A DNA stretch of 38,540 bases. It comes from a virus (Duplodnaviria > Caudoviricetes). Positions 1 to 38,540 of the stretch are shown one piece after another; the stretch's first letter is position 1; each line of letters starts with the position of its first letter. The DNA lies in IMG/VR virus record IMGVR_UViG_3300038478_000051, positions 1 through 38,540 of that record; one strand, written 5' to 3'. The translations under genes and the position numbers were made by a program. A model generated the notes under the pieces. That model saw nothing but the letters and a program-made list of their open reading frames with translations, searched no databases and was not told the DNA's origin.

Positions 1-1
1 G

Positions 2-199
2 ATCTCGGGATATGATTTATGGAGTTGGAGTCGGAGTTGGAGTGGGGGTTGGAGTCGGAGTGGGAGTTGGAGTCGGAGTTGGAGTTGGAGTTGGAGTTGG
101 AGTTGGAGTTGGAGTTGGAGTCGGAGTTGGAGTCGGAGTTGGAGTCGGAGTTGGAGTGGGAGTCGGAGTGGGAGTCGGAGTTGGAGTGGGAGCTATTAA
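2..199 (+). CDS. 5'-partial low-complexity (W/R/G)-S repeat protein ([16 protein letters not shown]...WSGSY*)
   Basis: Frame 2 is open from the window edge to TAA at 197-199 and is not in the ORF track because it has no start. From recollection it resembles SRSWSGS-type peptides seen in phages beside genes like 245..613. The (GV)n frame at 12..227 is the alternative. Confidence 0.45.
21..192 (+). repeat. Tandem hexamer repeat (GGAGTN)n, about 28 units, N=T/C/G
   Basis: Directly visible: ggagtt/ggagtc/ggagtg units, open in all three plus-strand frames. Confidence 0.95.
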
Positions 200-244
200 T
201 ATGAATAATCTTTTAAAATCATTTTGAAAGGAGGTGAAAATTAA

Positions 245-613
245 ATGTCAAATTCAAAAACCAAAGAAGAATTGCAAAAAGAATTAGAGGAATTAAATGA
301 ATTGGAGAAAAAAGTCTCCGACAAAAAGTCTAATTTGGGATATAAAAAATTAGAGGTTCCCTTTCAAGTTGGCAGTAACTATTTCATTAGAACGGTTACA
401 TATTTTTCAACTGGAAAAGTAAAGGCAATAGTAGGACAGTTTTTAGTCCTTGAAGATGCAGCATGGATAGCTGATACAGGTCGTTTCATGCAGGCAATCA
501 TGGAAGGAAAACTTAATGAAGTTGAGCCGGTAGAGGTTAATATGTTTATTAACTTAAATTCAATAACAGATGCTTTCGTATGGAAACACAAATTGCCACG
601 AGAGCAAAAATAA
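245..613 (+). CDS. Conserved phage hypothetical protein (small beta-barrel, possibly Sm-like; YFIRTVT...LEDAAWIADTGRF)
   Basis: Strong SD GAAAGGAGGTGA upstream and a typical phage small-protein motif. Confidence 0.8.
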   Translation: MSNSKTKEELQKELEELNELEKKVSDKKSNLGYKKLEVPFQVGSNYFIRTVTYFSTGKVKAIVGQFLVLEDAAWIADTGRFMQAIMEGKLNEVEPVEVNMFINLNSITDAFVWKHKLPREQK

Positions 614-657
614 AACAGAGTCGGGACGCATGACTATAAACACGCATAATAAAAAAA

Positions 658-837
658 ATGGGACAATATAGACCGGGCGCACAATTTGCAGAAAAATCAA
701 ATAAAAAAAGAAATAAAAAGTGTAAAATACATTTATTCAGCTATTGGGGAATTAATAAACAAACAGGGGAATATTACGAACGATGTGTTCAGGGTAATAG
801 ATTAAATGAGGATTGTGAAGATATAACTATTGATTAG
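658..837 (+). CDS. Small hypothetical protein (59 aa, MGQYRPGAQF...)
   Basis: Read manually; fills the gap between neighbouring genes and contains Cys/His residues. Confidence 0.4.
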   Translation: MGQYRPGAQFAEKSNKKRNKKCKIHLFSYWGINKQTGEYYERCVQGNRLNEDCEDITID

Positions 838-868
838 TTGTGTTATAATGGATGAGAAAGGAGGAAAT

Positions 869-1039
869 ATGAAAGGACGCGGAAAACAGGGGTTCGCATC
901 GTTAAGTTTAGAAAAAAGAACAGAGATAGCCCGCAGAGGTGGACTGGCAGCTCAAAAAGCTGGAACCGCACACCAATGGAATAGCATTGAGGCAAGTGCT
1001 GCAGGAAAAAAATCAGTTAGGAAAAGAAAGATAAAATGA
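869..1039 (+). CDS. KGG-motif stress-induced protein (Con-10/GsiB-like)
   Basis: GFASLSLEKRTEIARRGG...AHQWNSIEASAAGKK motif. SD AAAGGAGG precedes the ATG at 869, with TG-T-TATAAT just upstream. Confidence 0.75.
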   Translation: MKGRGKQGFASLSLEKRTEIARRGGLAAQKAGTAHQWNSIEASAAGKKSVRKRKIK

Positions 1040-1413
1040 CAATAATATTTAAAGGAGCTCCCCGCTCCAAGAAAAATAGTAAACGTATTGTTACTAACCG
1101 ATTTAGTAGTAAACCTCTTTTACTCCCCTCAACAGCCTATATTGGTTGGCATGAAAATGCTATGGCTGACCTCTTTGAATGGAAATATAAAAACCATTGG
1201 ACCAAACCCATACAAAAAGAAGTAAGAGTTAATTGGACATTTTTTCTTAAAGGAAAGTATAAACAGGATACCAGTAATGCTATGCAGGGAATTGAAGATG
1301 TACTTCAGGAAGCAGGAATCATTGAAGATGATTTCTTGTTTGCGGAAAATCATACGAAACGTATTCGGGAATGTGAAGACTGGAAAACAATCGTAGAAAT
1401 TGAAGAACTATAG
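1036..1413 (+). CDS. rusA: RusA-like Holliday junction resolvase
   Basis: G.PRSKKNS N-terminus, DTSN...IEDVLQEAGIIEDD acidic catalytic pattern and a C-terminal beta strand. Confidence 0.8.
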   Translation: MTIIFKGAPRSKKNSKRIVTNRFSSKPLLLPSTAYIGWHENAMADLFEWKYKNHWTKPIQKEVRVNWTFFLKGKYKQDTSNAMQGIEDVLQEAGIIEDDFLFAENHTKRIRECEDWKTIVEIEEL

Positions 1414-1508
1414 TTTGTTGTACTCATATTGGGTTGGAGCGCAACAAACTACTCCCTATAGCCAAAATAGCTATAGGGAGTTTTATTTTATACCCCGCGG
1501 AGTATAAA
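1411..1508. terminator. Cluster of hairpins at the convergence of early and late transcription (bidirectional terminators)
   Basis: Stems TAGTTTGTTG/CAACAAACTA, ACTCCCTATAGC/GCTATAGGGAGT followed by a T-rich tract, and TTTATAC/GTATAAA. Confidence 0.75.
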
Positions 1509-1865
1509 TTAGTTTGATTGAGTAACTTCCTCAGAAGTTCCCCACATAACTGATAATTGAAGATTTGTATCAGTCATTACATTTCCTCCCATTGGGCATT
1601 GAATTCCTTCTCCTGTTTTTGAATTTGTTAAATCAATAGTAAAAGGAAGTTGTCCTGTTGCCAATGCTGCCGGTAGGGTTAGTTTTGCCAAAAGCCCTGA
1701 GGTGTTTGATGTGCCTCCAGGATTTGTTTCATTAAAAATATAAATATTGGCATTAATTGCTGGTGCGCCAACTAAAAGTTTTACCACCTCTGCTAATGAT
1801 CCATTCGAATTTAATGCTAAGCCCCCTGAAGAACTATTAGCAGTAGGTATATAGGTTGTTGTCAT
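1509..1865 (-). CDS. Hypothetical, probable virion/decoration protein
   Basis: Beta-rich, rich in small residues. SD-like AAGGCAGGTGA and its own promoter TTGCAT-N17-TACTAT upstream (1928-1956). Confidence 0.6.
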   Translation of the reverse strand: MTTTYIPTANSSSGGLALNSNGSLAEVVKLLVGAPAINANIYIFNETNPGGTSNTSGLLAKLTLPAALATGQLPFTIDLTNSKTGEGIQCPMGGNVMTDTNLQLSVMWGTSEEVTQSN

Positions 1866-1969
1866 GAATTAATTTCACCTGCCTTTTGTTCCATAGATTT
1901 GCCGTAAATGGCATGAAACCTAGATTAATAGTAAGGAAAATTGAGGGAAAATGCAAGGGATTATTGTAC

Positions 1970-2194
1970 CTAGGTATTAGCAAGCTTACGGAAGTAATTA
2001 ACCAGATATGCCCAAAAACTCATGACAAAGGGATCATAGAGGGTTGGGATGTTGATACTGACTAAATGGGTAACCGTTGGAGTCAGATAGGTTAATGCTC
2101 CTGATAGGAAAAGGATCATAAGTCCCCGCGTTAAAGAATCCCATTCTTGATTTGGTAGACCTAAAAATGTTGATTGTTCTGTTGTTTGATTCAT
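1970..2194 (-). CDS. Holin-like membrane protein
   Basis: 74 aa with two hydrophobic segments and a basic C-terminus, immediately downstream of the endolysin. Confidence 0.55.
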   Translation of the reverse strand: MNQTTEQSTFLGLPNQEWDSLTRGLMILFLSGALTYLTPTVTHLVSINIPTLYDPFVMSFWAYLVNYFRKLANT

Positions 2195-2199
2195 ACGGA

Positions 2200-3063
2200 T
2201 TAACCTTTTATATTACCAAGGAAGAATTGCCATACCCATTTATACCAAGGATAGTTAGGAGGGGCTGATGGAAGTGGGACTGGTGTAGACTTAATAACAA
2301 CAGGGGTTGGAGATACAGAAGGAATCGGTTTCACAATAGGGGGTACTGGGGGTACGGGTGCTGTCACTGAAGGTACAACTGGCATAGGAGAAGTAACAGG
2401 GGCAGGGGGGGTAATGGATGACGGAGGTACAATAGGTTGATACCCATATGCTTCAAATTCTTGTACCGTCCCATTAAAATCATCTCCATCCACGTTCCCA
2501 TTTATACCAGGGACCGTTTCCGTGTTTGTCCATTGACGAAGTAAGGGGGTATTTGTCCATTGACCAAAGTTGGCTCCTGACCCATTATTAGGATTATTTG
2601 TATAATAGGCTCCCCATAATTTAACATAGCCAAGCGCAATAACCGGTGACCAATCATATGACTGCGCAATGGATTGATTAAGATATATCCATATTGTTAT
2701 ATTATTATAATGGGAATGAATATTCTCTAACCATGCCTGAGCATAAGCGACAAGACCCGTTGCATTAACCTCAACATCCAAACCAATATTTTCATATTGT
2801 TGGATAGGATCACCGTCTACATAACTTTCAAAAAAGTATGCTTCTCCTTGAGGGGTATTGCCTTGAAGATCAGGACGCAGAAAATGATAAAACATTCGAG
2901 GAAGATTATCGTTTCTTGCCTGTTGACGATTATTGCCAAACCAAGGATCAACTATTCCATTTCCTTCCGTGGCTTTCATGAGGACAAAGAAAGTATTATT
3001 TTTATAAATTGAAAAATCTATCTGTCCTTGACCAACTCCTGAAATGTCATTACCTACTATCAT
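2200..3063 (-). CDS. Endolysin, GH25 muramidase with Pro-rich linker and aromatic amphipathic C-terminal tail
   Basis: GNDIS, MKATEG, YHF, LDVE (DxE), LW.A.Y, RQWT and NVDGD motifs of GH25. Start is either ATG 3066 or 3063. Confidence 0.92.
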   Translation of the reverse strand: MIVGNDISGVGQGQIDFSIYKNNTFFVLMKATEGNGIVDPWFGNNRQQARNDNLPRMFYHFLRPDLQGNTPQGEAYFFESYVDGDPIQQYENIGLDVEVNATGLVAYAQAWLENIHSHYNNITIWIYLNQSIAQSYDWSPVIALGYVKLWGAYYTNNPNNGSGANFGQWTNTPLLRQWTNTETVPGINGNVDGDDFNGTVQEFEAYGYQPIVPPSSITPPAPVTSPMPVVPSVTAPVPPVPPIVKPIPSVSPTPVVIKSTPVPLPSAPPNYPWYKWVWQFFLGNIKG

Positions 3064-3070
3064 CATCTGA

Positions 3071-3099
3071 ACTATATCAAACTAATCTATTTCTGTCAA
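3071..3099 (-). promoter_or_regulatory. Sigma70-type promoter for the endolysin
   Basis: TTGACA (3099-3094), 17-nt spacer ending TGA, TATAGT (3076-3071); ATG 3063 lies 7 nt downstream. Confidence 0.8.
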
Positions 3100-3108
3100 G
3101 ATTAAGTT

Positions 3109-3396
3109 TTATCCTCTCACAAAAAACTTTAAAAGGAATTGTGCTGCCAAAAGGAATCCAATCCCTGTCCAGATTACCCTTTGCATAGAGTCTAATTGAT
3201 TTTGTAATGTTTGATGTTTTGCGTCATACTCCTCTCTTGTTAAGAATTTTGCTGACTGGTCTTTGAGGGTTTCCCTGAATTCGTTTATAGAATCCAGTCT
3301 TTTTTCCATTGAAGCATATGCAATTTTTATAGATTCTTTAATATCTATTAATTGGGTGATAGTATATTCCTTTAACGATACTCTTTCATCTTTCAT
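3109..3396 (-). CDS. Coiled-coil protein with C-terminal TM helix (XhlA/holin-like)
   Basis: EKRLDSINEFRETLKDQ coiled coil plus a C-terminal hydrophobic helix; located in the lysis cassette. Confidence 0.6.
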   Translation of the reverse strand: MKDERVSLKEYTITQLIDIKESIKIAYASMEKRLDSINEFRETLKDQSAKFLTREEYDAKHQTLQNQLDSMQRVIWTGIGFLLAAQFLLKFFVRG

Positions 3397-3398
3397 TT

Positions 3399-3746
3399 CT
3401 AAAAAACAAGTTGTGCGGATTTACCTGCTATATTAATAGTATACAAGTTTAGAGGAATAGATACCAAGTTGCTAGTTTGTATCTGTTCAGATACTAAATT
3501 CTCATGCTGGTTATCCAAAAGAACCTGGGTAATCTTAGCAATTTGTATCTCTATCGTATTCTGTTGATTTTGGAGGGTGGTAATAGTTAGTACCGCAGCT
3601 TTTTCCTGATGGATAATAGTCTCTGTTTTTTGATTTATTAAAGCTATTTGTTCATTCATTAATCCATACCCAACCCCTGCTGAAAAAATAATAACAATCA
3701 GAGGAACCCAAGCTTGGATAAATGAATTAGAGAATAATTTTTTCAT
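3399..3746 (-). CDS. Membrane-anchored coiled-coil protein (lysis region)
   Basis: N-terminal TM segment followed by heptad-like sequence. Confidence 0.6.
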   Translation of the reverse strand: MKKLFSNSFIQAWVPLIVIIFSAGVGYGLMNEQIALINQKTETIIHQEKAAVLTITTLQNQQNTIEIQIAKITQVLLDNQHENLVSEQIQTSNLVSIPLNLYTINIAGKSAQLVF

Positions 3747-3751
3747 AGTTA

Positions 3752-5071
3752 TTAATAAGGTCTGGTAAGTAACCCTGGTTGATTATATATCTGCCAGGGA
3801 TTAGTGTAAAGTTGTTTGACTTCTTGGAAAGTCAATATACGATTCCACATTCTTGTATATAAAATAAGGCCGTTAAACCATTCATTTGTTGGCTGTTGTC
3901 CTATATACCAATTAGTATAAGATAGAGATTGTAAATTGTTACCACTCCCGGCATTTCGTCCGTTTATATAAAAAACATATTTACCTGAAGCATCATAAGT
4001 TACAACTACATGAGCCCATAAATTAACTGTCAGAGTGGTTGTTGAGTATCCTATGCTTACAACACTCTGTTCTAATAATTCTAATTGAGCGCTAGAATTT
4101 ACCCTAAATTCGGGCCCTCTTGCTCCAGTATCGGATTGATTTGCTATTATCGCCGCATTTGCAGAAACGGAAGCAGGTTTAATTAAAGATTCAAAACTAA
4201 ATGGTGTACCTGAATTTTTTGGTGTAGCAGTAAAACTAATAGAAGAACTGGAGCCATTGAATGAAATACACGGTCCAAATAAATCATTAACCCAAGATAT
4301 ATTTTGAGTAGAAGTAGCCTGTAATTTTGAGACTATATCTAAAGGCAACGTGCCTCCTCGTATAAAAAAAGGAAAATTACTTTGTAATCCTTTAGTAAGA
4401 GGATGATTCCAATTAATGACGGGGGCTAATGGTTTCAAACCAACCTTAATGCCATAACTATCCCCCGTTTCTCCTAAGAATGTTAGGATAACAGCCGTAG
4501 CCCGTTGGGAAGTTGCCCATCCAACTGTTGTAGAAAGTGCTGTCGCTGCAGTAACCTGAATATCCCCTGTTATAATATGATTTGTTGTTAATTCGGAATT
4601 AAAAGAATTGGTAAATGTTGGACTTCCTCCATTTGACCCGGCCATTGCAACTGCCACAAACGCTATTTCATTTGCCTGCGTTAAAGTTGCAGTTGTTCCT
4701 GATGCAATCGAGGTAACTCCGGAGCCGGAATCAGCAGTTGAAGCGGTCTTATCAAGAGGAGATTCATCGTCAACCTGGCTATATTCAAATATCTGAATAT
4801 CCATAAAAGTTGCAAGAGTAGCATTTGCGGTAACTGTTTGATCTGCCCCACCTGGAGTTGCAGTTTTATAAAACACTGCCATACCTCCTGCAACCCCGAC
4901 AGATGCCGTAGGACCTGCGGTCCACCCGGAATTAGAAAGAGAAATACTGCCTACTCCAACTGAGGCGGTAACAACAGCAATGAGAAGATTGCCGTTATTA
5001 GGGGATGCCCCGAAAGACGCGGCCACTGAAGCTGTAACCGAAGTATTTGAGGCATTCTGTAAGGCTAACAT
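3752..5071 (-). CDS. Virion fibre-type protein with C-terminal LamG/concanavalin A-like domain
   Basis: WAHVVVTYD...FYING...YIG...F.G.I...RMWNRILT..EV LamG pattern; A/T/S-rich beta N-terminal domain. Confidence 0.8.
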   Translation of the reverse strand: MLALQNASNTSVTASVAASFGASPNNGNLLIAVVTASVGVGSISLSNSGWTAGPTASVGVAGGMAVFYKTATPGGADQTVTANATLATFMDIQIFEYSQVDDESPLDKTASTADSGSGVTSIASGTTATLTQANEIAFVAVAMAGSNGGSPTFTNSFNSELTTNHIITGDIQVTAATALSTTVGWATSQRATAVILTFLGETGDSYGIKVGLKPLAPVINWNHPLTKGLQSNFPFFIRGGTLPLDIVSKLQATSTQNISWVNDLFGPCISFNGSSSSISFTATPKNSGTPFSFESLIKPASVSANAAIIANQSDTGARGPEFRVNSSAQLELLEQSVVSIGYSTTTLTVNLWAHVVVTYDASGKYVFYINGRNAGSGNNLQSLSYTNWYIGQQPTNEWFNGLILYTRMWNRILTFQEVKQLYTNPWQIYNQPGLLTRPY

Positions 5072-5072
5072 A

Positions 5073-6029
5073 TTAAGTTATCAATTGATAATCTGCGATG
5101 AGGTTTCCTGCGGTGGCATTGAGGGATGCCCCGGAAGAATTGACTACCGCAATACCAAAACTAGGTCCAAGACTCCCCAGGAATTTAGTATCAAATAGTG
5201 CGGTATAAACGGCATTTGATGTCGTAGCAGTGATCAGAATATTTCCAAGTAAGGGGGCATTGACAACGGTAAGTCCTGCGTCAGATGCTCCTGCGCCATC
5301 GTCATTAATAGTACCATTTCCCCGAATTAGATAAACACTGACAAGCGTATTTGCCGTAGGTGAGGTTCCTACAGTAATCTGAACCCCAATTAATGCAGAC
5401 CTGGCAGTATTACTTGTTACAAGAGTTGATTGTCTTCCAACTCCCACAACGGATGAAGCAAGGGAAGCAAGGGTTATGGTAAAAGCAGTTGTAGTCCCGA
5501 ATTTTTCTAATTGGTTTATTTGTACAAGGTTAGTTGTTCCAGGGGTTGTTTGATCTATGCCTACTTTACCAATAACAGCCGACCCTGCAACAAGGACAGG
5601 AGCTGTAGCAATTGAGACAGGCTGCGTTGACTGCCAAAAGGTACCGGTAACAGCAAGAGAGGCGTTAGTGATATTTACCTGCATCTTTGATGCGGTGATA
5701 GCACTGGCAATTGTTGCAAGGTTGCCCCCTGTTTCTTGGGAGTAATTGGTAATGGATGCAGGCGGAGTAAGGGCGGTAATAGTTGCCGCGGGTAAAATGA
5801 CAGGAACGGATGCTGCTGCTAAAGCCTGTCCAAGTGGAGGTGTATTCGTTGCAATGGTTGCAAGGTTCCCTCCGGTCTCTTTTGCAAAGGTTCCATCATT
5901 GGTAAATGTTCCTCCGCCTCCTCCGCCGCCACTAATAATAGCAACAGGAAGTGGATTTTGAGGACTAACTCCAATAGGTTGCGCGGTATTGTTGACGGCA
6001 TTAGAAGCAAGATAACCTACAATAGTCAT
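5073..6029 (-). CDS. Putative tail/head fibre protein
   Basis: A/T/G/V-rich, with a repeated ETGGNLATIA motif and a poly-Gly hinge. Confidence 0.6.
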   Translation of the reverse strand: MTIVGYLASNAVNNTAQPIGVSPQNPLPVAIISGGGGGGGTFTNDGTFAKETGGNLATIATNTPPLGQALAAASVPVILPAATITALTPPASITNYSQETGGNLATIASAITASKMQVNITNASLAVTGTFWQSTQPVSIATAPVLVAGSAVIGKVGIDQTTPGTTNLVQINQLEKFGTTTAFTITLASLASSVVGVGRQSTLVTSNTARSALIGVQITVGTSPTANTLVSVYLIRGNGTINDDGAGASDAGLTVVNAPLLGNILITATTSNAVYTALFDTKFLGSLGPSFGIAVVNSSGASLNATAGNLIADYQLIT

Positions 6030-6076
6030 AATTCAACCTTATCCCATTTTAGAGTAAATTGCAATAGTCTGATATA

Positions 6077-7210
6077 TTATGTTATATTTGGCGTTGTCAC
6101 ATCATTTGCACCTGTTCCACTAATTGCAGCGCTCCCTGTACCGCTATACCCATTTTTAAAATCATTGTTGGAAATGGTGTTATAATTTGTTCCATCCGTA
6201 CCCATACAAAGAACTCCATATTTTGTATAAATACTCGTATCGTTATTAGTATCTTTATAACGGAAAACATTACCCTGAATCATGGTTCCTGTAATGATTG
6301 CAGCATTCCCATTAAGACGAATATTTGCATAGGTTGCATTTGCTGACTGTCCATTCTGTAAGAACCCGTTACCAATAATCTTGCAATCTGGTGAGTCAGT
6401 GATAAGAATTCCTTCTCTTTGATTAAGCTCTATCTGATTATTGACAATGAATGTCCCCAGTCCTGACTGATTTCCATTAACCCCTATTCCCTGGTAACAA
6501 TTATAAATTTGGGCATGGTTACGGATTATGTTATAAGGACCATTTGAAACAATCCCTGGCTCACTATTCGTTAATCCGCAACCCTCAATGATATTGTCAT
6601 CCGCTATCATATTGACTGTGTAATAGTCAAAGAATATCCCTGATCCATAACAGGCATTTGCAGAACATTTCTCAACACGCCCATAGATACAATTAAAACC
6701 TGAATTTCCTGCCCAATAAATCCCGCGTCCTTTAGCTGCATGGATTAAGACATCACGAATTGTCCCTCTCTGGTTTGACATATTAATAGCATGATATGGA
6801 CCCGCACCGTTCTGCAGAGAGGCATTTCCTTCAATTGCCAAATCCCTAATATTAATTCCATATGATTGGGTGGTCTGAGGTTGGTAACTCTGGATAACAC
6901 TGCAATTACTGTTCTGCATAAGGTTCAAAAGGGTTGTTTCATTATTTAATTCCCCTGAACCAAGTCCTTGAAAAAGAATCTTACTATAAAGAATAATAGG
7001 AGAACCTATTTGAAAAGTCCCATCAAGAAGCCGAATACTTCCCCCTGTTGTTGAAAGCTTAGAGGTTGCTTTATTAATAGTCTGATCATCATTTGCTCCG
7101 GTACAAACATAATCTGCCCTTGTCTTGTCCGCTGAATTAGAGGCAGCAATAACAATAGTAGCTGAACGGACATTTTTAGTGCGTGTGCCAAAAGGTAATA
7201 ATCCACCCAT
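6077..7210 (-). CDS. Tailspike-like right-handed beta-helix (pectin-lyase fold) protein
   Basis: ADYVCTGANDDQTINKA...GGSIRLLDGTF cap followed by Asn/Gly/Ile-rich parallel beta-helix repeats. Confidence 0.8.
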   Translation of the reverse strand: MGGLLPFGTRTKNVRSATIVIAASNSADKTRADYVCTGANDDQTINKATSKLSTTGGSIRLLDGTFQIGSPIILYSKILFQGLGSGELNNETTLLNLMQNSNCSVIQSYQPQTTQSYGINIRDLAIEGNASLQNGAGPYHAINMSNQRGTIRDVLIHAAKGRGIYWAGNSGFNCIYGRVEKCSANACYGSGIFFDYYTVNMIADDNIIEGCGLTNSEPGIVSNGPYNIIRNHAQIYNCYQGIGVNGNQSGLGTFIVNNQIELNQREGILITDSPDCKIIGNGFLQNGQSANATYANIRLNGNAAIITGTMIQGNVFRYKDTNNDTSIYTKYGVLCMGTDGTNYNTISNNDFKNGYSGTGSAAISGTGANDVTTPNIT

Positions 7211-7212
7211 AT

Positions 7213-9588
7213 CTAGGAACCAATGAAGCTTATTAAATCTCCAACGGTTCCTATGATATAAAGCTCGTTAGTATTATTCACAACAGCAGAGACAGAGTTT
7301 CCAGGCTCTAAAATATATCCGTTTCCTGTTCCGGTATCGACATTATTCACTCCTGGTCCTCCAATGTGAATATCGGCCGCGTTGGTTGATTTAGCGGTAA
7401 TGATTACCCCGTTAGCCAAGGAGTTTGATGGGAGTTGTGTAACACTATTTGTGACAGCAAGTAGTATTTGCCCCTCACAAGGATTATTAGCTATAGCTCC
7501 CTGTGTCGCAAAACCTGCAGGAGTTGATTGGATACTAACCACTAATTCTCCTGTGATTGCCGATGTAGCAACAACCTGAATATAATTCATTCCAGAAACA
7601 GGACCACTAAAAAGACCATCTAAGGATGCTTGTGATACATTACCTCCTGATGTGTTCGTGAGAAGTAAAGGGTAATAGGTAATGCCGTCTATTGAGTATT
7701 GAAAGGCTACTGTCCCGGTCCATGTCCCTGAAAGCTGAATGGAGACAGTGGCATCCCCAGGATTTAAATTTTTGATTATAATTTGACCATTATTCTCTAT
7801 AATCCCTATCACCGACTGATTTGCTAAAACATTTGATTGAAAAGAAGTATTATAGCTTCGAAACATATTCACAATATCAGTATCACTACTATTATCGGTT
7901 ACTCCCGGATTAGCAGTTGAAGTTAAGGCAATATCATAGGATTGGGCTCCTGATGATTCAGCATTTCCTGACCAGGGGATAATTCCATCTCCCCCGTAAA
8001 GCTCAAGAAAATAGTAATAAATAGCTTTAAATGCCTGATACCGGTTATACAAAGGGAAATAGGTATTGTCACCAATTGTCCCTTGTAAAAATCCAACTTC
8101 CCCAATCACGGCTGGTTTATTATTCATATGGGCGGTATTCACAAAATCCTGCAGTTGCGCCTCAAATCCCGCTCCTGATACCCCATTTGTCCCGGGATAT
8201 CCTAAGAATGCTCCATAGGGTTGTAAATGGACCCCATCCCCCTGATTGGGATACACATGATAATCTGAATAATTAAGATTTTTAAGCGTTGAAAGAATTC
8301 GATAATCAGGACCCTCAAAGGTACCATTAAATACAGTATCCTGATTTTCATATTGCCAACCATGAGCCATATCCCCAAAACCAATCAAATGATTTGGGTC
8401 AATAGATCTAATGTAAGTTGACACAATATCAGTCCACCCACCAGGCTTTGAAAGTATTGCTAAATTCGGAGCGTTTAACGTATTAACCACATTACCTGGA
8501 TCATAATTATTGGTACGCAATTCATTCCCCAATTCCCAAGAAAAAATAGCCGGGTGGTTTTTGTATTGAATTCCATCAACTGTACTCACCCTATTAACCA
8601 ATGTATAAATAAAATCCTGATACATTTGTTGAATAAGTGGTTGACTAAAAAAACTTAAATAAGGATAGGAATTAGGGAAATTTGTTCCATTGATGGTATT
8701 ACAGGTTTGCACATACCATCCTTTTGTGTTGTAATTATTCTCATTACCATCAGCTAAAGAAAGAATTAATTTTATTCCCCTTTTCCTCGCTTCATTAAGA
8801 ACCATATCCAATTGTTGAAGAGAGGATTGATTATAAGCCAAGACTTGCGTTGTTTGTAAAGAAAGACTTGCATTATTATAATAAAATAAATTCTTACCAC
8901 CCCAATTTTGAATAGATAATCTAACTGTTGTATAAGTTGATGAATTAAATGAACCTTGAAATAATTGCCAATTTGAAGAACTAGAAACATAACCAAAATT
9001 TTGAATGATTGTGGCTCCTGTTATATCAGTAATAAGAACACGGGGAGGATTTGAACTTCCCCCACCCGGAGTATGTGTCCCTTGAGCATAAAAACTAAAT
9101 ACATAATTTGTATTAGGCGTTACCGTTGCTGTATAGGATATTTCATCATAGGTACTATTTGGACTATTTTGTTCAACACAATAAGAACCTGTCTGAGGAG
9201 TTGGAGATGTAACAAGAGACCATACTGACCCATTAGGCGGAGTGCCCGTTGTTCCATCATCCCATCCAGTAAAGCTATTAGTAGTTAAATTATTTGTTAT
9301 AAGATTAGTTCCAATAGCATATTGAATAGATCGAAAATTACCGGGAGGATCAAAACACCACGTTCTTATAACATTAATGTTATCAAACAAAGCTGCATCC
9401 ATAAATGCCTGCACTTGAGATTGCGTAGATCCTTGAATTAAAGGATAATAATTAATCCCACTAAACTTAAATGGTTGTCCCTTGTAATAAAATTGAGAAC
9501 CAATTTGTTGCACAAAGGGACTCTGGGCATTGATTGCCTGATTTGAATTTGCTGATTGTCCTGATAATGTTGGTGATCCTAAATACAT
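7213..9588 (-). CDS. GH5 glycoside hydrolase (mannanase-like) with inserted CBM4/9-like module and C-terminal virion-type domains
   Basis: F.F.G.NYY, VIRTW, LD.VL.EA.KRGIKLIL, WELGNE (acid/base), YHVYP and VIGEVG (nucleophile) motifs. Confidence 0.85.
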   Translation of the reverse strand: MYLGSPTLSGQSANSNQAINAQSPFVQQIGSQFYYKGQPFKFSGINYYPLIQGSTQSQVQAFMDAALFDNINVIRTWCFDPPGNFRSIQYAIGTNLITNNLTTNSFTGWDDGTTGTPPNGSVWSLVTSPTPQTGSYCVEQNSPNSTYDEISYTATVTPNTNYVFSFYAQGTHTPGGGSSNPPRVLITDITGATIIQNFGYVSSSSNWQLFQGSFNSSTYTTVRLSIQNWGGKNLFYYNNASLSLQTTQVLAYNQSSLQQLDMVLNEARKRGIKLILSLADGNENNYNTKGWYVQTCNTINGTNFPNSYPYLSFFSQPLIQQMYQDFIYTLVNRVSTVDGIQYKNHPAIFSWELGNELRTNNYDPGNVVNTLNAPNLAILSKPGGWTDIVSTYIRSIDPNHLIGFGDMAHGWQYENQDTVFNGTFEGPDYRILSTLKNLNYSDYHVYPNQGDGVHLQPYGAFLGYPGTNGVSGAGFEAQLQDFVNTAHMNNKPAVIGEVGFLQGTIGDNTYFPLYNRYQAFKAIYYYFLELYGGDGIIPWSGNAESSGAQSYDIALTSTANPGVTDNSSDTDIVNMFRSYNTSFQSNVLANQSVIGIIENNGQIIIKNLNPGDATVSIQLSGTWTGTVAFQYSIDGITYYPLLLTNTSGGNVSQASLDGLFSGPVSGMNYIQVVATSAITGELVVSIQSTPAGFATQGAIANNPCEGQILLAVTNSVTQLPSNSLANGVIITAKSTNAADIHIGGPGVNNVDTGTGNGYILEPGNSVSAVVNNTNELYIIGTVGDLISFIGS

Positions 9589-9591
9589 AGA

Positions 9592-10395
9592 TTATTGCCC
9601 TGAATATGCCTCTTCCGATAATTCTAAAACTCTCACATCATTATCCACTTCTGCTGCTATTGCATATAGATTCATTGTGTCAGAAAAATTAAATGTTGGA
9701 CTATATGCGCCAGGTGGCAACGGCATCCCATCTGAAATAGTTACCCCAATTCCCCCCAAATAAATAATATTACTTGAATTATTATATACCAAAAGGGCGC
9801 GTCTATTAGAAAGGTTGGTTCCCGGAACTTGGGTTGCGGAGGTATTAACGGTAATATCGGTATTTAGTGGAATTCCCTTCAAAGTGTTGAGGGACACATG
9901 TGTAACAGGGGTCGGAATATAGGTTGGAGGGAAATTGCCAATATCAATAGTTGATGGGAATTCTATTTTATCCCAGGGGATTTGAATGTTAGTTTCTTTA
10001 TCACTAACGGTTTGAATTAATCTTTCAATAAGAGAATGCAGCTCTAAATCCTTTTGAATAACCTGTTGGGGGACAATGCTCTTTGGTGGTTGTTGTGAAA
10101 TAAGAGATATAGCATGTGTCAATAATCCTAATTGTTTTTGAATCCTGTCAAAATAGGGAGCAAATTCTGTGACATTTGATATCTTCACAGGCGGCATTTC
10201 ATCTATGTTCTTTACCCTTATGTTTCCGGTAACAGTAAATACTTTTGGCCAGTTGATTGGCTTATCGATAAGCTTATAAAGTTTAACGAGGACACTCCCT
10301 AAGTTTTCTTGGAATTTAATAACCCTCTCATCTGCTTTTTGCTGAATGGTTAAATCCAAACTATCCAATTCATCAAGCCCCTCTATTTTCTTCAT
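9592..10395 (-). CDS. Hypothetical virion-associated protein
   Basis: C-terminal NRRALLVYNNSSNIIYLGG beta module typical of phage structural proteins. Confidence 0.6.
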   Translation of the reverse strand: MKKIEGLDELDSLDLTIQQKADERVIKFQENLGSVLVKLYKLIDKPINWPKVFTVTGNIRVKNIDEMPPVKISNVTEFAPYFDRIQKQLGLLTHAISLISQQPPKSIVPQQVIQKDLELHSLIERLIQTVSDKETNIQIPWDKIEFPSTIDIGNFPPTYIPTPVTHVSLNTLKGIPLNTDITVNTSATQVPGTNLSNRRALLVYNNSSNIIYLGGIGVTISDGMPLPPGAYSPTFNFSDTMNLYAIAAEVDNDVRVLELSEEAYSGQ

Positions 10396-10622
10396 TTTTT
10401 AAGTTCCTTTAGTATCTTTACCAATAATACTATTTGAAAATCTAGCCTCTTTGTAATATATCGTATCATATCATGCGTGTTTGCGCTATCGGATAGTTTA
10501 TCAGCATTATTTTTTCCCACAGCATCAGCAATAGATCCCTCTAACTGCTTAAAGAGGTCTTCCATCATTTTCTTATTCTGCTGCTGTTCGAATATTTTTT
10601 TACGAGCTGCGACATCTATCAT
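10392..10622 (-). CDS. Hypothetical protein
   Basis: Packed in the operon, overlapping the next gene by ATGA. Confidence 0.65.
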   Translation of the reverse strand: MIDVAARKKIFEQQQNKKMMEDLFKQLEGSIADAVGKNNADKLSDSANTHDMIRYITKRLDFQIVLLVKILKELKK

Positions 10623-10623
10623 A

Positions 10624-11532
10624 CTATTGTTGTGCTAAATTATTCCCTTGATTCTTTAAAGATAATGGCGCAGCAAACCATCTACCCCAACCTGAATTCT
10701 GTTGAAGAAGGGATGCAAAATTAGCATTCTTTTGAGGATCATTCATATCATCATAGCTTGTTATCCCCATTTGTGCTAGTTGCTGGCGCGAAGTAGGATT
10801 ACTCATATACCCATTAAATGTATTACTATTAATTCTGAAAAGGCCCCTATCAGTTGAGCCATCTGAGTTGGTGCTGTCTCCTACATATTTAAAGCTGGCA
10901 TTTTCCCCGTAATTATTTGAAGTATGACCGAATTGCTGAACCTCAGAGGGAGTGTACGTTTGGGATTTTGGGTGATTCAGAACCTGGGCCGCATTTGTCG
11001 CTTGTCCAGTAGAATTAAAAGCATTTAATAATATCTGTGCTACCGCAGGAGGAAGAGTTAGTTTTCCTCCTTGAGAATAGGGGATGGTGATGTTTGGTTG
11101 CATTGAATTAGTAGGGCGTTGTTGTCCTTGATTGACAACTGGTTGTTGGGGTAATTGCGTAGGTGTTGGGGTTGGTTGAGTTGCTTGGGGAGCGCTATTA
11201 ACAGTCAACGGTACCTGTGTTCCATAGGCATGTCCCCCCGGGGAATTTACCGCACCCTGGTAAAGGTTAAATTGCTGGTTTGCATTTTGTCCTTGGAGAT
11301 TTCCCTGGTTTGCTCGTTGCCATTGAAAAAATCCGGGAGTATTAGTCTGTTGTTGATTAAATAGTTGGGATTGTGGGGTAGGTGCTTGATTTTGAGGTGC
11401 AAGATGCAAGCTTTGAGCGAGTTGAGTGATGTTCTGACCCATACCGGATACAGCATTATCCACTCCTTGGACTGCCTTCTGAGGAAGATTTAAAAGCTGA
11501 TAGATGGCGCCATAGATTGCATTTGGATTCAT
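10624..11532 (-). CDS. Putative ejection protein with C-terminal lysozyme-like/transglycosylase domain
   Basis: Q/P/N-rich N-terminus, then E-N...NSDGSTDRGLFRINS...DPQKN...GWGRW lysozyme-superfamily motif. Confidence 0.75.
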   Translation of the reverse strand: MNPNAIYGAIYQLLNLPQKAVQGVDNAVSGMGQNITQLAQSLHLAPQNQAPTPQSQLFNQQQTNTPGFFQWQRANQGNLQGQNANQQFNLYQGAVNSPGGHAYGTQVPLTVNSAPQATQPTPTPTQLPQQPVVNQGQQRPTNSMQPNITIPYSQGGKLTLPPAVAQILLNAFNSTGQATNAAQVLNHPKSQTYTPSEVQQFGHTSNNYGENASFKYVGDSTNSDGSTDRGLFRINSNTFNGYMSNPTSRQQLAQMGITSYDDMNDPQKNANFASLLQQNSGWGRWFAAPLSLKNQGNNLAQQ

Positions 11533-12806
11533 TAAAAGTCCTCTAATTTATATTCTGGTAATTTTTTAATATCTTCTTTTATATTTTCAAGTGCTGTAAC
11601 ATATTGTTTATTTAATTTAAATGCATGAACCTCATCTGAAAGCTTAATCAAGAATTCAATTAATTTATTATAATCTGGTCCTGAAGCCACTAAAAGATAA
11701 ACTATTCCGTTTCCTTTTATGGAATATGTTTTACCCCTAACAACCGCACTGGTTCTGGTTTTAATATACTTTGAATATTTTTCAGGATATTGCAAGAGAA
11801 CATACTCATCATCTCCTGCGTCTGAACTTAATGGAAGTGCCGCTACGTATTTTCCTGTATTATCTATTTTTACATCTTCACCCCTTGCAACCTTCCAAAT
11901 AACTTCAGAATAATTCTTGATAGATAAAGTATATAAAGTACTCAAAGGATAGGCAAAACGCTGACATGCATCAATAAAGAATGGTTTTCCATCTTTTGTA
12001 ATCCTAACCTCGGATGACATTGGTCCACGATAATCAACCTTCTGAAAATAGGGAGTTAAGGCATCTTGTACTTTTTTCAAGGGTGATGGTAATTGATCTA
12101 CATATATGCCTACATAACTACTTTTATCTTTTTCTATTCCATAAAGATGGGGGGCTATCCATTTCTTTCCATTAAAGAATGTGTCATATCCCAATTCCTT
12201 TGCATCCTCAATGCAATCTTCAACAAGGAATGAGTATTGATCGGCAAAAGGACCCCATTTTACCTGAATTTCATCAAGATATTCTGCTACTAAATCGTAA
12301 TTCTCCGCATAAAAACTATCTACATCTCCTCTCCATATATTCACTTTTATATATTTTTTAGGATTGCGTTTCAAATACTCTCGAAGGGCAGGAATGCCTT
12401 TCACTATTTCTGTTTTTTGAACAGGTAATCCAACTTCTCCTTGAAGTTGCCGCATAAACTCACGATTAAGCTCTAATTTATCTCCTCCTAAGTTGCTCCC
12501 AAAAACGGTTTTACCTTGCTTACGAAGATAAGAAACCCAATCTCCAAACATCACGTCACCAAAGAATATTAAATCAACTTTGTCAACATAATTCCAGAAT
12601 GTTTTAACTTTCTCTATTCCTATATCCTCTAATCCTAATCCTGGACTGAATTGGTCAAATTTAGGATATGCACCGAAAAAAGGGGTATAGTAGAAGGTTT
12701 GATGTCCATCTAAAGCTATACGCTTAACATGTTCAACTTCTAATCCATATCCCGCACAAAGCACTTTTAATTTCTTTCCTACTCCACCATAATTATTATC
12801 AGCCAT
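11532..12806 (-). CDS. ATP-grasp fold ligase (PurD/GARS-like, divergent)
   Basis: VFG...KLELNR.F...GLPV, YIK, FLVEDCIE..ELGYD and YRGPMSSEVRITKDGKPFFIDACQRF motifs matching ATP-grasp elements. Confidence 0.75.
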   Translation of the reverse strand: MADNNYGGVGKKLKVLCAGYGLEVEHVKRIALDGHQTFYYTPFFGAYPKFDQFSPGLGLEDIGIEKVKTFWNYVDKVDLIFFGDVMFGDWVSYLRKQGKTVFGSNLGGDKLELNREFMRQLQGEVGLPVQKTEIVKGIPALREYLKRNPKKYIKVNIWRGDVDSFYAENYDLVAEYLDEIQVKWGPFADQYSFLVEDCIEDAKELGYDTFFNGKKWIAPHLYGIEKDKSSYVGIYVDQLPSPLKKVQDALTPYFQKVDYRGPMSSEVRITKDGKPFFIDACQRFAYPLSTLYTLSIKNYSEVIWKVARGEDVKIDNTGKYVAALPLSSDAGDDEYVLLQYPEKYSKYIKTRTSAVVRGKTYSIKGNGIVYLLVASGPDYNKLIEFLIKLSDEVHAFKLNKQYVTALENIKEDIKKLPEYKLEDF

Positions 12807-12833
12807 ATTACACTATAAGAGTATACCAGGTTC

Positions 12834-12862
12834 TTGAAATATGCAAGATGGTTTGGTATACT
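12834..12862 (+). promoter_or_regulatory. Sigma70-type promoter for the free-standing HNH gene (a divergent promoter for the ATP-grasp gene overlaps it)
   Basis: TTGAAA-N17(ending TGG)-TATACT on plus; TGG-TATACT on minus at about 12820-12828. Confidence 0.75.
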
Positions 12863-12867
12863 GTGAT

Positions 12868-12936
12868 TACGTTTTTGTATGACCTTCAGCATTTAAAAAC
12901 GTAGCTCTCATTTTCTGAAGGAATGGGAGCTTTTTT
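12868..12936 (+). ncRNA. Structured 5' leader: two hairpins with complementary loops, second one terminator-like
   Basis: TACGTTTTT/AAAAACGTA stem with CCTTCAG in its loop; GCTCTCATT/AATGGGAGC stem containing CTGAAGG, followed by T6 and the ATG. Confidence 0.65.
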
Positions 12937-13362
12937 ATGCCAATATTTATATATTATTGCCTATATTGCAAAAAAGAATTCAAAGATATAAATTATAGTA
13001 GGAAATTTTGCTCTAAAATATGTATGGATATAAATTGGAAAGGAAAACATAGAGGGAAAAATACTGAATTTAAAAAAGGACAAATGAGAAACCAAACCAA
13101 CGAAAAAAATCATATGTGGAAAGGTAACAATGCAGGTTATACAGCTCTACATTATTGGGTAAGTAAACGATTGGGAAAAGCAGCATTTTGTTCAAATGAT
13201 ATAAATCATAAAACAACTCGTTATGTATGGGGTAATATTAGTGGAGAATATAAACGTGATATTTCTGATTGGCATAGTTTGTGTGGAACATGTAATTTAA
13301 CTGATGGAATTAAAATGTACAAAATTTTTGATAAAAAAAGACATCGTATTATCATGAATTAG
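12937..13362 (+). CDS. Free-standing HNH-like homing endonuclease
   Basis: CxxC, FCSxxC, WKG...GY.ALH.WV, W.NISG.Y.RD..DW..LC..C motifs; antisense to the flanking late genes. Confidence 0.75.
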   Translation: MPIFIYYCLYCKKEFKDINYSRKFCSKICMDINWKGKHRGKNTEFKKGQMRNQTNEKNHMWKGNNAGYTALHYWVSKRLGKAAFCSNDINHKTTRYVWGNISGEYKRDISDWHSLCGTCNLTDGIKMYKIFDKKRHRIIMN

Positions 13363-14113
13363 CTGTAGAATAACCGATATATTGTTGTCCCGCGTATTGA
13401 TCCCAATCATTAATATTAAATGTTTGAATGCCATTATCAGTAGCACTTGTAAAGTTACCTCCTCCATCACTGATTCCTACATGTCCCATATTGCCATTCG
13501 TACTGTTTGGAGCAAAATAAACACGCGCTCCCGCAGGTGGTATGCCTTGTGTTTGAATATTACCCGCTGCTTGATTTGCTTGATAATCCGCATAGGCTGT
13601 AGGTTGGCGGTTTTTATTCCCTTGTTGGTCATCGACCCACTGAAGACAATACCCTGCATAATTTGAAGTAGCAGTCGCTTTTCCAATCTGTCCTTGCGTT
13701 GAATTATTCCCTCCCAAAAGCTGATTAAGGGCATTAATTAATGGATTTTGAGATGATGCGTTCTGTGGTGGTGGCTGCAATTGCATTGGTTGAATGCTAG
13801 GCATTGCAGTAACCTGATTTCCTGCATTATTTTGTTGACCAGCGATTCCATTAATGCCTGGATTTTGAATACTATTAGAAGGTGATGGGGGATTTGGATT
13901 AACCTGACTTGCAAATCTAGGATCTGTCGCTTGTTGCCTAGTAGCCAAACTTTGCATGATGGCCTGTAAAGGAGCAGATTGTTGTGGTGTTTGATTTTGA
14001 TTAGGTTGATTATTCGCCTGACTATTCTGTTGAGGATTCCCTGGATTAGTTAAGGGTGAAATGTATGGATTATTTAATGGGTTAGGGCTCTGTTGTAAAT
14101 TGGGTGGATTCAT
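13352..14113 (-). CDS. Putative ejection protein with C-terminal CHAP/NlpC-P60-like peptidase
   Basis: Q/N/P-rich N-terminus; catalytic Cys (GYCLQWV) and His (GHVGIS), PPAGA.VYF and YIGY motifs. Confidence 0.8.
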   Translation of the reverse strand: MNPPNLQQSPNPLNNPYISPLTNPGNPQQNSQANNQPNQNQTPQQSAPLQAIMQSLATRQQATDPRFASQVNPNPPSPSNSIQNPGINGIAGQQNNAGNQVTAMPSIQPMQLQPPPQNASSQNPLINALNQLLGGNNSTQGQIGKATATSNYAGYCLQWVDDQQGNKNRQPTAYADYQANQAAGNIQTQGIPPAGARVYFAPNSTNGNMGHVGISDGGGNFTSATDNGIQTFNINDWDQYAGQQYIGYSTANS

Positions 14114-14196
14114 ACCCCTCTATTATTACACGAATTTTCTTTAAAAGTAAAATGATCTATTGACAAATGAAAATAACTGAGCTATATTATAGGTGT

Positions 14197-14259
14197 ATGA
14201 ATATCTTATTTGGACTATTAATAATTATCATTTCCATTCTACGGTATGATGGAAGATAA
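14197..14259 (+). CDS. Putative 20-aa hydrophobic peptide (MNILFGLLIIIISILRYDGR)
   Basis: Lies directly behind TTGACA(14160)-N17-TATATT and fills the intergenic gap antisense to late genes. Confidence 0.45.
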   Translation: MNILFGLLIIIISILRYDGR

Positions 14260-14262
14260 TAG

Positions 14263-15693
14263 CTATTGACCATTTCCAAAAACCGAATTAGAAAATTTCC
14301 CACCCGCTCCTACAGATAACATTCTTAAAAGAGGATTATTAAAAGCAGGAGACATCATTTTTCCCAATCCTTGCATTACAGGAGAGGCAGCCATTCCGAC
14401 TGCTTTGTTTCCCAGGTTTTCTCTATTATTAAAAACATACTTTAATCCTTCTCCAACTGCAGCTTGGGGAGCACTCAATTTTCCAAGCATTGTCATTAAT
14501 GCTATTCCCATATCAACAGGTGCCCCAAGGTGCCCTGCTGAATCTCTATGTGCCTTTGCCAATTTCTCCAATTTATCACTATCCCCCCGGATGTTCTCCA
14601 ACTTATTCAAACTCTTCCTCACCAAACTATACATCTTACTATATTTCTGATAAACAGGGTTATTAATCTTATCCCCGACATTCTTTCTGATTATGGCATC
14701 CGCCCTATCCTTAGTGTCGTCATATTCCAATGACCTTATACCTTCCCCTTGAATTCGGTCAAGGTCAGTAATAGATGATGCCACCGGCTGCCCCAATGAA
14801 ATGCTATTTTTCGCGGCAGTTTTACTATTTAAAAAGTTTGCTATATTGGCGTCAGATACATGTTGATCAAACATATCCTTTGAAGTCTGGTTATAAAAAT
14901 CATCTATTTCGTTTCCAATAACTACATTGGATTTACGCATATTGGTAACAGTTGCTCCTACTCCTCCATTCCCTTTGAATTCATTTGTCAGCATGTCTAT
15001 GTTCTCCGTTGGATCATTTGTCATCTTTTTTGCAAGATTAATTACATACTCAGGATCAGTTTTGGCAATATCCTCTATTCCTTGGCCTAGATAAGGAGAC
15101 AGATGATTAACAGCGTTTTTTGTTGGCGCACCTTTTATGAAATTGCCAACACCGGGGAGTATCGCGTTTATCCCAGCCCCAAGGACTCCCGAAGCAACAT
15201 CTGATCCTGCTGTAGAGTTTGGTTGTGAGTAGGCTCCCAATGCTCCGGTTAAGGCACCCGTTCCAAGGCGGGATAAAAAGCCTTTTCCTAATAATGCTTC
15301 TCCTCCCGGCATCACAGCCCAAGAAGCAAGACCTGCTACGTCTTTTAATGCTTGGGTACCATTAAGATTTTGTAATTGTGTTTGATTGGCAAAGGGAGTC
15401 TGGTTAAAACCCATGTTTTTGATTTGCTGAGATGGTCTTGTTAATGCAGCAATAGTATCTGGAATTGCTCCTAATCCTAAACCACGAAGACCATTAGAGA
15501 TGGTTTGAGTTGGAGCATTAATTTGTGATGCTTGTTGATTGGCAACATTTGTTGCATTCTGGATAAAGTTTGAAGGGACATTCTGCACTATCGTAGGCTT
15601 CTGGGGAGTTTGGGATAAATTAGAAATAGCAGGAGTTCCCTGTATGGCATAAGGGTTACTCATTGACGGATTGGTAGGATTATTAAAAAACAT
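14263..15693 (-). CDS. Putative internal virion/ejection protein
   Basis: Gly/Ala-rich amphipathic segments (GALTGALGA) and position after the nozzle and fibre genes. Confidence 0.6.
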   Translation of the reverse strand: MFFNNPTNPSMSNPYAIQGTPAISNLSQTPQKPTIVQNVPSNFIQNATNVANQQASQINAPTQTISNGLRGLGLGAIPDTIAALTRPSQQIKNMGFNQTPFANQTQLQNLNGTQALKDVAGLASWAVMPGGEALLGKGFLSRLGTGALTGALGAYSQPNSTAGSDVASGVLGAGINAILPGVGNFIKGAPTKNAVNHLSPYLGQGIEDIAKTDPEYVINLAKKMTNDPTENIDMLTNEFKGNGGVGATVTNMRKSNVVIGNEIDDFYNQTSKDMFDQHVSDANIANFLNSKTAAKNSISLGQPVASSITDLDRIQGEGIRSLEYDDTKDRADAIIRKNVGDKINNPVYQKYSKMYSLVRKSLNKLENIRGDSDKLEKLAKAHRDSAGHLGAPVDMGIALMTMLGKLSAPQAAVGEGLKYVFNNRENLGNKAVGMAASPVMQGLGKMMSPAFNNPLLRMLSVGAGGKFSNSVFGNGQ

Positions 15694-15694
15694 T

Positions 15695-17164
15695 TTATTG
15701 ATACCCTGTCACATTCAATTGGCCTCCACTATTTTGTATAGCATCCTTAAATGAAGCATACCCATCCTCTTGAGCTTGGGCATTGGCAGCTCCCATCATT
15801 TGTTTTTGAAGCTCTAAAAGGGTAGTTTGCACCTGTTGCTTAGACAGAGTAATACTTCCAAACGTTGAGCCAAGCTTATTCATAAATTGTGTTGAGGCTG
15901 CTCCACGGACTCCAGCTAACCCCTTATCCCCCGATGCTTTCAAATAGCCAAGTTGTTGAAGAAATCCTACGGTATTGTTGTCCATTAATGACGACATTCC
16001 TGAATTATACATAAATTGATAGAGATTCCCTCCAGCCATTCCAAAATGACTTTGCGGCAGTTTCTTTAGGTAGTTTAATGCAGTGTTAATACGGTCAATT
16101 GAGGATGCCTGATTTGCAAGGTCTGTTGAAATGGTTGGAGAAAGTGGTAAATTACCATGACGCGCTTTCCAAGAACTTTCTAGGGCGCTTAATTGTGTCG
16201 AAGCATAGGAAGATAAAAATGGGTTTTGAAGCATTGTTAAATATTGTTGTTGTTGGCCAAGGGTTTGAATTCTATCCTGTTCAAGAGCCGGGAGCTTTTG
16301 ATATTGTTGGGGAGTAATATTTGTCCCATACACCCCGCCTGCTTGAGGAGTTCCTGCATTCACGTTGGAAGGATTTAAGCTTACAGATGCTGCTGCCTGG
16401 GGAGATGCATTAGTTGGAGATCCAATTCCTAGAGCAGCTAAGGGATTTGAACTTCCTGTCCCCGTTCCTCCTGCTCCTGAGAGCATAAGATAGGGGAGGA
16501 TGGATTGCATAAAATTAAGTCCAAATTCTTGTGATTGAATATTGGCCTGTTGAAATGCTGCATCATTTTGAATCCCCTGGCCAACTACCCCTTGGTTTGC
16601 CCCATAGAGAGAGGATAGCAAATTCATAACACCTGCGCGTGCTGAAGAGTTTGATGTTGCTGCTTGGACTCCGAGCGCTGGATCGGTAAATCCTCCCGGT
16701 GCTGCTGCTAAAGATTGGGGGGTCATAACTGGAAGAGTTGGAGTTGGCAATGCAGGCACTCCAAGTGCTGGATCGCCAGCGTAATTCGGCATATCAGGAT
16801 ATTGCGTTGCCTGACCTGAGCCTCCCGGTTGGAAGGCTGGGGCCATATAGTTACTACCCAATGGAACTCCTGGAGTATTTTGTGCGTTTTGTCCTTGCTG
16901 GGCAATATTAGTCATTCCTTGAGAAATCTGAGGGAGTTGACCTAATTGAGAAAGGGTACCCGTATCTAAAAGTTGTTGGCCTGGAGCGTTGGCTATTTGC
17001 TGTTGAATCTGTCCTGCGCCCTGCTGAAGAGCCAAAGTGGGATTTTGTATCATATTAGGAGCCTGAGCAAGATAGGATTGTAAAGCCGCGACTTGCTGAC
17101 CCTGAGAGGTATTTGCATTTGGAATTGCAGGATTGTAACTAGGATTTAAGCCCGGTGGATTCAT
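15695..17164 (-). CDS. Putative internal virion/ejection protein
   Basis: Q/A/G/P-rich with a helical C-terminus; position in the module. Confidence 0.6.
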   Translation of the reverse strand: MNPPGLNPSYNPAIPNANTSQGQQVAALQSYLAQAPNMIQNPTLALQQGAGQIQQQIANAPGQQLLDTGTLSQLGQLPQISQGMTNIAQQGQNAQNTPGVPLGSNYMAPAFQPGGSGQATQYPDMPNYAGDPALGVPALPTPTLPVMTPQSLAAAPGGFTDPALGVQAATSNSSARAGVMNLLSSLYGANQGVVGQGIQNDAAFQQANIQSQEFGLNFMQSILPYLMLSGAGGTGTGSSNPLAALGIGSPTNASPQAAASVSLNPSNVNAGTPQAGGVYGTNITPQQYQKLPALEQDRIQTLGQQQQYLTMLQNPFLSSYASTQLSALESSWKARHGNLPLSPTISTDLANQASSIDRINTALNYLKKLPQSHFGMAGGNLYQFMYNSGMSSLMDNNTVGFLQQLGYLKASGDKGLAGVRGAASTQFMNKLGSTFGSITLSKQQVQTTLLELQKQMMGAANAQAQEDGYASFKDAIQNSGGQLNVTGYQ

Positions 17165-17189
17165 ATTAATAAAACTATATCATATTATA

Positions 17190-18314
17190 TCAACTAATGT
17201 TATTCTGGGTTTTATATGATTGGATATATGCCTGTTGCGCTTTGTTCTGCTGTGCAATTTGTTGAGCCTGCAAATTCATCTGTTGCTGTTGGAGTGCCTG
17301 ACTCTGTAAATTGCTTGCCATGCCTTCTGCTTGGCCCTGTTCCTGGAGATTCAAATTTTCCCCATATAATTGATTACTCTGGGTCGCTTGACTTATCCCC
17401 CTTTGCTCTGTTAATCCAAGTTGTGTGCCGGTTCTTTGTTGATAGATACCTAATTGAGTATTTGTCCTGTCATAATTTCTTTGTGTAGCCTGTTGTTTGA
17501 GAGCCTCTCCCTGATTCATTTGACCCAATTCATATTGAGACTCTCCCCCTCCGGCATATTGCATTGAAGGATTAGCATTCCCTGTAGGATTGGTTGATGT
17601 CTGAGGGTTTGTGCCAGTTGGCGCTGTTTGGGTAACCGCAATCCCACGTTGATTAAGTGTATCTTTTAACTGTCTCTGTTCTGCAGCATCGGTTATTCCA
17701 AGTTGGGACATGGCAGATTGGAAATCTTGAGTTGCGTATAATTGTCCGTTTGCAACATCCTGATTCAAATATTGCGTTCCCAATTGATAATCTTGTTGAT
17801 ATTGCTGTATCTGTGTATTAGTCATATTCGTATTCTGAGTAGAAAGCGCACTATAATAAGGATTAAGAGCTGCATATGATTGCCCTAGAAAAGAACTTGG
17901 ATTAGATGCGCTTCCGATTGAAGGAACGGTATAGGCTGATGCATTATAAGGAGTCATCTGATCCTGTAAATACTGAAGGTAGGCAGACTGACTTGGGTCG
18001 GCGGCGGCGGGAGCCCCAGAACCACTTGGAATACTTACCCCCCCGCTATAGCCTCCATAATTGGTATTAGAAGGCGCCGGAGCTCCATAACTTGTCGGTG
18101 CAGCACTGAAACTTCCTCCAGAAGGATTACCTGCCAAACTTAATCCATTAATATTGCTCGATGGCATCCCACTGCTTACTCCTCCCATAACAGAAGAACC
18201 AAGATTTGAAGGATTCGGTAAATTCGACATATTTGCATACGTTGGAGCATTCCCTCCAAAAAGGTTACTGATATCTGTTCCTCCCTGTGATAATAAACTA
18301 CTTAGCCAATCCAT
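17190..18314 (-). CDS. Putative internal virion/ejection protein
   Basis: S/G-rich N-terminus and Gln-rich coiled coil. Confidence 0.6.
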   Translation of the reverse strand: MDWLSSLLSQGGTDISNLFGGNAPTYANMSNLPNPSNLGSSVMGGVSSGMPSSNINGLSLAGNPSGGSFSAAPTSYGAPAPSNTNYGGYSGGVSIPSGSGAPAAADPSQSAYLQYLQDQMTPYNASAYTVPSIGSASNPSSFLGQSYAALNPYYSALSTQNTNMTNTQIQQYQQDYQLGTQYLNQDVANGQLYATQDFQSAMSQLGITDAAEQRQLKDTLNQRGIAVTQTAPTGTNPQTSTNPTGNANPSMQYAGGGESQYELGQMNQGEALKQQATQRNYDRTNTQLGIYQQRTGTQLGLTEQRGISQATQSNQLYGENLNLQEQGQAEGMASNLQSQALQQQQMNLQAQQIAQQNKAQQAYIQSYKTQNNIS

Positions 18315-18317
18315 ATT

Positions 18318-19052
18318 TTAAAATTGTTGAAAAAATAATGGCGCGCCATTCGCTGCTAATTCTGAAACCTCTGAGTTTGTCAATATCCTTGAAAAATAAA
18401 CAATATCTCCAAAATAACTTGGAAAAGATCCTCCATTTGGATCAAAAAGAATATAGAATCCATTATCATTCCCACTATTTCCATTTTGAACAGGAGAGAT
18501 ATTATTTGTCATCACAGGCAGTCCATCAATGAAAAGTGTCATGTTGTTAGTATTCCCCCCATCAAAATTAACAAATATGTGATGTGGGCGGAGGCCCAAA
18601 GGTGTATTATTTGGCAGGTTATAAGTAAATATATGATCTTGTCTTCCTGTTGCAGACCAAACATTAGAAAATTGATATGTTCCCGCGTTATTAAGATAGG
18701 TTACCCAAATCCTATTTTGCTGATTACCATTAGCAAATTCAAAAAGAGAATATTCTGTACCACTGCCAGGAACGGCAGTGGGATAAAACCAGCCACCAAC
18801 ACCTAATCCTGCTTGACAATTAAAAGGAAGACCAGGACTTCCAACTGCAGTAAAATATACGCCCCCATTAACAGAATAACCACAATACTCATAGATAATG
18901 TTAGCAACATAGGAGAAATCGCTTCCGTGTTGAGCCAGATTAGCATTTCCAACATTATTAACAGGGGAAGAATTGTTTAAATTTTGATTGAATTCATAGT
19001 ATGCCTGAAGCGCTGCATCATTAAAAAGTGGTAAATTTTTAAGTTGTGCCAT
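18318..19052 (-). CDS. LamG/concanavalin A-like virion protein
   Basis: LQAYYEFN, GWFYP, HHIFVNFDG...LFIDG and FSRILT.SEV motifs. Confidence 0.75.
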   Translation of the reverse strand: MAQLKNLPLFNDAALQAYYEFNQNLNNSSPVNNVGNANLAQHGSDFSYVANIIYEYCGYSVNGGVYFTAVGSPGLPFNCQAGLGVGGWFYPTAVPGSGTEYSLFEFANGNQQNRIWVTYLNNAGTYQFSNVWSATGRQDHIFTYNLPNNTPLGLRPHHIFVNFDGGNTNNMTLFIDGLPVMTNNISPVQNGNSGNDNGFYILFDPNGGSFPSYFGDIVYFSRILTNSEVSELAANGAPLFFQQF

Positions 19053-19061
19053 GGTTGCCTC

Positions 19062-19682
19062 CTATCCGAAGTTCTGCCCCCACATTCCAAAAAAGTTAGT
19101 GCCATCGTAACGAATAATGCAGCAATCAACTTCATTTGCCACAGTAATATTTCCTGATTCCCAAGGTGGTGGAGATTTTTGGTTCCAATATATATTTGCA
19201 CCACCCGTTGGGGTAATGGCGATATTATAGACGCCTGTACTATTTTGTACCATCCAAAGAGTAGCTGTTTGTCCTGCTACCATATTAATAGGGTTAAGAA
19301 TGGTGTTTCCGGTAACAATACAGTTTTGCCGATCTCCCTTGCTCCAATCCCAATTCTCAGTTCCTGAGACATTTCCAATAGCAAATTCTGTATCAACAAT
19401 AGGAGTTTGCAAAATAGTATTCTGAATAGTTTGAGGAGATGGAGGATCAAGCACGGCTGCAGTGTTGTCAATTTTTGACGGTTGAATATTTGCATCTGAT
19501 GCAATATCACTATCCTGAACAGACCCTCCAAGATTAAGTTTTGCATAGGCAATAGCAGCTCCCGTTGAAATATCCGCGTTAGTAATTTGCGGATTATCCA
19601 ATAAATTATTAAACTCATTGTTAAGCGCTGCCGAATAAAGTTCAGCCCCAAAAGTCCATATTGTTGTGCGATTTACTGTCAT
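19062..19682 (-). CDS. Tail fibre/adaptor-like protein
   Basis: LNNEFNNL N-terminal anchor, AAIAYAKLNL shaft motif and a C-terminal beta domain (GQTATLWMVQ...YDGTNFFG). Confidence 0.6.
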   Translation of the reverse strand: MTVNRTTIWTFGAELYSAALNNEFNNLLDNPQITNADISTGAAIAYAKLNLGGSVQDSDIASDANIQPSKIDNTAAVLDPPSPQTIQNTILQTPIVDTEFAIGNVSGTENWDWSKGDRQNCIVTGNTILNPINMVAGQTATLWMVQNSTGVYNIAITPTGGANIYWNQKSPPPWESGNITVANEVDCCIIRYDGTNFFGMWGQNFG

Positions 19683-19861
19683 AAAGCGTAATAGTATTCA
19701 GAGTAAGATAACAAATCTTCAATTATCTTGTTTATACCACTTTGATCTATATTGATACTTTGAAGATCACTTGTCAAGGCTGTAACCATATCTACGCGTT
19801 TCAAGATTCCCTTATTCCAATACCCTATTAAATAATCCTCTACTTGTGCTCTTGTTATCAT
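19679..19861 (-). CDS. Hypothetical protein
   Basis: Tightly packed in the operon. Confidence 0.55.
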   Translation of the reverse strand: MITRAQVEDYLIGYWNKGILKRVDMVTALTSDLQSINIDQSGINKIIEDLLSYSEYYYAL

Positions 19862-19863
19862 AA

Positions 19864-21741
19864 TTAATCGCTCCTTAATCCTTTTGGTAAAAAGTACGTC
19901 TCTAAATCGTAAATTTCAAAATAATCAGCGCTTGATTCTATCATCTGCCATTGCCATATCTTACCGGTTTGAGATGCGATTGGCATCCGCTGGCTATTTC
20001 CCCCTGTTGAATCCATGGTAGACCGGTCAAGATAAAATGAAATGTCCAATAGATAGGCAGACATCCCCTGTAGAGAAATTTGTCCCTGCTGCGTCATTCC
20101 CCCCATATCAACTTGGCTTGAAAAAGTAAGCTGTGTGTTTTCTCCCTGAGAATATTTTCCATACAAGTATTTCCATTTGAACTTTCTTGCCGGATCAGGC
20201 ATATATCCCCTTGATTGAATGGTAGCCTTAATATTATTCCCATTATCGGTATAGAGTGCTGGATTAAACTTCATTACCAGTCCTGTCCCTGCATTTGGAC
20301 TCCCTGCAATCTGTGTAGCATCGGTAAAGTAGATTTGTGCTTGCCCGGGAATAAGGCTTGTTGCGATATATCCCATATTCTTTCCTGTCATTGTGGTGAA
20401 GGGGTAGTTCTTTGATGATATTTCCCATGTATCTAGCACTATTACTTCATTGTTGACAGATGATCCATTAACCGGAATTGCCCAGTAAGCATACCTTCCA
20501 TCAAACCCTCCTTGTATTCCTGGAATTGCGGAAATGGTAATATTACTCATTGTCCCACGTATTACGTCCGATACTATTCCTCCATCAAGGGTCACCGCAA
20601 ATGAGGTTTTCGTCACTGACCTGATGACAGGGGTATGTCCTATCATAGAAAAATAAAGAACATCGTTCCCGGTATTAACCAAAGAAAAAGGAGCCGTTGT
20701 TCCATAACCGAATATCCTCCCATTAAGGTTTTGCCCTGCAGCGGTAGTGGACGCAAATGTTGACTCGGACCATCCGGTAATTGCCCAAATAGTTCCCTGC
20801 TTAAAAATTAGTAATTCATCCTGGATGATTGCGAGTCCCGTAATCTGGTCAGAGTCCCCCGGATTAATATCAACATAGTTTGAACCAGGATAGGTTGTCG
20901 GGTCCCCAATGTTAGAAAAATATAAACGGTTTGGGTAACTAACATTATTTGCAATAAACATGTAAGAGTGGTACCACTTTGCATAATACCCTATAGGAAC
21001 ACCATAGCGATTTATCTGAAGACGTGTCCCGTTAAAATCCACTTCATTTATTCCATTAAATCCAAAGAGGTAATTGTTTGCTGCCTCAAACCAGATTGGC
21101 TTATTATTTGGCAAACTAGGACGAGGAGTGCCATTTGTTGCAGTTGAGCCGGTATCCGTATAGGGAGAGGACGTTGTGTTGTAGTATTGCGCCTCGGCTC
21201 CTGATGCTGTACCGCGATAAACGTTGTATGAAGTGGCACCTGGAACTGATGGGAAAGTGATAGTTATGGTGTTGGTTGATGTCCCTGATGGTACAACAAT
21301 AGATGCCTCGGTAGACGCCATTCCTTCGCCTGTCGCATTAAGCGCAGTCACGACATAGTAATAGGTTCCGGGAATAATTGTCCCTCCCGTAGTTGCGGTT
21401 GCGAGGGAGGGGGCTGACGAAGGTCTGCTATTAAAAGAAAGCTCCGTAAAACTTCCTGTTCCAGTCCAAATATAATAATTTGAAAAAGAAGATCCGCTAA
21501 GGTTTGTTATTAAATAATATTCTTGGGCCGCTAAAAAATTTAAAGCGCCTAAGCCATTAAATGAACCATTACTAATAGCAGGAGCAATAGGGCTAGAACC
21601 AAAAACCTTTGAAACCTTATTGTCTGAAAGAAATACATTATTAGCAATAGTTAAATATCCCTTTGGGACAATTTGATAGGGGTCCCGATCATTATATCCA
21701 TCAAAGGATGATTCTATAATAGGTTTATCTGTGAACTGAAT
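19864..21741 (-). CDS. Tail nozzle/head-closure beta-propeller protein (P22 gp10 / tail tubular B-like), extended to a probable ATT start, 625 aa
   Basis: NRLYFSNIGDPTTY...GDSDQITGL...LLIFK motif. The frame stays open 130 codons upstream of the GTG at 21351 up to TGA at 21748-21750; SD-like AAGGAGAGTGA precedes ATT at 21741. Confidence 0.75.
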   Translation of the reverse strand: MQFTDKPIIESSFDGYNDRDPYQIVPKGYLTIANNVFLSDNKVSKVFGSSPIAPAISNGSFNGLGALNFLAAQEYYLITNLSGSSFSNYYIWTGTGSFTELSFNSRPSSAPSLATATTGGTIIPGTYYYVVTALNATGEGMASTEASIVVPSGTSTNTITITFPSVPGATSYNVYRGTASGAEAQYYNTTSSPYTDTGSTATNGTPRPSLPNNKPIWFEAANNYLFGFNGINEVDFNGTRLQINRYGVPIGYYAKWYHSYMFIANNVSYPNRLYFSNIGDPTTYPGSNYVDINPGDSDQITGLAIIQDELLIFKQGTIWAITGWSESTFASTTAAGQNLNGRIFGYGTTAPFSLVNTGNDVLYFSMIGHTPVIRSVTKTSFAVTLDGGIVSDVIRGTMSNITISAIPGIQGGFDGRYAYWAIPVNGSSVNNEVIVLDTWEISSKNYPFTTMTGKNMGYIATSLIPGQAQIYFTDATQIAGSPNAGTGLVMKFNPALYTDNGNNIKATIQSRGYMPDPARKFKWKYLYGKYSQGENTQLTFSSQVDMGGMTQQGQISLQGMSAYLLDISFYLDRSTMDSTGGNSQRMPIASQTGKIWQWQMIESSADYFEIYDLETYFLPKGLRSD

Positions 21742-21759
21742 TTTAAATCACTCTCCTTT

Positions 21760-21852
21760 TTACCGTATAAAATAGTTTGCCGCATAAATAAGAATAAGAA
21801 TAATTACAATTAAATAAATTAAATACAATAGTATCCATCCTAAATTTTTCAT
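21760..21852 (-). CDS. 30-aa single-TM peptide (MKNLGWILLYLIYLIVIILILIYAANYFIR)
   Basis: Read manually; fills the gap between the adaptor and nozzle genes. Confidence 0.5.
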   Translation of the reverse strand: MKNLGWILLYLIYLIVIILILIYAANYFIR

Positions 21853-21868
21853 TATTTTGATAGCTTTG

Positions 21869-22603
21869 CTACCAAGGATCGTTAATTGAAAAATCAAGAT
21901 CCTCTGCACTATCTGATTCAATCATCCATGGTCCATCTTGCTGACGTATCTTGAGGTATGTTTGCATCTCCATAATCCCCTCATCATAAAAATTTTTATA
22001 CTTTGTGGCAGATGCTTCATCCTGTTGTCCTTTAGAAAGTAATTTTGAGGCTGCCTTGTATTCAATTAATTCTCCAAACCGGTCTGCAAAAGGAATTCGA
22101 ATTGGATCGGTAAAATTAACTAAGTTGCTCACTGCCTGGATACCCCAAACGGAAATTGATTGTCCGGTGGTATCTGCCTGTTGCGGAATAGGAACAAATC
22201 CAATATATTGCTGGTCCGGTGGTCCATGCAGGTAATAGCCTGCCGAGAACACCGATCCTTGAGTAGACATATTCCGAAGGTTGAGTAGCATTTCAGACGA
22301 CTTTATACTTGCTGCCTTTATTGGCTGGGACTCCGGATCTTGGGGAGAATAGTTAATTTCAACTCTTGTCACCTTTAAAAGACTATTGTCGATTTCATAT
22401 TCTTGAACATTTGATTGGATTGCATAGGTAAAAGGGGTGATTGTTTCATAATATGCCTCATAGACCTCCATTACCTTACCTACCACATCCTGATAAGCAT
22501 AGTTTACCGCATATAAAACCTCCGCATCTTTCCAATCGGCGGGGGTTGTTTCGTCAAGTAAAGTTCTAGTCTGATTGTAAATATCCTGATATTGTTTTGC
22601 CAT
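21869..22603 (-). CDS. Head-tail adaptor (tail tubular A / P22 gp4-like)
   Basis: R.LLDE....W.D.EV...VN.A N-terminus and P.P...IP..F..LI.Y.AA pattern; downstream of the capsid gene. Confidence 0.7.
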   Translation of the reverse strand: MAKQYQDIYNQTRTLLDETTPADWKDAEVLYAVNYAYQDVVGKVMEVYEAYYETITPFTYAIQSNVQEYEIDNSLLKVTRVEINYSPQDPESQPIKAASIKSSEMLLNLRNMSTQGSVFSAGYYLHGPPDQQYIGFVPIPQQADTTGQSISVWGIQAVSNLVNFTDPIRIPFADRFGELIEYKAASKLLSKGQQDEASATKYKNFYDEGIMEMQTYLKIRQQDGPWMIESDSAEDLDFSINDPW

Positions 22604-22605
22604 AG

Positions 22606-22914
22606 TTAGTTACGTTGAACGGTTAGCCAAACATGGGCTACCTCATCACCTTTTAAACCAATAGGCTTCATAGAAAAAATATTTACCTTGATATCCCCGA
22701 TTTCCTTCATATGATCTGCTGGCTGATAAAGGAGTCCTGTTTCAAATTCTTCCCCGTGATTAACTTGCCAATTAAGAAGTAATTCGCTTTTTGAAACAAT
22801 AAGAATATCTTGGAATGAATGGGGATGATAAATAGAAATACCCTCTACTGGAACATCAAATTCAAAATGTTCAACCGCGTGGATAGTTTCGTCATTAATA
22901 ATAATTGATTTCAT
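22606..22914 (-). CDS. Hypothetical protein
   Basis: ORF with its own upstream promoter TTGACA(23009-23004)-N18-TATGTT. Confidence 0.6.
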   Translation of the reverse strand: MKSIIINDETIHAVEHFEFDVPVEGISIYHPHSFQDILIVSKSELLLNWQVNHGEEFETGLLYQPADHMKEIGDIKVNIFSMKPIGLKGDEVAHVWLTVQRN

Positions 22915-23026
22915 AGTTTCAGGTGGAATATGATTTCAAGCCTTCGTGCCCAAAAGGTCTCCATGCATACTCCACCCTTAACATATCAAACTATAGCTTT
23001 ATATGTCAATAGAACTAATCCTAAGA

Positions 23027-23609
23027 TTAGGTCTTAATTAACACACCTCCAAGGGTACGTAACCCTGAGACACCATAGATCGAGTCACACGTTACTAACC
23101 ATGCGAGATATGGTAACCAATAGGCTGCCATAAGTCGTGGTGCCATTTGAACCGCTAACACGAGAGCTTCCTTTTGGAAGAGAATGTTATTGGTTTGATT
23201 TGGCGTTGATATAGTTACCGGAACATTATTTGTGTAATAAACCGGGAAACCATAGATATTTCCCCACAGATACCGGTTGTTTGGACCGATTTGTGCCCGC
23301 TGTGGTTTCTGATATTCGCCTTGATAGTCAGCCCTTACAAATTTATCAATTTGCAGGATTGCGGCTATCTGAGAGGGAGCTAACACCATAGCCCGTCCTT
23401 CCATAGGAATATCATTGATGTTTAATTGGTTCATTCCTGAAACAATTGTTCCATCTGAAATATTTTGTCCGTATTGACCCTGTGCGCTGGTTGTAAAGGT
23501 CGTATAGTTACTAAATGTGTCGCTGTCAATCTGTTTCGCGATGGCATAACCACATTTTTCACTGTACAAAGACCTAAGGTCATAAGCTGCCTGTATAGCA
23601 GGCATATCT
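23027..23609 (-). CDS. Major capsid protein, exon 2 (HK97 fold, P22 gp5-like)
   Basis: YDLRS.Y....GYAIAKQID, GR.MVL.P, GNIYGFPVYYTNN and D.IYGV..LR motifs. Confidence 0.88.
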
Positions 23610-24537
23610 CGTTTTGTTATCGCAAGCTTTCTATTTCTTGCTTCTCTATATTCCTATAGAGTCCTGGTCATATCACCCCTTTCGGGACGGGCGCTAATGA
23701 AGTTTATTGTTTTCCTACTCACCTTCTGACCGACGCACCTTCTCACTACTAATTGGAATTTGTGAGCTTGGCTCAATATGTCCCACTTTTTCAGTTGGGG
23801 ATTCTATTGAATTCACCCGTTTATTCAATTGAGCTAAATTGTGATAATAAGCTTTTGTTTTGATCTTATGGCAATCCTTGCAAAGAGTTTGTCCATTATT
23901 GGTATCATAAAAATATTCATCTTGGCAATCAAATTCGTTTGGATTATTATTTATTAAATCTGCCAACGGAATTATGTGATCGGATTCTAATTTTCCTCCT
24001 CGCTTATTACACATTTGACAAGTCCAATTATCTCTCATAAAAACAAATTGTTGCCATGCATAATATTTATCCGTTGTCCGAACTTTATGTGCCTTTTTGG
24101 TTACTCCACCTTTCCATTTTATATTTCGTTTTCCTTTTCTATCTTTTGCAAAACAACTAAGGGAGCAATATATTCTTGGAACAGATGGTCTTATCTTTAT
24201 TTGCTTTCCACATGTCTTACAATTTCCATATGTAGTTCTTTTTCTACATTCAAGACTACAATGGAGCTTGTTTCCTTTCTTCACAAAACTCAATCGCCTT
24301 GTAAAAGATTTTCCACATGTTTGACAAATAAATGTTCTTGAATTTATTCGGCGCTTATCCAACATCCAACATTTTTGAGAACAATATTTCTTTTGATACC
24401 ATTCAGGTTTCCACAAATCGATGTTACAATAGAAACATTTACGCATGAATCTATTATACCATAACTTCTTATCACTTGTAAAAGAGCAAACCCTTTTACT
24501 TCTACCTTAACTCAAAGGTCGAAGATACTTATAGTTT
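23610..24537 (-). ncRNA. Group I intron (928 nt) in the major capsid gene
   Basis: P3 ACGGGTG(23820-14)/CGCCCGT(23693-87); P4 TTCAAT/ATTGAG; P5 TCCC/GGGA; P6a CTCAC/GTGAG; P7 GGTCA(23731-27)/TGACC(23670-66); P8 CCC-GAAA-GGG; P9 CTCTATA-GGAA-TATAGAG; terminal G at 23610. Removal restores the reading frame. Confidence 0.88.
23715..24446 (-). CDS. Intron-encoded HNH homing endonuclease with multiple Zn-finger repeats
   Basis: Three CxxC...(Y/H)CSxxC units, WKGG, RDNWTCQMC...DHIIP...NGQTLCKDCH; the 3' end runs into the intron core. Confidence 0.88.
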   Translation of the reverse strand: MRKCFYCNIDLWKPEWYQKKYCSQKCWMLDKRRINSRTFICQTCGKSFTRRLSFVKKGNKLHCSLECRKRTTYGNCKTCGKQIKIRPSVPRIYCSLSCFAKDRKGKRNIKWKGGVTKKAHKVRTTDKYYAWQQFVFMRDNWTCQMCNKRGGKLESDHIIPLADLINNNPNEFDCQDEYFYDTNNGQTLCKDCHKIKTKAYYHNLAQLNKRVNSIESPTEKVGHIEPSSQIPISSEKVRRSEGE

Positions 24538-24815
24538 TCGAGCTGGAAGGTTGCTTCATACCATTTATTGATATAAATCGTTGTTCCAGTTTCGGTAATT
24601 GCCTGTGTTTGTGTCGTTTGATTCGGTTGCTTTGCGTTTGCGACCAAATTGCTAACATTAGGCACAGTAATTGCCTGACCTTTTGCCTTCACTTGAGAAT
24701 CTAACCTTTTAACCAATGGCGCCAATACTAACGCTGTCTCTGTGGCCCTTAGCACGTCTAAAGACCAGATTGTTGGCAGAAAAATAGCTGCCGTTGTCGT
24801 TGTAATATTGTGCAC
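24538..24815 (-). CDS. Major capsid protein, exon 1
   Basis: F.P.IWS..VL, G.AI.VP and I.INKWYE..F motifs; SD AAAGGAGGTGA before GTG. Spliced length is 278+583=861 nt (286 aa). Confidence 0.88.
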
Positions 24816-24891
24816 TTTTTTTACTCACCTCCTTTCTAAAATATTGATAATTCAATATAATCATATTTACATTAATATATATGCATTCCCA

Positions 24892-24940
24892 CAAAAAAAC
24901 CTCTCAATTAATAAGAAGTTCTCATTAGATAAAGAGGTCT
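24892..24940 (-). terminator. Possible intrinsic terminator between scaffold and capsid genes
   Basis: ACCTCT...AGAGGT stem with a large AT-rich interior, followed by a T-run on minus. Confidence 0.4.
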
Positions 24941-24945
24941 TTTAT

Positions 24946-25680
24946 TTAGTAACCAGGTGTCTCTGGTTTCCAAGATTCCATAAGTTTTTGAATCTTATCA
25001 AAATTCTTGTTATACCATTCCGGTCCATCAGGTTGCTGTAATCTTGCTTCCAATTTCTCAGGTGTCCATTCGGGAGCTACCGTTGTTGCCTTTGTAGGCC
25101 GTATCGGGTTTGTTGTATTCTCTCCTCCATTAGTCCGACCCATTGATTGGAATTCTTCAGGATACATTTTATATTTAAAAACATCTTCAAAATCATAATA
25201 TTGAAATTGAGGATGTCTAGCCATATAATCTATCACTTCAGTCCTATCGAATTTGGGAGCACCTTCTTGCCCTTGATACCGCATCTCAAGATTATTGAGT
25301 CTCATCTCAGCTCTCACCCCTCCAATTCCTTTATTAATTTCATTCTTAACAAAGTCCTGAGTACTCATTCCCGCTGCTTCCAGCGTTGTTAATGCCGCTT
25401 TTATTTGCGGATCATTAGGATCTATTGCTGGATTTAAATTAGGGTTTGGATTTACAGGATTTTGTGGATTGGTGTTCAGCTTTGATCTGGCATCATTACG
25501 TTCCCGGATCAATTCCCGGATACGATCTTGGGTACTGCCTGACAGCTTACTAAATTCTAATTCCTCTTCGGTTTTGATAACATTTTCATCTGCTACCCCC
25601 GTAGGTTTGTCTTCTGGTGAGGAAGCCGGATCTTTCGGGTTTTCCGGGTCTAGAAGGGACTCCAATTTGTCTTCGTCCAT
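24946..25680 (-). CDS. Capsid scaffolding protein
   Basis: Acidic N-terminus and QDRIRELIRERN coiled coil; lies just upstream of the capsid gene; SD AAAGGAGGTGA before ATG 25680. Confidence 0.75.
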   Translation of the reverse strand: MDEDKLESLLDPENPKDPASSPEDKPTGVADENVIKTEEELEFSKLSGSTQDRIRELIRERNDARSKLNTNPQNPVNPNPNLNPAIDPNDPQIKAALTTLEAAGMSTQDFVKNEINKGIGGVRAEMRLNNLEMRYQGQEGAPKFDRTEVIDYMARHPQFQYYDFEDVFKYKMYPEEFQSMGRTNGGENTTNPIRPTKATTVAPEWTPEKLEARLQQPDGPEWYNKNFDKIQKLMESWKPETPGY

Positions 25681-25765
25681 TCTAATCACCTCCTTTCCGT
25701 TGGGTTAAGCCCACGAATCTGGATGTTTAATAGATTCCTCCTACCTGTTACGTTCTCAGGTTACG

Positions 25766-26062
25766 TTACTTTTCTTTGGGTTGATTGTTTACATCTCCTA
25801 CATTTCTTGGAAATATCCGACCTGGACCATAATATGATGCCTTATCCATTTCAGGATTAATTACGGAATCAGATTTACCACTTGAATGGTCAACCTGGTT
25901 TTGTTTTGTTGGGGGAAGATCTTGATCTAATTGTCCTGAATTATGAAGGGGAAGCTTGCTGTCTGAGGATGTGCCAACATGCCGTCCTGGACCAGCGTAA
26001 TCAGTTTTACTGAATTCGTGGTCATCGTGACTTGATTTACCTTGTCCAAAATTATCAGCCAT
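25766..26062 (-). CDS. Hypothetical hydrophilic protein
   Basis: ORF in the head module. Confidence 0.6.
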   Translation of the reverse strand: MADNFGQGKSSHDDHEFSKTDYAGPGRHVGTSSDSKLPLHNSGQLDQDLPPTKQNQVDHSSGKSDSVINPEMDKASYYGPGRIFPRNVGDVNNQPKEK

Positions 26063-26104
26063 ATATTTAATATATAAAATTAACTCTTACTATATAGAAC
26101 TCTA

Positions 26105-26338
26105 TCAATAATCCTCGTTTGTGTCAAGTAGTCCATATTGGCTCCGTATTGCGTGTTGGGTTTCATCAAAGTTGTCCTGAAAAGTTCCAGTCTTTCCAAT
26201 AGGCATAAAGATGCCATTCTCATCCACTGGGATATCAGGAGAAAATTTAATCCCTTTAGGAAGGAACTTTTTCATTTGAGCCTCTTCAGCCTTTATGCGT
26301 CCAATGTCGAGTAAATAGGTATCAATAGGTATTTTCAT
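26105..26338 (-). CDS. Hypothetical protein
   Basis: ORF in the head module. Confidence 0.55.
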   Translation of the reverse strand: MKIPIDTYLLDIGRIKAEEAQMKKFLPKGIKFSPDIPVDENGIFMPIGKTGTFQDNFDETQHAIRSQYGLLDTNEDY

Positions 26339-26340
26339 AA

Positions 26341-26511
26341 TTATATTTTAGGAACATGAATCCGTCCTTGAGCATGAATCGGTTTTGGATGAACAATTTC
26401 AGGTCTTTTAACATCAACACTGCGAGGAGATTTCACTGAAGGCTCATGAACCTCCAATGATCCATATCTGACTTCCCTTGGTAACGGCATTGACCGTGAT
26501 GCTCCAACCAT
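26341..26511 (-). CDS. Hypothetical protein (56 aa, MVGASRSMPLPREVRYG...)
   Basis: Read manually; exactly fills the gap between neighbours. Confidence 0.5.
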   Translation of the reverse strand: MVGASRSMPLPREVRYGSLEVHEPSVKSPRSVDVKRPEIVHPKPIHAQGRIHVPKI

Positions 26512-26515
26512 AGTG

Positions 26516-26710
26516 TTATTTTTTCTTCATTCCTCTTAATTTTTCAAGCGTTTTTGCTAGATTTGCCTCTTTCCCCACTTTTCCTCCCTTATCGGCTGCC
26601 TTATTCAGTTTACTTTGAGGAATTTTTTGACCTGGGGGCACATTGAGCGCTTTATGCAATGCTCCTTTATTCTTAGTTGCTCCTGCGATCCAATCCTTCT
26701 TATCAGCCAT
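26516..26710 (-). CDS. Small basic phage protein (WIAGA...GALHKAL.VP.G.KIP..KL...ANLAKTL)
   Basis: Recognisable conserved phage head-region small protein, with an upstream TTGACA promoter. Confidence 0.7.
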   Translation of the reverse strand: MADKKDWIAGATKNKGALHKALNVPPGQKIPQSKLNKAADKGGKVGKEANLAKTLEKLRGMKKK

Positions 26711-26755
26711 ATCACTCTAATTCATATCATATCAAAGGATATCGTGTCAATACAC

Positions 26756-28981
26756 CTATTGCTGTGGAGGCATTTGAGGCGGTGGCCCCCCCTGGGGTGG
26801 CATCTGTCCTCCTTGGGGAGGCGGCATACCTTGAGGTGGCGGCTGCCCACCTTGAGGCGCACCTCCCTGCATAATGGGTTGGCCTTGCTGCATTCTTGCT
26901 CTTGCCATCTGTCCTATGATGGCAGGCAACATTTGTGCTGCCTGTTGGACACGGGGCGATGCAGGTCCATCATTTCCCTGTTGTTGAATCTGGGCATTTC
27001 GGGTTTTATCCTGTGGATGAACCGTTGAACCATGCCTAATAAATGCCTCATGTTTTGCAATATGTTCCATAATAATCTTATCCTGGCCTTGTCCAAGAGC
27101 CTGCTGGTGGACTGCGATATGGACAAGATGATCCTCTGAGGCATCCACAGGCACTAATTTGCCTTGTTGGAGCATAATCTCATTTTCAGAGAGAGCCAAC
27201 CCATATTGGTCTTCATTGCCAGTCATTTGTCCATTTTGCTGATTTTGTTGTGCGGATGCCAAATTGGTTTGTAATACCTGTTCAAGCCTTGTCTGTTGGA
27301 CAATATCATCAATTTGTCCGAATTCAAGAAGACGTAAACCTGTTTTTTGGTCAATCCAGCCCATTTCACCTAATTTCATCACCTTTTGCTCCATTACATC
27401 TTTGGTGTAGCCTAACCATGAGCCAATTGTCACACGAACAAGGTTCTTTTCACCTAATATTGCCAAATCAACAAAGTCAGGACCTATTTTTATCTGTTTT
27501 TTCTTTGATGTTGCCAAATCTCCGCCGCCCGAACCACCAATAATAGCAAAAGCTTTCTCTTCTTTACCATTTAGCCCCATATCATAGATAAATTGGTACT
27601 TGGAGATATTACGCGCTGCACATTTGAGTACCTTTATAGCAACATTTTCTAAAAAGTCCTCTAGGTTGTCTGTTAGGTCCTGCTGGTTGGTCGCATCAGC
27701 CGAGATTAAGGCATTAACCATATCTCCAGAGCGTGATCCGGGAGCATTTCTACCCAATGTTGAATCATGGATGCCTCCAATGTCTTGGGCAACAAGCATC
27801 ATGCGGTCAATTTGCTGGGGAACCGAGATTGGGAGTGCGGGAATATCCATAGCTGTCACCTGTGAACCCCTATTTTTTGTAATAATTTCACCATTTACAT
27901 TGTGAATGGCTGATACCCCTGCATCCCGGTCAACCAATATCCTTCCTTTGGCAACACGCGAATTGTATTCAAGCACATCGGATTCAAGCTTGTTAATAAC
28001 CCTATTAATCGGCATAATATCCTTCATCCAGCCTTCTCCATACAACTCTTTTGGATTAATATCGGCACGATACACCTCCCATGGATACTCATCGTGTTTT
28101 TCTCTTTTGAAAAGAAGGGGACGCGAATTCTGTTTTGTCCATTCAACCCGCTGCATATACCGTTTGCCGGTAACCGGATCATAGCGCCTAAAATATCCCC
28201 GATAAAGGATAATGTTCTGGGCATCATCATAGCCTGGAAGGGTTGTCTTTAAAGCTTGGATCATAAATTGTTTATATTCAGAAACAGCAAGCTGGGATTC
28301 GGGTGAAGTAATTTCGGCAATTGCTATATCATTATATTCAGGGTTGTTTCGGATTACTCCAAGCTTGGTTCTGATTGCCAGGGTTGCGTGGTCTGCCGAT
28401 TCATCTAAGTCCCCTGAGTCCATGAAGCGGTCTGGATAAAAATCAAAGGGGTCTGCCAAGTACATTGAGACATCCTTTTTATTCACATCAAAGAATATTT
28501 CCCATGGACCACCAATTGAGGTGATCAGTCCTTGGGTCATTGTTTCCTTAATTTTTGTTTTAAGCTTGTTCACGTCATACCAATAGTCCAAATATCGTCC
28601 GGCATAGCGCGCCTGAACTTGTGACTCAACTCCCGGATACCGGGGAAGAATTTCAAACTTAGGACGAAAAGAGGTTGCCTGATTACGGATTGAGCGCATA
28701 AAGGCTTTAGTAATGTTAATGGGAACCTGAGCCTTCTGCCTGGATGCAAGGATCACAGTTTGTGAGGATGGAAGGTATTTTGAGAACATGTAGCCGCGGC
28801 GGAACATATCCCTGATCATCCATTCATAGTCATATCGCTTTCGGGCATCCGCATCATTCTGAAATTCTCGTTTACAATAGGCAAGGAAATCCAATTCATC
28901 CATGATTCCCGGATCAAGCGAATCGCGGTTTGAGATCATTCCTGCGTCTACGTTATCTTTTAATGTTTCATCTGGGTTCAT
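26756..28981 (-). CDS. Portal protein (P22 gp1-like) with Q/P-rich C-terminal extension
   Basis: 741 aa, directly after the terminase region; DPFDFYPD, YGEG..KD..P....INK, GIHD..LG...SG and DH..HI..H motifs. Confidence 0.88.
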   Translation of the reverse strand: MNPDETLKDNVDAGMISNRDSLDPGIMDELDFLAYCKREFQNDADARKRYDYEWMIRDMFRRGYMFSKYLPSSQTVILASRQKAQVPINITKAFMRSIRNQATSFRPKFEILPRYPGVESQVQARYAGRYLDYWYDVNKLKTKIKETMTQGLITSIGGPWEIFFDVNKKDVSMYLADPFDFYPDRFMDSGDLDESADHATLAIRTKLGVIRNNPEYNDIAIAEITSPESQLAVSEYKQFMIQALKTTLPGYDDAQNIILYRGYFRRYDPVTGKRYMQRVEWTKQNSRPLLFKREKHDEYPWEVYRADINPKELYGEGWMKDIMPINRVINKLESDVLEYNSRVAKGRILVDRDAGVSAIHNVNGEIITKNRGSQVTAMDIPALPISVPQQIDRMMLVAQDIGGIHDSTLGRNAPGSRSGDMVNALISADATNQQDLTDNLEDFLENVAIKVLKCAARNISKYQFIYDMGLNGKEEKAFAIIGGSGGGDLATSKKKQIKIGPDFVDLAILGEKNLVRVTIGSWLGYTKDVMEQKVMKLGEMGWIDQKTGLRLLEFGQIDDIVQQTRLEQVLQTNLASAQQNQQNGQMTGNEDQYGLALSENEIMLQQGKLVPVDASEDHLVHIAVHQQALGQGQDKIIMEHIAKHEAFIRHGSTVHPQDKTRNAQIQQQGNDGPASPRVQQAAQMLPAIIGQMARARMQQGQPIMQGGAPQGGQPPPQGMPPPQGGQMPPQGGPPPQMPPQQ

Positions 28982-29478
28982 GCTTGTGGTAATGCGCTAT
29001 CATCTGGAATATTTTGCGTGACATGAACAGGGACTGCAGGCCCATCATCAATTTGTACTTTTAAGTTGTCATGCATAGGGAAGGGAGTTGCACCGTCAGA
29101 GAGATCAACTGAAGCATCGGTGACTTTTGAAATATCATTTTCCATGGGGGCATTTGCTGCCTGAGCTACCAAAATTTCACGTCTGTATTCCTGAAGGTAT
29201 TGAGTTATTTGCTTTGTATCGGTTAAGAGATATTTGAAGCGCTCCTGGTTGTATCCTTGCTGTTCTGTTAATTGTTTTCTTATTTCCTCTAAGGATTCAG
29301 ATAGTTGTTCATTATCAGTTACTAGAATATCTTTAGCATAGGTAATATGTTGCATTAATAACTCCTGTTTTTGTGAAAATTTCTCAAAAATACCATTTAT
29401 TTTTCTATAAAACGAATAAATACCAAAAATAATAAGAAATAGGACAAAAGGAATCAAAGAGTATAGAACGATATCCAT
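28978..29478 (-). CDS. Membrane-anchored coiled-coil protein
   Basis: N-terminal TM helix; lies between terminase and portal. Confidence 0.65.
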   Translation of the reverse strand: MDIVLYSLIPFVLFLIIFGIYSFYRKINGIFEKFSQKQELLMQHITYAKDILVTDNEQLSESLEEIRKQLTEQQGYNQERFKYLLTDTKQITQYLQEYRREILVAQAANAPMENDISKVTDASVDLSDGATPFPMHDNLKVQIDDGPAVPVHVTQNIPDDSALPQA

Positions 29479-29502
29479 GCCTTAACAATAGATTTTTTTA
29501 CG

Positions 29503-31176
29503 CTATAAGTCAATATCTGAAAGGAAGCTATCCTGCGGGCTGGTCTGATTTGGATTTATAGCCATGCCACTCTTCTTATCAAAGGGGACTCCCGACATCC
29601 ATTGCACATCCTGTTCTTCGCTATTCATTTCAATAGGATTCTTTTTAGACATCAGACGGTTACGTCCCAACATCTCCGCAGCGATCAAAAGCCCCATAAC
29701 GCGATCGTCCCAACTGCCTGCCGTTGCTCCCGCATGACCATTAGATCCCCTAACAAATGCCTGCATTTCCAGCATGGTTGGTTCATCATAGAGTTGGAGC
29801 TTTCCTTCACGAAGCAGCCGGTTGGTGTCGTTGATTGCTATTTCTTTGGTCGAATTATCGGTGTACCATCCTAGCTCTGAGGTTGTTTTTTCAGATACCA
29901 TACCAAACTTTTCCCGGTAATACAGGTTCATATAGTTTCGGTTTTTCAACTCAATCAGGGTTGGGATACCAATTGAGTTACGTTCCACAGCGATCAAGGC
30001 ATCATTGTAATAGAGACCAATGCGCTCCATCTCAATGGCAAGTAAGTCAGGCGCGGTTTTCCCATGCCAGACTGCTACCTGTTCAAATGATGTCTGATCA
30101 AGTACCTGGGCGCAAGAGAAGTCTGTCTTTCGTCCTGTTTCATCCTCTCCTGCCAAACGTCCTTGCGCCACATCGACCCCAATCACATATTGGTGTCCCT
30201 TTTGAGGAAGCTTAAAGACCCGCAAATACCCTTTATCGTTCTTCTCCAAAGTTGGAGGGTCCCAGCCAATAAGGTTTCCTTGATAGGTTGGTTCCACGAC
30301 TTGACGTAATAGCTTTTCAAGAAGACTACGCGCGAAAACAGGATTTCCCGAAACCACAAATGCCTCAACCGGATTGCTGGGATATTCCTCCATGAAAGAG
30401 TCAAGGTTGCCATTCTTTGAATCTATTTTCCATCTTCGCCATGCCAACTGATTTCTATTCAAATGATAAGTGTTTGCTAAGGTTAATTCTTCATCTGTTG
30501 GAATAAAGTCAAGGGGTGGCGTAATTTGGTATTCTTTCGTTTTGAACCAAGGATAAAATTGAGATTGGTAGGCTTTGGGATTTGGATAATTATTAACCCA
30601 AAGATTGTAATGAAAGGTCCCAAAACCATTGGCTGTGGATTCGATAAATATCTTTCCCTGAAGCGGAATTGCCTCTAAAAGATTGTTATAGACCTTCTCA
30701 GCATTGGGCCAATAGGCTATCTCCGACATAAGGCAGACATTGATTGTCGCTGATCGTCCAAAGTTCTTGGCTCCGGCTGTTCCAACATAGAAGGTCGAAC
30801 CTTTATCGGCATTGCGAATTTCATTGGTATTATCATAGGAGAGTTTAAATGGTTTTTCCCCGAACCGCTCTTCGACTGATTTAAGATAGAATTTTACCCT
30901 GTCTAACAGTTTCTGGGTAGCCTTGATTTCATGGGCAATAACCACAAGGTTCAAATTAGGGACGGTACAGAAAAGAATAGTCATAACGGCCAACTCAACA
31001 CTGGATATTCCCTGCTGGCGGCTTTTTAAGAAAAGGGGGTTGCCCGGCTGACAGATAATTTTTAGAGCATCATCCTGCACTTCGTTGAGGATATATTCAA
31101 CCTTTTCGGCTCCCTTATCAATAATAAAATAGGATTTTTCAATCGCATTCTTAAAATAGGAATAATCAAGGTTCAT
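29503..31176 (-). CDS. terL: Terminase large subunit
   Basis: Walker A LKSRQQGISS, Walker B CLMSE, ESTANG coupling motif, nuclease VIGVDVA and WDDRVM. Confidence 0.95.
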   Translation of the reverse strand: MNLDYSYFKNAIEKSYFIIDKGAEKVEYILNEVQDDALKIICQPGNPLFLKSRQQGISSVELAVMTILFCTVPNLNLVVIAHEIKATQKLLDRVKFYLKSVEERFGEKPFKLSYDNTNEIRNADKGSTFYVGTAGAKNFGRSATINVCLMSEIAYWPNAEKVYNNLLEAIPLQGKIFIESTANGFGTFHYNLWVNNYPNPKAYQSQFYPWFKTKEYQITPPLDFIPTDEELTLANTYHLNRNQLAWRRWKIDSKNGNLDSFMEEYPSNPVEAFVVSGNPVFARSLLEKLLRQVVEPTYQGNLIGWDPPTLEKNDKGYLRVFKLPQKGHQYVIGVDVAQGRLAGEDETGRKTDFSCAQVLDQTSFEQVAVWHGKTAPDLLAIEMERIGLYYNDALIAVERNSIGIPTLIELKNRNYMNLYYREKFGMVSEKTTSELGWYTDNSTKEIAINDTNRLLREGKLQLYDEPTMLEMQAFVRGSNGHAGATAGSWDDRVMGLLIAAEMLGRNRLMSKKNPIEMNSEEQDVQWMSGVPFDKKSGMAINPNQTSPQDSFLSDIDL

Positions 31177-31336
31177 AGTCTTCCATTATAGAGAGTATCT
31201 GGTCAACATACAAATCATAGTCGTAGCCTGTCATATCCGAATCCGCGGCCATTGCACTATCATAGCCTGCAGCAAAAATGGTGCGGAGGACCGTACCTAT
31301 GTCCATTTTGATATCTATATATGATTTTTTTTCCAT
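31166..31336 (-). CDS. Small acidic hypothetical protein
   Basis: SD AGGAG 5 nt before ATG 31336; the ORF track uses 31369. Confidence 0.5.
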   Translation of the reverse strand: MEKKSYIDIKMDIGTVLRTIFAAGYDSAMAADSDMTGYDYDLYVDQILSIMEDYEP

Positions 31337-31437
31337 GGTAACTCCTGAATCTTTCCACATACTCTGCATTTGTAGTCATGTGTTGAAAAATTAAATTTAT
31401 GCCAATGTCCAAAAATACTACAGAATAATTTTCTCAT
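31315..31437 (-). CDS. 40-aa Cys/His peptide (MRKLFCSIFGHW...CRVCG), DUF1660-like
   Basis: Read manually; ATGA overlap with the upstream stop; LxCxxFGH...CxxC pattern. Confidence 0.55.
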   Translation of the reverse strand: MRKLFCSIFGHWHKFNFSTHDYKCRVCGKIQELPWKKNHI

Positions 31438-32018
31438 TTTTTCCCACCCCCTAAAAACTCTTCATAGGTCACACGCTTTGTTACCCCATTTTGTCCTATC
31501 TCAGTCAACTTTTGAAGCCTGTCTAGGGCTTTCAATTGGGTTTCATAATCAGGGTCTTGAATCTTGACATAGTTGATTTGGGCTTCCGGTCCGGTGTCGG
31601 TATTTACTATCTTTTTCTCGGCAATAATCTTTATGGTCTTCATCGCATTAAACCATTCGTGAAACTTTTTTGCCAGGAAATCATCATTAATTCCCTGCTC
31701 CTTTAAATACTCAGGAAGCTTGTTAAGAAATTCCAATATATAGGCCTTATCCTCTAACATGTTTTCATTGAATTCCGAGGAGGTAATTGAATAGCCTGCT
31801 TTGACAAGAGCCTCCTTTTTCTCGGCTCCCTCACAGCGTAGTTGGATATATTTATATTCTCTGTCCGAGAGCCTTCTGCGTTCAATTGTTTTAGAACTAG
31901 GATCAAAATAAGTTACTACAGGATTCTTGGGTTGATAGGTTGGTCTTTTTAGGCCTGTAGAAATAACTACAGGTTTATCTATTATTGGGATGTTTTTGCC
32001 AATATCGCTTTGAGACAT
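31434..32018 (-). CDS. terS: Terminase small subunit (putative)
   Basis: LS.RE.KY......G....EA...AGYS HTH pattern and PD...QLKALD motif; upstream of terL. Confidence 0.7.
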   Translation of the reverse strand: MSQSDIGKNIPIIDKPVVISTGLKRPTYQPKNPVVTYFDPSSKTIERRRLSDREYKYIQLRCEGAEKKEALVKAGYSITSSEFNENMLEDKAYILEFLNKLPEYLKEQGINDDFLAKKFHEWFNAMKTIKIIAEKKIVNTDTGPEAQINYVKIQDPDYETQLKALDRLQKLTEIGQNGVTKRVTYEEFLGGGKK

Positions 32019-32110
32019 ACTATATTATTTCGTATTTTTTTTACGTACTTTCTTTTCCTTTTTCTTTTTTGCTTTTAGATGGCGTTGTTCCATAAGATAA
32101 AAATTTTCTC

Positions 32111-32470
32111 TCATATATTAAAAAATCCACACGCTTTACAATCAACATTTCCTGGAGTTAATTCTACACCACATTGCTGGCATTTGGGAAGTAAAACCGC
32201 CGGAGGATTTACCAGAGAAGGAGGTGATGCCTTATTAGAATAGACCTCCGGCTTCTGTGGTAATTCATCTAGCGTAAATGCATCCGCGAACGGCTCTGCC
32301 TTCTTTGGTTTTTCTTTCACCACCCCAAAGAATCCTTTTTCTGATTTGAGTTTTTGGATATGATTATCAATCGCCCTACGAAAGAACATGGGACGGGTGA
32401 TTCCTTTCTTCCTGCAAAGTCTTTTGATGGCCCTGTAATGGGCTCCTGAGATCATGATCTGAGTCTGCAT
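32111..32470 (-). CDS. Ribbon-helix-helix-like regulator with C-terminal zinc ribbon
   Basis: QTQIMIS...AIKRLC.KKGIT...FFRRAID N-terminus and C-terminal CQQCG...CKACG. Confidence 0.6.
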   Translation of the reverse strand: MQTQIMISGAHYRAIKRLCRKKGITRPMFFRRAIDNHIQKLKSEKGFFGVVKEKPKKAEPFADAFTLDELPQKPEVYSNKASPPSLVNPPAVLLPKCQQCGVELTPGNVDCKACGFFNI

Positions 32471-32481
32471 GGTTATCTAAC

Positions 32482-32570
32482 AACTTATCAATTTGATAGG
32501 AATTTGTCAATAATGTAAAGGTTGTGTAAATATTAGGGCATTGACAAACTCATCTTTTTTATATTACGAT
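32482..32570. promoter_or_regulatory. Divergent sigma70-type promoters separating late and replication modules
   Basis: Minus: TTGACA(32510-05)-N17-TAAGTT with a TATCAA-N-TTGATA palindrome overlapping it. Plus: TTGACA(32541-46)-N18-TACGAT. Confidence 0.7.
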
Positions 32571-32574
32571 ATGG

Positions 32575-32681
32575 GTTACCTATCCGTGAGAGGTAACGTT
32601 ACCGCCAAAGGATCAGGCGGTTTTTTTCTGAAAAAGGCGCTTTTTTCGGCCCAATCATTCTCACGGATGGTTGGGCTTTTT
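32575..32681 (+). ncRNA. Structured 5' leader of the helicase operon (four hairpins, long-range loop pairing)
   Basis: GTTACCT/AGGTAAC with loop ATCCGTGAG; ACCGCC/GGCGGT plus T-run; CTGAAAAAG/TTTTTTCGG; GCCCAATCATTC/GGATGGTTGGGC plus T5, containing TCTCACGGAT. Confidence 0.65.
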
Positions 32682-32701
32682 GGTTTACAGGATTAAAAAT
32701 T

Positions 32702-33922
32702 ATGCTTATTTTAAGAAAATACCAGCAAGAAGCAATAGAAAAAATTATCAGGGATCAATCTATTCCTGGAAATTCCCTCGTTGTGCTTCCAACAGGTAGT
32801 GGAAAATCTATTGTCATTGCAGAAACAGTAAACCAATTACGAAAAGATATCCTCATTTTGCAACCCACTAAAGAAATCCTGGAACAGAATTACGAAAAAC
32901 TTTGCAAATATGTTGACAAAAACGAAATTGGGATCTATTCAGCCTCAATGAACGAGAAGACAATTAAAAAATTCACCTTAGCAACCATTGCATCAATTTA
33001 TAAAAAACCTGAATTATTTTCTCACTTCAAGCTGGTAATCTTAGATGAATGCCACCTTCTTAATCCTAAAAACCTAGAAGGGATGTTTGCATCCTTTTTG
33101 AAGGCAATTGGAAACCCTAAAGTCATTGGGCTCTCTGCAACCCCTTACCGGCTGACACCAACCTATATACCAAGTAAGACACCTTGGATAAGTCAATGGG
33201 AAGCGGCAACAAGTATAAAGCTCATTAACCGGCTACAGGGAAAATTCTGGGCACGAATCCTTTATGTAAAAAATATCAGGGATCTCATAGATGAGGGGTA
33301 TTTAGTTCCCCTTTCCTATATGACAAAGCAACTTTTTAACGAATTTGATCTTAAAACAAATAAAAGTATGAGTGATTATGATATGGAATCCTATGAGGGC
33401 CTCTTGGAAGGACAGAAACGGCATATTATTAATTATATTGAGGGAGCAAGAGATTTTTATACCTCTACCTTAATATTCTGTTCCTCAGTTGAACAAGCCA
33501 AGCAATTAAGTGGCTCAATTGAAGGGTGTGAATATGTAAGTGCCGAAACAAACAAAAAAGAACGGGAAAGAATTATTAACGGATTCAAAGAAGGCTCAAT
33601 TAAAGCAGTCTGTAATGTAGGGGTACTAACCACCGGCTTTGACCATCCTGAGCTTGACTGCATTGTCCTGTTACGACCAACACAGAGCCTAGGACTTTAT
33701 TATCAGATGCTTGGGAGGGGAGTGAGGACTGCTCCTGGAAAAAAGACTTGTGCGGTGCTTGACCTCTCGGGGACAGTAAGAAGACTTGGGGTAATAGAGT
33801 CAATTAGATTAATAGAACAGGAGGGTAAATGGGAACTTTTAACTGAAACTGAAACAGGAACAAAAAGTTGGCATGGACGGATACTTTATAGATTTGCAAT
33901 AAACAATGGAAAAAAAATATAA
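32702..33922 (+). CDS. Superfamily 2 DEAD/DEAH-box helicase (RadD/YejH-like)
   Basis: LRKYQ, PTGSGKS, DECH, SATP, VLTTGFD and QMLGRGVR motifs. Confidence 0.93.
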   Translation: MLILRKYQQEAIEKIIRDQSIPGNSLVVLPTGSGKSIVIAETVNQLRKDILILQPTKEILEQNYEKLCKYVDKNEIGIYSASMNEKTIKKFTLATIASIYKKPELFSHFKLVILDECHLLNPKNLEGMFASFLKAIGNPKVIGLSATPYRLTPTYIPSKTPWISQWEAATSIKLINRLQGKFWARILYVKNIRDLIDEGYLVPLSYMTKQLFNEFDLKTNKSMSDYDMESYEGLLEGQKRHIINYIEGARDFYTSTLIFCSSVEQAKQLSGSIEGCEYVSAETNKKERERIINGFKEGSIKAVCNVGVLTTGFDHPELDCIVLLRPTQSLGLYYQMLGRGVRTAPGKKTCAVLDLSGTVRRLGVIESIRLIEQEGKWELLTETETGTKSWHGRILYRFAINNGKKI

Positions 33923-34115
33923 GGACTTTTTTTATTATCACGATTTATTAATGCTTGTTATGGACAGGGAAGCCGAGGCATTTGTGGAAAGAATTAAACC
34001 CGATACAACGAGAAATGAATTAAAAGATATGGAAATAGAACAACTTTATTTACTACCACTTGAGATGCAAAGGAAATATTTAATTAAACGAATAGAGGAG
34101 ATAATTCATGGATGA
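33906..34115 (+). CDS. Hypothetical protein
   Basis: Overlaps both neighbouring genes. Confidence 0.6.
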   Translation: MEKKYKDFFYYHDLLMLVMDREAEAFVERIKPDTTRNELKDMEIEQLYLLPLEMQRKYLIKRIEEIIHG

Positions 34116-35484
34116 TCCAACAGAAATTTATACAGAAATACAAAATAAACAAATTGAAAAGGATAAAATCCAATTAACAGAATATGGATTGGCAGAATCC
34201 TTTGCAAAATATTTTGGGGAAAATGTCCGCTTTGACCATAAAAGAAACCGATTCCTTATCTGGAGTGGAAGCTTTTGGGAAGAAGATACCGATGGAGGGA
34301 TTGAACGAAAAATGAAACATTTGTCTGATATCCTCATGGAAAAAGGGAAGACAGAAAAAAATAAAGACCTCATGAGCTGGGCCGTGAGAATGCAGACAAA
34401 CGCAAAATTCAATAATATTAAAAACCTCATAAAAACAATCAAGCCTATTGCCATTACCGGTGAAGAGTTTGACACAAAACCAATGCTCCTAGGAGTCAAG
34501 AATGGCGTTGTAGATCTCTCCACGGGACTTTTACGTGATGGACAGAGAAATGATTATGTCTCCATGTTCTCCCCTGTAGAATTCGATCCTGTAGCGATTT
34601 CTGGTATATGGGAGCAGTTCATCGAAACAACTTTTGAGGGGGATATGGAATTAATCCACTATATCCAAATGGCATTAGGCTATAGCTTAACCGGGGATAT
34701 GGGTGAACAAGTCATTTTCATTTGCTATGGGCAAGGAGAAAATGGGAAGTCCATCTTTTTCTCTGTCATCAACAAAATCCTTGGAGACTATGCAAAAACC
34801 GCGAGTAGTAATCTTTTTAAGAAAAATCTTTTTAACACCCAAACAAATGATGTTGCTGAAATTGAACGGGCAAGATTCCTTACAAACGCAGAAAGTATAA
34901 AGGGGGCACACCTGGACGAAGAAAGAATTAAAAGCATTAGTGGAGGTGACCGGGTAACTGCCCGAAAGCTTCACCAGAACAATTTCTCCTTTTATCCCCA
35001 ATGCAAAATCTGGCTCTATACCAATAACTACCCAAAGATTGATGATGAAAGCTACGGCATGAAAAGAAGGCTGAGGGTTATTGAGTTTGCCCATAAGATA
35101 ACTGCCGAGGAACGAATTGACAATTATGATCTGGTAATGATGAACGAAGCTCCCGGAATTCTGAATTGGCTTGTTAAGGGCTGCCTTGACTGGCAAAAGG
35201 AAGGATTGAAGAAAATTCCTGCAAGCATAGATAAATCCACTGAAGATTACTATGCAGAGAATAATCCACTGAATGATTACCTGGAAGATAGGACTGAAAA
35301 GGATGAAGAGGGAGAGGTGTCCACATCTCTCCTTTATACCGACTATAAACTTTGGATGGCAGAAAGAAGAAAGACACCTGAGACCCAAACAAGATTTGGG
35401 CGATTAATGAACCAACTACCCTATAGTAGAATTAAAAAATCTGACGCAAATTATTACGTTAGCCTCAAGATAAAAAATCCCTAA
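34108..35484 (+). CDS. P4-family/D5-like SF3 helicase (D5_N + ATPase + winged helix), without a primase domain
   Basis: KNGVVDL.TG, LGYSLTG, Walker A GQGENGKS, IKSISGGD.VTAR, TNNYP and RRL.VI.F motifs. Confidence 0.9.
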   Translation: MDDPTEIYTEIQNKQIEKDKIQLTEYGLAESFAKYFGENVRFDHKRNRFLIWSGSFWEEDTDGGIERKMKHLSDILMEKGKTEKNKDLMSWAVRMQTNAKFNNIKNLIKTIKPIAITGEEFDTKPMLLGVKNGVVDLSTGLLRDGQRNDYVSMFSPVEFDPVAISGIWEQFIETTFEGDMELIHYIQMALGYSLTGDMGEQVIFICYGQGENGKSIFFSVINKILGDYAKTASSNLFKKNLFNTQTNDVAEIERARFLTNAESIKGAHLDEERIKSISGGDRVTARKLHQNNFSFYPQCKIWLYTNNYPKIDDESYGMKRRLRVIEFAHKITAEERIDNYDLVMMNEAPGILNWLVKGCLDWQKEGLKKIPASIDKSTEDYYAENNPLNDYLEDRTEKDEEGEVSTSLLYTDYKLWMAERRKTPETQTRFGRLMNQLPYSRIKKSDANYYVSLKIKNP

Positions 35485-35488
35485 TAAA

Positions 35489-35750
35489 ATGGATGGTTTT
35501 TATGGATGGTTATGGATAGTTTATGGATAGTTTTGTTATGCCTAGCTTGACCATGAGTGGATGGTTTGGGGGGTATATATATTTCTGTAAAACACGGTAT
35601 ATTTCCTATGTATACCCTATAATATATATATATATATAAATATATAAATAATAATATAAAAAACTATCCATACTATCCATTAGCTTGATTTAACAACCTA
35701 AAAACCATCCACGAACCATCCACGAACCATCCACGAACCATCCACGAACC
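35489..35750. repeat. Putative replication origin: inverted iteron arrays around an AT-rich core
   Basis: Five TGGAT(G/A)GTT on the left; (A)ACTATCCA x2 and AACCATCCACG x4 in inverted orientation on the right; (TA)n core at about 35575-35660; immediately downstream of the helicase gene. Confidence 0.75.
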
Positions 35751-36128
35751 CCTTAAAGGATTTTTTCTGAAAAAGTTGGCGGGAAAATTTTTGGGCTTTT
35801 TGGTTTAATGGCTGTTTTTTAAAGGACATCGTGTGGCTATTCACGGATTCATTCCACGGATAAAACAAAAATACACAGAGACATGAAGTTAATTTTAAAG
35901 CCCCAAGCCGGTCAAGCCACAGTCCAGGAACCTTTACTATAGGACACAATGGGGTTAATTAGAAGCTCATAATGTTTTACTAAACAATTTCGAGGCTAAA
36001 TTATATATACATAATTATGCTTAGGAATCAGATTACGTCCTATAGTAATACTATAGTGATGGTTTTTCCCGAATTCCCGAACAAAATGATATATTTAGCC
36101 TCAATAATTCCCGATCGGGAATTATATA

Positions 36129-36157
36129 TTGATTAGTTAAACTGTTTAATATATAAT
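36129..36157 (+). promoter_or_regulatory. Sigma70-type promoter for the HNH gene
   Basis: TTGATT-N17-TATAAT, with the ATG 6 nt downstream. Confidence 0.75.
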
Positions 36158-36163
36158 AATAGT

Positions 36164-36523
36164 ATGAAGATTATATGGTTAAAAAGTGGAGATCCTGTAT
36201 TTGTAGATGATGAGGACTATCCTATTTTAATGCAATACGAATGGTCGCTAACGCAAAATATATGGAGCTGTAATAAATATGCTTCTAGGGGGCGTAAGCC
36301 CTCCGGGATGCATCGCTTTATAATGAATACACCTAAAGGATTATATACAGACCACATTAATCATAATGGTCTAGACAATCGCCGGGTTAATCTTAGAATT
36401 GTTACAGCTTCACAGAATCAATTAAACTTAAAGAAAAATTGTCTTGATTGTAAAAATAAAACACATGATTATAATTATTTTAAGATTGATATATCCTCAA
36501 TCCCCAATATTGCCATAGTTTGA
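36164..36523 (+). CDS. HNH endonuclease (HNH_3-type, no recognisable AP2 domain)
   Basis: VDDEDY, MHRFIM, DHINHNGLDNRRVNLR...SQN motifs. Confidence 0.85.
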   Translation: MKIIWLKSGDPVFVDDEDYPILMQYEWSLTQNIWSCNKYASRGRKPSGMHRFIMNTPKGLYTDHINHNGLDNRRVNLRIVTASQNQLNLKKNCLDCKNKTHDYNYFKIDISSIPNIAIV

Positions 36524-36789
36524 TCCACTTTTGCCCTATTGAACTAAGCCATAATCGTGATAGTATATATACATAAGCAGACAACAAATACCCTCATATT
36601 CGATTTATACGTATATAAGGCAAAGGTCAGAAGCTTTAAGAGAGTACATTAATAATAGAATAGCCGGTACTAAGCATACACGCTAAAGGATAAAGCCTAA
36701 GCCACCACCGGCGATTCTATAAAGGAATAATAATATGACCATCATAACAATAATAAAATCATTCTATATAGTTCTATTTAGTAAATAAT

Positions 36790-36981
36790 ATGAATACACA
36801 AAAAATGATTAGATATATAATAGGCGCATATACAGCACGGGAGCCATTATCAATAGATCAACTATACACAAGGTGTACCGGTACTAAGAATGCATCAATA
36901 TTCTTTAAAGCATTTGCTGAGTTATTAGCAGCTGGACGCCTTGAAAAAATACAAAACGAATGTTATAGATTAAAACAATAG
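36790..36981 (+). CDS. Small hypothetical, possible winged-helix protein
   Basis: LS..QL...F..L...G.L...YRL pattern. Confidence 0.5.
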   Translation: MNTQKMIRYIIGAYTAREPLSIDQLYTRCTGTKNASIFFKAFAELLAAGRLEKIQNECYRLKQ

Positions 36982-36982
36982 T

Positions 36983-37150
36983 ATGAAACTAAAATACAAT
37001 ACAGTAATAAATAAACTAAATCGTAAGCTTGCAGCTATCACAATCAACCGGAAGCATTTAAAAGCTTTTCGTAAGGATTATATCAAGCTAGATTATGTTA
37101 CCAGGGTATCACATAGACAATTTAATATATTGTGGGAGGGGGTGAAATAA
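36983..37150 (+). CDS. Small basic hypothetical protein (55 aa)
   Basis: Read manually; packed between neighbours. Confidence 0.45.
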   Translation: MKLKYNTVINKLNRKLAAITINRKHLKAFRKDYIKLDYVTRVSHRQFNILWEGVK

Positions 37151-37152
37151 CT

Positions 37153-37482
37153 ATGTACACAAAAAAACAAAAAGATCAATACAACCATGACCGTGATATT
37201 GTTTGTGATCGTTTAGGGATAACCATAAAGCAATACAATATGTTTAGAAGATATGGGCAACAATTAAAACAGATCTATGAAGATTCATGTAATGGAATAA
37301 TTGAGGAAACAGAATATATCTATCAAGTAGATATGATTACTCGATTTACAGATAAACATGCAAAGGAACTAGGATTAAAAATATTTTATCAAACAGATCC
37401 AAGAGGCGCAACAATATATTTATCCCATGATAAGATAGAGGACAATAATTATAATAGAGTGGGCAGCGAGTGCGTGTATTAG
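37153..37482 (+). CDS. Conserved phage early hypothetical protein (CNG...YQTDPRGA motif)
   Basis: SD GGAGGGGGTGA before ATG 37153. Confidence 0.7.
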   Translation: MYTKKQKDQYNHDRDIVCDRLGITIKQYNMFRRYGQQLKQIYEDSCNGIIEETEYIYQVDMITRFTDKHAKELGLKIFYQTDPRGATIYLSHDKIEDNNYNRVGSECVY

Positions 37483-37578
37483 CTTTTTACTCTGCTTGTT
37501 TGTTGTCAAAAAGCGCAACCGGCAAGCAGGCAGAGATAAGCAGCTAAACAGATAAATGGAGGGACTTAAAACTAGAAT

Positions 37579-37815
37579 ATGAAACCTAACAAACAAGGAT
37601 TATTAGACGAAATGGATATAGAACCAAACGAAACAATGAATATTAAAATTAGAAGTTTATTTTACGGATGGCGTTTTATTAGCAAAGAAGACGCATTAAG
37701 TTACGCAAAATATAAAATCGGAGCTATTGCCACTTGTGAGAATGACGAGGAGCGACTTGTGTTAATTAATAAGAGATTCCAAGGAATAAGTTTCAAACTT
37801 GATGAATTAAAATGA
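37579..37815 (+). CDS. Hypothetical protein
   Basis: SD GGAGG upstream. Confidence 0.6.
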   Translation: MKPNKQGLLDEMDIEPNETMNIKIRSLFYGWRFISKEDALSYAKYKIGAIATCENDEERLVLINKRFQGISFKLDELK

Positions 37816-37991
37816 AGAGTTACCGATTCGTTGGAGATGTATCGAAGCAATTAAATCAATTATGTCGTGAAGAGATGAAAGAGAAACTGCTAGCCGATAT
37901 TTTAGTAGATATGCAAGTTTGTAAATTAGAGGGTTGGGATATTAAGGAATATGCATCTGAATTAAAAGAACTAATAGAAAATATAAAATAA
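37812..37991 (+). CDS. Hypothetical protein (59 aa; KLLADILVDMQVCKLEGWD)
   Basis: Read manually; ATGA overlap with the upstream gene. Confidence 0.6.
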   Translation: MKSYRFVGDVSKQLNQLCREEMKEKLLADILVDMQVCKLEGWDIKEYASELKELIENIK

Positions 37992-37992
37992 C

Positions 37993-38253
37993 ATGAAAGA
38001 AAGAATTAAAAAAATAAACGATGCGATTGACTCTCTAGTTACGGTATGGCAAGGATTTGGTGATCTAACTGATGAACAAGAGAATAAAATATTGGACGCA
38101 GAGAATATGTTAAGAGATCTTTTGAAGAATCAAAAACAAGAAGTTTGTAAATGCGGGCATAATGAATCTCAACACAATATGGGTGGAAAGTATGCTTGTT
38201 TGATTGATTATAATGATGATGGTTGCCTTGAATTTATGGCTAAACAGTCCTAA
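37993..38253 (+). CDS. Hypothetical protein with C-terminal CxCGH...H...C...C zinc motif
   Basis: Motif visible in the translation. Confidence 0.6.
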   Translation: MKERIKKINDAIDSLVTVWQGFGDLTDEQENKILDAENMLRDLLKNQKQEVCKCGHNESQHNMGGKYACLIDYNDDGCLEFMAKQS

Positions 38254-38268
38254 GAACAATAGATTATT

Positions 38269-38532
38269 ATGACTAGAAACTTTGAAGATTATTTAAAAGA
38301 AATACACGCAGAGGGCTATACAGGCACAAAGGATAATATGCCGGATAATTTTGAATATTGGCTATCTCGATTAGACGGTTCAGAGCTATTTGATTTCGCT
38401 ACTGAATGTGTTGAGAGGACAAGGAGAGAAACGGTAAAAGAAGTAAATATAATTTGTAAGTCTTATTATGAAATGCATCAATTAACTCCTACCGAATTTG
38501 CTAAAAAATTGAGGGATTTGGAAAGACTATGA
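38269..38532 (+). CDS. Hypothetical phage protein
   Basis: FEDYL.E.HA..Y.GT.D.MPD.FE.WL motif. Confidence 0.6.
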   Translation: MTRNFEDYLKEIHAEGYTGTKDNMPDNFEYWLSRLDGSELFDFATECVERTRRETVKEVNIICKSYYEMHQLTPTEFAKKLRDLERL

Positions 38533-38540
38533 CAGTTGAT

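Follow-up and report, generated by a model that had tools for sequence, protein, structure and literature searches.

A 928-nt group I intron (23610..24537, minus strand) interrupts the major capsid gene of a Caudoviricetes virus, and RNA assembled from peat carries the two exons joined at its boundaries, with exon 1 ending in A. The U·G wobble at the 5' splice site, a hallmark of group I introns, is replaced here: base -1 is A, and its predicted partner in the internal guide is U. We consider it probable that this intron, which bears an HNH endonuclease gene, splices itself after the A, with an A-U pair predicted in place of U·G and an ordinary core that tolerates the exchange. The window analysed is the whole 38,540-nt stretch of IMG/VR record IMGVR_UViG_3300038478_000051. 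An earlier note, made from the letters alone, had placed an intron in the capsid gene behind an exon ending in A; this observation is confirmed, and its coordinates and sequence are as given there.

The record is linear (38.5 kb) and encodes a terminase, a P22/SU10-like portal, a likely scaffold gene and, on the minus strand, the split major head protein. Runs with a matching stretch come mostly from peat, with permafrost and small lake shares. Capsid exon 1 (24538..24815, minus strand) starts with GTG and ends in UCGA, base -1 being A24538 and the break falling after the second base of the Glu93 codon. Exon 2 (23027..23609, minus strand) is delimited by the open frame, a homologous protein and the joints in RNA contigs. 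The joined protein matches the PHROG 267 major head protein (E 4e-37), and its relatives in cultured phages reach at most 31% identity among 10 of the 20 records listed. Elsewhere in the record, the minus-strand open frame 21741..19864 has an ATT codon with AAGGAG upstream that would lengthen a 495-aa ORF by 130 codons; positions 21429-21714, in the region of this possible extension, are covered by an RNA contig of run X5.

Excision of 24537..23610 yields the 286-aa capsid that the earlier note had derived, reading YEATFQLEDM across the junction. The same reading is found in P0001, an intact capsid of 286 aa that starts with V and comes from a 1,106-nt JGI contig, library type not stated. The note had named homologues lacking the Glu at this position as grounds for abandoning its junction; Glu93 is in fact kept in 214 of 216 homologues (112 of 114 in a smaller set) and Asp94 in 215 of 216 (113 of 114). 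The span around the junction measures 21 residues without indels in all 216. Near the site, 24538/23610 is the sole G-ending in-frame join that gives a full-length L-E-D.

Three metatranscriptome runs (X4, X5 and X8, of 11 listed) were examined, all from peat, and in two of them assembled contigs skip exactly 928 nt, which answers the RNA check proposed in the note; such contigs report the presence of the joined form only, and not strand, level or splicing efficiency. The X5 contig is 745 nt long, with a depth of 896 and no differences from the window exons, and the X8 contig has a depth of 14; both studies are 2024 peat libraries and may be a single campaign. Coverage in X5 is confined to three separate stretches of 6 kb, a pattern expected of RNA rather than DNA. 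Neither X4 nor the DNA run X15 has a contig over the junction. The joint is ambiguous by 1 nt only, so there is no repeat available for a template switch. In one register exon 1 ends at A24538 and the intron in G, in the other the exon ends at A24537 and the intron in A, and the last exon base is therefore A in either.

The exact joint occurs in none of four DNA runs (X1, X3, X6 and X15, the last without junction coverage). Both intron junctions are present in the DNA of X1 and X3, and the joint is absent there. In run X6 a near-identical strain is present, and its capsid gene occurs there as two intron-less alleles at depths of 54-65, against 3.9 for a minor intron-bearing contig. These alleles have equal length and encode the same F-Q-L-E-D-M with many differing letters at the site, so that the RNA joint does not derive from them; because the joint matches the window exons where the X6 alleles differ, it has the intron-bearing haplotype. 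As a separate observation, the differences between the X6 alleles and the window are dense near the insertion (15 in 87 nt, and 7 in 90 nt of exon 2) and look synonymous, and both alleles lack the UCGA^A site (window region 24560-23520); the changes possibly represent escape from the intron nuclease. In the same strain, window positions 24799-24884, before and at the capsid start, give way to a different sequence of 855 letters, which may be a further intron or a nuclease gene standing on its own.

The predicted internal guide (24519..24528, minus strand) pairs over 10 bp across the ligated junction, as claimed in the note. Positions 24528-24523 would form P10 with exon 2 bases +1 to +6, U24522 would lie opposite A(-1) in the seat where relatives have G, and 24521-24519 would pair with exon bases -2 to -4, giving a P1 of four exon-side pairs. 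When the first 60 bases of the intron are shuffled 20,000 times, 229 of the shuffled sequences (1.1%) pair over at least 10 bp. A U·G pair was not found at or adjoining the window's 5' splice site, P1 and its extension included. At the U-ending junctions 24541, 24533 and 24547 guide pairing comes to 4, 4 and 7 bp, and the in-frame U-ending alternative weighed in the note drops Glu93, as the note had said, and has no guide. U-ending junctions were rejected in both the window and its sister intron, since they lose a conserved residue and lack a guide.

Downstream of A(-1)/U24522 come three pairs and then a C that opens P2; the base four places after the partner seat is likewise C in 24 of 42 tabulated introns, a count whose script printed a competing register for the window. 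P2 is a predicted long-range duplex that joins 24506..24515 to 23829..23838 (both minus strand) and closes the nuclease loop, at -9.9 kcal/mol in the window and -18.6 in the sister; its 5' strand holds the in-frame stop of exon 1 (24509-24507). Local folding prefers a long exon helix as P1; A(-1) faces U in this helix as well, but the helix draws on the P2 strand, and we rejected it. Long-range P2 occupies the strand of this competing register, and a two-piece fold removes the competing helix. A blind scorer that ignores the -1 pair ranks the window junction first and the sister's true junction second; it is noisy, having missed the true junction without its P2 term and given U·G the top rank at no more than 23 of 52 loci, and blind junction scorers were for this reason dropped from the survey.

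The catalytic core (23665..23820, minus strand) comprises P3, P4, P5, P6/P6a, P7, P7.1 and P8. In the core alignment P3 runs from 23820 to 23687, P4 spans 23810-23773 and P7 spans 23731-23666, and the segment with P9, P9.1 and the 3' tail (23610..23661) ends in omega-G. Core positions carry Tetrahymena numbers. P7.1 is present between P7 and P3', and we label the intron tentatively as IA3-like. All 11 helices pair in the window, among them the P3-P7 pseudoknot, the P4-P6 domain, P8 and P9. Across 23 aligned cores 93.9% of cells are paired, and two-sided changes are seen at 36 of the 49 pairs; none of 500 shuffles scores as high, a control that kinship among the cores inflates, and slid controls give 35-38%. 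The guanosine-binding pair G264-C311 is G-C in 23 of 23 cores, with the bulged C263 at 23732. Terminal omega-G (G23610) is present in one of the two registers that the RNA joint allows, and the family tail motif together with the sister's unique register favours that one.

The J4/5 receptor adenosines (equivalents of A114 and A207, at 23803 and 23779) are invariant in all 23 cores, window included. The pair U262-A312 (23733/23665) is shared by window and sister and absent from the other 21 aligned cores, and it recurs in L118, a locus canonical by eye. Confined to the window are an A-U as the top pair of P4 (the other 22 cores have G), a C at the A206 seat and a G at the A301 seat. The unusual G261/G265-C310 P7 was rejected as an explanation of A-U, being common to dozens of U·G relatives, with A261 in L351 and L369. 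The J5/4 change from A206 to C is weakened as a compensation by its absence from the sister; junctions could not be called at the other J5/4 variants (L073, L097 and L192). Candidate core compensations for A-U are accordingly weak. A search with group I models, suggested in the note, returned no group I match in Rfam (RF00028) at E <= 1 over positions 20000-28000; one-model group I searches are known to miss subtypes (PMC6125680).

The closest relative of the window intron is found at two loci (L353 and L368) that differ at 4 positions in 1,721 nt. Its core is 78% identical to that of the window (branch support 100/99), and its nuclease is 55% identical to the window HNH protein over 199 aa. 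The two form one clade on a long branch (0.26), and the window core keeps compensatory changes relative to the sister. The sister interrupts the same capsid family at codon 91 rather than 93, 6 nt upstream. Judged by P0249, an intact intron-less 287-aa capsid that is 99% identical in exon 2 and reads F-E-V-E-D, a 962-nt excision after UCGA fits best (3 differences); only the UCGA^A junction does so, and no shifted register is available. The sister guide is again UUCGA, the P10 part differs and matches its own exon 2, and pairing totals 9 bp. Both introns therefore share the UUCGA guide, and each lies at UCGA^A inside a Glu codon; of 67 capsid genes inspected, 14 have TCGAA at codon 93. Since the sister has the same A-U pair and guide at another site, A-U is a trait of the lineage and persisted through a shift of 6 nt. 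The two introns probably belong to a small natural lineage of RNAs that splice themselves with no wobble at the cut site. This lineage would have moved once, keeping A-U, by guide-directed re-insertion or by mis-registered homing.

The core pattern finds an estimated 1,200 or so stored stretches in the viral collection, and a narrower set of relatives shares either the G261/G265-C310 P7 or the 3' end (36 loci). Exact-core patterns gave 58 and 8 matches in viral contigs, at chance level only, and were discarded. Among cultured phages no intron relative was found beyond one weak 34-nt match. The survey of relatives' -1 bases that the note had called for shows 40 of 40 curated others ending exon 1 in U with G opposite, calls that comprise 37 made by script and 3 others, with junctions picked by eye knowing the U·G rule, in a table that holds same-site copies (7 are flagellin), and with chance U·G candidates in 49 of 50 search windows. 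Outside the 42-row tally, U·G was assigned by eye at L195, L207, L220, L230, L236, L240, L248, L355, L369, L334 and L338, whereas L199, L217, L365 and L386 were left uncalled; duplicates were also left out. Protein evidence supports U·G at L202 and at the capsid-family sites L329/L351, L333-335 and L338. These last loci are the three other places at which group I introns interrupt the capsid family; they lie near codons 32-34 and 112 and are all U·G. L202 had been a candidate for a non-canonical site and was rejected, since homologue P0129 and a second guide register lead to U·G. A P1 of 4 bp is the commonest form among the U·G relatives.

Several observations concern the relatives themselves. 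Of the genome matches to the G261/G265-C310 P7, 17 of 19 are Bacillaceae flagellin introns, and flagellin introns of this type were noted at L258-L275 (17 loci), L218, L224-L226, L232, L239 and L251-L253. At L358 (about 2230-2290) the start of the capsid gene is broken by an insert of about 50 nt, immediately upstream of a full intron; the insert ends in G and contains a hairpin resembling a U·G P1, with no core. Two group I introns lie in tandem in capsid or neighbouring regions at L199, L227 and L386.

The HNH endonuclease ORF (243 aa, 23715..24446, minus strand) sits in the P2 loop and runs into the core (Pfam PF01844, E 2.7e-6; PHROG HNH families). Part of it is covered by RNA contigs in X4 and X5, and in X5 the nuclease RNA is identical to the window in the same run as the joined capsid RNA. 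A candidate sigma-70-like promoter for the nuclease (24453..24482, minus strand; 11 of 12 positions, extended -10, 6 nt before the ATG) is the best of 12 sites, where shuffles give 7.5 sites, and recurs at equal spacing in the sister. The intron nuclease genes of L353, L196, L215 and L250 likewise have a -10 box 6 nt ahead of the ATG and no obvious ribosome site, as in the window (24482-24446), which suggests that these genes may be expressed leaderless from an internal promoter. The intron presumably homes by means of its HNH nuclease. A search from the nuclease side gave 11 loci, 0 of them with an intron core motif on the same strand.

In the mechanism that we propose, the intron would follow the ordinary two-step guanosine route, with the cut site set by the position and register of the helix. 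The guide U, three pairs above the base of P2, would take the seat where relatives most often have G; backbone contacts would dock P1 on the J4/5 adenosines, which are unchanged, with only the G-amine contact lost; and a P10 of 6 bp would align exon 2. Self-splicing, the A-U pair in the docked helix and selection by position are what we infer from these features. A return to U in this codon would cost the Glu, which 214 of 216 homologues retain. A contact between the amine of G22 and A207 has been described for the Tetrahymena, Azoarcus and Twort ribozymes (PMC1891724); with U as the partner it cannot form in the window, and the receptor adenosines are kept nonetheless. For the Tetrahymena ribozyme, P1 undocking rises about 80-fold even when this pair is C-G (PMC1891724), which argues that some compensation is needed.

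Such compensation could reside in the core, which would then have been re-tuned for A-U, so that restoring U·G would not help or would even harm. The long branch of the two A-U introns, their shared U262-A312, the window-only changes at the top of P4 and at the A206 and A301 seats, and the survival of the A-U pair across a move between sites all fit this reading. We nevertheless regard it as unlikely: the A114 and A207 equivalents are unchanged, the window-only changes are missing from a sister that is also A-U, U262-A312 occurs at a locus canonical by eye, and two related introns amount to one event rather than covariation. This is the reading of the earlier note, which had proposed a variant ribozyme with altered splice-site recognition. 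Its group I assignment, A-ending exon, predicted U partner and joined RNA (in two assemblies) stand; altered recognition is unproven, and the invariant receptor adenosines, a P7 type common to U·G relatives and the U262-A312 of L118 do not bear it out. A broader version, in which a mobile lineage combines an A-U specificity built into its core with efficient, protein-free splicing of the essential, strongly expressed capsid mRNA and guide-led retargeting between UCGA^A sites, is one that we entertain only tentatively; it would imply a class of insertion sites invisible to U-filtered databases.

Help might instead come from a protein, whether a host chaperone, a phage factor or the HNH protein as a maturase, holding a weak P1 that has only four exon-side pairs, lacks the wobble contact and competes with a helix that local folding prefers. 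But no other P1 length is as frequent among the U·G relatives as 4 bp, the competing helix is gone from the two-piece fold with long-range P2, and the core is complete; we know of no HNH maturase, and consider the need for a protein improbable. It is more improbable still that the intron splices poorly or never, the joined RNA stemming from an allele that lacks the intron and has the same flanks, with co-infection maintaining the intron-bearing genomes. The dominance of intron-less alleles in X6 would suit that account, as would the intact capsids P0001 and P0123, the latter again of unstated library type. Yet the X6 alleles differ at many bases around the site, where the RNA joint is an exact match to the intron-bearing allele; a run with the joint also has nuclease RNA of the window's own sequence; and the core has kept its compensatory changes with respect to the sister. 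Splicing after A by an ordinary core that tolerates the A-U pair is the reading that we prefer.

The U·G wobble has been treated as a strict requirement, with exceptions already published. One review counts it as one of only two sequence requirements for trans-splicing ribozymes (PMC6155759), and a group I database of 2025 removed 16,427 hits that do not follow a U (PMC11835236). Should the core function after A unaided, targets for trans-splicing and RNA-circularising ribozymes would widen, and a class of phage introns would be escaping intron finders. Together with its sister at another site, this natural intron, which lies in an essential gene and for which joined RNA is documented, offers a ribozyme pair for asking what the wobble contributes and what can substitute for it. 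The finding should surprise ribozyme specialists, with RNA-level support for the joined form and catalysis predicted; new here is the sister with the same A-U trait two codons upstream in the same capsid family.

Known departures from U·G are of other kinds. C-A is a wobble shaped like U·G, and the A-U of the window, a Watson-Crick pair with the purine on the exon side, is unlike the C-A of tmRNA introns in this respect. That C-A pair occurs at -1 in 15 of 883 tmRNA group I intron sequences and resembles the window in that exon base and guide base are changed in a matched way (PMC11915505). Base -1 is described as virtually always U and exceptionally C, and BcISt1 splices after G, as seen by RT-PCR (Tourasse et al. 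2014, PMC4227781). Like the window intron, the group B IStrons to which BcISt1 belongs are natural group I introns with a 5' exon that does not end in U and with spliced RNA in vivo; they cut after G, keep a U-G shifted by one base and carry a transposase (PMC4227781), which is of the IS200/IS605 or IS607 type and sits at the 3' end, whereas the window has A, no U·G in P1 or its extension, and an HNH nuclease. With an HNH ORF in its P2 loop and no U·G beside the site, the window intron lies outside that group. The published natural exceptions that we found are C and G, none A: a natural A at -1 was not encountered in the accessible parts of the literature searched (PMC12355055, PMC3984707, PMC11878797, PMC6125680, PMC6155759, PMC2504315, PMC11394858, PMC10457212 and PMC8598970 among them). 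Introns are also known from the flagellin genes of Bacillaceae (Hayakawa and Ishizuka, as cited in PMC3984707), and Bastillevirinae carry IA3-like intron clades (PMC11878797). With IA3-like introns of bacteria and phages the window intron shares the core layout with P7.1, the P9/P9.1 elements and an inserted nuclease gene, but every such relative that could be called has U·G at its 5' splice site, in contrast to the A-U of the window.

What the first reader, a model, noticed from the sequence alone, without database searches (positions are those of the whole stretch)
23612..23820. Intron catalytic core with fully covaried, non-consensus P7 and P4
Seen: P7 is T-(bulged C)-GGTCA / TGACC-A instead of the consensus GACUA/UAGUC. 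The G-C pair of the guanosine-binding site is kept and three neighbouring pairs are swapped compensatorily. P4 is TTCAAT/ATTGAG, J5/4 is CAT, and a P7.1-like stem lies between P7 and P3. Inference: a divergent subgroup that sequence-based searches may miss. The J4/5-J5/4 region normally docks the U·G wobble, so its divergence could be coupled to the odd splice site.
Basis: partly seen in the sequence, partly recalled or inferred. Interest (0 to 1): 0.7.

Follow-up and report, generated by a model that had tools for sequence, protein, structure and literature searches.

The report
Capsid intron cut after adenine
A 928-base intron with an unusual catalytic core interrupts this phage's only capsid gene and is absent from matching RNA contigs; it likely splices itself out next to an A-U pair instead of the near-universal U-G pair, but relatives show that the odd core and the odd splice site are not linked.

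Summary
The core is real. A 928-nt group I intron (24537-23610, minus strand) with an HNH gene splits the only major capsid gene. P7 U[C]GGUCA/UGACCA and P7.1 are confirmed; P4 is one base off (UCAAUA/UAUUGA, J5/4 = CA). The 5' exon must end in A: an uninterrupted identical protein exists, and 2 of 3 RNA runs laid hold exactly this joint. The internal guide gives a 10-bp P1/P10 helix with A(-1)-U. The proposed coupling fails. Seventeen distinct introns share GGUCA/UGACC, and 13 of the 15 with a visible 5' end have U at -1. The sister intron L466 (66% identical, two codons upstream in the same capsid family) also has A-U but a normal AAA/AA receptor. GGUCA is rare (1 of 108 in a P7-blind sample), Rfam finds 1 of 17 such loci, and the scaffold is that of ordinary IA-like phage introns. 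A261 is G in 14 of 17 family members and 0 of 106 introns lacking G265, suggesting a swapped base triple. This scan noted an A-U capsid intron before on other DNA (e1-8353740). Self-splicing is untested. New variant of a known kind.

The parts
24538..24815 (-). Major capsid gene, exon 1 (GTG start; ends in the middle base, A, of the Glu93 codon)
   Evidence: phrog_267 positions 27-118; matches residues 1-93 of uninterrupted P0001
23610..24537 (-). Group I intron, 928 nt, ending in G (omega-G at 23610)
   Evidence: Joint skipping 928 nt in RNA runs X5 and X7, register free by one base; junction enumeration
24519..24541 (-). [quoted passage not shown]
   Evidence: same 4-bp P1 in sister intron L466; pairing predicted
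24523..24528 (-). P10 strand of the internal guide (GUAUCU), pairs 6 bp with the start of exon 2
   Evidence: 10-bp P1+P10 helix, 164 of 20000 shuffles reach it; changed together with the exon in L466 (5 bp)
24505..24518 (-). Predicted P2 hairpin (CCUU/AAGG); its 3' part can also form a rival helix with exon 1
   Evidence: by inspection
24453..24482 (-). Sigma-70-like promoter inside the intron, 6 nt before the HNH start codon (leaderless mRNA predicted)
   Evidence: 11 of 12 consensus matches with TG; same spacing in L104 and L222
23715..24446 (-). HNH endonuclease ORF (243 aa), reads through P3-P7 and stops in the P7.1 loop
   Evidence: 12 PHROG families, Pfam HNH above cut-off
23687..23820 (-). 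P3 (23820-23814 / 23693-23687), P4 (23810-23805 / 23778-23773), P5, P6, P6a; J4/5 GAA 23804-23802, J5/4 CA 23780-23779
23665..23736 (-). J6/7 GCG (23736-23734; G at position 261), P7 U[C]GGUCA / UGACCA, P7.1, P8, J8/7 GUGAUA
23622..23661 (-). P9 and P9.1 hairpins
23027..23609 (-). Major capsid gene, exon 2
   Evidence: phrog_267 positions 124-323; identical to the C-terminal part of P0001

Best explanation
A 928-base group I intron carrying an HNH endonuclease gene interrupts the phage's single major capsid gene and likely removes itself by the ordinary guanosine-initiated two-step reaction, cutting after an A that is predicted to pair with U rather than at a U-G wobble. Shown: the insertion, its size, the A at -1 in either allowed register, the joined form in RNA-derived contigs, and the covarying helices. 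Inferred: the internal guide GUAUCU-UCGA pairs the two exons (P1 4 bp, P10 6 bp), the terminal G binds the retained G264-C311 pair, and the cut site is set by P1's place next to P2 and by P10, probably at some cost in rate. The GGUCA/UGACC P7, the G at 261 and the altered P4 are older, compensated features of a capsid-intron lineage that mostly keeps U at -1; the A-U site arose later in the branch holding this intron and L466. The HNH protein likely spreads the intron by homing and is predicted to be made from an internal promoter.
For: Split capsid halves cover consecutive parts of phrog_267; one capsid copy in the 38.5-kb record. P0001 is an uninterrupted 286-aa protein equal to the joined exons; Glu93 and Asp94 are in 109 and 110 of 112 aligned rows, which allows only two registers, both with A at -1. 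RNA runs X5 (depth 896) and X7 (depth 14), two studies, hold the 928-nt skip with 0 other letters in the exons, whereas the intron-less DNA allele in X6 differs at 8 third positions just upstream; X5 also holds a piece of the intron ORF at depth 39. Sister intron L465/L466 (962 nt, 66% identical, HNH 55% identical) sits two codons upstream, also after UCGA, with its guide changed to match a different exon 2 (9-bp helix, 288 of 20000 shuffles). Between the window and L466, 11 of 50 core pairs changed on both sides, 1 on one side, 2 lost standard pairing. Tree without P7 and J6/7: window+L466 100/98, then L104 (U.G site) 100/94.
Against: RNA evidence is assembled contigs, not reads: an intron-less strain with identical exons would give the same contigs, and the joined form was not tested in DNA from the peat samples. 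X4 shows no joint (no contig covers it). A rival 12-13-bp helix between exon 1 and intron bases 22-34 is predicted far more stable than local P1+P2 (-17.3 against -9.2 kcal/mol). Watson-Crick geometry at this site is reported to cut docking about 100-fold in Tetrahymena for G-C (PMC13692252, passages), so efficient splicing at A-U is unexpected. No RNA data for L466. Family junctions were placed by hand.
Confidence: 0.8

Rival explanations
1. One reading: the remodelled P7/P4/J5-4 core co-evolved with, and is what permits, the non-U splice site.
For: The window has C instead of A at 206 (AA in 106 of 108 blind-sampled cores). One of two other evaluable introns with C there (L354) also has a non-U site: homologues read LLTSQVITNE, forcing G at -1 with a terminal G. 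The outer P7 pair is U262-A312 in both A-U introns and A-U in the 15 other family members.
Against: 13 of 15 evaluable GGUCA introns have U at -1. L466 has A-U with AAA/AA. L352 has C206 with U at -1; L168 and L435 have U206 with U.G. U262-A312 also occurs in L237, whose 5' end reads as U.G by eye, and in the two A-U introns it is shared by descent.
Confidence: 0.07
2. The cut lies one base further on: the 5' exon ends with the whole Glu codon and the intron ends in A instead of G.
For: The RNA joint is free by one base and this register gives the same protein and the same 10-bp helix.
Against: G264-C311 is intact; the G lies 12 nt after the conserved GAUAACA tail start in both the window and L466, as in other members (12-13 nt, by eye); this register breaks two rules instead of one, and would put A at -1 here but G at -1 in L466.
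Confidence: 0.06
3. The element no longer splices; the intron-bearing genome is defective and the RNA contigs come from an intron-less strain with identical exons.
For: Intron-less alleles exist (X6, P0124, 71 of 80 capsid loci show an unbroken junction); in X6 the intron-bearing piece is a minority (depth 4 against 54-83); contigs cannot prove splicing.
Against: The known intron-less allele differs at 8 third positions next to the site while the RNA contigs match the intron-bearing exons letter for letter; core, guide, promoter and HNH are intact and changed compensatorily relative to L466; the best DNA holders carry 78-95% of the words of the intron-bearing stretch.
Confidence: 0.05
4. First-step docking uses the long distal helix (exon paired with intron bases 22-34, with a G(-2).U pair), and the RNA switches to the local guide only for exon ligation, possibly with help from a ribosome or protein.
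For: It is the minimum-energy fold of the 5' region and also places A(-1) opposite U.
Against: L466 keeps the local UCGA/UCGA helix and P2 start but its distal helix is in another register; in relatives P2 follows P1 directly; the distal helix separates P1 from P10.
Confidence: 0.1

Closest known systems
Group I introns of phage protein genes, IA-like, many with HNH genes (e.g. Bastillevirinae introns, PMC11878797, passages seen)
   Same: Same helices P1-P10, a P7-P3 insertion (P7.1), an HNH ORF in a loop, terminal G; profile models cross-detect canonical viral introns and this family.
   Different: P7 GGUCA/UGACC, G at 261, A-U at the 5' splice site; host is a major capsid gene; missed by RF00028; no similar record among 50,697 annotated phages at the core level.
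Group B IStrons such as BcISt1 (Tourasse, Stabell and Kolsto 2014, PMC4227781, passages seen)
   Same: Natural group I ribozymes shown to splice after a purine; the paper states the last exon base is virtually always U, exceptionally C.
   Different: They cut after G with a U-G pair shifted by one base and are fused to IS607 transposases; here the base is A, no U-G lies at or next to the site in the local P1, and the cargo is an HNH gene.
Tetrahymena IC1 intron active site (PMC10020454, passages seen)
   Same: G-binding site of four triples (A263-C262-G312, G-G264-C311, A261-A265-U310, A306-C266-G309); A114 and A207, which read the wobble, have counterparts here.
   Different: Three of the four triples have other bases here (C-U-A, G-G-C, A-U-A); no U-G wobble; short P5 without P5abc; P7.1 present.

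Membership tests
Group I intron | Core helices P3, P4, P6, P7, P8 in the standard order with pseudoknot | tested here: met
Group I intron | G264-C311 pair next to a bulged base in P7 | tested here: met
   G23731 with C23666; invariant in 9 of 9 aligned cores
Group I intron | Terminal G | tested here: inconclusive
   G at 23610 fits, but the RNA joint is free by one base
Group I intron | Internal guide pairing with both exons (P1, P10) | tested here: met
   10-bp helix, 164 of 20000 shuffles; covaried in L466
Group I intron | U-G wobble at the 5' splice site (near-universal, with published exceptions) | tested here: not met
Group I intron | Precise removal from RNA | tested here: inconclusive
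   Joined form in 2 of 3 RNA runs laid, contigs only
Group I intron | Guanosine-dependent self-splicing | not testable with these tools
   needs in vitro assay
Rfam RF00028 (Intron_gpI) | Score above the gathering threshold | tested here: not met
   no match in the window
Subgroup IA2 | Two hairpins P7.1 and P7.2 and a three-part P9 (as described in PMC4227781) | tested here: not met
   one P7.1 stem closing a 20-nt loop; P9 and P9.1 only
Subgroups IA1/IA3 and other GISSD subgroups | Best score against the subgroup covariance models | not testable with these tools
   GISSD models not available; an insertion between P7 and P3 is IA-like (recalled, and PMC3984707 passage)
Group B IStron | IS607 transposase genes at the 3' end; cut after G with shifted U-G | tested here: not met
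   single HNH ORF upstream of the core; A at -1

The most novel reading that the evidence does not exclude
This intron and L466 form a natural group I lineage that splices efficiently in vivo at a Watson-Crick A-U site with an unchanged wobble receptor, has moved between two capsid-gene sites by keeping a UCGA guide, and uses a guanosine pocket in which the 261-265-310 triple is swapped to G-G-C; it would be a ready-made ribozyme free of the U requirement.
Probability: 0.45. Interest if true: 0.75.

Novelty: new variant of a known kind. Interest (0 to 1): 0.56.

Why it matters
The U-G wobble is the textbook marker of the group I 5' splice site and the main limit on retargeting trans-splicing and circularising ribozymes (PMC13692252, PMC11417360, passages seen). 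A natural A-U intron in an essential single-copy gene, with a matching RNA joint and a sister intron at a second site, gives a direct test of how far the wobble is dispensable. The family also supplies natural covariation for the 261-265-310 base triple of the G pocket, and shows that a lineage of capsid-gene introns is largely invisible to Rfam, which leaves capsid genes annotated as fragments.

Tried and rejected
Exact-P7 pattern in viral contigs: 82 hits, all judged chance on inspection. HNH relatives: 11 loci; no Rfam match in the 10 scanned and none at E<=0.001 with model R1. Searches for introns with C at J5/4: one search gave 2 real introns of 5 hits, one search gave 3 of 42 (two repeats plus L372, a truncated core with no usable splice site); too few for a test. 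An automatic P1/P10 junction caller failed on the known cases, including the window, so no base rate of non-U sites was taken from it. blastn of the core against annotated phages found nothing significant; L176's core matched only about 50 nt of P/Q region in annotated phage introns. The Fisher test ignores descent and is not used as evidence. Trees rest on 181 columns and the bootstrap had not settled. RNA run X4 covers neither side of the joint and says nothing. Whether peat DNA holds the joined form stayed untested. Paper searches for a natural A-U site or this P7 (listings only, except the passages cited) found none; the library lacks most subscription papers, including the classic comparative work, and supplements were not read, so absence from print is not shown.

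Full report
Setting. The window is a whole 38,540-nt phage record with terminase, portal, primase and lysozyme genes; its best sequencing-run holders are labelled peat and permafrost metagenomes. On the minus strand the major capsid gene is in two pieces that match consecutive parts of phrog_267, with an HNH ORF (24446-23715) and the reported core between them. No second capsid copy was found, and model R1 finds only this one intron in the window.

The observation. P7 is U-[C]-GGUCA / UGACCA, G264-C311 is kept, and pairs 265, 266 and 267 are each changed on both sides relative to GACUA/UAGUC. P7.1 is a 4-bp stem. J6/7 is GCG, so position 261, normally A, is G. Numbering follows Tetrahymena; the four triples and the role of A114/A207 are from PMC10020454 (passages). 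On 9 unsplit cores the 36 named pairs are 97.2% paired with 16 two-sided changes, 0 of 500 shuffles as high.

The splice site. P0001 is an uninterrupted 286-aa protein identical to the joined exons, reading FQLEDMPAIQ. Glu93 and Asp94 are in 109 and 110 of 112 rows (one row is the HNH protein, let in by my length filter). Of 514 open in-frame junctions near the boundaries only two give this sequence, and both have A at -1. With the terminal G the intron is 24537-23610, and its guide GUAUCU-UCGA forms 4 bp with exon 1 and 6 bp with exon 2, A(-1) opposite U; 164 of 20,000 shuffles reach 10 bp. In one search, 2 of 3 RNA runs (X5, depth 896; X7, depth 14; separate studies) hold a contig that skips exactly 928 nt with no other letters in the exons; X5 also holds part of the intron ORF at depth 39; X4 has no contig at the joint. 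The one DNA run laid (X6) holds an intron-less allele that differs at all 8 third positions of the codons before the site (table 5c, compared by eye), plus a low-depth piece that crosses the intron's 3' end. These are contigs, so an intron-less strain with identical exons is not excluded, and peat DNA was not tested for the joint.

The family. After merging copies there are 17 distinct GGUCA/UGACC introns, window included. Five hosts tested are major capsid proteins of two further PHROG families and one is a ribonucleotide reductase small subunit; L168's host looks like a cold-shock protein (by eye, motif recalled). In a sample blind to P7 (6 of 64 parts scanned; 127 matches, 108 distinct after dropping duplicates, one chance-like and one truncated row) P7 was GACUA in 89, GGUCA in 1, with compensated intermediates GACCA (5) and GAUCA (3). 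Rfam gathering found 0 of 10 GGUCA loci against 7 of 10 canonical ones and 1 of 6 further GGUCA loci; five GGUCA cores are split by ORFs and three loci are short, which also lowers scores. A sequence profile of 48 canonical cores finds the window at 27.7 bits and unsplit relatives at 49-66; the family model scores canonical-P7 cores up to 112 bits. With P7 and J6/7 left out, GGUCA falls in 3 places of the tree, at least 2 forced by supported branches. So this is a P7 variant within the common IA-like phage scaffold, not a demonstrated new subgroup; PMC11878797 (passages) notes that phage introns fit the subgroups poorly and that RF00028 is incomplete.

The coupling test. Junctions were placed by hand from frame, host-protein sense and P1, then scored: of 15 family members with a visible 5' end, 13 have U at -1 (best P1 U.G in 12; L101 U.G by eye) and 2 have A-U (window, L466). 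L104, the next relative, shares the altered P4 and has U.G. L466 (962 nt, 66% identical) lies two codons upstream in the same capsid family, again after UCGA, with a guide changed to fit its own exon 2; both of its terminal-G registers put A at -1. Its J4/5-J5/4 is the normal AAA/AA. Among other introns with C at 206, L352 has U at -1 and L354 must have G at -1. The last is the one result in favour of a link, and it is a single case. The other distinct introns in this capsid family (L435, L455, L469 scored; L467 by eye) have U.G. P7 and P4 therefore predate the A-U site and C206 postdates it.

Position 261. G261 occurs in 14 of 17 GGUCA introns, in all three tree positions, and in 0 of 106 blind-sampled cores without G265. 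G265 does not require it (L186, L193, L435, L345 keep A). I infer that the A-A-U triple is replaced by G-G-C; this is untested and rests on two or three independent origins.

Mechanism. Most likely ordinary two-step splicing: exogenous G in the intact 264-311 pocket attacks after A(-1), P10 forms, and the exon 3'-OH attacks after the terminal G (pathway from PMC3984707, passages). The A here is the middle base of a conserved Glu codon (GAA 43, GAG 28 in 71 of 80 loci), so the exon cannot supply U; that argument is weaker at L466's site, where the residue varies. How the site is chosen without a wobble is inferred, not shown. Against: the more stable distal helix and the large docking penalty reported for Watson-Crick geometry (PMC13692252, passages). 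Homing by the HNH protein and its leaderless expression from the internal promoter are inferred.

Comparison. PMC4227781 (passages) states that the last exon base is virtually always U, exceptionally C, and shows group B IStrons cutting after G with a shifted U-G; PMC11417360 (passages) shows c-A works in engineered Tetrahymena. My nine paper searches listed no natural A-U case or this P7, within a library that lacks most subscription papers; no supplements were read.

Noticed in passing
window 24482-24446 (-); L104, L222: Near-consensus sigma-70 promoter inside the intron with the ORF's ATG 6 nt after the -10 box, predicting a leaderless HNH mRNA; same spacing in 2 relatives of 11 scanned.
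   Followed up: partly
window 24558-24537 against DNA run X6: The intron-less allele differs at all 8 third codon positions just before the site but is about 98% alike elsewhere: a co-conversion tract or escape from the HNH enzyme.
   Followed up: no
L354:184-456 (+): Canonical-P7 intron ten codons into a P22-like coat gene with J5/4 = CA; homologues force G at -1 (G-C pair, bulged G before a 3-bp P10).
   Followed up: partly
L404-L483: 8 of 80 loci of this capsid family carry introns, at five other sites, four of them within residues 91-113 counting the window's own.
   Followed up: partly
L435:921-1096 (+): GGUCA P7 combined with a different P4 type (GCUGG/UCAGC) and A261, suggesting recombination between core halves or convergent change.
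   Followed up: no
L168 (- strand): A small gene resembling a cold-shock protein is broken by at least two closely similar introns a few codons apart.
   Followed up: no
L100, L101, L153, L170: Family members whose endonuclease ORF (LAGLIDADG-like motif by eye, recalled) is inserted in P5 and overlaps the P4 5' strand.
   Followed up: no
L231, L232, L281, L301, L316, L455: Further P7 variants in viral introns (GCAUA, GCACA, GAAUA, GAACA); the GCAUA, GCACA and GAACA cores tested were not found by Rfam.
   Followed up: partly
window 12937-13362 (+) and 36164-36523 (+): A free-standing HNH ORF at 36164 and an unassigned ORF at 12937 on the strand opposite the structural genes; no intron core near either.
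   Followed up: no
window 11532-12806 (-), 7213-9588 (-): A 424-aa ORF with no Pfam match that looks ATP-grasp-like by eye, and a 791-aa ORF with a weak carbohydrate-binding match that looks like a glycoside hydrolase.
   Followed up: no
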